In this document: positions 1-64,000 of the stretch, one piece after another | Position numbering within the stretch: the stretch's first letter is position 1 | Layout of the letters: each line of letters starts with the position of its first letter | Assembly (NCBI RefSeq): GCF_963921235.1 | Contig: NC_086107.1 | Location: 107,200,001-107,264,000 of the forward strand | DNA from: Mobula hypostoma | Taxonomy: Eukaryota | Direction of reading: 5' to 3' | Length of the DNA stretch: 64,000 nucleotides | Program-made: the position numbers and the translations under genes | The notes under the pieces: generated by a model | What the model saw: only the letters and a program-made list of their open reading frames with translations | What the model was told of the DNA's origin: nothing | Databases searched by the model: none

Positions 1-489
1 CCAGCAACTATGTCTTGCTGAGTTGCCTGTTTCAGCGACGTTACAGAGAAATTATACAGATAGCAGGAAAAGCCACAGGGAGGAGGTTGGGACGTCAATC
101 CATATCCACCCCACGATCCCTCACTCCTTGCCAGGCCATTCAAATGAACTGGCCTGCCCTCCTCATGCACCTTCTCCTGCACTCAGTTGGCCCGAAAACG
201 TCAAGTTCTTACTCTTTTCCATGGATGCTGTCTGACCTGCTGAGTTCCTCCAGCATTTTGTGTGTGTTGCTTCAGATTTCCAGCATCTGCAGGCACCCTT
301 GTGTTTGTGATTCCTATTCTACCCTCCTGTCCCACCAGTCCTGGCAGTGTGTTACATTCATTTGCCACTCTCGGCGTAAAAATACGTACCTCCGAGATCC
401 ACCCCGGACGTTCCTCCAATCACTATAAAATTATGTCCTCTCATATCAGCCATTTCTGCCCTGGGAGAAAAGGGTGATAGCTGTCTACT

Positions 490-1080
490 CCACAAGGAAG
501 GCACAGCAGTGGCTATACTTCATTAGGAGTTTGAGGAGATTTGGTACATCACCAAAGGCACTCACAACTTTTAACAGATGTACTGTGAAAAGCATTCTGT
601 CTGGCTGCATCACCATCTGGTATGGGGAGGCACTACATAGGGTTGAAATAAACTGCAGAAAGTTGTAAACTCAATCAGCTCCATCATGGGCACCACCCTC
701 CCCAGCATCCAGGACATCTTCGAGGAGCGATGCCTCAAAAAAGGTGGCATCCTTCATTAAGGACCCCCATCACCCTGGACATGCCCTCTTCTCATTGCTA
801 TCATCAGGAAGGAGATACAGGAGTCCGAAGGAACACACTTATTGATTCAGGAACAGCTTCTTCTCCTCTGCCGTCTGATTTCTCAATGGACATTGAACCC
901 ATGAACACTACGCCACTACTTTTTCCCCCTTTTCCTTCTCATTCTGCACTACATATTTATTTTAACTTTTTAAAATATAGAGTAGTTTACAGTTTTTATC
1001 ATTAAGAATTGCAACGTATTGCTGCCGCATAATAGCAAATTTCGTGACAAATGCCGGTGATATTAAACCTGATTCTGATT
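490..1080 (+). mobile_element. Rex1/Babar-clade LINE, 3' fragment
   Basis: Translates as RKAQQWLYFIRSLRRFG...SILSGCITIWYG, then KDPHHPGHALFSLLSSGRRYRS. The 3' UTR ends in a GATTCT-repeat tail. Confidence 0.85.
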
Positions 1081-2129
1081 ATCATCTTAAGCACCTCTGT
1101 CAAGTCAGAGTCAGATTCATTTAGCACATTTGCATTGAAACATCATTTGTGTTAGCAACCAACTCACCCAAGGATGTGCTGGGGGCGGCCTGCAAGTGTC
1201 TCCACATATTCTGGTGCCAACACAGCATGTCGGCAATGTTTGGCAGAATACCATAAATAACACCAACAGCAACAGAACAAAACAAAGCAACAACAGCAAA
1301 ACAAACTCTTTGCCCACTATCCTCACACATACATACAGGTCTCCAACCTTAGTTCCAGGCTGGACTCGCAGACTTGACCTTCAGGTCTCTACCTCTGGCC
1401 TTGATGACTTTGATCTTTGACCTCTCATCCTTCTTCACTTCAAAGAGAAAAGCCCTCACTTGCTCAACCTCTCCTCATAAAGCATGCTCTCAAAATCAGG
1501 CAGCATCCTGGTTTATCTCCTTTGCACACTCTCTAAAGCTTCCAAATTGCTGTCAGGGAGATGCTACAAGTCCATCACCACCAGGACTACAATTTATCTC
1601 CAAACCTTCTTTCCCATAGTTATCCATCTTCTCAACTTAACTCACTCAGGTGTAATACCTTAACTGTGCCTGCACGACATCCATTAACTGGCCTTTCCTG
1701 CTCTCCCTGGTCTATTGATAACTATTGAGTCTGTTCATATGTTCACATTTATTAAGTTTGATTTTTGACATCTGAGCATGTAACTGTTCTGCTAATTGTT
1801 GAGTGCTCATGGCTGCACTATGGTCTTGTGAATTGGTGGTTGCTATTGTGTTGCCTGTTATGGTATTGTCCTGTGTTTTATGCTTGGCACCGAACCACAA
1901 TCAATTCTGGTATGGTTCACATACTGGCAACAAAGCGATTCTGGTTCTGACCTGAAATCTCAATTCACGAGACAGTTTAGTTTCCATTCAGTGTAATCTC
2001 AACAGACTGAAGCTCAGCAATAAAGGAATCATGGAAGACAAACTCTGACATTTGACTCCACTGAAGACTAATTTCAAAACAAAGAATCAGACATCCTGGA
2101 CTGGGAGGGGAGTCAGGTTGCAAACTAGC

Positions 2130-2940
2130 CTGCTCCATCATCCGTCATGAGCACTAGCCTCCCCAGCATCGAAGACATCTTGAAAAGGTGATGCCTCAAA
2201 ATCACAAGATCCACTTCTGAAGATGTTCTCAATGCTAGTCCCCATGATGGAGCTGGTCAAGTTAATGCTACTATCAGGGGGTGGGGGGGGGCGCAGATAC
2301 AGGAGGTAGAGGACACACACTCAACATTTTAGGAACAAAAAGAGAGCAAAACTAAATAGGCATCCGTTAGTTTCATGAGACCATGGATTTGCACCTTGGA
2401 AGACTGTATGGAAGACCAGCAGTTGCCCATGCTGCAAGTCTCCCCTCTCCACACCAGTGATATTGTCCAAGGGAAGGGCATTAGGACCCATACAGCTTGG
2501 CACCGGTGTCGTCGCAGAGCAATGTACAGTCAAGGGCACAACACGCTGCCTCAGCCAAGGCTCAAACTAGCGACATTCAGATCACTAGACGAACGCCTTA
2601 ACCACTTTGGCCATGCACCAACACAGAGCAAAACTAGTGACATAGTATTTGTTGCCCAGTCAAAAACCTACCACTCCACCATCAGATCTCTGAATGGACA
2701 ACGAATACTACATCGCTAGTTTTACTCTCTTTTTGCACTATTTATCCAATTTAATTTATATATAAATTAAACATACATAAATATAAATTTATATATATAA
2801 AATATGATTTATATTTTTGAATACAGTATGTAGTTCTTATTCTAATTTATGCTATTTTTTATGATTGGACTGTAATGCTGCCACAAAACAACCAATTTCA
2901 TGACATGTGTCAGTGATATAAAACCTGATTCTGGTTCTGA
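2130..2940 (+). mobile_element. Rearranged Rex1/Babar LINE fragments, split by a SINE
   Basis: Same Rex1 C-terminal and 3' UTR sequence as 490-1080, with a short inverted piece near 2220-2270. Ends in ctgattctggttctga. Confidence 0.7.
2358..2615 (-). mobile_element. tRNA-derived SINE with RTE-related body (same family as 45385-45692)
   Basis: Reverse complement matches the head (tggccaaagtggttaaggcg...) and body of the 45385 copy. Confidence 0.8.
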
Positions 2941-3452
2941 AGTTTCACCTAGAGGGTGAAATTGGAATTCTCTAATTTGGAACTTGGAACTCTCTTTACA
3001 TAAGAGGGCTGTGAGAGCTCAATCACTGAATCTATTCAGGTCAGAGACTGATAAGAATTCTGAATAGGAAGGGAAGCAAGAGATTTAGGGTTTGTGCAAT
3101 AAACTGGTGCTGAAGTACAAGATCAAGTACTGTTGGTTGGAGCGGACACAAGGAGCTGAAGGGGTGGTCCTGCTTCTGTTCCCCACGCTCTTCACCAATT
3201 AATCTCAGTGAACTACCCTCCTTAACCAAACAGAAAGTTGCATCAGTCCAGCTTCTCCTACCAACTCCAGTAGTCACTTATGACCAACTAAATGCTTGAC
3301 GAGGGCCCAATCGTTACAAAATAGCAACCGAAATATCCAAACTGTGCACAGCAAGATCTCATGGACAACAATCTGGTCAGAACAGGGGTAGCCATTTAAG
3401 TGATGTTGACTGAGAAGCAATCATCCCTGCGTTTCTTTGAACCTTTTCTATT

Positions 3453-4202
3453 CAAATAAACTCTTCTCAGGCATCCGGCCGGGTACAGATATCAATTATA
3501 CCCAATGTTTTGATGACAGACTTTGCCATCTTCATCAGGGATGATGCCTGGGTATATCTAGTCCGGTGGTATTTATACCCCCATCGTCCGTCCCTCTGGA
3601 TTGGTTAGTCTTTATCCGATCAGATTTTCAGCTCTCTCACCTTGTTTACAATCAAATTCCAGTTCTTACTTGTCGTGAGACCTTGGTCATTGTTAAAATT
3701 CTTTTCCTCCAGTTTTATTTCAATGGCTTCCTTTACCAGGCAGTCCCAAAACCCACTGGCAGTAGCAGAACACTGCATTCACAATGGTCATAGGATTGAC
3801 TTCAACAGCACAAAACTACTCTGCTGCGCCAATGGCTTTTGGGACCGCCTGGTGAAGGAAGTCATTGAAATGAAACTAGAGGAAAAGAGCCTTAACAGAG
3901 ACAAAGGTCTTGCTCTTAGTAAGAATTGGAATTCAATTGTAAACAAGGTGGGAGAGCAGAAACCGGATTGGATGAGGGCTAACCAATCAGGAGGGACAGA
4001 CGATGGGGGTATAAACACCATCAGGATTAGACATGGCCAGGCATCATCCCTGATGAAGATGGCAGAGGTTGTCATCGAAACATTGTACACAGCTGGAAGC
4101 CCCAGAAGAGTTTATTCATCACATACGCCAGGAAAGCGTTAGAGCATTGTACACAGCTGGAAAGTGTTAGAGCATTGTACACAGCTGGAAAGCATTAGAT
4201 CA
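3453..4202 (+). mobile_element. Penelope-like element 3' end (GIY-YIG C-terminus) preceded by an inverted copy of itself
   Basis: ORF 3642..4142 contains AVAEHCIHNGHRIDF...RLVKEVIEMK...LNRDKG. Segment 3453-3756 is the reverse complement of about 3833-4120. Candidate TSD ttttctatt at 3444-3452 and 4203-4211. Confidence 0.85.
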
Positions 4203-4520
4203 TTTTCTATTATGCTACCACGCTGCTCTATAACCCTAGTCAAATCACAGGGTAATTTACAATGACCAATTAGCCTACGAACCAGTATATCTTTGGACTG
4301 TGGGAGGAAATCAGAGCACCCGGAGGAAACCCAGGCGGAAGAGTTGGAATTCAACCCGTGTCCACCACTCTCTTTGCTTCTTTATGTCATCCTTATCTCA
4401 CCCCCTACCACCCTCCAATTAAGTTTCTGAAGATTTGTTTCAATGTAGTTTTGCCTTTGTCGGCTGAACATTCGCAAGTCATCTTCTAGCTTTGACATTC
4501 CACCTCAGTGTTCAATGTAC

Positions 4521-4820
4521 AGGGCAGCACAGTGGCGTAGTGGTTAGCACAAAGTTTTTCAGTACTGGTGACCTGGGTTTAATTCCCACTGCTGCCTGTA
4601 AGGAGTTTGTACGTTCTCCCCGTGACTGTGCGTGCATTTCCTCCCGGTGCTCTGGTTTCCTCCCACAGACCAAAGACGCACCGGTTAGTAGATGACTTGG
4701 TCATTGTCAATTGTCCTGTGATTAAGCTAGGATTAAATTGGGGGATTGCTGGGTGGTGCGGCTCGAAGGGCGGAAGGGCATATTCCAGGCTGTATGTCAA
4801 TAAATAATAAATAAAAAAAA
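4521..4820 (+). mobile_element. V-SINE / HE1-like tRNA-derived SINE
   Basis: tRNA-like head with A/B boxes (gtggcgtagtgg; ggtttaattccc), central ggtttcctcccacag...ccaaagac domain and A-rich tail. Further copies near 4230-4357, 5000-5130, 27490-27670, 33030-33320, 34355-34520, 35310-35520, 36308-36540, 46845-47118 and 48797-49165. Confidence 0.85.
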
Positions 4821-5666
4821 ACAAACAAGGGGATTGAGGTGTGCAATACCCCACTGGCAATAGTTGATTTTGACAAACTGTTTCCAAATGGCTACTCTAC
4901 CCTTTAGCCTGTTCTTCAGTCAATTTATCATTGCATTTACCTGCATCCACATTCAGCCTAAATGCTTGCACTTCATCTGCTCAAAACCTTCTCACCCAAG
5001 TGGTGCAGCTGGTAGAGCTGCTGGCTCACAGATCCAGCGACCCGGGTTCAATTCCGACCTCAGGTGCTGTCTGCGTGGAGTTTGCAGGCTTCCCGTGTAC
5101 TCTGGCTTCCTCCCACATCCAGAAGACATTCCGGCTCTGCTCAGTCGCAGCTCAGATTTAGTTCACTGGTTCAATGGTTCCAGTTAATATCAGAGAATGT
5201 GTACAGTATACCACCTGAAATTCTTACTCTTCACAGACATCCACAAAACAGAAGAAAAACCCAAAGAATGAATGACGGAGAAATGTTAGCACCTCAAAGC
5301 CCCTTCCCTCTTCTCACACACAAGCAAGAGTAAAGCATCAACCCTCCCCAACCTGTTCTACCTGGAAGCATCAGCAACCCCCCACCAGCCAAGCAATAGC
5401 AAAGACCTCAATTGTTTTTAACTGTTTCTAAGGTTTGTAGGGATGGGTTTTGTGGACAGAGAGGGTTAGGGTTCAGAGACAGGGGTATGGGGGGGGGGAA
5501 TTAAATGTCAGACCTGAGTCTAAGTCTCTGCCCCATGTTTGCAGGCCAGCAATGTGGACGCAGAGCCAAAGTCTGCCAGCGGGGTAGGAGGCCGGAGGCC
5601 GATCCTCGAGTTAAAGGGCTGTGTGCATGTGCGTGGGAGGGGAAGAATGGGGCTCGTTCTACTAAT

Positions 5667-6236
5667 AGCAACACACATCAAAGTTGCTGGTGAACGCAGC
5701 AGGCCAGGCAGCATCTCTAGGAAGAGGTGCAGTCGATGTTTCGGGCTGAGACCCTTCGTCAGGACTAACTGAAAGAACAGCTAGTAAGAGATTTGAAAGT
5801 AGGAGGGGGAGGGGAAGATCAAAAATGATAGGAGAAGACAGGAGGGGGAGGGATGGAGCCAAGAGCTAGACAGGTGATTGGCAAAAGGGATATGAGAGGA
5901 TCATGGGACAGGAGGCCCAGGGAGAAAGAAAAGGGGGGGGGGAAGCCCAGAGGATGGGCAAGGGGTATAGTGGGAGGGACAGAGTGAGAAAAAGGAGAGA
6001 GAGAAAAAGAATGTGTGTACAGTATATAAATAAATAACAGATGGGGTACGAGGGGGAGGTGGGGCATTAGCGGAAGTTAGAGAAGTCAATGTCCATGCTA
6101 TCAGGTTGGAGGCTACCTAGACGGAATATAAGGTGTTGTTCCTCCAACCTGAGTGTGGCTTCATCTTGACAGTAGAGGAGGCCGTGGATAGACATATCAG
6201 AATGGGAATGGGACGTGGAATTAAAATGTGCGGCCG
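5667..6236 (-). mobile_element. Penelope-like element 3' end: GIY-YIG tail plus purine/pyrimidine-skewed terminal repeat
   Basis: Minus ORF contains HFNSTSHSHSDMSIHGLLYCQDEATLRLEEQHLIFRLGSLQP (PLE endonuclease C-terminus). A hammerhead motif lies downstream. A short ctaat duplication flanks it. Confidence 0.85.
5730..5767 (-). ncRNA. Minimal type-I hammerhead ribozyme motif (helix III palindrome altered)
   Basis: Minus strand reads tagtc CTGACGA agggtctcagccc GAAAC ATC gactg. Confidence 0.6.
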
Positions 6237-8069
6237 CTAATGCTGTTTTCTGTTGCTTGTTGTGTTCTGTGACGTCCTGCCGAGCGACTGTGAATTTGCT
6301 CTGTTGTGTGGCGGCACCTGTCGGCTCTCCACTCCCCCTCCCGCACACTCTCGGGTGTGACGCTAATGATGCGCTTCACTGCAAGTTCCACAATACACAA
6401 ATAATCCTGAATCATAAACCTTGAACTTTGGTAGGTTAACTAGCCACTGTAATTTGTCCCTGGTGCAAATCTGTGGTGGAATCTGACCGGAATGTAGGGA
6501 GAATAAAATGGGCGCTCGATGGCTAGCATTGACCCGATGGATCGAATGGCCTGTTTCCATGCTGCATGACTCTGACTCAAACTCTTTTATCCAAACATTT
6601 GCAGAGCTGCCAACGTTCACCAGTTATTCTTTGTTAGGCATGACCTGTTTTCCAGAATCCATGTGGGGCTCTCAGTATTATTTTTATTCTTGCTAAGTAC
6701 TTCCGTTTCTAAACAGGCTCTGGTGTTCCTTCTACTCCAGTTGTCAGGTGGAGAGCCCAGAATACTTTGCTCTGATTGTTTTCGGGGTGCGCCGGTCAGG
6801 CAGCGCCCATTCCTGGCTGCTCTTTGAACCACCTCAAGAGTCCCGCAGCTCCCTAAGAGCTGGCTCAGCGATAAGCGGCCGAGGTACGCTCAGGTCAGGG
6901 TTTTTGCTTCTGACTGTAAGCTGCAGATGCCGGAATCCTGAAACAAAGAACAAACAGAAGTTGCAGAAAACTCGCAGCAGGTCAGGCAGCATCTGCGGAG
7001 AGAGGAACAAAGTTGATGTTCCAGCTTTAGATCCCTGTGACAGAACTGGGAAGAGGTTCTTGGCATAAATGGCCGGGGGGAAGGTGGGTACGGTGTGGTG
7101 TGTGTCGCCTTTGGAACTAAGCACCCACCTAGCTCATTAAGCATTTCTGACTTCCCACATGGAAGAGTCTTAGAATTTCACCCTTGGCCCTCATCAGTCA
7201 CTTCAGAACACATGGAACTGCATTAGAAACCTTTCATTCTCACCTCTGAGGGGTGGCCTAGAAGAAAGAACATCATCGTGGGATCATGGAACCTCTGTCA
7301 AGAACTCTACAGCCTCTGCGACTTGCCATAGAGTGCTGAGCTTCTGTGTTTCTCAAGCACCTGTATTTACTCATTGTTATCTTAACTGGAGTCATTAAGC
7401 CCCTGTGCTTTCTGTTTAATCTTGTCAAGTAAATTGTGACTGGCATGGGTTTCCTGCATAAGAGGGCTCCTGTTTAGTACCTTAGTGGGGCCATTGTGTT
7501 GGAGAGAATGAATTATCTTGTGGTGTCACTCAGTTGGTCCTCCGAGGCCCTGTTGGCATTCCTATGTCTAACCCCCTGTTTCCGTCTCTTCATGGGGAAT
7601 CTGCCATCCTCCGCTCCTGGGGTCGAGTCATTGTCAGCACTTCCCATGACTGACGCTGCCTTCCACCATACCCGGGTTGAGGCAGTGACGGCAATGGCTG
7701 TGACACAGAGAGTGCCTGCTGTTCCTCTGCACGTGGGTCCAGTCCTGCGAGCACACACCGTAACTGCTTTCAGGACTGAAGGAGGCTGCTTGGTCTTCCA
7801 TTCCTTGTATTTTTTTATCACCAGTCCTTTTACCAAAGGGAATGGTTTTTCACAAAGCCTTGCATTATCTCTATCAGGTCCTCCTCTCAGTTTTTTTTCC
7901 TTGCTCCAAGGAATTCTTCAGCCTCTCCTCACAACTGAAGCCCCACATCCCTGGTAACATGCTGATGAACTATCCCATGAAGGATACGTGGAGGCCATAC
8001 TTGTCCTAACTCCAACATGGCTGACCTCTCTTCTGTGTCAGTTCCCTCATCCTCAACTTCATATACCTG

Positions 8070-8708
8070 GGGATACGAATTGACAATAAACTGGACTGGT
8101 CTAAGAACAATGAGGCTGTCTACAAGAAGGGTCAGAGCCGTCTATATTTCCTGAGGAGACTGAGGTCCTTTAACATCTGCTGGACGATGCTGAGGATGTT
8201 CTACGAGTCTGTGGTGGCCAGTGCTATCATGTTTGCTGTTGTGTGCTGGGGCAGCAGGCTGAGGGTGGCAGACACCAACAGAATCAACAAACTCATTCGT
8301 AAGGCCAGTGATGTTGTGGGGATGGAACTGGACTCTCTGACGGTGGTGTCTGAAAAGAGGATGCTGTCTAAGTTGCATGCCATCTTGGACAATGTCTCCC
8401 ATCCACTACATAATGTACTGGGTGGGCACAGGAGTACATTCAGCCAGAGACTCATTCCACCGAGATGCAACAGAGCGTCATAGGAAGTCATTCCTGCCTG
8501 TGGCCATCAAATTTTACAACTCTTCCCATGGAGGGTCAGACACCCTGAGCCAATAGGCTGGTCCTGGATTTATTTCATAATTTACTAGCATAATTTACAT
8601 ATTACTATTTAACTATTTATGGTTCTATTACTATTTATTATTTATGGAGCAACTGTAAGGAAAACCAATTTCCCCCGGGATCAATAAAGTATGACTATGA
8701 CTATGACT
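8070..8708 (+). mobile_element. Rex1/Babar LINE, second subfamily, 3' fragment
   Basis: KKGQSRLYFLRRLRSFNIC and MLRMFYESVVASAIMFAVVCWG...SHPLH. Ends aatttcccccgggatcaataaagt followed by (ATGACT)n. Confidence 0.85.
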
Positions 8709-8879
8709 GTATCCTTTCAAAGCTTTATCTACCCCCTCTTTACAAGTCTTCAGTGCAGAGATTCACCACCATTGCGAGGAGAAAATCATCACCTTTCTTT
8801 CATCTTGTCAAACAATTGTGGAGCCATAGACCAAATAGGCCCTTCAGTCCATCTACTTAATGCTGAACAGTTAGAAGTT

Positions 8880-9167
8880 TATTTAGTTATTTTTATTTAT
8901 TGAGATACAGCATGTAACTTCTGGCCCTTTAAGCCATGCTGCCCAGCAATTCCCCTGATTTAACTCTAGCCTAATCAAGGGCCAATTTACAATGGCTAAT
9001 TAACCCCCCCAACCAGAAGGTCTTTGGACTCTGGGAGGAAACCGGAGCACTTGGAGGAAACCCATGTGGTCATGGGGAGAACATACAATCACTTCACAGG
9101 CAGCATCAGGAATTGAACCCCAGTCACTGGTACTGTAAATCGTTGTGCTAACCACTACGCTACCGTG
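8880..9167 (-). mobile_element. V-SINE / HE1-like SINE
   Basis: Reverse complement of the 4521 family, including the tRNA head (cacggtagcgtagtggttagcac). Confidence 0.85.
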
Positions 9168-9473
9168 TGATATGAGTTACCAGGTTCAAACATGGCCTCT
9201 TTGCTTTTACAAAACATAGTGCAGTACAAACTGACTTCAGGCCCTTCAGCCCGTAATAACTGTGCTGAACATGCTAGCCTAAACTAACCTCATCTGCCTG
9301 CACAAGATCAGTATCCTACCATTTCATTTTCTGTTCATGTGTCTATATAAATACCTTGTAAACATTAAGTATCATCTCTGTTTTCACCACCTCCTTTGGC
9401 AGCATGTTCTGGTCACCTACCACTCTTCATGTAAAAGAACTCACCCTTAAAGCTATACCCCCTATTATTTAAT

Positions 9474-9765
9474 GTGGTGCGTAGCCAAGTGGTTAGGGCA
9501 TTGGGCTCACGATCTGAAGGTTGTGGGTTCGAGTCTCAGCCAAGGCAGCGTGTTGTGTCTTTGAGCAAGGCACTTAACCACACACTGCTCCAGTCCACCC
9601 AGCTGAAAATGGGTACCGGCAAATGCTGGGGGTTAACCTTGCAATAGACTGGCGTCAAATCCAGGGAGCGGGGAGTCTCGTACTCTCAGTCGCTTCACGC
9701 CAGAGAGACTGGCATAAGTACCAGCCTGATGGACCACAAGGCTCGGGACAGACTTTAACTTTAAA
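9474..9765 (+). mobile_element. tRNA-derived SINE (gagcaaggcacttaacc type)
   Basis: A box gtagccaagtgg and B box ggttcgagtc. The head is shared with the 45385 family but the body and tail (actttaacttta) differ. Confidence 0.75.
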
Positions 9766-10014
9766 AAACTATTATTTAATACTTCCTCCCCAAGAGAAAA
9801 AAAAACTCTGTCTCTCTTAACTGATACTAAGATAGGAAGAGGAGCAGGTGCTATTGGGGAATGAGGCAGTCTGCATGGATGTCATGTGAATTCTTTACCA
9901 TCATATCGCTATGCTGTTACTTTCCGGGAGTTCTGGATTTGCTTTCCAAGATCTGTCTGAACATCACTGTTCCTAAGGGCCTACTGCCCTCTTACATTTG
10001 ACCTCCCAAATGCA

Positions 10015-10274
10015 TTTATTTATTTATTTATCGAGCTACAGCGTGGATTAGGCCTTTCCTGTCGTTCAAGTCTCACCGTCCGACAACCCCCAATTTAACC
10101 CTACACTTTACAACATCCAATTAACCTACCAGTCGGTTCGTCTTTGGAATGTGGGAGGAAACCCACGCAGTCACGCAAAGAACGTACAAACTCCTTACAG
10201 GCAGCGTCGGGAATTGAACCCGGGTCGCCGGTACCGTAGTGCGTTGTGCTAACCACTACGCTACCGTGCCGCCC
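10015..10274 (-). mobile_element. V-SINE / HE1-like SINE
   Basis: Reverse complement begins ggggcggcacggtagcgtagtggttagcac and ends in a (TAAA)n tail. Confidence 0.85.
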
Positions 10275-11664
10275 TGATTAGCAACGTCTCACACTTGCCT
10301 GGATTAACCTCCATCTGCTTCTTTGCCGCCCGCCTTTCCAACTAGTCTGTAGCCTGCTGAAACCTTGAACCCTCCACAGTCCCATCAGTTTTCCTGTCAT
10401 CTGCAAATTGACTCATCAGCCCACCTACATTTTCTTCCAAATTTATCACAGGCAACGGTGGTCCCAGTACTAAACTATCAGAGCTTCAGTCAGAATAACA
10501 GCCCTTCAACACCCTCCTCTCTCTTCTCCGGCCTGTGTCTCCAGTTCTGTTCTATTCTTCTGCTTATGCATGATAAGATGGACTCTTGACCTCATAATCT
10601 ATCTTGTTATCTACCTCAGAATTCTTTTAAGAAATAACACACAGGATAGACAAAAGAGAATTGGTGGATGTTGTGTACTTGGATTTTCTGTGGATCCATT
10701 GCCACGGATGCTGAGTTGTTGGGTATATTTGAAGAGGAGCTTGATAGGGTCTTGATTAGTAAGGATGATCAAGGTTACGGGGAGAAGGTAGGAGGTTGGG
10801 GCTGAGAGGGAAATAGATCTGCCATGATGGAATGGTGGAGCAGACTCGATGGGCCAAATGGCCTAATTCGATGGTTCAATGGTTCCATTTAATACCAGAG
10901 GATGTATACAGTATACAATCTGAAATTCTTACTCTTCACAGACAGCCTCAAAAGCAGAAGAAGACCCCCAAAGAATGAATGACAGGAAATCATTAGAACC
11001 CCAAACCGCCCCCCACTCACAAGCAGTAGCAAAGGCTTCAATCCTCCCCTTCCTCATCCCCTCCCCTGCCTCAGTAAAATCATCAGCCACCACCAACCCC
11101 CACCCCCATACCATCCTCCATGCTAGAAATAGCAAAGCCTCCAAGGAGACCATGATCTGATCCACCAAAAACCACTGTTCATCCCAACAGCTCGTGATGC
11201 CACGGACTCTCTCCCTCACTAAAAAGGGAGAGAGAGAGAGGGGTATTGCTCCCACCACAGCGAGAGGGGAGGCCAACAGCTCGCTGTTTCGATGTTACAG
11301 TCTGCAGCGCTGTTTATTGTGACACTCTCGATGTTTCGATCTCCCACAACGCTTCAGTCAGTGGCACCAGCACAGAATTGGTTCATCCACAGGGCCACAG
11401 AGCCGCCCGTCTTCTACTCCTGTATCTGGTTATGACCTTTACTGTTCACCTGCACTGCACTTTCTTCGTAGCTTCTACACTTGATTCTGCGGTTTTCTTG
11501 TTTTCCTGCCTCGATGCACTTCTGCAAATATCTTGATCTGTATGAACAGAACAGAAGACAAGATCTTCACTGCATCTTGGTGCATACGACATTAATAATA
11601 AATCAAAAGCAACCAATTTTGAGGCCCTTCATTGGTCAAAGCTGATCATAGATGTTGCATCTTA

Positions 11665-12375
11665 GCTAGAGTGAGCAGTTTCAAGTTTCTGGGTGTCAAG
11701 ATCTCTGCCGTTTTAAACTGGTCTCAACATATCAACGTAGTTATAAAGAAGGCAAGACAACGGCTATACTTCATTAGGAGTTTGAAAAGATTTGGCATGT
11801 CAACAAATACACTCAAAAACTTCTATAGTTGTACAATGGAGAGCATCCTGACAGGCTGCATCACTGTCTGGTATGGGGTGGGGAGGGGCTACTGCGCAGG
11901 ACCGAAAGAAGCTGCAGAAGGTTGTAAATCTAATCAGCTACATCTTAGGTACTAGCCTACAAAGTACCCAGGATATCTTCAGGGAGCGGTGTCTCAGAAA
12001 GGCAGCGTCCGTTATTAAGGACCTCCAGCACCCAGGGCATGCCCTTTTCTCACTGTTACCATCAGGTAGGAGGTACAGAAGCCCGAAGGCACACACTCAG
12101 CGATTCAGGAACAGCTTCTTCCCCTCTGCCATCCGATTCCTAAATGGACATTGAATCCTGGGATACTACCTCACTTTTTTTACTATGCAGTATTTCTGTT
12201 TTTTGAACTTTGTAAAGAAATCTATTCAATATACATACACTGTAATTATTTACTTGTTTTTTTATTATTATTATTATTATTTCTCTTCTAGATTATGCAT
12301 TGCATTGAACTGCTGCTGCTAAGTTAACAAATTTCATGTCTCATGCCGGTGATAATAAACCTGATTCTGATTCTG
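11665..12375 (+). mobile_element. Rex1/Babar LINE 3' fragment
   Basis: VSSFKFLGV...KKARQRLYFIRSLKRFG and HPGHALFSLLPSGRRYRS...RFRNSFFPSAIRFLN. Ends in (GATTCT)n. Confidence 0.9.
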
Positions 12376-12739
12376 TCTACATATACGCAAGCCGGGACAG
12401 TGCAGTATGCAAAGCAAGCTCTTGCCCATGCAGCACGCTCTCCCCCTCTCCTCGCAGCCGATGAATCCAAAGGAACCGACCCTGAAGAGGTTTAAATCTT
12501 CTCCCTGGCGAGAGTTCGGTGAGACCCCCTCTGTGGCCTCCGCTGCTCTCTGCCCCTTCAACCATGTGCTCACGCTCTGGCATCTTCCTCCTTCCTCTCC
12601 AGTCCTGAAGAATCGTCCTGGCACGAAACATCCGCTATTTATTCTTTTCTATAGATGCCGCCTGACCTGCTGAGTTCCTCCAGCATTTTGTGTGTGTTAC
12701 CTTGGATTTCCAACATCTGCAGAATCTCTTGCGTTTGCC

Positions 12740-13145
12740 AGGGGCCGATACAGTTTGTCACCAGCAGCGTCGCAGGAGTTGCCGGTCAGCATCGAACTCA
12801 ACGTAGGACTGCCTTCAGCTACGGATTTTTCCCTCACGGTTTACTCCCAAAGCCTTCCCTTGGGTGTTGTCGCAAGGCAGCGGGGGTTTGAGATCAGAGT
12901 TTTCCTTCTCCTAGATGAGTTGCCAACCACAGCTGAGGAGCCCCATCTGCCTGAAGTAGCAGGTTTTAAGGCAGCAGTAAACTGCCGTTGCCCCTTCTCC
13001 TGTCAGGTTCCACCAAGCTTAGTAGCTAATCCATATATGGAAGCCAGGAGCTGGACATGGCTGTCAGGGGCTATTTGAGGCGCACACTATTGGGAGCATT
13101 TAATAGGTAGTGGGAGCTTATCCCCACTTTCACCCCCGGCTATAG
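12740..13145 (-). mobile_element. RTE-clade 5'UTR-derived fragment
   Basis: Minus strand contains ggcaactcatctaggagaaggaaaactctg, an RTE-type 5'UTR motif. Its end matches the body of the 45385 SINE. Confidence 0.55.
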
Positions 13146-13224
13146 TATCTCAAGTAATTTACATACTGCTTTTAAACCATCTTGCTCTGTCATCGAATGA
13201 TGCTTTAGAACAATGATATCAGTT

Positions 13225-13630
13225 AAATTACTTCCTGTTACGCCGCTGGCGTTCCGGGCAGCAATGAAGGTCCTCCATCTCTGGTGGTGTTCAGGGCTTC
13301 CTTCATCGTGTCAGCAGCTTCCTCTTGGTTTTCACTACTGTCAGTCATGCAAGTCCTGGCAGGAGACTGGTGCACTCAGATGTAGAAGGATTCTTTACTG
13401 CTGTTTCTGTAAGAATTTTGTTTTACCAGTCAGGGTCTTTAGCCCTGAGCTGAACCCCCAAACCTGGAGGACCGGTGGACCACTCTTAGTCTGGCCTCTA
13501 CCCTTTGACCTGTTTGGCATGGGTGACCCTACCAAGACCCAAAGCCCTGACTCCAGCCAACATAGCTCTCTAGGTCATTGAGGCACACGAGCCTCCAAAC
13601 CCTACAACGAGGTTGTGGACCTCTTGGAGG
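13225..13630 (-). mobile_element. Non-autonomous bipartite RTE derivative (~400 bp)
   Basis: RTE 5'UTR-like part (gggctaa..accctgac..taaaa) joined to an RTE 3' end (gatggaggaccttcattgctgcc). Collinear copies at 16517-16918, 44111-44505 and 48135-48545. Confidence 0.7.
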
Positions 13631-13769
13631 ATTAGTTAAATTGTAAAGACTAAATCACATCCCCTCCCCATCTTGGCATGTCAGTCTTCTCAAAGTGCAC
13701 CAATTCACAACTGACTTTGTTGCTGTTCCTCTCCACACCTTGTGGTGCATCTGGCGACCAACTTGCCAT

Positions 13770-13912
13770 TTCTTTAGCATTTTACGAGGCCAAGATTCTC
13801 GCTCAATTCTCAACCCAGCACGGATGGAAAGCGTGCAAAGAGCCGGCCAGATTCGAACCCGGGACCACTCGCCTCGAAATCCGGTGCGGATGCCACTACA
13901 CCACCAGCCGGC
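13770..13912 (-). mobile_element. tRNA-derived SINE with RTE-like body
   Basis: Reverse complement of the family at 18917-19160 and 36572-36760 (ctggtggcgtagtg...ggttcgaatc...ctttccatccgtg...cctcgtaaaa). Confidence 0.75.
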
Positions 13913-14037
13913 TTGTTGACCTTGTGTTGCTGGGTTTTTCGTGTGAGCATGTGGGAGTTGGATCTACTGGACGGAGCTGATGAGGGCCGATGGACTGAAT
14001 GGCCTCGACCGAAGTCATAGACCTTCTGTGATGCCGC

Positions 14038-14812
14038 AAACATGAGGAAATCTGCAGATGCTGGAAATTCAAGTAACACACATCAAAGTTGCTGGTGAAT
14101 GCAGCAGGCCAGGCAGCATCTATTGGAAGAGGTACAGTCGAAGTTTTGGGCTGAGACCCTTCGTCAGGACTAACTGAAGGAAGAGATAGTAAGAGATTTG
14201 AAAGTGGGAGGGGGAGGGGGAGATCTGAAATGATAGGAGAAGACAGGAGGGGGAGGGATGGAGCCAAGAGCTGGACAGTCGATTGGCAAAAGGGATATGA
14301 GAGGATCATGGGACAGGAGGCCCAGGGAGAAAGAAAGGGGGGGGGAAGCCCAGAGGATGGGCAAGGAGTATAGTGAGAGTTACAGAGGGAGAAAAAGGAG
14401 AGAGAGAAAAAGAATGTGTGTATATAAATAAATAATGGATGGAGGTATTTATTTATATACACACATTCTTTCTCTCACTCTCCTTTTTCTCCCTCTGTCC
14501 CTCTCACTATAGCCCTTGCCCATCCTCTGAGTTTTTCCCCCCACCCCCTTTCTTTCTCCCTGGGCCTCCTGTCCCATGATCCTCTCGTATCCCCTTTTGC
14601 CTATCACCTGTCCAGCTCTTGGCTCCATCCCTCCCCCTCCTGTCTTCTCCTATCATTTTGGATCTCCCCCTCCCCCTCCCACTTTCAAATCCCTTACTCA
14701 CTCTTCCTTCAGTTAGTTCTGACGAAGGGTCTCGACCCGAAACGTCGACTGTACCTCTTCCTAGAGATGCTGCCTGGCCTGCTGCGTTCACCAGCTATTT
14801 TGATGTGTGTTG
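14038..14812. mobile_element. Penelope-like terminal repeats inserted as an inverted pair
   Basis: About 14073-14440 and 14445-14812 are reverse complements. Perfect 15-bp TSD cttctgtgatgccgc at 14023-14037 and 14813-14827. Confidence 0.92.
14714..14751 (+). ncRNA. Minimal type-I hammerhead ribozyme, apparently intact
   Basis: tagtt CTGACGA a gggt-ctcg-accc GAAAC GTC^gactg. Core CUGANGA and GAAA are present, helix II forms, helix III is the ACGT palindrome, helix I is tagtt/gactg. Predicted cleavage after 14746. Confidence 0.75.
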
Positions 14813-15857
14813 CTTCTGTGATGCCGCCCAGTTCTCTGTTTCGCTAGTGTCAGCACTACAGAACTACACTTACTACTTTTGCATGATGTGCAGACTTTAT
14901 AATGCTGCTTCCTACACCTAGGGCGAGACTGTTACTAAGAATTAATAAAGGTGTATATTTCCTCATCCCACGCTGTTTTATAGTGTGTAATACTGACAGT
15001 GTACATATCCGGTATAGTATTAGCAATCTGTAATATTTACAGTGTATGCTATTCCTGATGTTTGGAGTTTACATCTCAGATTACTCACTGAAGCTTTCAC
15101 AGCCTGATTATGTGTTACATCTGATGTGCAAAAGTTGTAGATTACCTTGGTGTGCTGTCTTTCACCAGTGTTACAGGGACTTACAGACCGGCTCTGCTGA
15201 ATACAGTCTTCCCCTGGGTCTTTGGTTCAGTCATTCCCATTCCTATATCTTTCCCCAGTAGGATCCCAGAAGATCATAAGATATAGGAGTGGACTTAGGC
15301 CATTCGGCCCATCGTGGCTGCTCTGTCATTCTGTCATGGCTCATTCTTTTTTATATACCCCATTCGCCCCATAACCCTTAACCCTTAACCAAGCAAAATC
15401 CTATCAGTCTCTGCCTTAAATACACTCAATGACTTGTCCACCACAGCCCTCCGTGGAAACGAATTCCATCAATTCACCACCCCTCCTCATCTCATTTTTC
15501 AAGGGACATCTCTTCATTCTGAGGCTGTGCCCTCGGTTCCTGGACTGGCGTCTTGTGGGACGTGGTTGAAAGCCAGAACACCCGCGGGAAACTCTTGTGG
15601 AAAAGGGAGAGCGTGCAGGCTCCACACTGACAGCAGCAGAGGTCAGGAGCGAGCCTAGAACACGGGTGCTGTGAGGCCCTACCAGCTGTGCCACAGCGCC
15701 ATCTGGTACAGGGAGTAGGTTTGCAATTGCTTGGGAGTGTTCAAGGCTGTCTGAAGTGTGGTGAATCTGTGGAATTCATTGTCACTTGACTGTGGAAGCC
15801 TAGTCATTGGGTATATTTAAAGCGGAGGTTAATAGGTTCTTGATTAGAGCATCAAGA

Positions 15858-16396
15858 CAATTCTGATTTGATGGAGACAGATGTGAAAGCACAGAGGAAC
15901 ATCTGGAGAAACTTCTGAAACGCAGGTTCGCTGCTGTTGTTACTGCGCAGTTGGAATCTTCCGGAGGGAAGGCCTCAAAATCCCCGGCTTTGCCTGCTGT
16001 TGGTGACCGAGATTGAGGTCGAATCGTTCGGATAGAGATGGTGCTCGGTACTTGGTGTCGGAGAGCTGATTGGAGGCTCGAAGTTTTCGGATGACTCAGA
16101 GTCGGACTGTGGTCGGCATGGCAGGGAGAGTTTTCCTTCCTTCTCCTGTCTGCGTGAGATGTGGGACATTTGAGAGACTTTGAACTTTTTACTGTGCCAT
16201 GGCCTGTTCTTCATCAAGTTATGGTATTGTTGCACTGTTGTAACTATATGTTATAATTATGTGGTTTTGTTAGTTTTTTCAGTCTTGGTCTGTCCTGTGT
16301 TCTATGATATCACACCGGAGGAAATATTGTATCATTTCTTAATGCATGCATTACTAATTGACAATAAAAGAGGACTGCGTGTCTTCATAATCTAAA
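15858..16396 (+). mobile_element. Non-autonomous LINE-mobilised element, 5'-truncated copy of the 47305 family
   Basis: Closely collinear with 47385-47922. Ends in the gaggactgcgtgtcttc stem-loop plus ataatctaa. Inserted in a CR1 3' end. Confidence 0.8.
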
Positions 16397-16516
16397 GAAG
16401 TTACCCGGAGAAGGCAGGAGATTGAGAGGGATGCTAAGTCAGCCATGATGGAATGGCGGAGCAGACTTGATGGGCCGAATGGCCTAATCATGCTCCTATG
16501 TCTATGGTCTTACACC

Positions 16517-16918
16517 TACTGCCTGTTACGCCGCTGGCGTTTAGGGCAGCAATGAAGGTCCTCAATCTCTGGCAGTGTTCAGGTTTTCCTTCATCGTGTG
16601 AGTAGCTCTGTTTTCACTACTGTCAGTCATGCACGTCCCGGGTGGAGACTCAGGAATACAATCGCACTCAGATGTAGAAGGACTCTTCATTGCTGTTTCC
16701 ATAACAGTTTTGTTTTCCCAGTTAGGGTTGTTAGCCCCGAGCTGAACCCTGACCCTGGACCACTCTTTAACCTGGTCTCTACTCTGTTTGGCTTGGGTGA
16801 CCCCACCAATAGCCAAAGCATAAAGCCCTGACTCCGGCCAACGTAGCTCTCCGGGTCATTCGGGTCATTGAGGCACACAAGCCTCCAAACCCTACGGCAA
16901 GGTTGTGGTCCTCTTGGT
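16517..16918 (-). mobile_element. Non-autonomous bipartite RTE derivative
   Basis: Collinear with 13225-13630. Confidence 0.7.
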
Positions 16919-17607
16919 GGCTTTGGTCTTAAGGAAACCATTGAATGATAAGTAATCTGGAATAGGAATATCACTTGACAGAACATAACTAGAGCCAAGC
17001 TGTTCAGGAATGAAACATTTGCGACTCAGAGATGACGTTCAGTCAGCTAGAGATTGGCCAAAGTTTCTCAGATTGAGGGTGCTGGAGATTTCTTGACAGA
17101 GGGGGTTGAAGGGAAGAGGATGGAGCAGATGATCAAAATCATCTGACTGGAGGACGCCTTCCAATCCTATGCCCTGTCAGAACCATGGGCTGTGTGCCCA
17201 GAGACCTGAGTCTTTTTGGGGCCGACTCTCTGGGCACAGAGCTCGGAAAAAGCGATGCCACAGACTTTTACCATCATAAATCAGCAGGTTGCTTGTTATG
17301 TCTCCCCTCTCGCTGTGAAACGGGGACACCTCTTTAGGAAGAGGGAGAGTCTGTGGTATGTCGAATTACCGGGTGAATGAGTAGTCTTTGGGATACTGCA
17401 ATTCTGTGTCTATTGATGCTTTTCTGTACACTTGAGTGCTCGGTGGGGGCGCCAATGCTTTTTTTGCTGGTGGGGGGGGGGATCATTGCTTTGCTGCTGC
17501 TTGTGCATGGGAGGGGGAAGCTGGGGGGACTTTGGGGTTCTAATGTTTAACTGTCATTCATTCTTTGGGGCACTCCTCTGTTTTTGTGGATGGTTTGCGA
17601 AGAAAAA

Positions 17608-18268
17608 GCTGCTACACAGGTTGACTCTGTGGTTAAGGAGGCATACAGTGCATTGGCCTTCATCAATCATGGGACTGAGTTTAAGAGCCCAGAGGTAATG
17701 TTGCAGCTATATAGGACCCTGGTCAGACCCCACTTGGAGTACTGTGCTCAGTTCTGGTCGCCTCACTACAGGAAGGATGTGGAAACCATAGAAAGGGTGC
17801 AGAGGAGATTCACAAGGATGTTGCCTGGATTGGGGAGCATGCCTTATGGGAATAGGTTGAATGAACTCGGCCTTTTCTCCATGGAGCGACGGAGGATGAG
17901 AGGCGACCTGATAGAGGTGTATAAGATAATGAGAGGCATTGATTGTGTGGATAGTCAGAGGCTTTTCCCCAGAGCTGAAGTGGCTAGCACGAAAGAGCAT
18001 AGTATTGAGGTGTTTGGAAGCAGGTACAGAGGAGATGTCAAGGGTAAGTTTTTTACGCAGAGAGTGGTGAGTGCGTGGAATGGGCTGCCGGCAGTGGTGT
18101 TGGAGGCAGAAACGATAGGGTCTTTTAAGAGACTCCTGGATGGCTACATGGAGCTTAGAAAAATAGAGGGCTATGGGTAAGCCTAAGTAGTTCTAAGGTA
18201 GGGACATGTTCGGCACAGCTTTGTGGGCCGAAGGGCCTGTATTGTGCTGCAGGTTTTCTATGTTTCTA
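17608..18268 (+). mobile_element. CR1/HER1 LINE 3' fragment with uninterrupted RT C-terminal frame
   Basis: LYRTLVRPHLEYCAQFWSPHYRKDVETIERVQRRFTRMLPGL...RRMRGDLIEVYKI...FFTQRVVSAWNGLP. Tail ttctatgtttct. Confidence 0.93.
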
Positions 18269-18916
18269 ATTTCAGGACGTATATTGTATACATTTCTCTG
18301 ACATTAAATGTACCTATTAAGACCTATTGAAACACTTAACAGTGGGTGGGGGCAAGTGAGGGTAAGTGGTCGGTGTTGGCCTGACCCCCTTATCTGAGTA
18401 GAAAAGGCAGACAGTGAAAGGTGAGAGGACAGTACAACTGCAAAATGGGCATGTGGGTATGGAGGTGCTCAACGCCAAATGGAGAAGCGACGGTGAAGAG
18501 ATGTGATAGTTTTGTGTCCATGTTACTATGATCAGAGTTGAATCTATCTGAGCCGTCTGAGAAAGATAATTGTCTCTGGAGATATTCCCAAATCGAAGTC
18601 TGCGTGCTCCACCAGGGGCAGTCTGCCACAGCGTCCAGGCTGGAGTTGGTGCTGTTCCCCCCCAGCATTCACATAGCAGAAGCATCGTGGCCGACTGCAG
18701 ATTTCTGCGGCATTTGTGGACTCAGGGCCTCAAGCCGCGGTGTTGCCTGTTTACAGCCGCCAGGAGGAAGGCGTCAGAGCTGGTGCACTCCACCAGAGGC
18801 GGTGCAGCGTGGCATCCAGGCTGGAGTCGGTGCTGCCCCCAAGTGTTCACCCGGCAGAAGACAAGCCGTATTGTGGTTGACTGCAGATTTCTGCGGCATT
18901 CGTGGACCTTGGTCTG

Positions 18917-19160
18917 CTGGTGGCGCAGTGACATCAGCGCCAGACTCCAGAACGGAGGTTCCAGGTTCGAATCCGGTCGGGCCGCTCCCGAGTACGCTTT
19001 CCATCCGTGCCGAGTTGTGTGTGGAGCTCGCAACTCGACCTCGTAAAATAAAGAAAAATACTGCGAAATGTCTGTGTGAGGAATGGCGCCCCACACGGTC
19101 TTCCGATCCACACCTTGCAAGGCATGAAAATGCCCGCCCGAGTCGACGTCATCATCATCA
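18917..19160 (+). mobile_element. tRNA-derived SINE with (CAT)n tail
   Basis: A box ggcgcagtg, B box ggttcgaatcc and a catcatcatcat tail. Confidence 0.75.
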
Positions 19161-20801
19161 TGGACTCTGGGTCTGGACTTTTATTTGTGTGGCTGTATCT
19201 TACTGATACCTTTAGTATATGCTATGTGTGACATGTTGGTACTTTGTTTTACATCTTTCCCCCAGAGGAATACTGTTTTATTTGGCTGTATTCACGGGTA
19301 TTCATGTATGGTTGAATGACAAGCAGACTTTGAATCAGTTATACATGACACCTTTTAATATCTCATCCAGTCTAATCTCATTCCCCTTTCAATCCCTACG
19401 CCACTTAATATTGCTCTCATTTCTGCCTTATTCACAATGCAATTTAATATCTCAGCCAAATCTCATTTTCCTTTCATATTCCACTCTTTACAATCCTATT
19501 CCCCTCCTTATTCCACTTATATTCCATATTTCTCCTAACCTAGGGGTTCCCAACCAGTTTATGCCTTACCATTAACCGAGGGCTCCATGAACCCCGGGCT
19601 GGGAACCCCTGTCCTAATCTGACCCTCCTCCCCCCTTATTCCCCATAGCTTTTGCTTCCCACCCGCTCCCTCTTCACTGTTTTCTATTTATGGCCCCCGC
19701 ACACCTATCCCGTGCCACCCTTTTATCAGTCAGCTCTCTTCTCAGACTTCCGAGCAGGTCAATGCAACTTTTGCCGATGATTGTGAAAGGGCAAAGAAGT
19801 GGCAGATGGGGGTGTGTGTATGGTCATGCACTTCGGTAGGAAGAATAAAGGTGTAGATGGGGGAGTAAAATCAGAAAGTGGATTTGGGAGTCCTAGCTTA
19901 CGGTGGTTTGGGAATCCTCGTGGTCTGGTTTAAGATGGGATTGGTGAAGAACAGTGACAACTTTCTGGTAGCAAACGAAACAAAGTATTATTGTATCAAT
20001 CACACTTTTTCTCAGATATGATCACTGCAATCTATAGCCTGTAACTTTCCTTTCGGAGTTGAGGCGTTGAACTGCCTGCACGACCTGGCACTCCTGTGGT
20101 GTGAAGTCTCGAAGGTGCAGGACGGTTGCGGTGTGTCGTGTACGGGCCAATATGAGGAGGCAGGGCCTGGGCCCGAGAACGGGGAACGAGCCAATGTTTG
20201 GATGTTTCTGGAGCGGTCTTGGAGTGGATTCGATGTGGCAGAACCGAGGTGAGGTGAGCGGGGACAACACAGCGTTCAGGCAGCAAGGCCTGGGCTCAGG
20301 TCGGAGAGCAAGGAAAGACCCAAGGTTTGATCAATTTAAGTGCTGGGCTGAATTAGAGAGGTCAGGTATGGGCTAAATTAAGGCAAAAGGGCCCGGGCCC
20401 GAGAGTGAGGGAAGACCTGAGGTTTGAACGATTTAAGCACTGGGCCAGATTTGAAAAGATCAGGTTGTCAGGGTCAGAGATGAGTAATGAGTCGGTTCAA
20501 CTCACTACTCCCCAAGGTTTACTCGTCTCTACACTGAACTGAGGCTGTGGCCTGCAAATAACGGGGTCCAGAATCGGAGGTGACTGGCTTCGTGGCTGTA
20601 GACTCACTTTCGTGAGCTTTAGTTCGGAATGTGATTTGCTTACTTTTATTTGTTTGCACAATTTGTTTTTTCTTCTGCACACTGGGTGCTTGATGGCCTT
20701 TTTTTAATGGGTTCTATTGGGTTTCTTCGTTTTGTGGCTGCCTGTAAGGAGACGAATCTCAAGGTTGTATACATATTTGATAATAAATATACTTTGAACT
20801 T

Positions 20802-21385
20802 TAGATTAGATTAGATTAGATTCAACTTTATTGTCATTGTGCCGAGTACAGATACAAAGCCAATGAAATGCATTTAGCATCTGACCAGAAATACAAAGAA
20901 TAATGTTATTTACAAAATAACTGCGAATAAAAAGTAAGTGCTACAGCACACAAATATAAAAGTACTGAGACAGTATAGTACGGATGCAATACTGCTTAGC
21001 GCTGTGATGTGAGGTTCAGCAGTGTCACAGCCTCAGGGAAGAAGCTCTTCCTGTGCCTGCCGGTGCGGGAGCGGAGGCTCCTGTAGCACCTACCGGATGG
21101 GAGGAGAGTAAAAAGTCCATGGTTAGGGTGAGATGCATCCCTGATAATGCTCTTCGCCCTGCCCAGGCGACGTTTATGGTCGATGTTCTAAATGGTGGGC
21201 AATTGGGTGCCGATAATCTGCAGGGTAGTTTTCACCACCCGCTGGAGTGCTTTGCGGTCCGATATGGGACTGTTGCCATACCACACTGAGATGCAGTTGG
21301 TGAGTATGCTCTCAATGGTACAGCGGTAAAAGTCCGTCAGTATCCTGGGACAGAGGTGAGCTTTCTTCATGCTCCGCAGGAAAAA
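20802..21385 (-). mobile_element. Rex1/Babar LINE 3' fragment, (TCTAA)n tail
   Basis: Minus ORF ILTDFYRCTIESILTNCISVWYG...DRKALQRVVK. The ttaga repeats at 20802-20822 are the tail. Confidence 0.85.
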
Positions 21386-21394
21386 AATTTAGTT

Positions 21395-22340
21395 CAGGAT
21401 TCCCTACATTTATCTCACAGGTTGAGTCGGTAGTAAGGGAAGAAAGTGCAATGCTGGCATTGGAATATTGGACCACATTTGGAGTATTGTGAGCAATCCT
21501 GGGCCCCTTATCTAAGAAAGGATGTGCTGCCATTGGAGAGGGTCCAGAGGAAGTTCACAAGAATGACCCCAAAAATGAAAAGCTTGGTGTATGAGGAGAA
21601 TTTGATGGCTCTGGGCCTGTACTTGATGGAGTTTAGAAGAATGAGGGGGAAATCTCTTTGAAACCTATTAAATATTGAAAGGCTTAGATGGCGAGGACAT
21701 TGGGAGGATGTCTCCAGTAGTGGGAAGTTTAAGACAAGAGGGCACAGCCTCAGCATATAAGGACGTCCCTTTAGTGTCTCCAGTAGTGGAAAGTTTAAGA
21801 CAAGAGGGCACAGCCTCAGCATATAAGGACGTCCCTTTAGTGTCTCCAGTAGTGGAAAGTTTAAGACAAGAGGGCACAGCCTCAGCATATAAGGACGTCC
21901 CTTTAGAGCAGAGATGAGGATGAATTTCTTTAGCCAGAGGGTGATGAATCTGTGGAATTCATTGCCACAGTTGGCTGTGGAGGCCAAGTCATTATATAGA
22001 CAATAGACAATAGGTGCAGGACTAGGCCATTCAGCCCTTCGAGCCAGCACCGCCATTCACTGTGATCATGGCTGATCATCCACAATCAGTACCCTGTTCC
22101 TGCCTTCTCCCCATATCCCTTCACTCCGCTATCTTTAAGAGCTCTATCTAACTCTTTCTTGAAAGAATCCAGAGATTCCAATATATCCATTGTGTATATT
22201 TAAAGTGGAGGTTGATAGGTTCTTGACTAGTAAGAGTGTCAAAGGTTATGGGGTTGTGAAGGATAATGAATCAGCCATGTGGAGCAGACCCAATGGGCTG
22301 AATAATCTAATTAGCTCCTATGTCTTATAGACTTATGATC
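21395..22340 (+). mobile_element. CR1 LINE 3' fragment (with a nested inverted CR1 3' end at ~21996-22175)
   Basis: PHLEYCEQSWAPYLRKDVLPLERVQRKFTRM and CR1 3' UTR. Confidence 0.85.
21709..21906. repeat. 3 x 66-bp tandem repeat inside CR1
   Basis: Units start at 21709, 21775 and 21841. Units 2 and 3 are identical and unit 1 differs at one base. Confidence 0.95.
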
Positions 22341-23469
22341 TTTTAATTGCGCAGTTCTGATTTGGTCTTTTGTAGGCTTATTCTGTTCTTGTTCATTGTC
22401 AACCATCCTACACTTAATAAGTGATCTGATTTAGTTTTGGGATGTGAAGATTAAAACATATTTTTAATTAATGTGAGTCAAGAAAATATAATTCCAATTT
22501 AGAAACACACAGCAGGGAGCAATTGTGGATCTCAGCTGAAAGGTAGGGTGCATAAAGTGGGTCAGAGAGTGCAAGTGTAACTGAGAGTCATCTGCTTCGG
22601 AACTGGTTGTGGGCTTCAGAAAGGGTAAGATGAGGGAACACACCAGTCCTCATAGAGGGATCAGAAGTAGAAAGAGTGAGCAATTTCAAGTTCCTGGGTG
22701 TTAATATCTCTGAGGGTCTAACCTGGATCCAACATCTCGATGCAGTTACAAAGAAGGCACGATAGTGGCTGTATTCCATTATAGTTTGAGGAGATGTGAT
22801 ACGTCACCAAAGACACTCGCAAATTTCTACAGATGTACCGTGGGGAGGTACCTGGCTCCATCACTGTTTGGTATTGGGGGGGGGGTGGTGATGGTGGGGG
22901 GGCTTCTGCACAGGGTTGAAGAAAGCTGCAGAGAGTTGTAAACTTAGTCACCTCCATCATGGGCACTAGCCTCCATACTTTCCAGGACATCTTCAAGGAG
23001 TGATGCCTCACAATGGCAGCATCCATCATTAAGGACCCCCATCAGCCACGTCATGCCTTGTTCTCATTGCTACCATCAGGGAGGAGGTACAGAAGCCTGA
23101 AGGCACACACTCAGTGATTCAGGAACAGCTTCTTCCCTTCTGCCATCCGATTTCTGAATGGACATTGAGCCCATGAACTCGACCTTAATACTTCTTTATT
23201 TCTATTTTTGCACTATTTATTCTATTTTAACTATTTAATACACATACAGTGGCGTGCAAAAGTTTGGGCACCCTGGTCAAAATTTCTGTTACTGTGAATA
23301 GCTAAGCGAGTAAAAGTTGAACTGATTTCCAAAAGGCATAAAGTTAAAGATGACACATTTCTTTAATATTTTAAGCAAGAAAACTTTTTTATTTCCGTCT
23401 TTTACAGTTTCAAAATAACAAAAAAGGAAGAGGGCCTGAAGCAAAAGTTTGGGCACCCTGCATGGCAGT

Positions 23470-23965
23470 ACTTAGTAACACCTCCTCTGGCAAGTATCAC
23501 AGCTTGTAAACACTTTTTGTAGCCAGCTAAGAGTCTTTTAGTTCTTGTTTGGGGGATTTTTGCCCATTCTTCCTCACAAAAGGCTTCTAGTTCTGTGAGA
23601 TTCTTGGGCCGTCTTCCATGCACTGCTCTTCTGAGGTCTATCCACAGATTTTTGATGGTGTTTAGGTCGGGGGACTGTGAGGGCCATGGCAAAACCTTCA
23701 GCTTGCACCTCTTGAGGTAGTCCATTGTGGATTTTGAGGTGTGTTTAGGATCATTATCCTGTTGTAGAAGCCATCCTCTTTTCATCTTCAGCTTTTTTAC
23801 AGATGGTGTGATGTTTGCTTCCAGAATTTGCTGGTATTTAATTGAATTCATTCTTCCCTCTACCAGTGAAATGTTCCCCGTGCCACTGGCTGCAACACAA
23901 GCCCAGAGCGTGATCGATCCACCCCCTTTTTTCTCCAAACATACCTTTGCTCATTGCGACCAAAA
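23470..23965 (-). pseudogene. Tc1 transposase catalytic C-terminal half (left arm)
   Basis: GGSITLWAC...WLLQQDNDPKHTSK...WPSQSPDLNTIKNLW...AVILARGGVTKY. No N-terminal DNA-binding domain. Confidence 0.9.
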
Positions 23966-23974
23966 TTCAGCGTC

Positions 23975-24570
23975 AGTAGTTTGCAAGGGAACATCTAAAC
24001 ATCTAAACAAGCCTGATGAATTTTGGAAACAAGTCATGTGGACTGATGAAGTTAAAATAGAACTTTTTGGCCGCAATGAGCAAAAAAGGGTGCAGAATTT
24101 CATGAAAAGAACACCTCTCCAACTGTTAAGCACGGGGGCTTTGGGCTTATGTTGCAGCCAGTGGCACGGGGAACATTTACTGGTAGAGGGAAGAATGAAT
24201 TCAATTAAATACCAGCAAATTCTGGAAGCAAACATTACACCATCTGTAAAAAAGCTGAAGATGAAAAGAGGATGGCTTCTACAACAGGATAATGATCCTA
24301 AACGCACCTCAAAATCCACAATGGACTACCTCAAGGGGCGCAAGCTGTAAGTTTTGTCATGTCCCTCACAGTCTCCCGATCTAAACATCATCAAGAATCT
24401 GTGGATAGACCTCAAAAGAGCAGTGCATGAAAGACGGCCCAGAACTAGAAGCCTTTTGCAGGGAAGAATGGGGGAAAATCCCCCAAACAAGAATTGAAAG
24501 ACTCTTAGCTGGCTACAAAAAATGTTTACAAGCTGTGATACTTGCCAGAGGGGGTGTTACTAAGGACTGA
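23975..24570 (+). pseudogene. Tc1 transposase catalytic C-terminal half (right arm)
   Basis: HLNKPDEFWKQVMWTDEVKIELFG...QQDNDPKRTSK, broken by frameshifts and a stop. Confidence 0.9.
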
Positions 24571-25623
24571 CCATGCAGGGTGCCCAAACTTTTGCTTCAG
24601 GCCCTTTCCCTTTTTTGTTATTTTGAAACCGTAAAAGATGGAAATAAAAAAGTTTTCTTGCTTAAAATATTAACAAAATGTGTCATCTTTAACTTTATGC
24701 CTTTTGGAAATCAGTTCATCTTTTGCTCGCTTAGCTATTCATAGTAACAGAAATTTTGACCAGGGTGCCCAGACTTTTGCATGCCACTGTATATACTGAC
24801 TGTAATTTATATTTTTTTCTATTATTATGCATTGTGTTGTACTGCTGCTGCAAAGTTAACGAATTTCACGATAAATGCAGGCGATATTAAACCCGATTCT
24901 GATTCTGACATGGATAGGAAAGGTCAAGAGGGATATGGATCTAATGCTGGTAAATAGGATTAGCTCAGTTAGGTGAAATAGTCAGCACGGATGAGTTGGG
25001 CTGAAGGGTCGGTCCCTTTGTCCCCATTGTAGGAAACATCATCTTCACCTCCATTCTATCTAGGTCTTTCAATACTTGATAGGTTTCAATGAATTGCACA
25101 CTTCCCTCCCCCCACCCCCAATTCGAAACGCCAGTGAGCACAGGTCCATGGAAATCAAGCATGCCTCATACATTTTCACTTTCTTTCCAGGAATCATTTA
25201 CATGAATCTCCTCTGGATCCTCTCTAAACCAGCAAATCCTTTCTCAGATAGGACTAAAACCGCTCACAGTACTCCAGGTATGGTCTGACCAAAGTCTAAT
25301 AGTAGTACAGTTGACATTCAGGTTAGATATGAGGCCAAGATCCCACTTTCTCTCTCAAACAGATGTGGACCCCACAGGCTACTGTTGCTAAGAGATGACC
25401 AATTATTCCCTTTGGTTTCCAATGGCCGATATTTGTCATAACCAACAGAACCAAAATGTACTAACGGCTGCTTGTGGGATTTTGTGGTGTTCAAATTGGC
25501 TGCTGTATTTCCAGGGAATGGAGCATTTTAGCTGTAATTTTGGCTTTGAAGAAGAAGCGTGAGAGAATGATTAATGGAAGTATACAAAGATCATGAAAAG
25601 TTTAATCAAGGTAAGAAGAGAGA

Positions 25624-26732
25624 TGGCGGGGCGGAGATATGTCTCTACCAAAGCAGGTATAAGGTTCTCCTTCCCTTCACTAGCCTGCAGGTCACCCTTG
25701 GGCAAGGTGTAGCACCTGCTTAGCCCCCCTGATCAGAGTCACGTGAAGCCAAGGGAGCAGGCGGTGGGTGGTCGTATGAGCAGCTGGTGCATATCACAAG
25801 TCCTGGTTATGTGACCACTGACGCCAGGCAGACAATCTCTGAAGAGTATTGATAATGGCTGGGGGTCACCCGTCTGGTAAAGACACTGGCCAGAAGAAGG
25901 TCATGGCAAACCACTTTTGCAGAAGAATTTGCCAAGAACATAGAAACATAGAAACATAGAAAATAGGTGCAGGAGTAGGCCATTCATCCCTTCGAGCCTG
26001 CACTGCCATTCAGTATGATCATGGCTGATCATCCAACTCAGAACCCTGTACCTGCCTTCTCTCCATACCCCGCCGATCCCTTTAGCTACAAGGGCCATAT
26101 CTAACTCCCTCTTAAATATAGCCAATGAACTGGCCTCAACTGTTTCCTGTGGCGGAGAATTCCACAGATTCACCACTCTCTGTGTGAATGAGTTTTTTCT
26201 CATCTCGGTCCTAAAATGCTTCCCCTTTATCCTCAAACTGTGACCCCTCATTCTGGACTTCCCCAACACTGGGAACAATCTTCCTACATCTAGCCTGTCC
26301 AATCCCTTTAGAATTTTATACGTTTCAATCGGATCCCCCCTCAATCTTCCAAATTCCAGCAAGTATAAGCCTAGTCGATCCAGTCTTTCATCATATGAAA
26401 GTCCTGCCATCCCAGGAATCAATCTGGTGAACCTTCTTTGTACTCCCTCTATGGCAAGAATGTCTTTCCTCAGATTAGGGGACCAAAACTGCACACAATA
26501 CTCCAGGTGTGGTCTCACCAAGGCCTTGTACAACTGCAGTAGTACCTCCCTGCTCCTGTACTCTTGCTATGAATGCCAGCGTACCATTCGCCTTTTTCAC
26601 CGCCTGCTGTACCTGCATGCCCACCTTCAATGACTGGCGTACAATGACACCCAGGTCTCGTTGCAAGACCATGATCACGAGACCACAATCGCCTACGTCT
26701 TACGAAACGGCACATAATGGTGATAATGATGA
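25624..26732 (+). mobile_element. Non-autonomous RTE-type element split by a CR1 insertion
   Basis: BovB-like atggcaaaccactt...ttgccaaga motif and (GAT)n-like tail. Uninterrupted relatives at 40000-40408 (-) and 53630-53993 (+). Confidence 0.7.
25937..26662 (-). mobile_element. CR1 LINE 3' fragment
   Basis: YKALVRPHLEYCVQFWSPNLRKDILAIEGVQRRFTRLIPG. Tail (TTTCTATG)n at 25937-25962. Confidence 0.93.
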
Positions 26733-28796
26733 AGTTCCAAGGACCAAGGGCATACATTAAAAATGACGGGCAAAGGAAAATGCAGACGATTTCTTGCTGC
26801 CTCAGTAATGCAACTAGCATTATCAAAGACCCCAGCCTCCCTGGACATTCACTCCTCTCCCTAATCCGTTGGGCGGAAGGTATAAATCCCTGAAAGCACA
26901 CACCACCAGGCTCAAGGAGAACTTCTTCCCTGCTGTTGTAAGACAGTAAGTTAGATACTTGACTTCACAATCTACCTCGTTATGATTTAACACCCTTATG
27001 TGTACCTGCACTGCACTTTCTCATGAGCTGTTACACTTTATTTTGCATTATTGTCGCTTTACCTTGTTCTACCTCAATGCACTGTGTGATGATCTGATCT
27101 GTATGAACAGTAAACAAGACAAGTTTTGCACTGTATCTTGGTACACGAGGCAACAATGAACCCATTCCAATTGTAGTTCATCCATAACCTCAGAACTCCA
27201 AACATTCCCTCATTCCAATTGTTTTCAAAAGCACAATGGTTCTTGTTATTTGAGCAGTCAAACTATGGACAACAGTCCCAAAATCAAAATCAGGAAAATG
27301 AGCACTTTATATGGTTATGACTGAGGAGAACAGAGTGATAGTCAGATTGCAAAGACAACGGCCATTTGCAGTATATGCTATTGCTAACAGAATTAGCATT
27401 TCACTGGAATATCAACTGATAAGGATTTGACACTGAGCTCCAAAGGAAGATGTTAGGATTGGAGTCTGAAAATTTGGTCCAAGTGGTCGGGAGGCACAGT
27501 GCTTAGTGCTACTGTCTCACAGCTCCAGTGAGACAGGTTCGATCCAATCTGCGTGGTGTTTGCATGCTCTCTCTGTGTGGATTTCCCAGCTTCTCCAGTT
27601 TCCTGTCGCATTCCAAAGATGTGCAGGGTTGGTGACCTAATTGGCGATGCCGAATTGCCCTTGGTGTGTTGGTAAGGTTGGAAGAAAATCGGGAGGGAAG
27701 TAATAGGTACTTGAAATGGAATAGATCGCAGAGAACTGTGGGTGAATGAGATTGATGGGAATGCTCTAACAGCTAGCATGGACTTGACAGCCAGAATGAC
27801 TATTAGATTTTTGCGTAGTAGGGGAATTAGGGGTTATGGGGAAAAGGAAGGTAGGTGGAGATGAGTCCATGGCCAGATCAGCCACCATCTTATTGAATGG
27901 TGGAGCAGGCTCGATGGGCCAGATGGCCGACTCCTGCTCCTATTTCTTATGTTCTTATGACTTCATCTCCTCTTAGAGCAGGGGTTCCCAACCTTTTTTA
28001 TGCCAAAGACCCTTACTATTAGCTAAGCGATCCATTGCCTGTGGGTTGGGAAGCCACATTTTAGAGTCATAGATTCCTACGGAACAGAAATAGGCCACTC
28101 ATTCCATCTAGTCTGTGCTGGCCTGGTTTTCTGCCTAGTGTCATCCACCCGCACTGGACCATAGCCCTCCATAGCTCTCTCATCCATGAACCTATACAAA
28201 CTTCTCTTAAATATTTGAAACCGCATCTACCACTCTCTTAAGAAGATAAAACACAGAAATAACTTCCTATCATTCACCTTATGCTTGAAGGAATATGTCA
28301 AAGAAAGAGAGATGGAGGGACTTAGGATGGGAATTTTAGAGCTTGGAGTCTAGGCAGCAAATGGTAGGAAACGTCATGAGGACAGATTAAGGTAGGACAT
28401 CAACTTGGTGAAGAACGCATTGTGGTCCACCATTGAGAACACTTACGTGGAGCGCTGCCACACAGAAGCAGCGTCCATCATCAAAGATCATCTCCGTCCA
28501 GGCCATGCTCTCATATTGCACAACTGTCGGGCAGGAGTTACATAAGCTTTAACTCCTACACCATGAAGCTTCACTCATCACTAATCTTAACTGATTCTAC
28601 GACCTACAGACTAATTTTCAAGGAATCTTTACAAAGTCAAACTGAAAATCAGTGTAAAATTTATTATCAAAGCACATTTAGATTTCTATATACTACCCAG
28701 AGATTCATTTTCTTGCAGACATTTACAGGAAAAGACATACTCATGTTCTCAGTATTACTTTTTATTTGCACAGTTTGTCTTATTTTGCACATTGGT

Positions 28797-29400
28797 TAGA
28801 GTCATAGAGCAATAGAAATGTACAGCAGAGAAACAGGCCCTTCGCCCATCTAATCCATGCTGAAACCACTTAAGCTGCCTACTCTCATCGACCTGCACTG
28901 GGTCTATCGCCCTCCATATCCCTACCATCCATGTACATATCCAAACTTTGCTTAAACGTTGAAAGCTCGTTCCATACTCTCACCACCGTCTGAGTGAAGA
29001 AGTTGCCCTTTATGTTCCTCTTCAACTTTTCACCTTTCACCCTTAACCCATGACCTCTAGTTGTAGTCCCATCCAACCTCAGTGGAGAAAGCCTGCTTGC
29101 ATTTACCCTATCTATACCCCTCATAATTTTCTATACCTCTATCAAGTCTCCCTCTCAATCTTCTACGTTCAAAGGAATGAAGTCTTAACCTATTCAATCC
29201 TTCCTTATAAATCAGGTCCTCCAGACCCGGCAACATCTTTGTAAATTTTCTCTGCACTCTTTCAAACTTGTTTACATCTTTCCCGTAGGTAGGTGACCAA
29301 AACTGCATACAATACTCGAAATTAGGCCTCATCGATGTCTCGTACAACTTCAACATAACATCCCATCTCCTGTACACAATACTTTGGTTTATGAAGGCCA
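28797..29400 (-). mobile_element. CR1 LINE 3' fragment
   Basis: RPNFEYCMQFWSPTYGKDVNKFERVQRKFTKMLPGL and TTTRGHGLRVKG. Confidence 0.88.
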
Positions 29401-29819
29401 GTTGTTTGTCAGTCTTTGTTTACGTATGGTTTTTCATAAATTCTTTTGCCTTTATTTTTGCTGTAAGTGCCTACAAGAAAATGGATCTCAAAGTAGTAAC
29501 ATGTACTTTAATAATAAATTTACTTTGAACTTGAACTTTGGATTGCATGAAGCTTGTTGTTCGAGCAGTGTGAAGAGATATTTTCAAGTGTGTGCTGCCA
29601 ATTGGCACGTTCCAAGGTGTAGGACTGCCCACCAAGAGGTTCACTGAAGTTTGGTACAGTCAGCACAAAGGGCAATGGTTGGGAGTCTTGTCACCACTGG
29701 AAGCTGAAGGGCTGGGACCTGCACACCAGCCTTCATGGGCACATCATTCAAGGTGGATGCACAAGTGTTGTCGATACATTGTAAAAGAATGGATTGAAAT
29801 TATAGCACAATGCATTTTG

Positions 29820-30292
29820 AGAAAAATATGTCACAAGGATATTGCTGGGACTTGAGGACCTAAATTAGAGGGAACAGTTGAAGAGATTACCACCTTATTC
29901 ACTGGAGCATTGGGAAATGAGGGGAGATTTAAAGGAGGTATGCAAAATTATGAGGGGTACAGATAGGGTAAATACAAGCAGGCTTTTTCCACTGAGAATG
30001 GGCGAGACTACAACCAGAGGTCATGGGTTAAGGGTGAAAAGTGAAAAGCTTAAGGGGTAACATGAGGGGGAGATTCTTCATCCAGAGGGAGGTGCGAGTG
30101 TGGAATAAGCTGCCAGCGGAAATAGTGGAAGTGGGTTCGATTTCAACATTTAAGAGAAGTTTGGATAAGTACATGGATGGGAGAGGTATGGAGGGCGATG
30201 GTCCAGGTGCAGGTTGATGGGATTTGACAGAGTAATAGTTCAGCATGGACTAGATGGACCGAAGGGTCTGTTTTGGTGCTGCAGTGCTCTAT
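29820..30292 (+). mobile_element. CR1 LINE 3' fragment
   Basis: MRGDLKEVCKIMRGTDRVN...TTTRGHGLRVK and CR1 3' UTR. Confidence 0.88.
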
Positions 30293-30418
30293 GATGGCAT
30301 GGCTCTAATCATATTTGCTGAATATATTATGAATAAAGTATATTTTTGAAGTTTAAAAAATATAAATTAAGTTGGGAATTGCAGTGAGTTCAGAGGATGG
30401 GAATTTTAAAATTGAGTT

Positions 30419-30442
30419 CACACACACACACACACACACACA
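30419..30442. repeat. (CA)12 microsatellite
   Basis: Read directly. Confidence 0.95.
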
Positions 30443-31017
30443 TTAAATCCTCCCCAGCAAGGTGTTGGGGCAGCAGATCATAGAACCTCGCGCAATGGTC
30501 AACATGGCTCGTTGGACAGAATCCCCGTCATCTTCCGCCTGCCACCATTTGACCCAGAGGAGTACCTGAGTTGGTGGAGGGCAGCACACATCCAGTTCAG
30601 GCCTCGCCATATCCACCAGATGGGAAAAAACATCCCACCTGGGACCCTGAAAGCTCAGGATGGAACGCCGAGCCATCTGGAAAGACTGTTCATGCGATCG
30701 TACAGTGCCCTGGGCTGCTCCTGGGGCTAATAAGCCTCCAGCAGACAGGTGGTCAAACCAAGGCAGTTTGTAGGGCGGGCAGTGCCATGCTCTGTTTCCA
30801 GCTCACTAACACAGCCACCCCCGGCTTCCAGCATGGCAGACGGCCCATCCTGCTCTCCACGGAAACTTGCTTTTGTTAATAAAATAACACGACTGAAGAA
30901 CGGAGGTAACCCTCAGCTCTGTAAACCTGTTGGGGGAGTTCCTTCTTAAAGGCTGGGAGCTGGCTCTCCTGTAAGCTGTGTTCAGTCAGTTCAGAGCCTT
31001 GGGACATATTGTATTCA

Positions 31018-31377
31018 CACTCAGTGGCCACTTTATTAGGTACACCTGTACACCTGCTCATTAATGCAAATACCTAACCAGCCAATCATGTAGCAGCAAC
31101 TTAATGTATAAGGGCATGCACATATGGTCAAGAGGTTCAGATGTTGTTCAGACCAAACGTCAGAATAGGGGAGAAATGTGACCCTGGCCGTGGAATATTT
31201 GTTGGTGCCAGATGGGGTGGTTTGAGTATCGCAGAAAACGCTGATCTCTGGGGATTTTCATGCACAACAGTCTCTAGGATTTAGAAAGTGGTGTGAAAGA
31301 TCACAAACATACATTCAGTTGTCATTTTATTAGGTACAGGGGATTCAGGAAGTACCTAATAAAATGGCCACGGAGGG
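31018..31377 (+). mobile_element. Tc1-family non-autonomous element with a mini TIR-TIR hairpin at its right end
   Basis: 5' TIR cactcagtggccactttattaggtac and 3' TIR gtacctaataaaatggccacggaggg followed by ta. A second 5'-type TIR lies at 31313-31337. A solo TIR lies at about 45826-45851. Confidence 0.8.
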
Positions 31378-31771
31378 TAAATTGGTTTATTATTATCACA
31401 AGTACCTAGGCAGGGTGAAAATAATTGTTTTGCATGCCATCCATATAGTTCATTTCATCTCGTCAGTACACACCAAAGAAAACAATAACAGAAGGCGGAA
31501 TAAAGGCACTGCAATTACAGAGAAAGTGCCGTGCATTAGGCCATTTGGCTTGTCGAATCTGCTCCACCATTCCGTCATAGCTGATTTATTATCCTTCTCA
31601 AAACCATTCTGATGCTTTCTCCCCGTACCCTTTGACATCCTGACTAATCAAGAAGCTATTAACCTTAGCTCTAAATATACCCATTGACTTGGCCTCCACA
31701 GCCACCTATGGCAATGATTTCCACAGATTACTAACCTCTGGCTAAAGAAATTCCTCCTCATCTCTGTTCTA

Positions 31772-32283
31772 ATCGGAATCTCCGGAGCAGAAGGCCCCGA
31801 AATCCTCGGCTTTGCTTGTTTCAGTGGCCGGGGCTAGGTCAAAGGCGCTCGGCAGAGGATGGCGCTTGGGAGGTTGTATCGGAGGGGCTGGTCGGAAGCT
31901 CGAAGTTTTCGGACGGACGGACTCAGTGTCGGCTGTAGTCAGCTGCTTCCAAAGCATTGGCAAGTTGACGGCGCCTGGAAGTTTATGGCAGGGAGTTTCT
32001 CCCTTTTGCCACCTGCTATCGGGGACTCGGGAGTCGATCGACTCGGGGACATTGAGACTATTTTTACCGTGCCCATGGTTTGTTCTTCATCAAATTATGG
32101 TATTGCTTTGCACTGCTGTAACTATATGTTATAATTATGTGGTTCTGTCAGTGTTAGTCTTTGGTTTGTCCTGTTTTCTGTGATATCACTCCGGAGAAAC
32201 ATTGTATAATTTCTTAATGCATGTATGCATTTCTAAATGACAATAAAAGAGGACTGAGTGTTCTCATAATCTAATCTAATCTA
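31772..32283 (+). mobile_element. Non-autonomous element related to the 47305 family, inserted in a CR1 3' end
   Basis: Shared 3' part, gaggactgagtgttctc stem-loop and (TAATC)n tail. The host CR1 resumes at ctaaagggac. Confidence 0.8.
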
Positions 32284-32344
32284 AAGGGACATCCTCGTAT
32301 TCTGAGGTTGTGCCTCCTGGTCCTAGGCTCCCCCACTATAAGAA

Positions 32345-32990
32345 ACGTCAAAGGCAAAGCCATGGCACAATAGATTGTGAGACCAAGAGTTCTTTTTCTC
32401 ATACCAGGGGACCATTCAGTAGTCTTATAGCAGCGGGATAGAAGCTGTCCTTGAGCCTGGTAGCATCTGCTTTCAGGCTTCTGTATCTTCTCCCTGATGG
32501 GAGGAGAATGTCTGGAGTGGAGGGATATTTGATGATGCTGGCTACTACACGGAGGCAGCAAGAAGTGTGGACAGAGTACGTGGAGGGGTGGCTGGTTTCC
32601 ACGATGTGCTGAACTGTGTCCACAGCCCTCTGCAGCTCCTTGCAGAACAGCTGCCATTGCACGCCGTGGTGTATCCAGATACTTTCAATGATGTTTCAGT
32701 AAAAGTCGGTGAGGGTCAAATGGGACATGCCAAAATTCTTTAGCCTCGTGAGGAAGTTGAGACACTGATGCACTTTCTTGGCGGTGGTGTCAATGTTGTT
32801 GGAGCAAGAGAGGCATGACTTGAGATGATGATCAGTCCTAGGAATTTGATGAACTCAACCCCTCTTGACCTCAGCACCATTACTTTAAGCAGGAGAGTAC
32901 GTACTGCACCCCCACCCCTGCTTCCTGAGGTCAATGACCAGCTCTTTTGTTTTGAGCATGAAAGCACTTGGGTTTGTTTCTTCACTGTCA
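32345..32990 (-). mobile_element. Older Rex1/Babar LINE fragment
   Basis: ELQRAVDTVQHI...LLPSGRRYRSLKADATRLKDSFYPAAIRLLN. Confidence 0.8.
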
Positions 32991-33331
32991 CGCCGCACCA
33001 CCTATTTTTTTAAAATTTTCTTTTCTTTATTTCATTTAAAGATACGCATGGAATAAGCCCCTCTGGACCTTTGAGCTGCAGCACCCAGCAACCCTCGACA
33101 ATCCCGACTTAATCCCAACTGAACTACAGGACAGTGTACAATGACCAATTAACCTACCTGGTATGTCTTTGGACTGCGAGAAGAAACTGGATGATGTGTG
33201 AAAACCCACACATTCCATAGGGAGGACATACAGAGACTTCTTACAGAGGATACTTGGACTGAATTCCGAACTCTGACGCCCCAGGTTGCAATAGCGTCAC
33301 GCTAACCACTACACTACGTTTCCCATTCCTG

Positions 33332-33800
33332 TACTGTTACATATGACCCACAATGAATTATGTAAACAACAAAGCTTAATCAAACAATATGTTTACAATA
33401 TTACTCAAATATTACTGAAATATTAAATACAAAGCATTCATCCCTGCTTAGCTATGAACTCTAACTCAATATAGAATGCACCTCAACTCAAATATGCAAC
33501 ATATTGCTCTCTAGTCATCTTACACACACACCAATTTTTAATTTTTAATTTGTCCATTCAGGCCTAAAGATTTAATCCTTATTGAACCCTGTTGACTGAT
33601 GCATGGACAATCGATTGGGCCACCTACATGTGGGAGACACTTTCTTTTGGTTGTGAGCTTTTGAGTTCACGTCTTTTTGTCTCAGCGGATTCCCGCGCTG
33701 TAAGTTGTCTGGCACGTACCGTTACTGACAGTAAAAAGCGCTTAATCATACTACTCCATTGCTATTCTTGTTCCGCACCTATGTAGCATTTAGTGATGGG
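33332..33800 (-). mobile_element. Probable deleted Gypsy LTR-retrotransposon remnant
   Basis: Minus strand has a pol-end-like LNL* (ttaaatctttag), then a PPT-like ctaagcaggga, then an AT-rich LTR-like tract starting tgtattt. Assignment is from recalled motifs only. Confidence 0.4.
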
Positions 33801-36800
33801 GATCAAAACAAAATCAATGGCTGCTCTACCATGAGCACCCAGTCCACTTTTGGCTGCAGCTATGGCAAAACCAACCCCTGATACTAGCTGCAGTGGAAAA
33901 CCACCTCCATGGACTTCATCGAACTCCTACCATTACTAACGTGACTCAGTAAAAGTATTTAATCCTACTGCTCTTTGTCATACTTGTTCCATGCATACAT
34001 AACATTTATGACCCAGGAGACCATTTTAGTCCATTGAATCTATGCTAGTTCAAAGAACAATGTTATTCGAATCCTATTCTCGTTATTCCTTTTTCTTTGC
34101 AGTACTAATATTTGTAACTTACAGATTTTTATATGTAAACAGCAAATTTCACATTGTATGTCAGTGATAGTAAACCTGAGTCTGATGCTAATCCTTCCTG
34201 TAGAGTCACCGAGACATATAACATGGGAACAGGCCCTTCAGTCCATCAAATTTGTACTGACCCTCAACCATCCATTTACACCAAATACACTTTAATTCTA
34301 CATTATAATCAATCAACTATCTCTCTCCCACACACCCCCCCCCACCACCAGCAAGGGGTAGCACTGTACTGTAGTAATTAGCGTAACGTTTTACAGCGCT
34401 GGCTGTAAGATGGCGGTTTAATTCCTGCTGCTGCTGTCTGTAAGGAGTTTGTACGTGCTCTCCATGGCCGTGAGCTCCAGCTTCTGCCCATATTCCAAAG
34501 ACAGGCAGGTTAGGATTAGTGTGCCATGGGCATGATGTGTTGGCACTGGGAGCGTGGCGACACTTGCGGGGCTGCACAACACAACCCTCGCTGGTTCGAT
34601 TTAACACAAATGATACCTGTCACCGCGTGATTCGAATGTACATGTGGCAAATAAGGCTAATAGCTCTTGTTGTTCAGATTCCACCAGTCAACAACACAGA
34701 ATTTACCATGGCCGACGAGCCTGCCAGTTTTCGGGATGCGGGAGGAAACTGGAGCACCAGGAGGGAACCCATATGGTCACAGGGAGAACGTGCAAACCCC
34801 ACTGGAAGTCAGGACTGATCACAGGAGCTGGAGCTGGGGCTGGGGGGACAGATTCTCTGTGCCATCCCAAGTGAAAGATGGCTTAGCAGGGGCTGGAGTC
34901 GCAAAATGCCCTTCTGGCTATTAGACTTGCTACTCTACCGGCATATGACCACCAGGCTCATAGACCTGTCCATCCTTGTACCTTAAGACCAAAATCCATT
35001 AAGACATAGGAGCAGAATTAGACTATTCAATCTATCAAGCCTGCTCTACCATTCCACCATGGCTGATTTATTATCCCTCTCAACCCCGTACCCATGCCTT
35101 ATCCCCATTACATTTGATGCCCTTGCTAATCACAAACCATCAACCTCTGCTTTAAATATATCCGATGACTTGCCTCCACAGCCAATCTGTGGCAATAAGT
35201 TCCATAGATTCACCGACCACTGGCTAATAAAGAAATTCCTCCTCATCTCTGTTCCAAAGGAAAATCCTTGTATTTATTTATTTATTTGTTTGTTTGTTTG
35301 TTTGTTGTATATATTTATTGAGATACAGTGCAGAATAGGCCCTTCCAGCCCTTTCAGCCACGGCACCCAGCAATCCCCTAATTTAACCCTAGTTTAATCA
35401 CAGTACAATTTACAATGACCGATCATCCTACCAACTAGTACGTCTTTCAGGAAACCAGAGCACCCGGAAGAAACCCATGCGGCCAAGGGGAGAACGTACA
35501 AACTTCTTATAGACAGTGGGGGGGTGGTTATCCTTCTATTCTGAGGGTGTTCCCTCCAGTCCTGGACTCCCCTTACTATAGGAAACACCTTCTCAACATT
35601 CACTCTATCGAGACCTTCCAACATTCGATAGGTTTCACTGAGGTCACCCCTCATTCTTCTGAATTCCAGGGAGTAGAGACCCGGAGCCATCAAACGCTCC
35701 TCAGATGACAAGCCCTTTTTCATTCCTGGGATCATTTTTGTCATCTTCCTTTTGAACTCTTTCCAATCTCCTTTCTTAGATAAGAGGCCGGAAACTGCTT
35801 GGAATCCTCCAAGTGTGGTCTGACCAATGCCTTATAAAGCCTCATCTTTCTGTGTTTTCTGCGTTACCAGAAGCGAAGTAAATTAAACTATAATAGATCA
35901 ATAACAGCCTGATGCCTGTTCAATAATCTCCTCTCTAGATTACCCAATAATGTTACATGAGGCATGAATTGGCAAAGCTATGTAAAAATTCAATGCTCTG
36001 TTCTGTTTTCAGTATTGTTACCATGGTTCCGTGGGCAGTATTCTCACCTTGGAGTGAGCTGCCTCTGCGCTCCAGAAATTCCAGACCTGCTACTCCCAGC
36101 AACCAACGTTCAGCCCGGGATGCTGACTTTCAGACTGACGAACCGATCGCTCCTCAGCATTGAAAGATGCCTGCCTCCATTCCCATGTTCTCTCTGGGGT
36201 CCTCCACGGTGTTTATCTCTTGGAAAACATCATTAAAACACTCAGCTTATTGGAATAGCTGATGGGTTCTGGCCGTGTTCAGATAGGCTATTGCATTTCC
36301 TACTCTAGAGCACGGTAGTGTTGTGGTTAGTGCAATGCTTTTACTGTGCCAGCGACCTGGGTTCAATTCCTGTCGCTGTCTATAAGGAGTTAGTGCGTTC
36401 TCCCTGTGACCATGTGGGTTTTCTCCCAGTGCTCCGGTTTCCTCCCACATTCCGAAGACGTGCGGGTTAGTAGGTTACTTGGGCAGCACAGGCTCGTTGG
36501 GAGGATAGGCCTGTTACTGTGCTGTATCTCTGAATAAAATTTTTGTAAAACTACTTTGATAATAACGTCAACTGGTGGCGTAGTGACATCAGTGCCGGAC
36601 TTCGGAGTGAAAGCTCCCAAGTTCGAATCCAGCCGGCTCCCTTGCATGCTTTCCATCCGTGCTGGGTTGTGCGTCGAGCTAGCAACCCGGCCTCGTAAAA
36701 ATAAGAAAGCCTGGCGTCCCAATGACTCCACTCGGAGTTAAGGGCTTTCTTCTTCTTCTTTGATAATAAGCTGTCCATGAATTGATTTGAGACTGGGTGA

Positions 36801-36896
36801 GATCATGAAAGATGCCACATTTATTTGTTAATTTTGCGATACAGTGCAGAACAGGCCCCTTCCAGTCATACAAGCTGCACCAACCAGCAACCCAGG

Positions 36897-37449
36897 CGAC
36901 ACACACAAAATGCTGGAGGAACTCAGCAGGTCAGGTAGCTTCTAGGGAAAAGAGTGAACAGTCGACGTTTCAGGCTGAGAGCCTTCTTCAGGACTGGAGA
37001 AGAAAAGATGAGGAGTCAGGGTTAGGAGGGGGAGGGGAGGAAGAAACACAGGGTGAAAGGTGAAACTGGGATGGGGGGAGGGGTGAAGGAAAGAGCTGGG
37101 AAGTTGATTGGTGAAAGAGAGACAGGGCAGGAGAAGGGGGAATCTAACAGGAGAGGACAGAAGGATATGGAAGAAAGAAAAAGGGGGAGGAGCACCGGAG
37201 GGAGGTGAAGAGTGGGCAAGGAGGTAAGGTGAGAGAGGGAAAAGGGGATGGGGAATAGAAAAGGAGTGGGAGGACCACTACCAGAAGTTTGAGAAATCGA
37301 TGTTCATGCCATTAGGTAGGAGGCTACCCAGATGGAATATAACGTGTTGCTCCTCCAACCTGTGTGTGGCCTCATCACAGCAGTACAGAAGGCCATGTTG
37401 GAATAGAAATGGGAAGTGGAATTAAAATGGGTGAGCACTGGGAGATCCT
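36897..37449 (-). mobile_element. Penelope-like element 3' end inserted into a V-SINE
   Basis: Same family as 5667-6236. 10-bp TSD ccagcaaccc at 36884-36893 and 37451-37460. The split V-SINE halves lie on either side. Confidence 0.88.
36959..36996 (-). ncRNA. Minimal type-I hammerhead ribozyme, apparently intact
   Basis: Minus strand reads cagtc CTGAAGA aggct-ctc-agcct GAAAC GTC^gactg, with perfect 5-bp helix I, 5-bp helix II and a GUC triplet. Confidence 0.78.
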
Positions 37450-37765
37450 CCCAGCAACCCCCCTACTTAACACCTAGCTTAATGGAAGGGTAATTTACAA
37501 TGACTGATTAACCTACCAACTGGCTCGCCTTTGGGGTGTGGGAGGAAACCAGAGCACCCAGAGGAAACCCACGCAGTCGCAGTACAGACGGAGCCGGAAT
37601 TGAACCCTGCACTGTGAAACGCCCTGAGCTGTAACAGCGTCATATCAACCGTCATGCTACGGTGGTACCCGAAGTACTCTTTTAGGAAAAGTTTGGATAA
37701 GTATACGAATGGGAGGGGTATGGTCCGGGTACCGATCCATGGGACTAGGCAGAATAATAGTTCAT

Positions 37766-38145
37766 AAACACAAGGAAGCCTGCAGGTGCTGGAAATCCAA
37801 GGCAACACTTAACCAAAATTGCTGGAGGAACTCGGCAGGTTGGGCCGGGACCCTTCTTCAAACTGAGAAGGAAGAGGGAAGATGCCGGAATAAAAAGGGG
37901 GGAGAGAGGAGAAGGAAGATAACTAGAAGGTGATAGATGAAGCCCAGAAAGATGTAGGGCTGGAGACAAAGAAATCTGACAAGAGAGGTGAGTGAGCTAT
38001 AGAAGAATGGGAAGGTGGAGGGGACCCAGGGGGAAGAGGTAAAAGGTCAGAGTGTGGAATAGGGGAAGGCAGGGGGAGGAAATTGTTTACCAGAAAGAGA
38101 AATCAATATTCATGCTCCCAGGTAGGAGGCTATCCAGATGGATAG
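37766..38145 (-). mobile_element. Penelope-like terminal repeat, degraded
   Basis: Family motifs gctggaggaactc, cccttcttca and ggaggcta. The hammerhead is partly deleted. Confidence 0.75.
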
Positions 38146-39372
38146 ATGTACAACAGGGACTAGATGGGTTGAAGGGCCTGTTTCTATGCTGTAGTGCGCT
38201 ATGACTCTAAAAGTGTAAGGTGTACCTTTAGCAGAGGCAAGTGTTATTGCTAATTTTACACCCCACTGGCATGGAATTCCTCTGCAGGTTTCTGATGTAC
38301 GTCTACAGAAGAAGTGCCTGAATGAACCATTGATGAATGTCATTTGCTAGAGGGGAGTTTGCCAAGCTGTGGCCACTTAAAAGGGAGATTTGTAATGGTC
38401 CTCGAGCCCTGTGGTTCTTGCTTAACCAGCCTGAGCCATTTCACAACAACAGCATCTCCTTGTGAGGCCATTCTCCCATAGGCACAGTAGACTGAATCTC
38501 TTTCTTTAGTATTAGACCATAAGATATAGGACCAGAATTAAGCCATTTGGTCCCTCTGCTCCACACGTTCAATCATGGATGATTTTGCTTTTCGCAACTT
38601 CATTCTCTGCTTTATCCCCATAAGCTTAACCCTCTTATCAATCAAGAATCTATCAACCTCCGCCTTAGATGCACCAGATGACCTGGTCTCCACAGTCCTC
38701 TAGGGCAAAAAATTTGAGGAATTGTCACTCTCCAGCTGAAGAAATTCTTCCTCATCTTAATTTTAAAGAGACATCCCTTCATTCTGAGTCTGTGCCCTCA
38801 AATCCCAGACGCTCCCGCTAATGGAAACATCCTCACAACCCAGGCCTTGCATCTGAACGAGTGTTGAGCAAGGCAACAATCCTAGCACATATCCTGAGTC
38901 TATTGACCTACCTGTTGACCTTTAGCCACAGGGATGAGACTAGACCTTGAAATCTACCTTCAGTTCAGGACTCCAGCTTTCTATTCAAGCTGAGTGAGGC
39001 AGGAGGCAGACAAGAAACAAAAAAAAATATAAATTCCACCCCCCCCATCTTTTTTTAACAGTTCTTATGTAAATATCCTGTGGGTGGCAGAGCCAGAGAT
39101 GAAAGAGAGCACAGAAGCTGGGAAAATAGAGAGTGATTAAAGTGTTACAGTTCATGTTCAGGAGTTGAATGTGAAAATTACATGCATTTTGCAACAGGCT
39201 GGGCTGCAGACTGAGTTTAATGGGTCCTCCGGGTCCTCCAGGGAGGTCTACACAGAGCACGAGTGCACTTGAACGCACAACATGCAGGGTCAGATTGGGC
39301 GCCTAATCATATGTACACATGTGTTTGGACACCTGTGCTTCGGCATGCACACTTGCATGTATAAATGCTGTT

Positions 39373-39378
<6 letters not shown>

Positions 39379-39410
<32 letters not shown>
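39379..39410. repeat. (AC)16 microsatellite
   Basis: Read directly. Confidence 0.95.
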
Positions 39411-39412
<2 letters not shown>

Positions 39413-39999
39413 CCCTGAGTTTGGGTTCATTTCAAGGGCCTGGAACTCTGATTGGCCTTGCACGTGGAGTGGGTAGGTTTAGGTTCATCATGATGGCACC
39501 TGAAGGGTTAATTTATGAATTAACTTATGATTTCATAAGCATGGATTGCACTCCCTTGAGTTTAGAACTTGGATCCAATGGAGGAATTTAAAATCAATTA
39601 GATAATAAATGCTGCAAAGTTCAACACCACATATACGCACGTCCCTTGAGGCTCTCCACGACAATCTATCGATCTCAAGTTACATCTTGACTTTGCCCTG
39701 GATATTCCAGCTCTGACTGTGAATCCTTGTACCCTTATCCTTGTTTCACCTCCTCCAACACCAGAGGAAGAGCTTTGATGTCCTTTTTACACTAAGGACA
39801 GTGTTTCTGCTACCGGACTCTGGGGGCTGAGTGCCGAGCATTGTGGGCATGCTGCTGAGCATTATGGGTATGGTGCCGAGCATTGTGGGCATGCTGTGTT
39901 GGCGCATTATGTGTGGGGACACTTGTGGGCTGCCTCCAGCACACACTCGAGAGTGTTGGTTGTCAACACGAACAACGCACTTCACCGTATTGGTAGGTC

Positions 40000-40408
40000 A
40001 TCATCATTATGTGCCATGTGGGCGATCATGATATTCCATCTGTCTTTAACCTGCCTGTGGGGAAGACCCCCTTCATACCGTGCTTCCTCTTCTCTCAGTC
40101 CATGAAAAATTTTTCTACGGAAGTGATTTGCCATCGCCTTTTTCTGGGCAGTGTCATTACAAGATGAGTGGCCTCAGCCATTATCAACGCTCTTCAGAGA
40201 TTGTCTGCCTTGCGTCAGTGGTCGCATAACCAGGACTTGTGATATGAACCAGCTGCTCATATGACTATCTACCACCTGTTTCATATGACCCTGATCGGGA
40301 GGGGTTAAGCAGGTGCTACACCTTGCCCAAGGGTGACCTGCAGGCTGGCGGAGGGAAGGCGCACCTTACACCTCCTTTGGTAGAGATGTACCTCTGCCCC
40401 GCCACCCC
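40000..40408 (-). mobile_element. Non-autonomous RTE-type element
   Basis: Reverse complement of the 25624 and 53630 family. Confidence 0.7.
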
Positions 40409-40974
40409 ATATCAATATACATGTGATAAATGAATTTGGGTCTTGAAATAAATCTATTCTCCAGGACTAGAAAGGACTGCTTTAAAATTCATTTGGAATG
40501 TGCATATTGCTGCAAAAACTTACTTGTTGCATGGTTAATTGTCCTTAGGAAGGTGCAGACAAGCTGCTCTCACAATGCTGTTGAGTGGGAAGAACCAGGA
40601 TACTATATATTGACTGGTTGCATCACAGACTGATATGGAAACACCAATACCTTTCAACAGAAAATGCTACACAACGTAGTGGATACAGCCCAGTCCGTCA
40701 TGGGTAAAGCCCTCTCCATATCTAAATGGAGTGCAGGAAAGCAGCATCCATCATCAGGGACCCCCACCACCCAGGTCATGCTCTCTTCTCACTGCTGCCA
40801 TCAAGTAGAAGGTACAGGAGCCTCAGGACTCATACCACCAGGTTCAAGAACAGTTACTACCTCTCAACCATGAGGCTCCTGGAACCAAAGAAGATATCTT
40901 CACTCAATTTCACTCGCCCCATCACTGAAATGTTCCCACAACCTAGCAAATCACTTTCAAGGACTCCTCCAAGG

Positions 40975-41690
40975 ACAGAGGGATCTGGGAATACAGATAC
41001 AAAATTCCCTAAAAGTAGCGACACAGGTAGATAGGGTCGTAAAGAGAGCCCTTGGTACATTGGCCTTTACTAATCAAAGTATTGAGTATAAGAGCTGGAA
41101 TGTTATGATGAGGTTGTATAGGGCATTGGTGAGGCCGAATCTGGAGTATTGTGTTCAGTTTTGGTCACCAAATTACAGGAAGGATATAAATAAGGTTGAA
41201 AGAGTGCAGAGAAGGTTTACAAGGATGTTGCCAGGACTTGAGAAACTCAGTTACAGAGAAAGGTTGAATAGGTTAGGACTTTATTCCCTGGAGTGTAGAA
41301 GAATGAGGGGAGATTTGATAGAAGTGTATAAAGTTATGATGGGTATAGATAGAGTGAATGCAAGCAGGCTTTTTCCACTGAGGCAAGGGGAGAAAAAAAC
41401 CAGAGGACATGGGTTAAGGGTGAGGGGGGAAAAGTTTAAAGGGAACATTGGGGGGGGGGCTTCTTCACACAGAGAGTGGTGGGAGTATGGAATGAGCTGC
41501 CAGATGAGGTGGTAAATGCGGGTTCTTTTTTAACATTTAAGAATAAATTGGACAGATACATGGATGGAAGATGTATGAAGGGATATGGTCTGTGTGCAGG
41601 TCAGTGGGACTAGGCAGAAAATGGTTCGGCACAACCAAGAAGGGCCAAAGGGCCTGTTTCTGTGCTGTAGTTTTTCTATGGTTTCTATGG
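40975..41690 (+). mobile_element. CR1 LINE 3' fragment nested in a Rex1 3' UTR (host ~40590-41950)
   Basis: LYRALVRPNLEYCVQFWSPNYRKDINKVERVQRRFTRMLPGL. Tail tttctatggtttctatgg. Confidence 0.92.
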
Positions 41691-42689
41691 TTCATCTTAT
41701 GGCTTCAATATTTATAGCTTATTTATTATTATTATTATCATTTATTTCTTTTTGTATTTGTACAGTTTGTTATCTTTTGCACACTAGTTGTATGCCCAGT
41801 TGGTGCGAACTTTCTTTGATTCTGTTATGGTTATTATTCTATTATGGATTTATTGAGTATGCCTGCAAGAAAATGAATCTCAGGGTTGTATATGGTGACG
41901 TATATATGTACTTTGATAACAAATTTACTTTGAGGTTTGAACTTTTGAACTTTGATTCAGACTCAGCAATAAGGAAGTTACAGTGAAATGTTTCCAAGGG
42001 AGAACTTTGTAATGACTGGAAGGGGATGTTCCCAGCTGCCCGTGGACCTTGTCCTTCGAGACCTTATGAAATTGGGAGGTGCTTTAGGAGTAACATGGGG
42101 AAGCAACTGCGAAGGATAGCGCTCGCTGCAGCAGCTGGAGGAGTGAGGGAATATTTACGATGGTGGTGAGAGGCTAATGAATCAGAGAGCTTTCTCCAAA
42201 GCCCTTGGATACCATCAGAACTCTAGTTCTCCAGGTAATGCATCTTGGTCCTGCTGCGTGAAATGTGATAAGGTGGCCTCTTGTCAGTCTAATTCATTAC
42301 GATCTTGTGCTTTATTGTCTGCCTGCACTGCACTCCCTCTGTGGTTCAGAATGAGATTCAGATCTATTTATCATGTGTACAGTGAAACAGGTCACTTCTG
42401 ATAACAATCAACACAATCTAAGGATGTGCTGGGGGTGCAGGCCACAAGAGTCACCACACATCTAGCGCCAAGAGAGTGTGTCCACCATGATCGGCAGAAC
42501 AACGCAGAACATACCAAGTGACAAAGCGACAACAGCATACAGGCCTCCAATTCTCCTTCCCACCCACCCACACAAATGCACAGTCTTCTAACCCCAGGAC
42601 AGGCTGTCTTCGGCCTCCAGCCTCCAGCCTCCAGTGAACCCATGGATTCGCTAACACTGGGCCTTCAACCTCGGACTCAATGTCAGTCA

Positions 42690-43737
42690 GAGCAAAGAAC
42701 TAATTGTGGACTTCAGAAAGGGTAAGATGAGGGAGCACACGCCAGTCCTCATCGAGGGATCAGAAGTGGAAAGGGTGAGCAATTTCAAATTCCTGGCAGT
42801 CAGCATCCCTGGGGATCTTTCCTGGGCCCAACATATCAATGCAGTTAGGAAGAAGACATGACAGTGCCTATGTTTCACTGGGAGTTGAGGAGATTTGGTA
42901 TGTCACCAAAGACGCTTGTAGATTTGTGGAGAGCATTCTAACTGGCTGCATCACCATCTGGTATGGGGGTGGGGGGATGTGGGGCTACTGCACAGGATTG
43001 TAATAAACCGCAGAGAGTTGTAAACTTAGTCAGCTCCATCCTGGGCACTAGCCTCCCCAGCATCCATACTATCTTCAAGGAGAAGTGCCTCAAAAGTTTG
43101 GCATCCATAACTAAGGACCCCCAACACCCAGGACATGCCCTCTTCTCATTGCTACCATCAGGGAGGAGGTACAGGAGACAGAAGACACACACTCGATAAT
43201 TCAAGTAACAATAACTCAAGAACAACTTCTTCCCCTCTGCCATCTGATTTTTGAATCGACATTGAACCCATGAACACTACCTCACTAATTTTTTTCTCTC
43301 TTTTTGCACTATATAAATAATTTCACTTTTTAAATTTATATCTACTTCTTACTGTAATTTACAGGTTTTATTATTATGAATTGCAATGTACCGCTGCCGC
43401 AAGACAACAGATTTCATGACGGGGCAGCATAGCGGCGTAGTGGTTAGCACAACAATTTACAGTAGCAGCGACCCGGGTTCAATTCCCGCCAATGACTGTA
43501 AGAAGTTTGTACGTTCTCCCCGCGACCGCGTGGGTTTCCTCCGGGTGCTCTTGTTTACTCCCACAGTCCAAAGATTGGTAGGTGAATTGGTCATTGTAAA
43601 TTGTCCCATGATTAGGCCAGGGTGAAATCATGGATTGCCGAGTGATGTGGCTCGAAGGGCCGGAAGGGTTTATTCCTAACTACATCCCAACAAAGAAATA
43701 AAATAAAATATGCCAGTGATATCAAACCTGATTGTGC
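42690..43737 (+). mobile_element. Rex1/Babar LINE 3' fragment with a V-SINE (43420-43708) in its 3' UTR
   Basis: KELIVDFRK, KDPQHPGHALFSLLPSGRRYR. The UTR resumes atatgccagtgatatcaaacctga. Confidence 0.85.
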
Positions 43738-44110
43738 TTCTCTAGCAGAGTGGCAGAGATTTGCAGACCTGGGGGTCCGGCCATGGGGTCTCGGAATCTG
43801 GACTCGACCTTCTAGCTTTAAGCATTGTTATTTATCTGCTATTTATTTTCAGATAATGCACTTCCAGCCCAATGAACTCTTGCTGCTCAATTACAGTCAT
43901 GTGACCAATTAACCTACTAACCCGGACACCTTTGGAACGTGGGTGGAAAGCGGAACGGCTGAAGGTCGTTTTGCTTTGTTCAACCTCAGTGTGTTGTGTA
44001 GTGACTTCATCTGTATGGAAGGCAAGCTTTTCACTGTAGCTTATAATATGTGACAATAATAAACTTAACCCCAATCTACTTCTAATAATATGCAGCTACC
44101 TTTTCACAGA

Positions 44111-44505
44111 CCTCCAAGAGGACCACCACCTTGTTGTTGGGGTTGGTGACTTGCGTGCCTCAGCGAGCTATGTTGGCTGGAGCTGGAGCCTTATGCTTTG
44201 GCTCTTGGGAGGGTCACCCATACCAAACAGGTCAAAGGGTAGAGGACAGACTAAGAGTGCTCCCCCTGTCCTCCGGGTTCGGGGGTTCATCTCAGGGCTA
44301 GCAACCTTGACTGTTAAAACAAAAACGTTACAGAAACAGCAATGGAGAATCCTTCTACATCTGAGTGCGACGGTATTCCTGAGTCTCCATCCGAGTGAAA
44401 ACCGAGAGGAAGCTACTGACATGATGAAGGAAGCCCAGAACACAGACAAGATGAAGGACCTTCATTGCTGCCCTCAGCTTCGTAACAGGCACAAAATAAT
44501 AAAAT
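44111..44505 (+). mobile_element. Non-autonomous bipartite RTE derivative
   Basis: Reverse complement of 13225-13630. Confidence 0.7.
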
Positions 44506-45314
44506 AAGCAATCTTTTCACAGAGTATTTACTGACCCATTTACCATAGTATTTATGCAATTATTTCTGTGATTTTTATGGTCAAAATGTCATTGCAGGAT
44601 ATTGCTGGTGGCCGATGCAGAGGTGGTTACTGAACTTGATAGCAAGGAGTAGGAGTTAAACTATTTGAGTAGTGTCACAGCAACAACATTACACTCAATG
44701 CCAGTAAGACCAAGGAACTGATTGTGGACTTCAGAAAGAGTAAGATGAGGGAAGACACACCAGTCCTCATAGAAGGATTAGAAGTGGAAAGGGTGAGCAA
44801 TTTCAAGTTCCTGGGTGTCAGCATCTCTGAGGATCTAACCTGGGCCCAAGTATTGATGCAGCTACAGCGGCTATGTTTCATTTGGAGTTTGAGGAGATTT
44901 GGTATGTCACCAAAGGCACTCACAAATGTCAATAGATGTACCTTGGAGAGCATTCTAACTGGCTGCATCACTGTCTGGTACTGGGAGCAGGGTTCACCGC
45001 TCAGGATCGAAATAGACTGCAGAAAGTTGTAAGCTCAGTCAGCTCTATCACGGGCAGTAACCTCCCCAGCCTCCAGGATTTCTTCAAGGAGCGACGCCTC
45101 AGAAAGGCGGCGTCCGTCATTAAGGGCCCCCATCACCCAGGTCATGCCTTGTTCTCATTGCTACCATCAGGAAGGAGGTACAGGAACCTGAAGGCACACA
45201 CTCAGTGAGTCAGGAACAGCTTCTTTCCCTCTGCCAGCTGATTTCCGAATGGCTATTGAACCAATTTCACTATTTTTTTGCACTGCTTATTTAGTTTAAC
45301 TATTTATTATACAT

Positions 45315-45334
45315 TATATATATATATATATATA

Positions 45335-45386
<52 letters not shown>
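45315..45386. repeat. Compound (TA)n-(GT)n microsatellite
   Basis: About 10 TA units followed by about 24 GT units. Confidence 0.95.
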
Positions 45387-45388
<2 letters not shown>

Positions 45389-45692
45389 CACATAGCCAAG
45401 TGGTTAAGGCATTGGACTAGCGATCTGATGGTTGTGAGTTCGAGCCCCAGCCGAGGCAACATGTTGTGTCTTTGAGCAAGGCACTTAACCACGCATTGCT
45501 GTGCGACGACACCGGTGCCAAGCTGTATCGGCCCTAATGCCCTTCCCTTGGACAACATTGGTGTCGTGCAGAGGGGAGACTTGCAGCATGGACAACTGCC
45601 GGTCTTCCATACAACCTTGCCTAGGCCTGCGCCCTGGAGAGTGAAGACTTTCCAGGCGCAGATCCATGGTCTCGCAAGACTAACGGATGCCT
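45385..45692 (+). mobile_element. tRNA-derived SINE with RTE-5'UTR-related body
   Basis: A box tagccaagtgg and B box gttcgagcc. Segment 45503-45534 matches the minus strand of 12742-12773 at 26 of 32 nt. Confidence 0.8.
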
Positions 45693-47304
45693 TATATATA
45701 TACACACCATAACTCATTTGTTTTCTATTATTATGTATTGCATTGTACTGCTGCCACAAAGATGACAGATTTCACAACATATGCCGGTGACAGTAAACCT
45801 CATTCTGATTTGGATTCTGAAGGAGGTACCTAATAAAGTGGCCACTGTGTGTAACATCCCAATCCCCATACTCAAAGCCTTGGCTGGTTAAGGCAAGGGT
45901 GCCAAATGGTTTCTTCGCATCTCTCCACCTTTGACATCCTTGTTGCCACGTCCAATCAAAAGCCACCTTGACGTCAAGGGAAGTCACTCCCGCCTCCTTC
46001 TGGAGTTCAAAACCTTCGGCATAAACTAAACTCCTCATCGGTGCACTCTAACCTCGGAGGAAAGAAGGAAGGAGAGTTAAAAAAAAATCACCTGGTCCTT
46101 CCTCCATTGAACCAAGTGTGCAGACACCAGATGTGCGTGGGACAGCCCCTCAAATAAACAGACTGTTAGCGACAGCCACAGATGCAAGATGCCCATTTGG
46201 ACAAGGACTGGAGGCACGGCTAACGTGGATGGAACTGCCTCCAGCCAAAGAGGAGGAAGGGAAGGAAAAGTCAACCGCAAGAGATGTAAAAAGCCATAAT
46301 CGTGTATGAAGCCACAGAACTGAACTGAGTTGTGACAGAGGAGTTATGAGCTGGATCTTTGGTTAATTAAATTTTATTGGTTTTATGTGAAACGTTATAA
46401 ATAGTAATAACTGGTTGAAGGAAAGCACCCTTCAGTGCGTGCGTTGCAATGTCAGGCTCGCAGTTTCACTTGCCTTGGCTCCTGTGCTCTGAAACACTCT
46501 GTCTCGGTGGTCTGCACCACAAGTGCTGAGACTCTGGCCCCTCTCCAGGCAATTCACACTGCACCGCCGCCCCCTGCCCGACACAGACTGGCACCCCAGT
46601 CTGCCGTGTACTTGGGATGCCGCTATGCTCAAACTGCCATTTGTAATTCCTACATCAGTATAGCGACTGCATTTTAATGTAGTCCATTAGCCTGCGCAAT
46701 TCCTTGGGCATTGGAAGGATTGAAAAGGCTCAACCTGCAAATCGTTATTTTATTATTGCATTGTCCCTGTCAGAAGGTGGATCTCACTTGCCAGTCCCTG
46801 CCCCGATCCACGAATGCATGAAGATCTCTTTTTAAATTCTATTTTTTGTTTATTGAGATACAGCACAGAATAGTCCCTTCCGGCCTATCGAGCCGTGTTG
46901 CCCAGCAACCCCTGATTTAATCCTAGCCTAACTACGGGATAATTTACAAAGACCAATGAACCCTCAAACTGGTACATCTTTGGACTGTGGGAGGAAACCG
47001 GTGCCCCTAGGTGCTTGCGGGGAGAACGTACAGACTCCTTACAGGCGGCAGGAGGACTTGAACCCGGATCGCTGGTACTGCAAAGCGTTGTGCTAACCAC
47101 TGCACTACCGAGCCGCCCCAAGCATTTCCTACTGAAGGCTCAGAGAGAGAGCCCAGGCAGAGAAGGGGACCGGTGTCGCTTGTCTGCGCCAGCTCTTTGG
47201 AAGGGCCCACAAAACAGTGACACTCCCTGGCTCTTTCCACATAGCTTACTAATGGCACAGAATGAGGCCATTCAGCCCATCAGAACAATGTTGGCTTTCA
47301 GGGG

Positions 47305-47922
47305 GAGGAGAAGATGGTGGCGTGACGCAGCACGCCCAGCCGCTCCGGTGAAATGATAGCGTATTCGTTAAATAGGTGCCGTGCACAATTCTGATTTGAT
47401 GGAGACAGACGTGAGAAGGCACAGAGGAACATCTGGAAATTTCTGACATGCCCGGTTCGCTGCCACTGCTACTGTGCGATTGAGAATCTCCAGAGGGAAA
47501 GCCCCAAAATCCCCGGATTTGCCTGCTGCTGGCGACCAAGGCTGGGGTCGAAGCGTTCGGCAGAGATGGGGCTCGGTACTCGGTGTCGGAGGGCTGATCG
47601 GAGCTCGAAGTTTTCGGATGACTCAGAGTCGGACTGTGGTCGGGCATGGCAGGGAGAGTTTTCTTCCTTCTCCCGTCTGCGTGAGATGTGGGACTTTCGA
47701 GAGACTTTGAACTTTTTTACTGTGCCATGGCCTGTTCTTCATCAAGTTATGGTATTGTTGCACTGTTGTAACTATATGTTATAATTATGTGGTTTCTGTT
47801 AGTTTTTCAGTCTTGGTCTGTCCTGTGTTTTTGTGATATCACACCGGAGGAATATTGTATCATTTCTTAATGCATGCATTACTAAATGGCAATAAAAGAG
47901 GACTGCGTGTCCTCATAATCTA
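47305..47922 (+). mobile_element. Apparently full-length non-autonomous retroelement (no tRNA head, no ORF)
   Basis: Starts aagatggtggcg (YY1-like AAGATGGCGGC), then a GC-rich 5' part, AT-rich 3' part, terminal GAGGAC-tgcgt-GTCCTC stem-loop and taatctaa tail. Two 5'-truncated relatives lie in the window. Confidence 0.75.
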
Positions 47923-48134
47923 ACATACCCATCATTCTCCCTGTAACCCTGAAATGTATCCTCTCTCACATGTCGATCAACTCCCCTCTTTATTCTTGTG
48001 ATTCTGAGTCATTAATCTGTACATTGAAACGTTCAGTGAAATATACTGTTTGCATTAATACCCTACACAAGCTAAGAATATACTGGGGACAGCCCGCAGG
48101 TGTCACCACACATTCCAGTGCCAACATACTTACT

Positions 48135-48545
48135 CACTGCCCTTTATGCAGTTGGGGTTTAGGGCAGCAATGAAGGTCCTTCAACTCTGGTGGTGTTCAG
48201 GGCTTCCTTCATCATGTCAGTAGCTTCCTCTTGGTTTTCACTAGTGTCAGTCATGCAAATCCCAGGTGGAGACTCAGGAATACTGTTGCACTTAGATGCA
48301 GAAGGAATCTTCATTGCTGTTTCTGTAACAGTTCTGTTTTACCAGTCAGGGTTGTGCTGAACCCTCAACCCAGAGGAGCGGTAGACCCCTTTTAGTCTGC
48401 TCTCTCTACCCTTTGACCTGTTTGGCATGGGTAACCCTACCAAGAGCCAAAGCATAAAGCCCTGACTCCAGCCAACATAGTTCTCCAGGTCATTAGGCAC
48501 ACAAGCCTCCAAGCCCTATGACAAGGTTGTGGTCCTCTTGGAGGG
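48135..48545 (-). mobile_element. Non-autonomous bipartite RTE derivative
   Basis: Collinear with 13225-13630. Confidence 0.7.
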
Positions 48546-49454
48546 GCGCCAACATAACATGTCCGCGACGTTCAGCACAGCAACACAAGAAACAACAGCA
48601 ACAGTAGTAAAACAAGCCCCTTTCCTCCCTCCCAGCCACACACACAATGACAGGCCTCCAAACCCAGGACAGGCCACCTCCAGAGCTGTGAGCAGGCTGT
48701 ACCATTGTCCCATTGGAAAGACAGTGCCTCATTTCTTTAACACGGAGCTGCCTCCTCGCACCATTGGATTGCTCCTTCCCCAAGTCCCGTACGAGCGCCA
48801 CGGTAGTGATGCTGTTACATCTAGGGGGCGTCAGAGCTCAGAGTTCAACTCCGGAGTGCTCTCTAAGAAGTTTGCACATACTCCCCGTGATCTGCATCGA
48901 TTTCCTCCGGGCACTCCAGTTTCCCCGAAATGTCAACTGTGCTCTTATCCCCAGATGCTGCCTGGCCTGCTGAGTTCCTCCAGCACTTTGCGTGTGTTGC
49001 TTTGGATTTCCAGCACCTGCAGATTTTCTCTTGTTTCCAGTTAGTAGGTTAATTGGTCATTGTAAATTGTCCTGCGACAAGGCTTGGGTTAAATAAGTAG
49101 GTTGCTGGGCCATATAGCTCGTTGGGCTGAAGGACTTGTTCCACGCTGTAACTCTAAATAATTAAAGTACTGCATATATTGTTCCTCAGCACATGGGTCT
49201 CACATTCCCACCACTCTCTGGGTACAGTTGCCTCTCCCGAATTCTTTCCTAGTTTATTAGCGATCATGTTTTATATTTATGGCAGAAACACCTAATATCC
49301 CTACATGTGGACCCTTCCCCTCCTCCGATGGAGTTGGGGTATTTAGCAAATATTAATTTCAACAGCAACTAGCCTTAAGATCTGAATGTGAACATAGAAC
49401 ATAGTATAGTACAGCACAGTACAGGCCCTTCGGCCCACAATGTTGTGCCGACCC

Positions 49455-52340
49455 TCAAACCCTGCCTCCCATATAAGCCTCCAACTTAGATTCCTCCATA
49501 TACCTGTCTAGTAGTCTCTTAAACTTCACTATTGTATCTGCCTCCACCACTGACTCAGGCAGTGCATTCCACGCACCAACCACTCTCTGAGTAAAAAACC
49601 TTCCTCTAATATCCCCCTTGAACTTCCCACCCCTTACCTTAAAGCCACGTCCTCTTGTATTGAGCAGTGGTGCCCTGGGGAAGAGGCGCTGGCTATCCAC
49701 TCTATCTATTCCTCTTATTATCTTGTACACCTCTATCATGTCTCCTCTCATCCTCCTTCTCTCCAAAGAGTAAAGCCCTAGCTCCCTTAATCTCTGATCA
49801 TAATGCATACTTTCTAAACCAGGCAGCACCCTGGTAAATCTCCTCTGTACCCTTTCCAATGCTTCCACATCCTTCCTATAGTGAGGTGACCAGAACTGGA
49901 CACAGTACTCCAAGTGTGGCCTAACCAGAGTTTTATAAAGCTGCATCATTACCTCGCAACTCTTAAACTCTATCCCTCGACTTATGAAAGCTAACACCCC
50001 ATAAGCTTTCTTAACTACCCTATCCACCTGTGAGGAAACTTTCAGGGATCTGTGGACATGTACCCCGAGATCCCTCTGCTCCTCCACACTACCAAGTATC
50101 CTGCCATTTACTTTGTACTCTGCCTTGGAGTTTGTCCTTCCAAAGTGTACTACCTCACACTTCTCCGGGTTGAACTCCATCTGCCACTTCTCAGCCCACT
50201 TCTGCATCCTATCAATGACTCTCTGCAATCTTTGACAATCTTCTACACTATCTACAACACCACCGACCTTTGTGTCGTCTGCAAACTTGCCAGCCCACCC
50301 TCCTACCCCCCACATCCAGGTCGTTAATAAAAATCACGAAAAGTAGAGGTCCCAGAGCAGATCCTTGTGGGACACCACTAGTCACAATCCTCCAATCTGA
50401 ATGTACTCCCTCCACCATCACCCTCTGCCTTCTGCAGGCAAGCCAATTCTGAATCTACCTGGCCAAACTTCCCTGGATCCCATGCCTTCTAACTTTCTGA
50501 ATAAGCCTACCGTGTGGAACCTTGTCAAATGCCTTAATAAAATCCATACAGATCACATCCACTGCACTACCCTCATCTATATGCCTGGTCACCTCCTCAA
50601 AGAACTCTATCAGGCTTGTTAGACACGATCTGCCCTTCATAAAGCCATGCTGACTGTCCCTGATCAGACCATGATTCTCTAAATGCCTATAGATCCTATC
50701 TCTAAGAATCTTTTCCAACAGCTTTCCCACCACAGACGTAAGGCTCACTGGTCTATAATTACCCGGACAATCCCTACTACCTTTTTTGAACAAGTGAACA
50801 ACATTCGCCTCCCTCCAGTCCTCCGGTACCATTCCCGTGGACAACGAGGGCATAAAGATCCTAGCCAGAGGCTCAGCAATCTCTTCTCTCGCCTCGTGGA
50901 GCAGCCTGGGGAATATTCCGTCAGGCCCCGGGGACTTATCTGTCCTAATGTATTTTAACAACTCCAACACCTCCTCTCCAATATCAACGTGCTTCAGAAC
51001 ATCAACCTCGCTCATATTGTCCTCACCATCATCAAGTTCCCTCTCATTGGTGAATACCAAAGAGAAGTATTCATTGAGGACCTCGCTCACTTCCACAGTC
51101 TCCAGGCATATCTTCCCACCTTTATCTCTAATCGGTCGTACCTTCACTCCTGTCATCCTTTTTTTCTTCACATAATTGAAGAATGCCTTGGGGTTTTCCT
51201 TTACCCTACTCGCCAAGGCCTTCTCATGCCCCCTTCTTGCTCTTCTCAGCCCCTTCTTAAGCTCCTTTCTTGCTTCCCTATATTCCTCAATAGACCCATC
51301 TGATCCTTGCTTCCTAAACCTCATGTATGCTGCCTTCTTCCACCTGACTAGATTTTCCACCTCACTTGTCACCCATGGTTCCTTCACCCTACCATTCTTT
51401 ATCTTCCTCACCGGGACAAATTTATCCCTTACATCCCGCAAGAGATCTCTAAACATCGACCACATGTCCATAGTACATTTCCCTGCAAAAGCATCATCCC
51501 AATTCACACCCGCAAGTTCTAGCCTTATAGCCTCATAATTTGCCTTTCCCCAATTAAAAATTTTCCTGTCCTCTTTGATTCTATCCTTTTCCATGATAAT
51601 TATAAAGGCCAGGGAGCAGTGGTCACTGTTCCCCAGATGCTCACCCACTGAGAGATCTGTGACCTGACCCGGTTCATTACCTAGTACTAGATCTAGTATG
51701 GCATTCCCCCTGGTCAGCCTGTCCACATACTGTGACAGGAATCCATCCTGGACACACTTAACAAATTCTGCCCCATCTAAACCCAACTAATCAGGTGCCA
51801 ATCAATATTAGGGAAGTTAAAGTCACCCATGATAACAACCCTGTTATTTTTGTACCTTTCCAAAATCTGCCTCCCAATCTGCTCCTCTGTATCTCTGCTG
51901 CTACCAGGGGGCCTATAGAATACCCCCAGTAGAAGAACTGCTCCCTTCCTGTTCCTGACTTCCACCCATATTGACTCAAAAGAGGATCCTGCTACATTAC
52001 CCACCCTTTCTGTAGCTGTAATAGTATCCCTGACCAGTAATGCCACCCTTCCTCCCCTTTTTCCTCCCTCTCTATCCCTTTTAAGGCACTAAAATCCAGG
52101 AATATTGAGAATCCATTCCTGCCCTGGTGCCAGCCAAGTCTCTGTAATGGCCACTACATCATAATTCCATGTATGTATCCAAGCTCTCAGTTCATCACCT
52201 TTGTTCCTGATGCTTCTTGCATTGAGGTACACACATTTCAGCCCTTCTACCTTACTGTCTTTACACCATTTATTCTGCTTCTCTTTCCTCAAAGCCTCTC
52301 TGTATGTTAGATCTGGCTTTACTCCATACACTTCTTTCAC
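49455..52340 (-). pseudogene. CR1 ORF2 APE endonuclease-reverse transcriptase, disrupted
   Basis: YLNARSIRNK, ITETWL, YRPP, MGDFN, SDH, KSPGPDGI, YRPVSLTS, QHGF, KAFDKVPH, GVPQGS, FADD. Broken by stops near 52089 and 50455 and frameshifts near 51785 and 50300. Confidence 0.96.
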
Positions 52341-52375
52341 TGCTCTATCACTCTGGGTCCCATCCCCCTCGCAAA

Positions 52376-53080
52376 TTAGTTTAAACCCTCCCGAACCATG
52401 CTAGCAAACCTACCTGCAAGGATATTGCTCCCCCTCGAGTTCAGGTGCAACCCATCCAATCTGTACAGGTCCCACCTTCCCCAGGAGAGATCCCAATGAT
52501 CTAAAAATCTAAAACCCTGCTCCCCGCACCAACTCCTCAGCCACGCATTCAACTGCCATCTCCTCCAATTCTTACCATCTCTGTCATGTAGCGCTGGCAG
52601 CAATCCTGAGAACGTCACCCTTGAGGTCCTGTTCTTCAGCCTTCTGCCTAGTTCCCGAAACTCACACTTCAGGACCTCATCCCTCTTCCTGCCTATGTCG
52701 TTGGTCCCAACATGTATCACGACTTCTGGTTGCTTTCCCTCTCGTACCAGGATATCGTGCACCCGGTCAGAGATACCCCGGACCCTGGCACCCAGGAGGC
52801 AACAAACCATGCGGGTGTCCTTCTCACGTCCACAAAATCTCCTGTCTGCTCCCCTGACTATAGAGTCTCCAATGATGACAGCTCTCCTCTTCTCCGTCCC
52901 ACCCTTCTGCACCACAGGGTCAGACTCAGTGCTGGAGGCCCTGCCCCCATGGCTCACACCTGGTTGGTCGTCCCCGCCAACAGTATCCAGGTCGGTAAAC
53001 TTATTATTCAGGGGAATGGCTACAGGGGTGCTCTGTAGTACCTGTCTGCTCACCTTCGCTTTCCCGCCTCTGACTGTCAC
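52376..53080 (-). pseudogene. CR1 ORF1p C-terminal SGNH/GDSL esterase domain
   Basis: VIIGDSIVR (block I), GA (block II), HVGTND (block III), DGLHLN (block V). The frame is open but the N-terminus is missing. Confidence 0.92.
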
Positions 53081-53629
53081 CCAACGACCTGCTTCCGACA
53101 GCCTAGGTCCAGATTCCTTACGCGGTCTTCCAGATCGCCCATATGGAATGTAGATTGAATTTAAAATGCAACTCAGAACAATGGTCTCCCTGGAGCTGCA
53201 GACTGGGGTCGATTAAGAATGAGGAAACACCCATTCATGTGAAATGTCTGCATATGCATGAATGCAGTTCAGAAACAGAGGTGATTAACACTCATTTTGG
53301 GCGTCTTGGTGTGAAGATCTGGATGTTTGAAATCATGTGCAACTCAAAGGAAGTATTATGAATGCTTTGTAACTGAAGAAATTGTTCTGTTGTTACCTTT
53401 GTTTATTGACCTATAAAATGTGATGTAATATTGGGTCAGGGAGCCTCTTCTCCCAAGAGTGTCTCCAGTATGACACTCTTGATAAGCAGAAAAAAGACTT
53501 TTATATCACCAGCTTCCGTGCCTCCTGATACTTCGGTTGCAATCAGAACATTGTCAATCATCTGTTCATGAATTTGAATGGTCTAAAGTGAAAATAAAAC
53601 AGCTATTTCAGCCCACCGACGAAAAATTT

Positions 53630-53993
53630 CTGGGTGGCAGGGTGGAGATACATCTCTACCAAAGGACTTCTAAGGCACTCCTTCCCTCTGCTAGCCTGCA
53701 GTTCACCCCCTGCTTAGTCCCCCGATCAGCGTCGCATGAAGCCATGGGGGAGGATGGAGGATAGTCGTACAAACAGCCTGTGCATATCACACGTCCTGGT
53801 TATGCGACCACCGACGCCAGCCAGACAATCTCTGAAGAGTATTGATAATGGCTGTGGTCACCTGTCTTGTAAAGACACTGCCCTGAAGAAGACAATGGCA
53901 AACCACTTCTAGAGAAAAATTTATCAAGAACAATCATGGTCATGAGACCATGGTCACCCACATCATACAGCATGGGACATAGTGATGATGATA
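53630..53993 (+). mobile_element. Non-autonomous RTE-type element
   Basis: Same family as 25624, with a gatgatgatgat tail. Confidence 0.7.
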
Positions 53994-55266
53994 ATTGTCA
54001 TTGTAAGGTAATTGGCACATAATGAGTGAACGAGCAAGAAGTTTAAAGTAGTTTCATCTTAAATACAAAGCAGAGGCAACATCAAGTCTGCTCAGGACTG
54101 TTTGTCCCACTCCCATCACGGACGAGCCTGTACAGCATCCACACCGGGATCACCAGACTCAAAAGCGGTTATTTCCTGCCGAGCCATCATCTCCTCCCAT
54201 GAGCCCACCCCACCACCTCCCGCAACCACTATATCCACATCAGCCTTTCCTCTCCACCGCCCCTCAGCGCCCTGCATCCCCCCCATGTACTGTCACGTTC
54301 CACTTACGCTCCACACCTCATACCTGCACAGACAAGGTCACTATCCTGAAGTGACTTCATAACTGCTACAGTCCCCTGGCACTCTCTTGCCAAGAGTCAC
54401 TTTGACACTTTATCGTTTCCGGTTAGAGTCACATTACGTTCAAAGATTCAAAGTACATTTACACAGTATACAACCCTGAGATTCATCCACCCCACAGGCA
54501 GCCACGAAAACAAAGAAAACTATGGACCTGTTTTAAAAAAAAATCAAACACCCCCACGCACAAAACTCAACAAATCGTGTAAATGACTACCAAATAAAAT
54601 GAGCATAACACAAAATCGAAAGAGTACAGGCATATTCAGTTCAGCTCGGTGCTGCCTCGACTCAAATCGCCCAGACACTCTTGCACCTAGAACCATTTTA
54701 TGTGCATACAATTGGTCTTTGAATATAAGCTAATTTTATGTATGTACACCACACTGGACAGTTACTTGTAGATCGTGCTTTTATATTTATTGTGTACTTT
54801 ATACATTTTTTTAATGCTGCATCATATCTGGAGTAACAATCACTTAATTCTCCTTTACACTCGTGTTCTGAAGAATGACTATCTTAAACAATCTCAAATC
54901 TTATATATCCTAAAGTACTGGAGAGTGGCGCTGTGCCCCTTGACCTGCTGACAACCTGGGGCATCAAGTAGGTTGGCACAGGACTCTAAGAACCCTGCTG
55001 TGGTGGCTGGCTGGCAATTTTGGCCTCTTCCTCTGTGACAAGGCAGCTCAGGGTGAGCCCATGTAAGAAGGGCTTAGTTAAGACTGGGCGAGTGGCTGAA
55101 CGCTCTTCATTTACCAACCCGACTCAGACCCAACACAGAAACATGTCTGTGCTGTGTTACTGACCATTATTCCATGCCTTCACTTGTTCTGAGTGGGAAA
55201 TTAATTGCCTACCATCCGCCGTGGTGCCCTCAGCCGAGTTTTACTCAGGTAATTTCCAGAATTCAT

Positions 55267-56303
55267 AGACACAAGAGATTCTGCACATGCAACACACACT
55301 AAATGCTGGAGAAACTCGGCAAATCAGGCAGCACCTAAGGACAGGAATAAAGTGTCAACACTTCAGGCCAAGACCCTTCATCAGGACTGGAAAGGATGGG
55401 GGCAGAAGCCAGGATAAGAAGTTGGGCGAGTGGGAAGAGCACAAAATGGCAGGTGTTAGGTGAAACCAGGTGAGGAGAAGGGTGGGTGAATGGGGGAGGG
55501 GTGCTGAAGATAGTAACTAGGAGATGATGGGCGAAGAGGTAAAGGGCTGAAGAAGAAGGAATCTGATAGAAGAGGAGAGTGGACCATGGGAGAAAGGGAA
55601 AGAGGACACAAAGCAAAGACGGGAGCAATGAGCAAGTGGGGAGAAGAGAAGGGGTAAGGGGGGAGAACCAGGATGGGGAATGGAAAAAGAGATAAGGAGG
55701 AAGGGGAAGAAATCACCGGAAGTTAGAGAAATGATGCCCATGCCTCAACTGTCACAACCACGGAGTCTGGGCACCCTCGCAGGCGGGCAGCTGAATGGGA
55801 TTGACAATCACATTCCAGCCAGTTAGTGTTTCCTCGTGGTGGTATTTGACTCCCTTCCTCTCGTTTCAGTCTTGTCGAGACCTGACCGAAACACAGTGGC
55901 GTCAATGCGTCCTGCTCGCCTTTGTCCTTGTTCTGGGAGAGAAGACAACCGTTTAGGTTGACACTGTAATGGAGCAAATTTACTTAGTATTAAGTTACTG
56001 CCTTGAGCCACAATGTCGCCATTAGCTTTCAGTCTTGTTAGCCTAGTGCTTATTATTTTCCTTTTGCTCTGCACAATTCTTATTCCAATTCTGAGAACTC
56101 TTCAATCCGCTTCAGTGTCTGCCCCTCTGCCCTTGGGCCATTACCCTCACAGCCGTGTTAACCGGGTTGGAGGCTACCCGGACAGAATACGAAGTGTTGC
56201 TCCTCCAACTTGAGACTGGCCTCATTGTGGCATTAGAGGAGGCCACGGACAGGCACGTCGGCGTGGGAGCGGCAAGTCGAATTGAAGAGGCTGGTCACCA
56301 GGT
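55267..56303 (-). mobile_element. Penelope-like element 3' end split by a ~410-bp insertion
   Basis: The family sequence breaks at catgcc (55744) and resumes gggttggaggctacc (56164). Mutated hammerhead at 55352-55389. Confidence 0.8.
55750..56160. mobile_element. Candidate solo LTR
   Basis: Discrete insert starting TGTCAC. The right end (gtgtctgc...ttggg...ccgtgtta) resembles a Gypsy LTR end but lacks a clean CA and TSD. Confidence 0.4.
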
Positions 56304-56619
56304 GATTTTCCCCTTTTGCAGCAGACACAGATGCTGCCTGCCCTGCTGAGTTCCCGTAGCATTTTGTGTGCGTTGCTTAGTTTCCAAAGCTGTCTGACGG
56401 CACAGCTACACAAGCAAGTGAGTAAGCAGACACTGACGGCAGTGTGGAGTTGGTTACCTGGAACTGAGCTGCTTCCAAAAAGAGAGAGAAATGGAGGTTG
56501 GGTGGGTGATTGGGAGAGAATACCTCTCTCCGTTCCTGTCATTCTGTTTTCTCTGCTGGGGCACCGGCTACTAGTCTAGATTTGGTTACCACTGGTTACC
56601 GTTCACCAAACTCTCAATG

Positions 56620-57022
56620 TAACACACACAAAACGCTGGAGGAACTCAGCAGGCTAGGCAGAATCTATGGAAAAGTGTAAACAGTTGACTTTTCGGGCTG
56701 AAACCCTCCTTCAGGACTGGAAGGGAAGGGAAGAAGTCAGAGTATGAAGGTGGGGGGAGGGAAGGAAGAAGTACGAGGTGGCAGGTAATAGGTGAAACTG
56801 GGAGAGGTGGGGGGTGAAGTAAAGAGCTGGGAAAATGATTGGTAGAAAGGCTGGAAAAGGGGGGATCTGATAGGGGAGGATGGAAGACCGTGGAAGAAAG
56901 GGAAGGGGGGAGAGCACCAGGGAGAGGTGATGGGCAGGTAAGGAGATAAGGTGTGAGAGAGCAAAGGGGGAATGGTAAAGGGGTGGGGCAATTACGGGAA
57001 GTTCAAGAAATCACTGCTCTCA
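56620..57022 (-). mobile_element. Penelope-like terminal repeat
   Basis: aacacacacaaaacgctggaggaactcagc start. Mutated hammerhead at 56682-56719. Confidence 0.82.
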
Positions 57023-57187
57023 ATGTGTTGCCTTTTATCCCAGGACTTCTCAGGCAGGCTCCTCCATTAGTGAGTGGGGGGAGGGGGGTGAAGGGCCTAC
57101 TGGATATTCCTATTAATACCACTACTGTACTTGTTTTAAGTCCATTCATTTGGATGTTACACAATGCATATTTTTTCCCAGCTAACC

Positions 57188-57495
57188 TGCAAAAGTCTTG
57201 GGCACGTAGGGTGCCTAAGACTTTTGCACAGTACTGTGTTTGTCAACGTGGAACAGAGAGTGAGTTTGTAAACCTGGCAGGAGCAAAGGATGTGGGGAAT
57301 GGTGAGGGTGGAGTGCCGTGGGAGGGGTGTGGGACAGGTAGCAGAGAAGGAGTGCCGGGGGCAAGGGGTGGTGTTGGTGCAGACACACCCAACCCTGAGA
57401 CACCAGACAACGTCGTTTGATTCCAAACAATTGGCTTATTGATCATTACAGAATGTCTCTCTGGTGCTTCCCACTCCCTCCCCTCCCTTTTCCAA
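57188..57495 (-). mobile_element. Partial copy of a composite repeat ending in a mini Tc1-type hairpin
   Basis: Hairpin tgcaaaagtcttgggcac...gtgcctaagacttttgcacagtactg followed by a body that is the reverse complement of 60490-60762. Confidence 0.75.
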
Positions 57496-57496
57496 A

Positions 57497-57805
57497 CATA
57501 ATTCTACTTTCCTGCTCTCAATCCCCCGACTAATAAAAGCCAACACACCAAACTTCTTCTTAACAATCCTATCAACTTGTGCGGCAATCTTGAAGGATCT
57601 ATGGATGTGGACCCAGAGAATCCTCCGTTCCCCCACCCTGCTAAGAACCCCGCATTCTGCTTTCAAACTCAACCTTCTAAAGTGAACCACTTCATACTTT
57701 TCTGGGTTGAACTCCATCTGCCACTTCTCAGCCCAGCTCTGTATCCTATCAGTATCCAGTTGTAACCCACAACAACCTTCTACACTATCCACAGCACCAC
57801 CAATG
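57497..57805 (-). mobile_element. CR1 RT fragment
   Basis: LQLDTDRIQSWAEKWQMEFNPEKYEVVHF. Confidence 0.85.
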
Positions 57806-58058
57806 CTTAAGCTAAGCAGGGAGGTTACTTTTCCTGAATGGCACCAATTAACTGGTGAGCATGAAATTGTCTTTTTGTTGCAGATTTACTAAATTAGTTG
57901 AATTTCAGTTCTCCATCTTCCATAGTAGAGTTTGCACTCTTGTTTTCAGATCAATAACCCAGTAACTGAACTTCCATACTTTCTTAACCAAAATGCAACC
58001 ATAAGCTTTGGAAAATATAGAGGCTAGAAATTCATTGTAGACAGAGGTTTAGTAATTA

Positions 58059-58853
58059 CACTGGAAACAAAAATTTTGCTTCCTAAATACTCTTTGGTGT
58101 ATCTTATGGATTTTGGGCTGCTGATCATGAAAATCACCAGCAAATTTCCCTGTCACGCACCATTTTTTTGAAACGACCTACATTTTTTTTTCAATTCACA
58201 ATTCAAGTTAGAATAACTAATGCCAAGATTAAGGAGGGAATTTTGTTGATCCACAAATCAAACAGATCATCAATGAAAGGCAATTTGAACTTCTAGTGGG
58301 ACTGGAGAAAATTGCATGGAAAGCATTCAAGGATATTGTTGGAAATTTTCTTGGCAGTTACAGAGCAGCAAACTACATGCAGCTGGTTGACAGCATGCTT
58401 CAAGCATGCAAAACTATGAAGTGCAACGTGTTACTAAAGATTCATTTTCTGCATTTCCTTTTAGACTTCCTCACTGCAAATCTTGGTGCTGTCAGTGACG
58501 AGCATGGTGAAAGGTTTCACCAGGACATTGCGGTCACGGAGAAATGGTATCAGGGCAACTGGAATCCATCAATACTGGCTGATTATTGTTGGACACTTAA
58601 GCCAGAAGCCTCAGACACAGTATGAATGAAAATCATCAACAAAACATTTTTAGCTGAGTTGAACTATTGCAAAGCATCAGCACTGTTATGCAATTAAACA
58701 CATTACTCAAAGCAAGTTAATTTCTTGTTTCTCCAAATTCCTACGTGATACAGTAGTCTGAAATTATATTTATGTTCATCTTCAAGCAGTCTATCATAAG
58801 CAAAAAAAAAATTCTGAGGAAGAAACACTTCCGAAAAAATTTGTTATACAGTG
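58059..58853 (+). mobile_element. Chapaev3 (CMC superfamily) DNA transposon, internally deleted
   Basis: Imperfect TIRs cactggaaacaaaaattt / aaatttgttatacagtg. ORF 58296..58625 reads AWKAFK..V.NFLG...LKIHFLH...LGAVSDEHGERFHQDI...YQG.W...LADYCWTL. Confidence 0.82.
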
Positions 58854-58889
58854 TAGAGTGCGCCGGTGAAGAAATTAATTATTCAAATT

Positions 58890-60220
58890 GAGGTAGAAGC
58901 TTATCAAGGCTTGCATAGGAACATTGACAGGATGAGGACCTGGGCTGAGAAGAGGCAGATGGAGAACTTGGAAGATTGAATTTGAATGGCAGGATTCTGA
59001 GCCCTGTGAAGGAACAGAGGGATCTTGGGGTCCACGTTCAAAGATTCAAAATACATTGATTATCAAAGTATGTATGCAGTATGCAACCCTGAGATTTGTC
59101 TTCCCACGGACATCCACGAAACAAAGAAAACCATGAAACCCGTACAAAGGAAAACATAAACGCTCCGCCTTCCACTCCAATAAGCAAAAAATACCCAAAT
59201 CCTACAAACAGAAATAAAAAATATTCCTAGGTCCCTCAAAGTCGACGTGCAAGTTGATAGGACGGTTAAGAAGATGTATGTTGTATGGCTTCCATTAGGG
59301 GAGTGAGTTCAAGATCCACAAGGCAGTTTTGCAGGTCTATAAAAGCACACTTCAATAAATCAAATAAACCTGGAATAAAAAGATAGTTTCACTGTTCCAA
59401 AATGTGGACCAGGTTGGAGTATTGTGTTCAGTTCTGGTCACCTCATTATAGGAAGGATGTGGAAGCTTTAGAGAGGGTGCAGTGGAGGTTTACCAGGATT
59501 CTGCCTGGATTGTAGAGCATGCCTTATGAGCTAAGGCTTTCTTTTCAAAAGCGATGGAGGATGAGGCTGTTATTAACCTCTGTCTGGGCTCTGCTTACCA
59601 CACCCTGCTATTGCAGACACCCCTGTATAACACTGTGTAATACTACCATCACTTCTTATCTGGACGGTGTGAACGTGCACCCATTACTGTATAATATTAC
59701 CATAATTCTTGCACTACCATCTCATCAGTGTGAACTTGGAAATCTTGCAAATCTTGTAATCTTTGATTTGTAAATCTTGCACATCAGATTTTTAAGGTAA
59801 CGTATGTTTTATTCTTTCTCACTTCTTTTCTAATATTTGTATATCTGTGCAGTTGTAATGCCACTGTGACACTGTAATTTCCTTTGGGACCAATAAAGTA
59901 TCCATCTATCTATGAGAGGTGACTTGATAGAGATGTTCAAGATGATAAGAGGTGAAGCCAGAGATTTTTTCCCAGGGCAGAAATGGCTAAGGTGAGGGGG
60001 CGTAATTTTAAAGTGATTGGAGGAAGGTATGGGGGGAGGTCAGAGGTAAGTTTTTGCTCAGACAAGGGTGGGTGCTTGGAATGCACTGTCACTTTAAAGG
60101 GAGATACATTAAGGGCACTGAGGAATGCATTTGGATAGAAAAATGGAGGGCTATGGGGGAAGGGAAGGTTAGATTGACCTTAAAAGGTTGGCACAGCAGC
60201 ATGTTGTTCTACTATATGTT
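58890..60220 (+). mobile_element. Fragmented CR1 RT and 3' end with several nested insertions
   Basis: ctgggctgagaag..gcagatggag, ttggagtattgtgttcagttctggtcacctcattataggaaggatgtgg and CR1 3' UTR. Confidence 0.8.
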
Positions 60221-60347
60221 CAATGCTTATAAAATTATTATTTTTTGTGCATGAGTAACACCTGAAAAGCCACATTAATGCTCATTCCTATTTGAGCTTG
60301 AGATGTGAGTCACCTTTGTGAAACTCTTCAATCCATCCGCTACTGTA

Positions 60348-60836
60348 CACAGTACTGTGGTAATTTTATGTATTGCACTATACTGTTACTGCAAAAAAAA
60401 GACAAATTTCATGACATAAACCTGATTCTGATATGGGTCTCCAATGTGGACTGAGAGTGGGAAGGGGGCAGGGAGAGGGGAATCACGGTTGGGCAAAGGG
60501 GAAGGGAGAGGGGAGGGAGCGGGAGGCACCAGAGAGACATTCGGTAATGATCAAAAAACCAATTGTTTGGAAACAAATGATCTTGCCCGATTCCTTAAGG
60601 TAAGGTGTGTCTACACCCGTAACCTCCTGCCCCATCCCTGGCACTCCTTCTCTGCCACCTGTCCCACACCCCACCCACGGGTGAGGCTCCACCCTCATCA
60701 TTCCTAACATCCTTTGCTCCCACCAGATTTACAAATTCGCTCTCCGCTCAAGTTGACAAATATAGTACTGTGCAAAACTCTTAGGCACCTAAGCAATATA
60801 TATATATATATGTCTAAGACCTTTTGCACAGTACTG
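60348..60836 (+). mobile_element. Composite repeat: TIR remnant, captured Rex1 3' tail, body, mini Tc1-type hairpin
   Basis: cacagtactg at 60348, Rex1 tail at 60358-60431, body at 60432-60762, TA-flanked hairpin at 60763-60836. Confidence 0.7.
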
Positions 60837-62559
60837 TAGCTATCAAAATGGTCAGTAGTTCTGGTCTCAGACTAGAACCATTGACTATGTTCCGCTGCCC
60901 TTCCTGCGTGACCTCCCACACAGGTGTAATGTCGAGAGTATTGGTATTGGTTTATCATTGACACATGCAAGATACAGTGAAAAGCTTGTCTTGCATCCTG
61001 TTGATACAGGTCAGATCATTACACAGTGCAGTAGGGTAAGACAAAGTAAAACAATAGCATAGTGGCTAGTGTAACACTATTACAGTGCCAGTGAACCAGG
61101 TTCAGTTCTGCTGCTCTCTGTAAGGAGTTTATTTGTTCAAAGGTTCAAAGTACTTTTATTATCAAAGAATGTATAAATTATACACCTTGAAATTTGTCTG
61201 CTTACAGGCAGCCACAAAGCAAGAAACCCCGAAAGAACCCAATTAAAAAGAAGACTAACACCCAATACGCAGAGAGAAAAAGGAACAATCATGCAAACAA
61301 TAAAGCAAGCAACAGCATTCAGGACAAAACTGAGTCTATAGACACGAAGGTTGGAGCAGCCAGGGTTGGCCCAGAGTCTCAGTTCAACACACAGCAGGGC
61401 AAATCGCGGACACTAAATCCGGAACAGCCGCCTCGCCTCGGGTCCTGACACCCTGCATTTTCAGTCCATCTGGCCTGGTGTTTACATTGTCTAATGCGAT
61501 ACGCTCTGGGCCCCACGTTGCAGCCTGTTCTCAACCTTTCCAAATCAGATGGATCCAACCTCACACCCGGTTGAGATGGACAGACTCCGAAACAACTCCG
61601 CTGTCGTTCATCTTCAGTATCTTAAACCGTGGTGATCCGGCTTCCACCCACATTTTAAAGACATACAGGTTAGAAGGTTAATTCGAAGTTCAAAGTTCAG
61701 AGTAAATTTTATTAACAAACTACATATATGTCACCATGTACAACCCTGAGATTCATTTTCTTGTGGGCATACTCAGCAAATCTATAGATTAGTAACCATA
61801 ACAGAATCAATGAAAGAACGCCCAATTAGGGCATTCAAGCAGAGTGCAGAAGACAACAAACTGCGCAAATGGAAATATAAATAAACAACCAATAAGCATT
61901 GAGAACATGAGATGAAGAGTCCTGGAAAGTGAGTCCATTGGTTCTCCATATGGGTGCAATGGGCTCATTGCACTGCAAAAATCTGTTACCATGTTGTATC
62001 ACTAAATAAATATATTTTTAAAATTGCAGAATAAATTGTAAAAGCTACAGAGAAAGTGCAGTGCAGGTAAACCATAAAGTGCAAGATCATAACGAGATAT
62101 ATTGTGAGATCAAGAGTCTATTTATCAAACTAGGGAACCATTTAATAGTCTTATTTAAGTTCATAAATGCTTGTGTTGTAGGTGCACCTTATTATTTATT
62201 AATTTAATAGTGCAATATCACTTTATGTGTTATGTGTGTGAGTTATATGTACTGTGTTGAACACTTTGCTCCAGAGGAACATTGTTTCGTTTGGCGGTAC
62301 ACATGTATACAGTTGAATGACAATAAACTGATCTTGGACTTGAACTTGAGGGTAGAATTTGTCTTTGAGCTTGGTCATGAGTCCATCTTATCTTACAAGA
62401 GGTCCATTCGAGGGTCTGATGACAACAGAATAGAGGTTTTTGGATTTGGACACAGAAACAATGAAAGAATAGTATTTCCAAGTCAGGACTGTGTGCGATT
62501 TGACAGTGGTGTTTCCCTCTGCCTGACGGTGAAGGTCACAGGGTTGGGAAGTTCTGAAC

Positions 62560-62700
62560 GCAAGAGATTCTACAGATGTTGGAAATCCAGAGCGACACAC
62601 ACACACACACAAAATGCTGGAGGAACTCTGCAGGTCAGGCAGCATCTATGGAGGGAAATAAACAGACGACGTTTCAGGCTGAGACCCTTCATCGGGACTG
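62560..62700 (-). mobile_element. Penelope-like terminal repeat, short
   Basis: Family 3' end. Hammerhead at 62663-62700 has CCGATGA in place of CTGATGA. Confidence 0.8.
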
Positions 62701-62985
62701 TCTGGTTTGGTAACTGCAATGCATTTTGGAAACAGTGTAAAGTATCTGATGCAGTGATGGCAGAAGAAGAAATGAAAAGTGAAGGTACTGATGGGGTGTT
62801 CATGAGGCATGTTGCTTCACCTTTGACGATTTTGTGAGTTTTGTGGGAGTATCTAACTTCAGATAAAAAGTGCTTGGGCATTAGTTGGTGAATCACTAGC
62901 CACAGGACCCTGAACTTCTAACCTGACCTTGTAGCTGAACCAGTTGAGTTTCCAGTCAATAGTGACTTCACTGATGCTGATGGCA

Positions 62986-63548
62986 GTGGCTATATTTCAT
63001 TAGGAGTTTGAGGAGATTTGGTACGTCACCAAAGGCACTCACAAAATTCTACAGATGTACTGTGGAGAGCATTCTAACTGGCTGTGTCACCGTCTGGTAT
63101 GTGGGGTACTGTACATGACTGAAATTAGCTGCAGAGTTGTAAACTTTGTCAGCTCCAACATAGGCACCAGCCTCCGTAGTATGCAGGACATCTTTAAGGA
63201 GCGGTGCCTCACAAAGGCAGCGTCCGTCGTTAAGGATCCCATCATCCAGGCCTTGTTCCTATTACTGCCATCAGGAAGGAGGTACAGAAGCCTGAAGACA
63301 CACACTCAATGATTCAGGAACAGTTTCTTCCCCTCTGCCTTCCAATTTCTGAATGGACATTGAACCTATGAACACTACCACACTAATTTTTTTTTAGTTT
63401 TAGCACTACTTATTTAATTTAATTACATATATATACTTAATATAATTTACAACTTTTTTTCTCTATTACTATGTACTACATTGAACAGCTGCCACAAAGA
63501 CAACAAATTTCACAACATATCCCGATAATATTAAACCTGATTTTGATT
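62986..63548 (+). mobile_element. Rex1/Babar LINE 3' fragment inserted in an older CR1-like remnant
   Basis: QDIFKERCLTKAASVVKDP...LLPSGRRYRSLKTHTQ, with a degenerate gattct tail. Confidence 0.85.
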
Positions 63549-63569
63549 CATGATGTCAAGGGGGGTGGG

Positions 63570-63780
63570 GGGTTAGACATTCTCTTGTTGGAGGTGGTTG
63601 CAGCCCATCCCTTGCGTTAATTTCCATGCGTCAGTGCATGCCCGAATGTGGTCCAGGTCTTGCAGCCTGCAGGAGTGGAATGCCGCTCTGCTGCGTGGTG
63701 CCATCATCGATAACGATCGTTGGTGAGGCAGTCGAGGTTGACTGGGCCTGGGACATTGTCCTGAGCAATCCCTCCAGTGA
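63570..63780 (-). mobile_element. Ancient CR1-like RT remnant
   Basis: Minus strand GIAQDNVPGP...LTND resembles GVPQGSVLGP...IND, and LQDLDHIRACTDAW resembles QQDLDNIQAWADKW. Confidence 0.55.
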
Positions 63781-64000
63781 CGTCCAAAGCCAGGATGATT
63801 GCCTGCCAAAGAAAGTTCAAAGTTCAAAGTAATTACCAAAATACATACATGTTACCTTGAGATTCATTTTCTTGCAGGCATTTATGGGAAAAATAGAGAA
63901 AAACATTAGAGTTTATGAAAAGCTATATACACTAATGCTCCGGATGGCTCTCGACGTGAGTTGGCAACAGCACATGACGAAAGTTGAGCTCTATAACAAC

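Follow-up and report, generated by a model that had tools for sequence, protein, structure and literature searches.

A minimal hammerhead motif within a head-to-head Penelope-like insertion of the ray Mobula hypostoma

Anatomy of the motif and of the insertion that carries it

The DNA under study, referred to as the window, is a stretch of 64,000 nucleotides from Mobula hypostoma. Located at positions 14714-14751 of its plus strand is a minimal type I hammerhead, recognized by its core pattern and pairing geometry and with a predicted cut after C17 (14746). The conserved core is complete at 14 of 14 positions, including CUGANGA, GAAA, and NUH, which bears out the claim of an earlier, sequence-only reading that a hammerhead with all core parts and an ACGT helix III lies here. 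C3 and G12 correspond to 14719 and 14739, respectively. Helix I is formed by 14714-14718 and 14747-14751 and contains five base pairs, two of which are U-G wobbles. The CUGACGA segment (14719-14725) is followed by a single extra A at 14726, positioned between A9 and 10.1. Helix II, built from 14727-14730 and 14735-14738, consists of four base pairs with G10.1-C11.1 as the closing pair and a CUCG loop. GAAAC and GUC extend from 14739 to 14743 and from 14744 to 14746, and helix III is a bare ACGU (14742-14745), palindromic from 15.2 to 16.2 and without loop 3. Two changes are private to this copy in that the contigs of the family have a C at 14718 (97.5% of the depth) and a G at 14735 (96.4%). 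Both preserve a base pair.

The motif is embedded in a structure that extends from 14038 to 14812 and is bounded by a 15-bp target-site duplication (TSD) at 14023-14037 and 14813-14827 of the plus strand. This 15-mer has no third occurrence on either strand of the window. The left arm (14038-14442, minus strand), as defined by its alignment to the right arm, is the 5'-truncated 3' end, with a long tail, of what is most likely a Neptune element (see below). The right arm (14446-14812, plus strand) contains a pyrimidine-rich 3' region, the minimal hammerhead, and a short tail. The two arms are identical in 337 of 373 columns, with the 3' end of the left arm being 33-36 nt longer. The left arm carries a hammerhead of its own at 14135-14172 (minus strand), the core of which is dead (G12A, G16.2U), and the C3-to-C3 distance between the opposite-strand motifs is 552 bp. 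The motif at 14135 had previously been listed as a related motif; it is in fact part of this insertion, in the arm inverted relative to that of the focal motif. At the head-to-head junction (14421-14459) there are TATA-like words at 14421 (plus strand) and 14459 (minus strand), each aimed into the other arm, and the region is a putative promoter. The arms and the TSD together make of 14038-14812 one inverted insertion.

According to the available text of two reports (PMC8557442, PMC3846280), Penelope-like elements (PLEs) give rise to inverted, 5'-truncated copies with TSDs and a one-sided tail of 30-40 bp, and a two-way TATA word at a PLE inverted junction has been described. The 5' truncation, the inverted copy, the TSD, and the one-sided tail are all present at 14038-14812. 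The junction of the right arm with its flank is spanned by one contig of the DNA run X1 (14772-15100) with zero differences, and in run X5, which has a different organism label, a single contig links 14 bases of the element to the same right flank. There is accordingly a weak hint that the insertion predates the split of the X1 and X5 lineages.

Family identity

A sibling copy at 5667-6240 (minus strand), for which no convincing TSD was found, closes an open reading frame with the final 56 codons of a GIY-YIG endonuclease (6070-6237). Its hammerhead, at 5730, contains the change G16.2A. C3 of this copy is located on the same strand as the endonuclease end, 305 nt past the GIY-YIG stop, and is then followed by the tail, an arrangement that corresponds to the pseudo-LTR (pLTR) and supports the sense orientation originally proposed for the motif.

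In a protein search with the endonuclease end, the best 8 of 20 matches were from rays (Mobula, Hypanus, Rhinoraja, and Hemitrygon) with identities of 71-89%. The long ray relatives, 80-89% identical over the window piece, display a C-X4-CxxC linker and then a C-terminal GIY-YIG domain. The GIY-YIG scores of these relatives fall slightly below the Pfam cut-off, and the window's own endonuclease piece gave no Pfam match. Judging by the linker and the GIY-YIG domain of its close relatives, the family most likely belongs to the Neptune clade. Neptune EN+ PLEs, as presented in the available portion of PMC8557442, likewise have a C-terminal GIY-YIG domain with a CCHH motif and a CX2-5CxxC linker (seen here in the close relatives), and they share the 5' truncation, the inverted copy, and the one-sided tail of 30-40 bp. 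The difference is that the present family is known from the window as 3' ends only. Indeed, no reverse transcriptase sequence of the family was observed within the 64-kb window, in agreement with the initial description of a very abundant PLE family whose copies here are mostly without it. On the basis of sequence and location, the motif at 14714 is assigned as a metazoan minimal hammerhead of a PLE in the pLTR position.

Comparison with known minimal hammerheads

Within the window the core pattern has two matches (14719 on the plus strand and 36991 on the minus strand) versus 0.03 in shuffles, and none of 100 shuffles reached two. Other candidates at 36135, 58814, and 60118 (plus strand) and at 36157, 10419, 7921, and 7197 (minus strand) were rejected as being without the GAAAC-NUH geometry. 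An Rfam scan of the window gave nothing at gathering score, and there was no hammerhead among the 49 matches between 14000 and 15000 down to an E-value of 10. Rfam microRNA matches at 14360-14520 were discounted in that they reflect the long inverted repeat. The folding z-score of the motif is not significant. In the nine window copies, 86.4% of the helix cells are paired versus 43% or less in slid controls, and the covariation, with a single two-sided change in these few related copies, is not above that of shuffles.

A scan of metagenomes with the core pattern yielded at least 123 matches at no fewer than 122 loci, with at least 101 being distinct and at least 99 having full flanks. Helix I lies outside of the search pattern. 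Among the 99 listed metagenome motifs, which are not 99 independent cases because they come from related families, it averages 2.74 pairs versus 0.88 for shuffled partners, and the largest mean in 2000 partner shuffles was 1.26. All four Watson-Crick types occur at the first two helix I pairs of the listed motifs. The pairing of helix I clearly appears to be real for this motif class. In one metagenome contig (L076, 401-501) two minimal hammerhead matches on opposite strands overlap back to back. A search for the tail pattern of the ray family in contigs of metagenomes, viruses, and genomes was without a match.

There is next to no likelihood that the resemblance to a hammerhead is due to chance. 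The missing Rfam match, the folding z-score, and the covariation at shuffle level in the nine window copies would be in keeping with such an explanation, but the number of core-pattern matches, a location as expected for a PLE, and the helix I pairing among the 99 listed metagenome motifs all speak against it.

Minimal hammerheads are known from the pLTRs of metazoan PLEs, and in the available text of that report (Cervera and de la Pena 2014, PMC4209133) they have in common with the ray motif the type I layout, the lack of loop 3, the palindromic 15.2-16.2 segment, the extra base after A9, the G10.1-C11.1 pair, a helix I of 4-5 bp, and their occurrence mainly as solo copies with opposite-strand pairs 100-700 bp apart (552 bp here). 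In fish they are found in Neptune, Poseidon, and Xena elements; cartilaginous fish are absent from the taxa named in that portion of the text. Helix II is 4 bp in length here versus 7-8 bp in the Schistosoma examples (PMC4209133, available text).

Family copies in the window and their decay

A profile constructed from eight window copies revealed nine complete motifs and four remnants, or 13 pieces, that span ~3.9 kb (6% of the window); an extra match with an E-value of 0.48 was disregarded. All seven of the related motifs and all three of the remnants (near 190, 37845, and 48925) noted in the sequence-only reading were recovered, along with two further pieces at 6973-7051 (minus strand) and 56326-56387 (plus strand).

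The whole core is retained in only two of the nine complete motifs, namely that at 14714 and that at 36959-36996. The latter belongs to an older-subfamily copy with an endonuclease end (36896-37450, minus strand). Lesions in the others, apart from those already given, are U4C in a short copy at 62557-62714 (minus strand, motif 62663), A9G and C15.2A in the copy at 56615-57012 (minus strand, motif 56682), and A15.1G, C15.2U, and C17U in that at 55270-55606 (minus strand, motif 55352). The same-strand motif nearest to the focal copy, at 12600, lies 2.1 kb upstream in the copy at 12575-12737 (plus strand) and displays G16.2A and a broken helix II. The motif at 7000 is the most decayed of the nine. 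The family shows two 3' ends, the first of which is the end point of 14714, 5730, 36959, and 56682. The longer tail is reached by 14135, 12600, 62663, and 7000, and the copy with motif 55352 is deleted between the two ends.

Changed cells amount to 10 of 112 (8.9%) in the core versus 45 of 367 (12.3%) in the tail (p = 0.40), a comparison of low power that employed eight copies from two subfamilies with 7000 excluded. Seven of the ten core changes are at CpG positions, and five are CpG transitions. This low-power test of eight copies detected no better conservation in the core relative to the tail, and the pattern appears to fit neutral decay. Note that helix II of the motif at 36959-36996 (minus strand) is predicted to form in a shifted register, with 5 bp that make use of the extra A and leave a core without the inserted base. 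A U at 11.1 accounts for 45% of the family depth.

Abundance and the nature of the mobile unit

For the depth analysis, 4 of 24 listed sequencing runs were aligned to 14446-15100. In the DNA run X1, with 105,575 contigs, depth sums to 5-15 million across the motif and tail versus 11 across the flank. The motif/flank ratio is ~5 x 10^5, or 1.6 x 10^4 when each overlapping 31-mer is counted separately, values of depth that do not equal copy number. The abundance picture is similar in run X5. As a rough range, the family copies number 10^4-10^5 or more. The density in the window (13 pieces per 64 kb) suggests far more than the 4,000-9,000 copies of coelacanth and Xenopus that were obtained with a stricter descriptor (PMC4209133, available text). 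The proposal of a very large genome-wide ribozyme load stands with respect to the abundance of the family, but a motif load is not a ribozyme load, and the latter was overstated because seven of the nine complete motifs have core lesions.

A retrozyme-like, non-autonomous family had also been suggested. In the accessible part of a preprint (10.64898/2026.07.22.740005), non-LTR retrozymes are defined as tandem units with at least two consecutive ones carrying a complete hammerhead; like the present copies they are derived from pLTRs, contain a type I hammerhead, and encode no protein. Theirs are tandem units, whereas none were found in the window. The motif occurs in 0 of 12 rows of a tandem-repeat search of the window, and within it there is no same-strand pair of motifs with both intact. 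The retrozyme is unsupported here because tandem units were not found. With 3' ends that are fixed at two points, 5' ends that vary, inverted arms, and TSDs, the window copies show the pattern of truncated PLE insertions. It is quite improbable that the family is a true non-LTR retrozyme, the tandem monomers of which would be excised and circularized via paired hammerheads. PLE-pLTR-derived arrays have been reported, including one chondrichthyan case (same preprint, accessible part), and the DNA runs contain a few short backward contig joints near the motif. Against these stand the tandem-repeat search, the missing pair of intact same-strand motifs, and copies that are inverted and TSD-flanked.

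The non-autonomous part of the suggestion fares better. The three longest of the 13 pieces begin at 6240, 37450, and 56316, within ~20 nt of one another and at about residues 311-316 of the protein P0002, and none is longer. This shared start leaves room for a pLTR-sized unit of ~590 nt, extending from the endonuclease end to the tail, that would be transcribed from solo copies and mobilized in trans, such that many copies would derive from a short RNA instead of a full-length one that had been truncated. Such a unit seems unlikely, though not implausible. It is favored by the common start, by the lack of family reverse transcriptase sequence in the window, and by the average of 363 bp for pLTR-derived units in one chondrichthyan (10.64898/2026.07.22.740005, accessible part). 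It is disfavored by the fact that just three copies share the start, the other ten 5' ends being scattered over the last 500 nt, and by the strong 5' truncation that is usual in PLEs as far as the available literature goes.

Mechanism and activity

In minimal hammerheads without loop 3, helix III cannot close in the monomer, and the available text of PMC4209133 reports no cleavage for monomers and weak cleavage for dimers. Eight of nine Xenopus dimers were without any cleavage (10.64898/2026.07.22.740005, accessible part). The anole Poseidon element PAc (Frangieh 2024, PMC11167929, in the text available) also has two 3' ends one tail-length apart downstream of a minimal hammerhead. PAc is of another clade, and its cleavage is protein-assisted, whereas the ray family is known from sequence. 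The PAc hammerhead requires the element's protein and is dispensable for insertion in vitro, no RNA-seq ends map to its cut site, and the tail is explained by two adjacent reverse-transcription starts (PMC11167929, same text).

By analogy with these PLEs, the hammerhead of the parent ray element most likely would have acted on a long tandem precursor RNA and cut it after C17, be it as a double hammerhead paired via ACGU or with the help of the element's protein, and the partner motif would have been supplied by tandem pLTRs. At 14714 there is no intact same-strand partner within the window. The motif is very probably an idle relic, that is to say, the minimal hammerhead of a Neptune pLTR in a dead, 5'-truncated, head-to-head insertion, and it would be a passenger that by chance has not yet been hit by mutation. 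This reading draws on the anatomy, the TSD, the arms, the family, and the decay pattern described above; we infer the inactivity of the locus, as we do the mode of action of the parent.

In the isolated 38-mer, helix II pairing is predicted at 0.85-1.0. The addition of 14 native bases upstream lowers the predicted pairing of both helix I and helix II to at most 0.02 because of a competing hairpin at 14706-14728 (plus strand), which in the predicted fold of the focal copy occupies CUGACGAAGG. A general inhibitory-stem switch upstream of the core was rejected: the value of the 14714 copy was reached by 6 of 200 shuffles and those of seven other copies by 26-191 of 200, and among 97 listed metagenome motifs the stem is likewise no general trait (0.178 versus 0.168). 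A read-through RNA of both arms is predicted to form a hairpin of ~370 bp with an energy of -685.6 kcal/mol (z = -43). According to the modeled folds, an RNA begun at the junction TATA would be without the antisense arm and would escape the long hairpin, though not the short one. Under nearest-neighbor folding, which omits Mg2+ and the core and tertiary contacts, the predicted energies are -11.9 kcal/mol for the active dimer, -32.1 kcal/mol for a non-catalytic duplex, and -22.0 kcal/mol for two monomers.

The cut site is bridged by family-copy contigs from RNA-labeled runs, the label being a guess, such that uncut family molecules exist provided that those runs are RNA. A rise in RNA/DNA depth from 14710 was rejected as a sign of cleavage or of a start site, given that other subfamilies align there in DNA as well; contigs can neither rank parts of the element nor show RNA ends. 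The unique flank at 14820-15100 has zero cover in two RNA-labeled runs, which is uninformative with regard to expression.

It might be argued that the 14714 copy is active in trans, in which case either a host transcript or a sense RNA started by the junction promoter would pair via ACGU with an intact copy elsewhere and be cut. The intact core, the TATA-like word ~25 nt ahead of the arm, and the presence of family sequence in two runs presumed from their label to be RNA are in line with this, but the active dimer is predicted to be less stable than both the non-catalytic duplex and two monomers, and in the available literature dimers are weak, most of the Xenopus ones remain uncleaved, and the anole element lacks RNA-seq ends at the cut site. 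Activity in trans is thus considered highly unlikely, and the idle relic is preferred.

Editing and splicing of family RNA

Over 14446-14815, and among the positions listed, A>G places (at least 4%) make up 15/56 and 16/55 in the RNA-labeled runs versus 3/52 and 3/55 in DNA (p = 0.002-0.004); the RNA label of these runs (X16 and X17) is a guess, and they come from one study with samples that differ from those of the DNA. T>C places number 10 in each of the four runs, again among the positions listed. At 14763, in a UAG context, G accounts for 13.6-14.3% in the RNA-labeled runs versus 2.2-3.8% in DNA. The five-fold excess of A>G places, with no T>C excess, suggests that family RNA of the sense strand probably undergoes A-to-I editing. 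Editing of Penelope sequences has been reported for lizard and Xenopus (PMC5625713, PMC10636886, each in the portion available).

The 5' strand of helix I contains a pyrimidine tract and YAG in nine of nine aligned copies, with the tract absent in 62663, and as a lead it may hold a candidate splice acceptor. A GT is found at the ORF stop in older copies, and the young 5730 copy is without it. In an annotated isoform of stingray VKORC1L1, the endonuclease end is directly joined to host sequence at what is presumably an exon boundary. Ray gene models fused to the family's endonuclease end include ATP synthase C3, neuromedin-U receptor 1, VKORC1L1, and ABHD14A (P0003, P0007, P0008, and P0020), which suggests that this end may be exonized frequently in rays. 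In the Drosophila virilis Penelope hammerhead an intron ends at helix I (PMC4209133, available text), whereas the acceptor here is a candidate by sequence.

Significance

A minimal hammerhead in a PLE is of a well-known kind, and the new part is its occurrence in a ray; no description of such a motif in rays or sharks was found in the literature, as judged by titles and abstract openings. As it stands, the extension of a known PLE feature to a ray genome is of little consequence. The role in vivo of PLE hammerheads is still open in the available text of PMC8557442 and PMC11167929, and an abundant vertebrate family in which naturally occurring G12A copies can serve as controls for intact ones offers high-power material for tests of cleavage, dimer dependence, and editing. 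It is a long shot, but the ray Neptune end might be Alu-like, with copies that number in the tens or even hundreds of thousands and are in part ~590-nt pLTR-only units, with head-to-head insertions serving as two-way sense promoters, and with RNAs that pair via ACGU in trans and cut transcripts. CpG decay, A-to-I editing, and the splice acceptor in helix I could keep such a scheme under control.

Other features of the window

Two additional head-to-head arrangements were observed. The insertion at 3444-4211, which belongs to a different PLE family that may be Poseidon-like, has arms that are 78% alike with a center near 3790. It contains two decayed minimal hammerheads, with C3 at 4050 (plus strand) and near 3538 (minus strand), the latter with G12A, and it has a one-sided tail and a 28-nt tandem (4131-4204). 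A likely 9-bp TSD lies at 3444 and 4203, the 9-mer occurring five times in the window. In the arrangement at 56164-56387, an endonuclease-end piece (minus strand) meets a short tail piece (plus strand) near 56326.

No host gene was recognized among the 24 window open reading frames of at least 150 amino acids, and the rest of the window is rich in repeats. The long LINE-like reading frames at 49455-53212 (minus strand) are assumed to be CR1-like. An inverted pair of transposase pieces, presumably Tc1-like, is located at 23402-24350, and a 66-bp triple tandem extends from 21709 to 21906.
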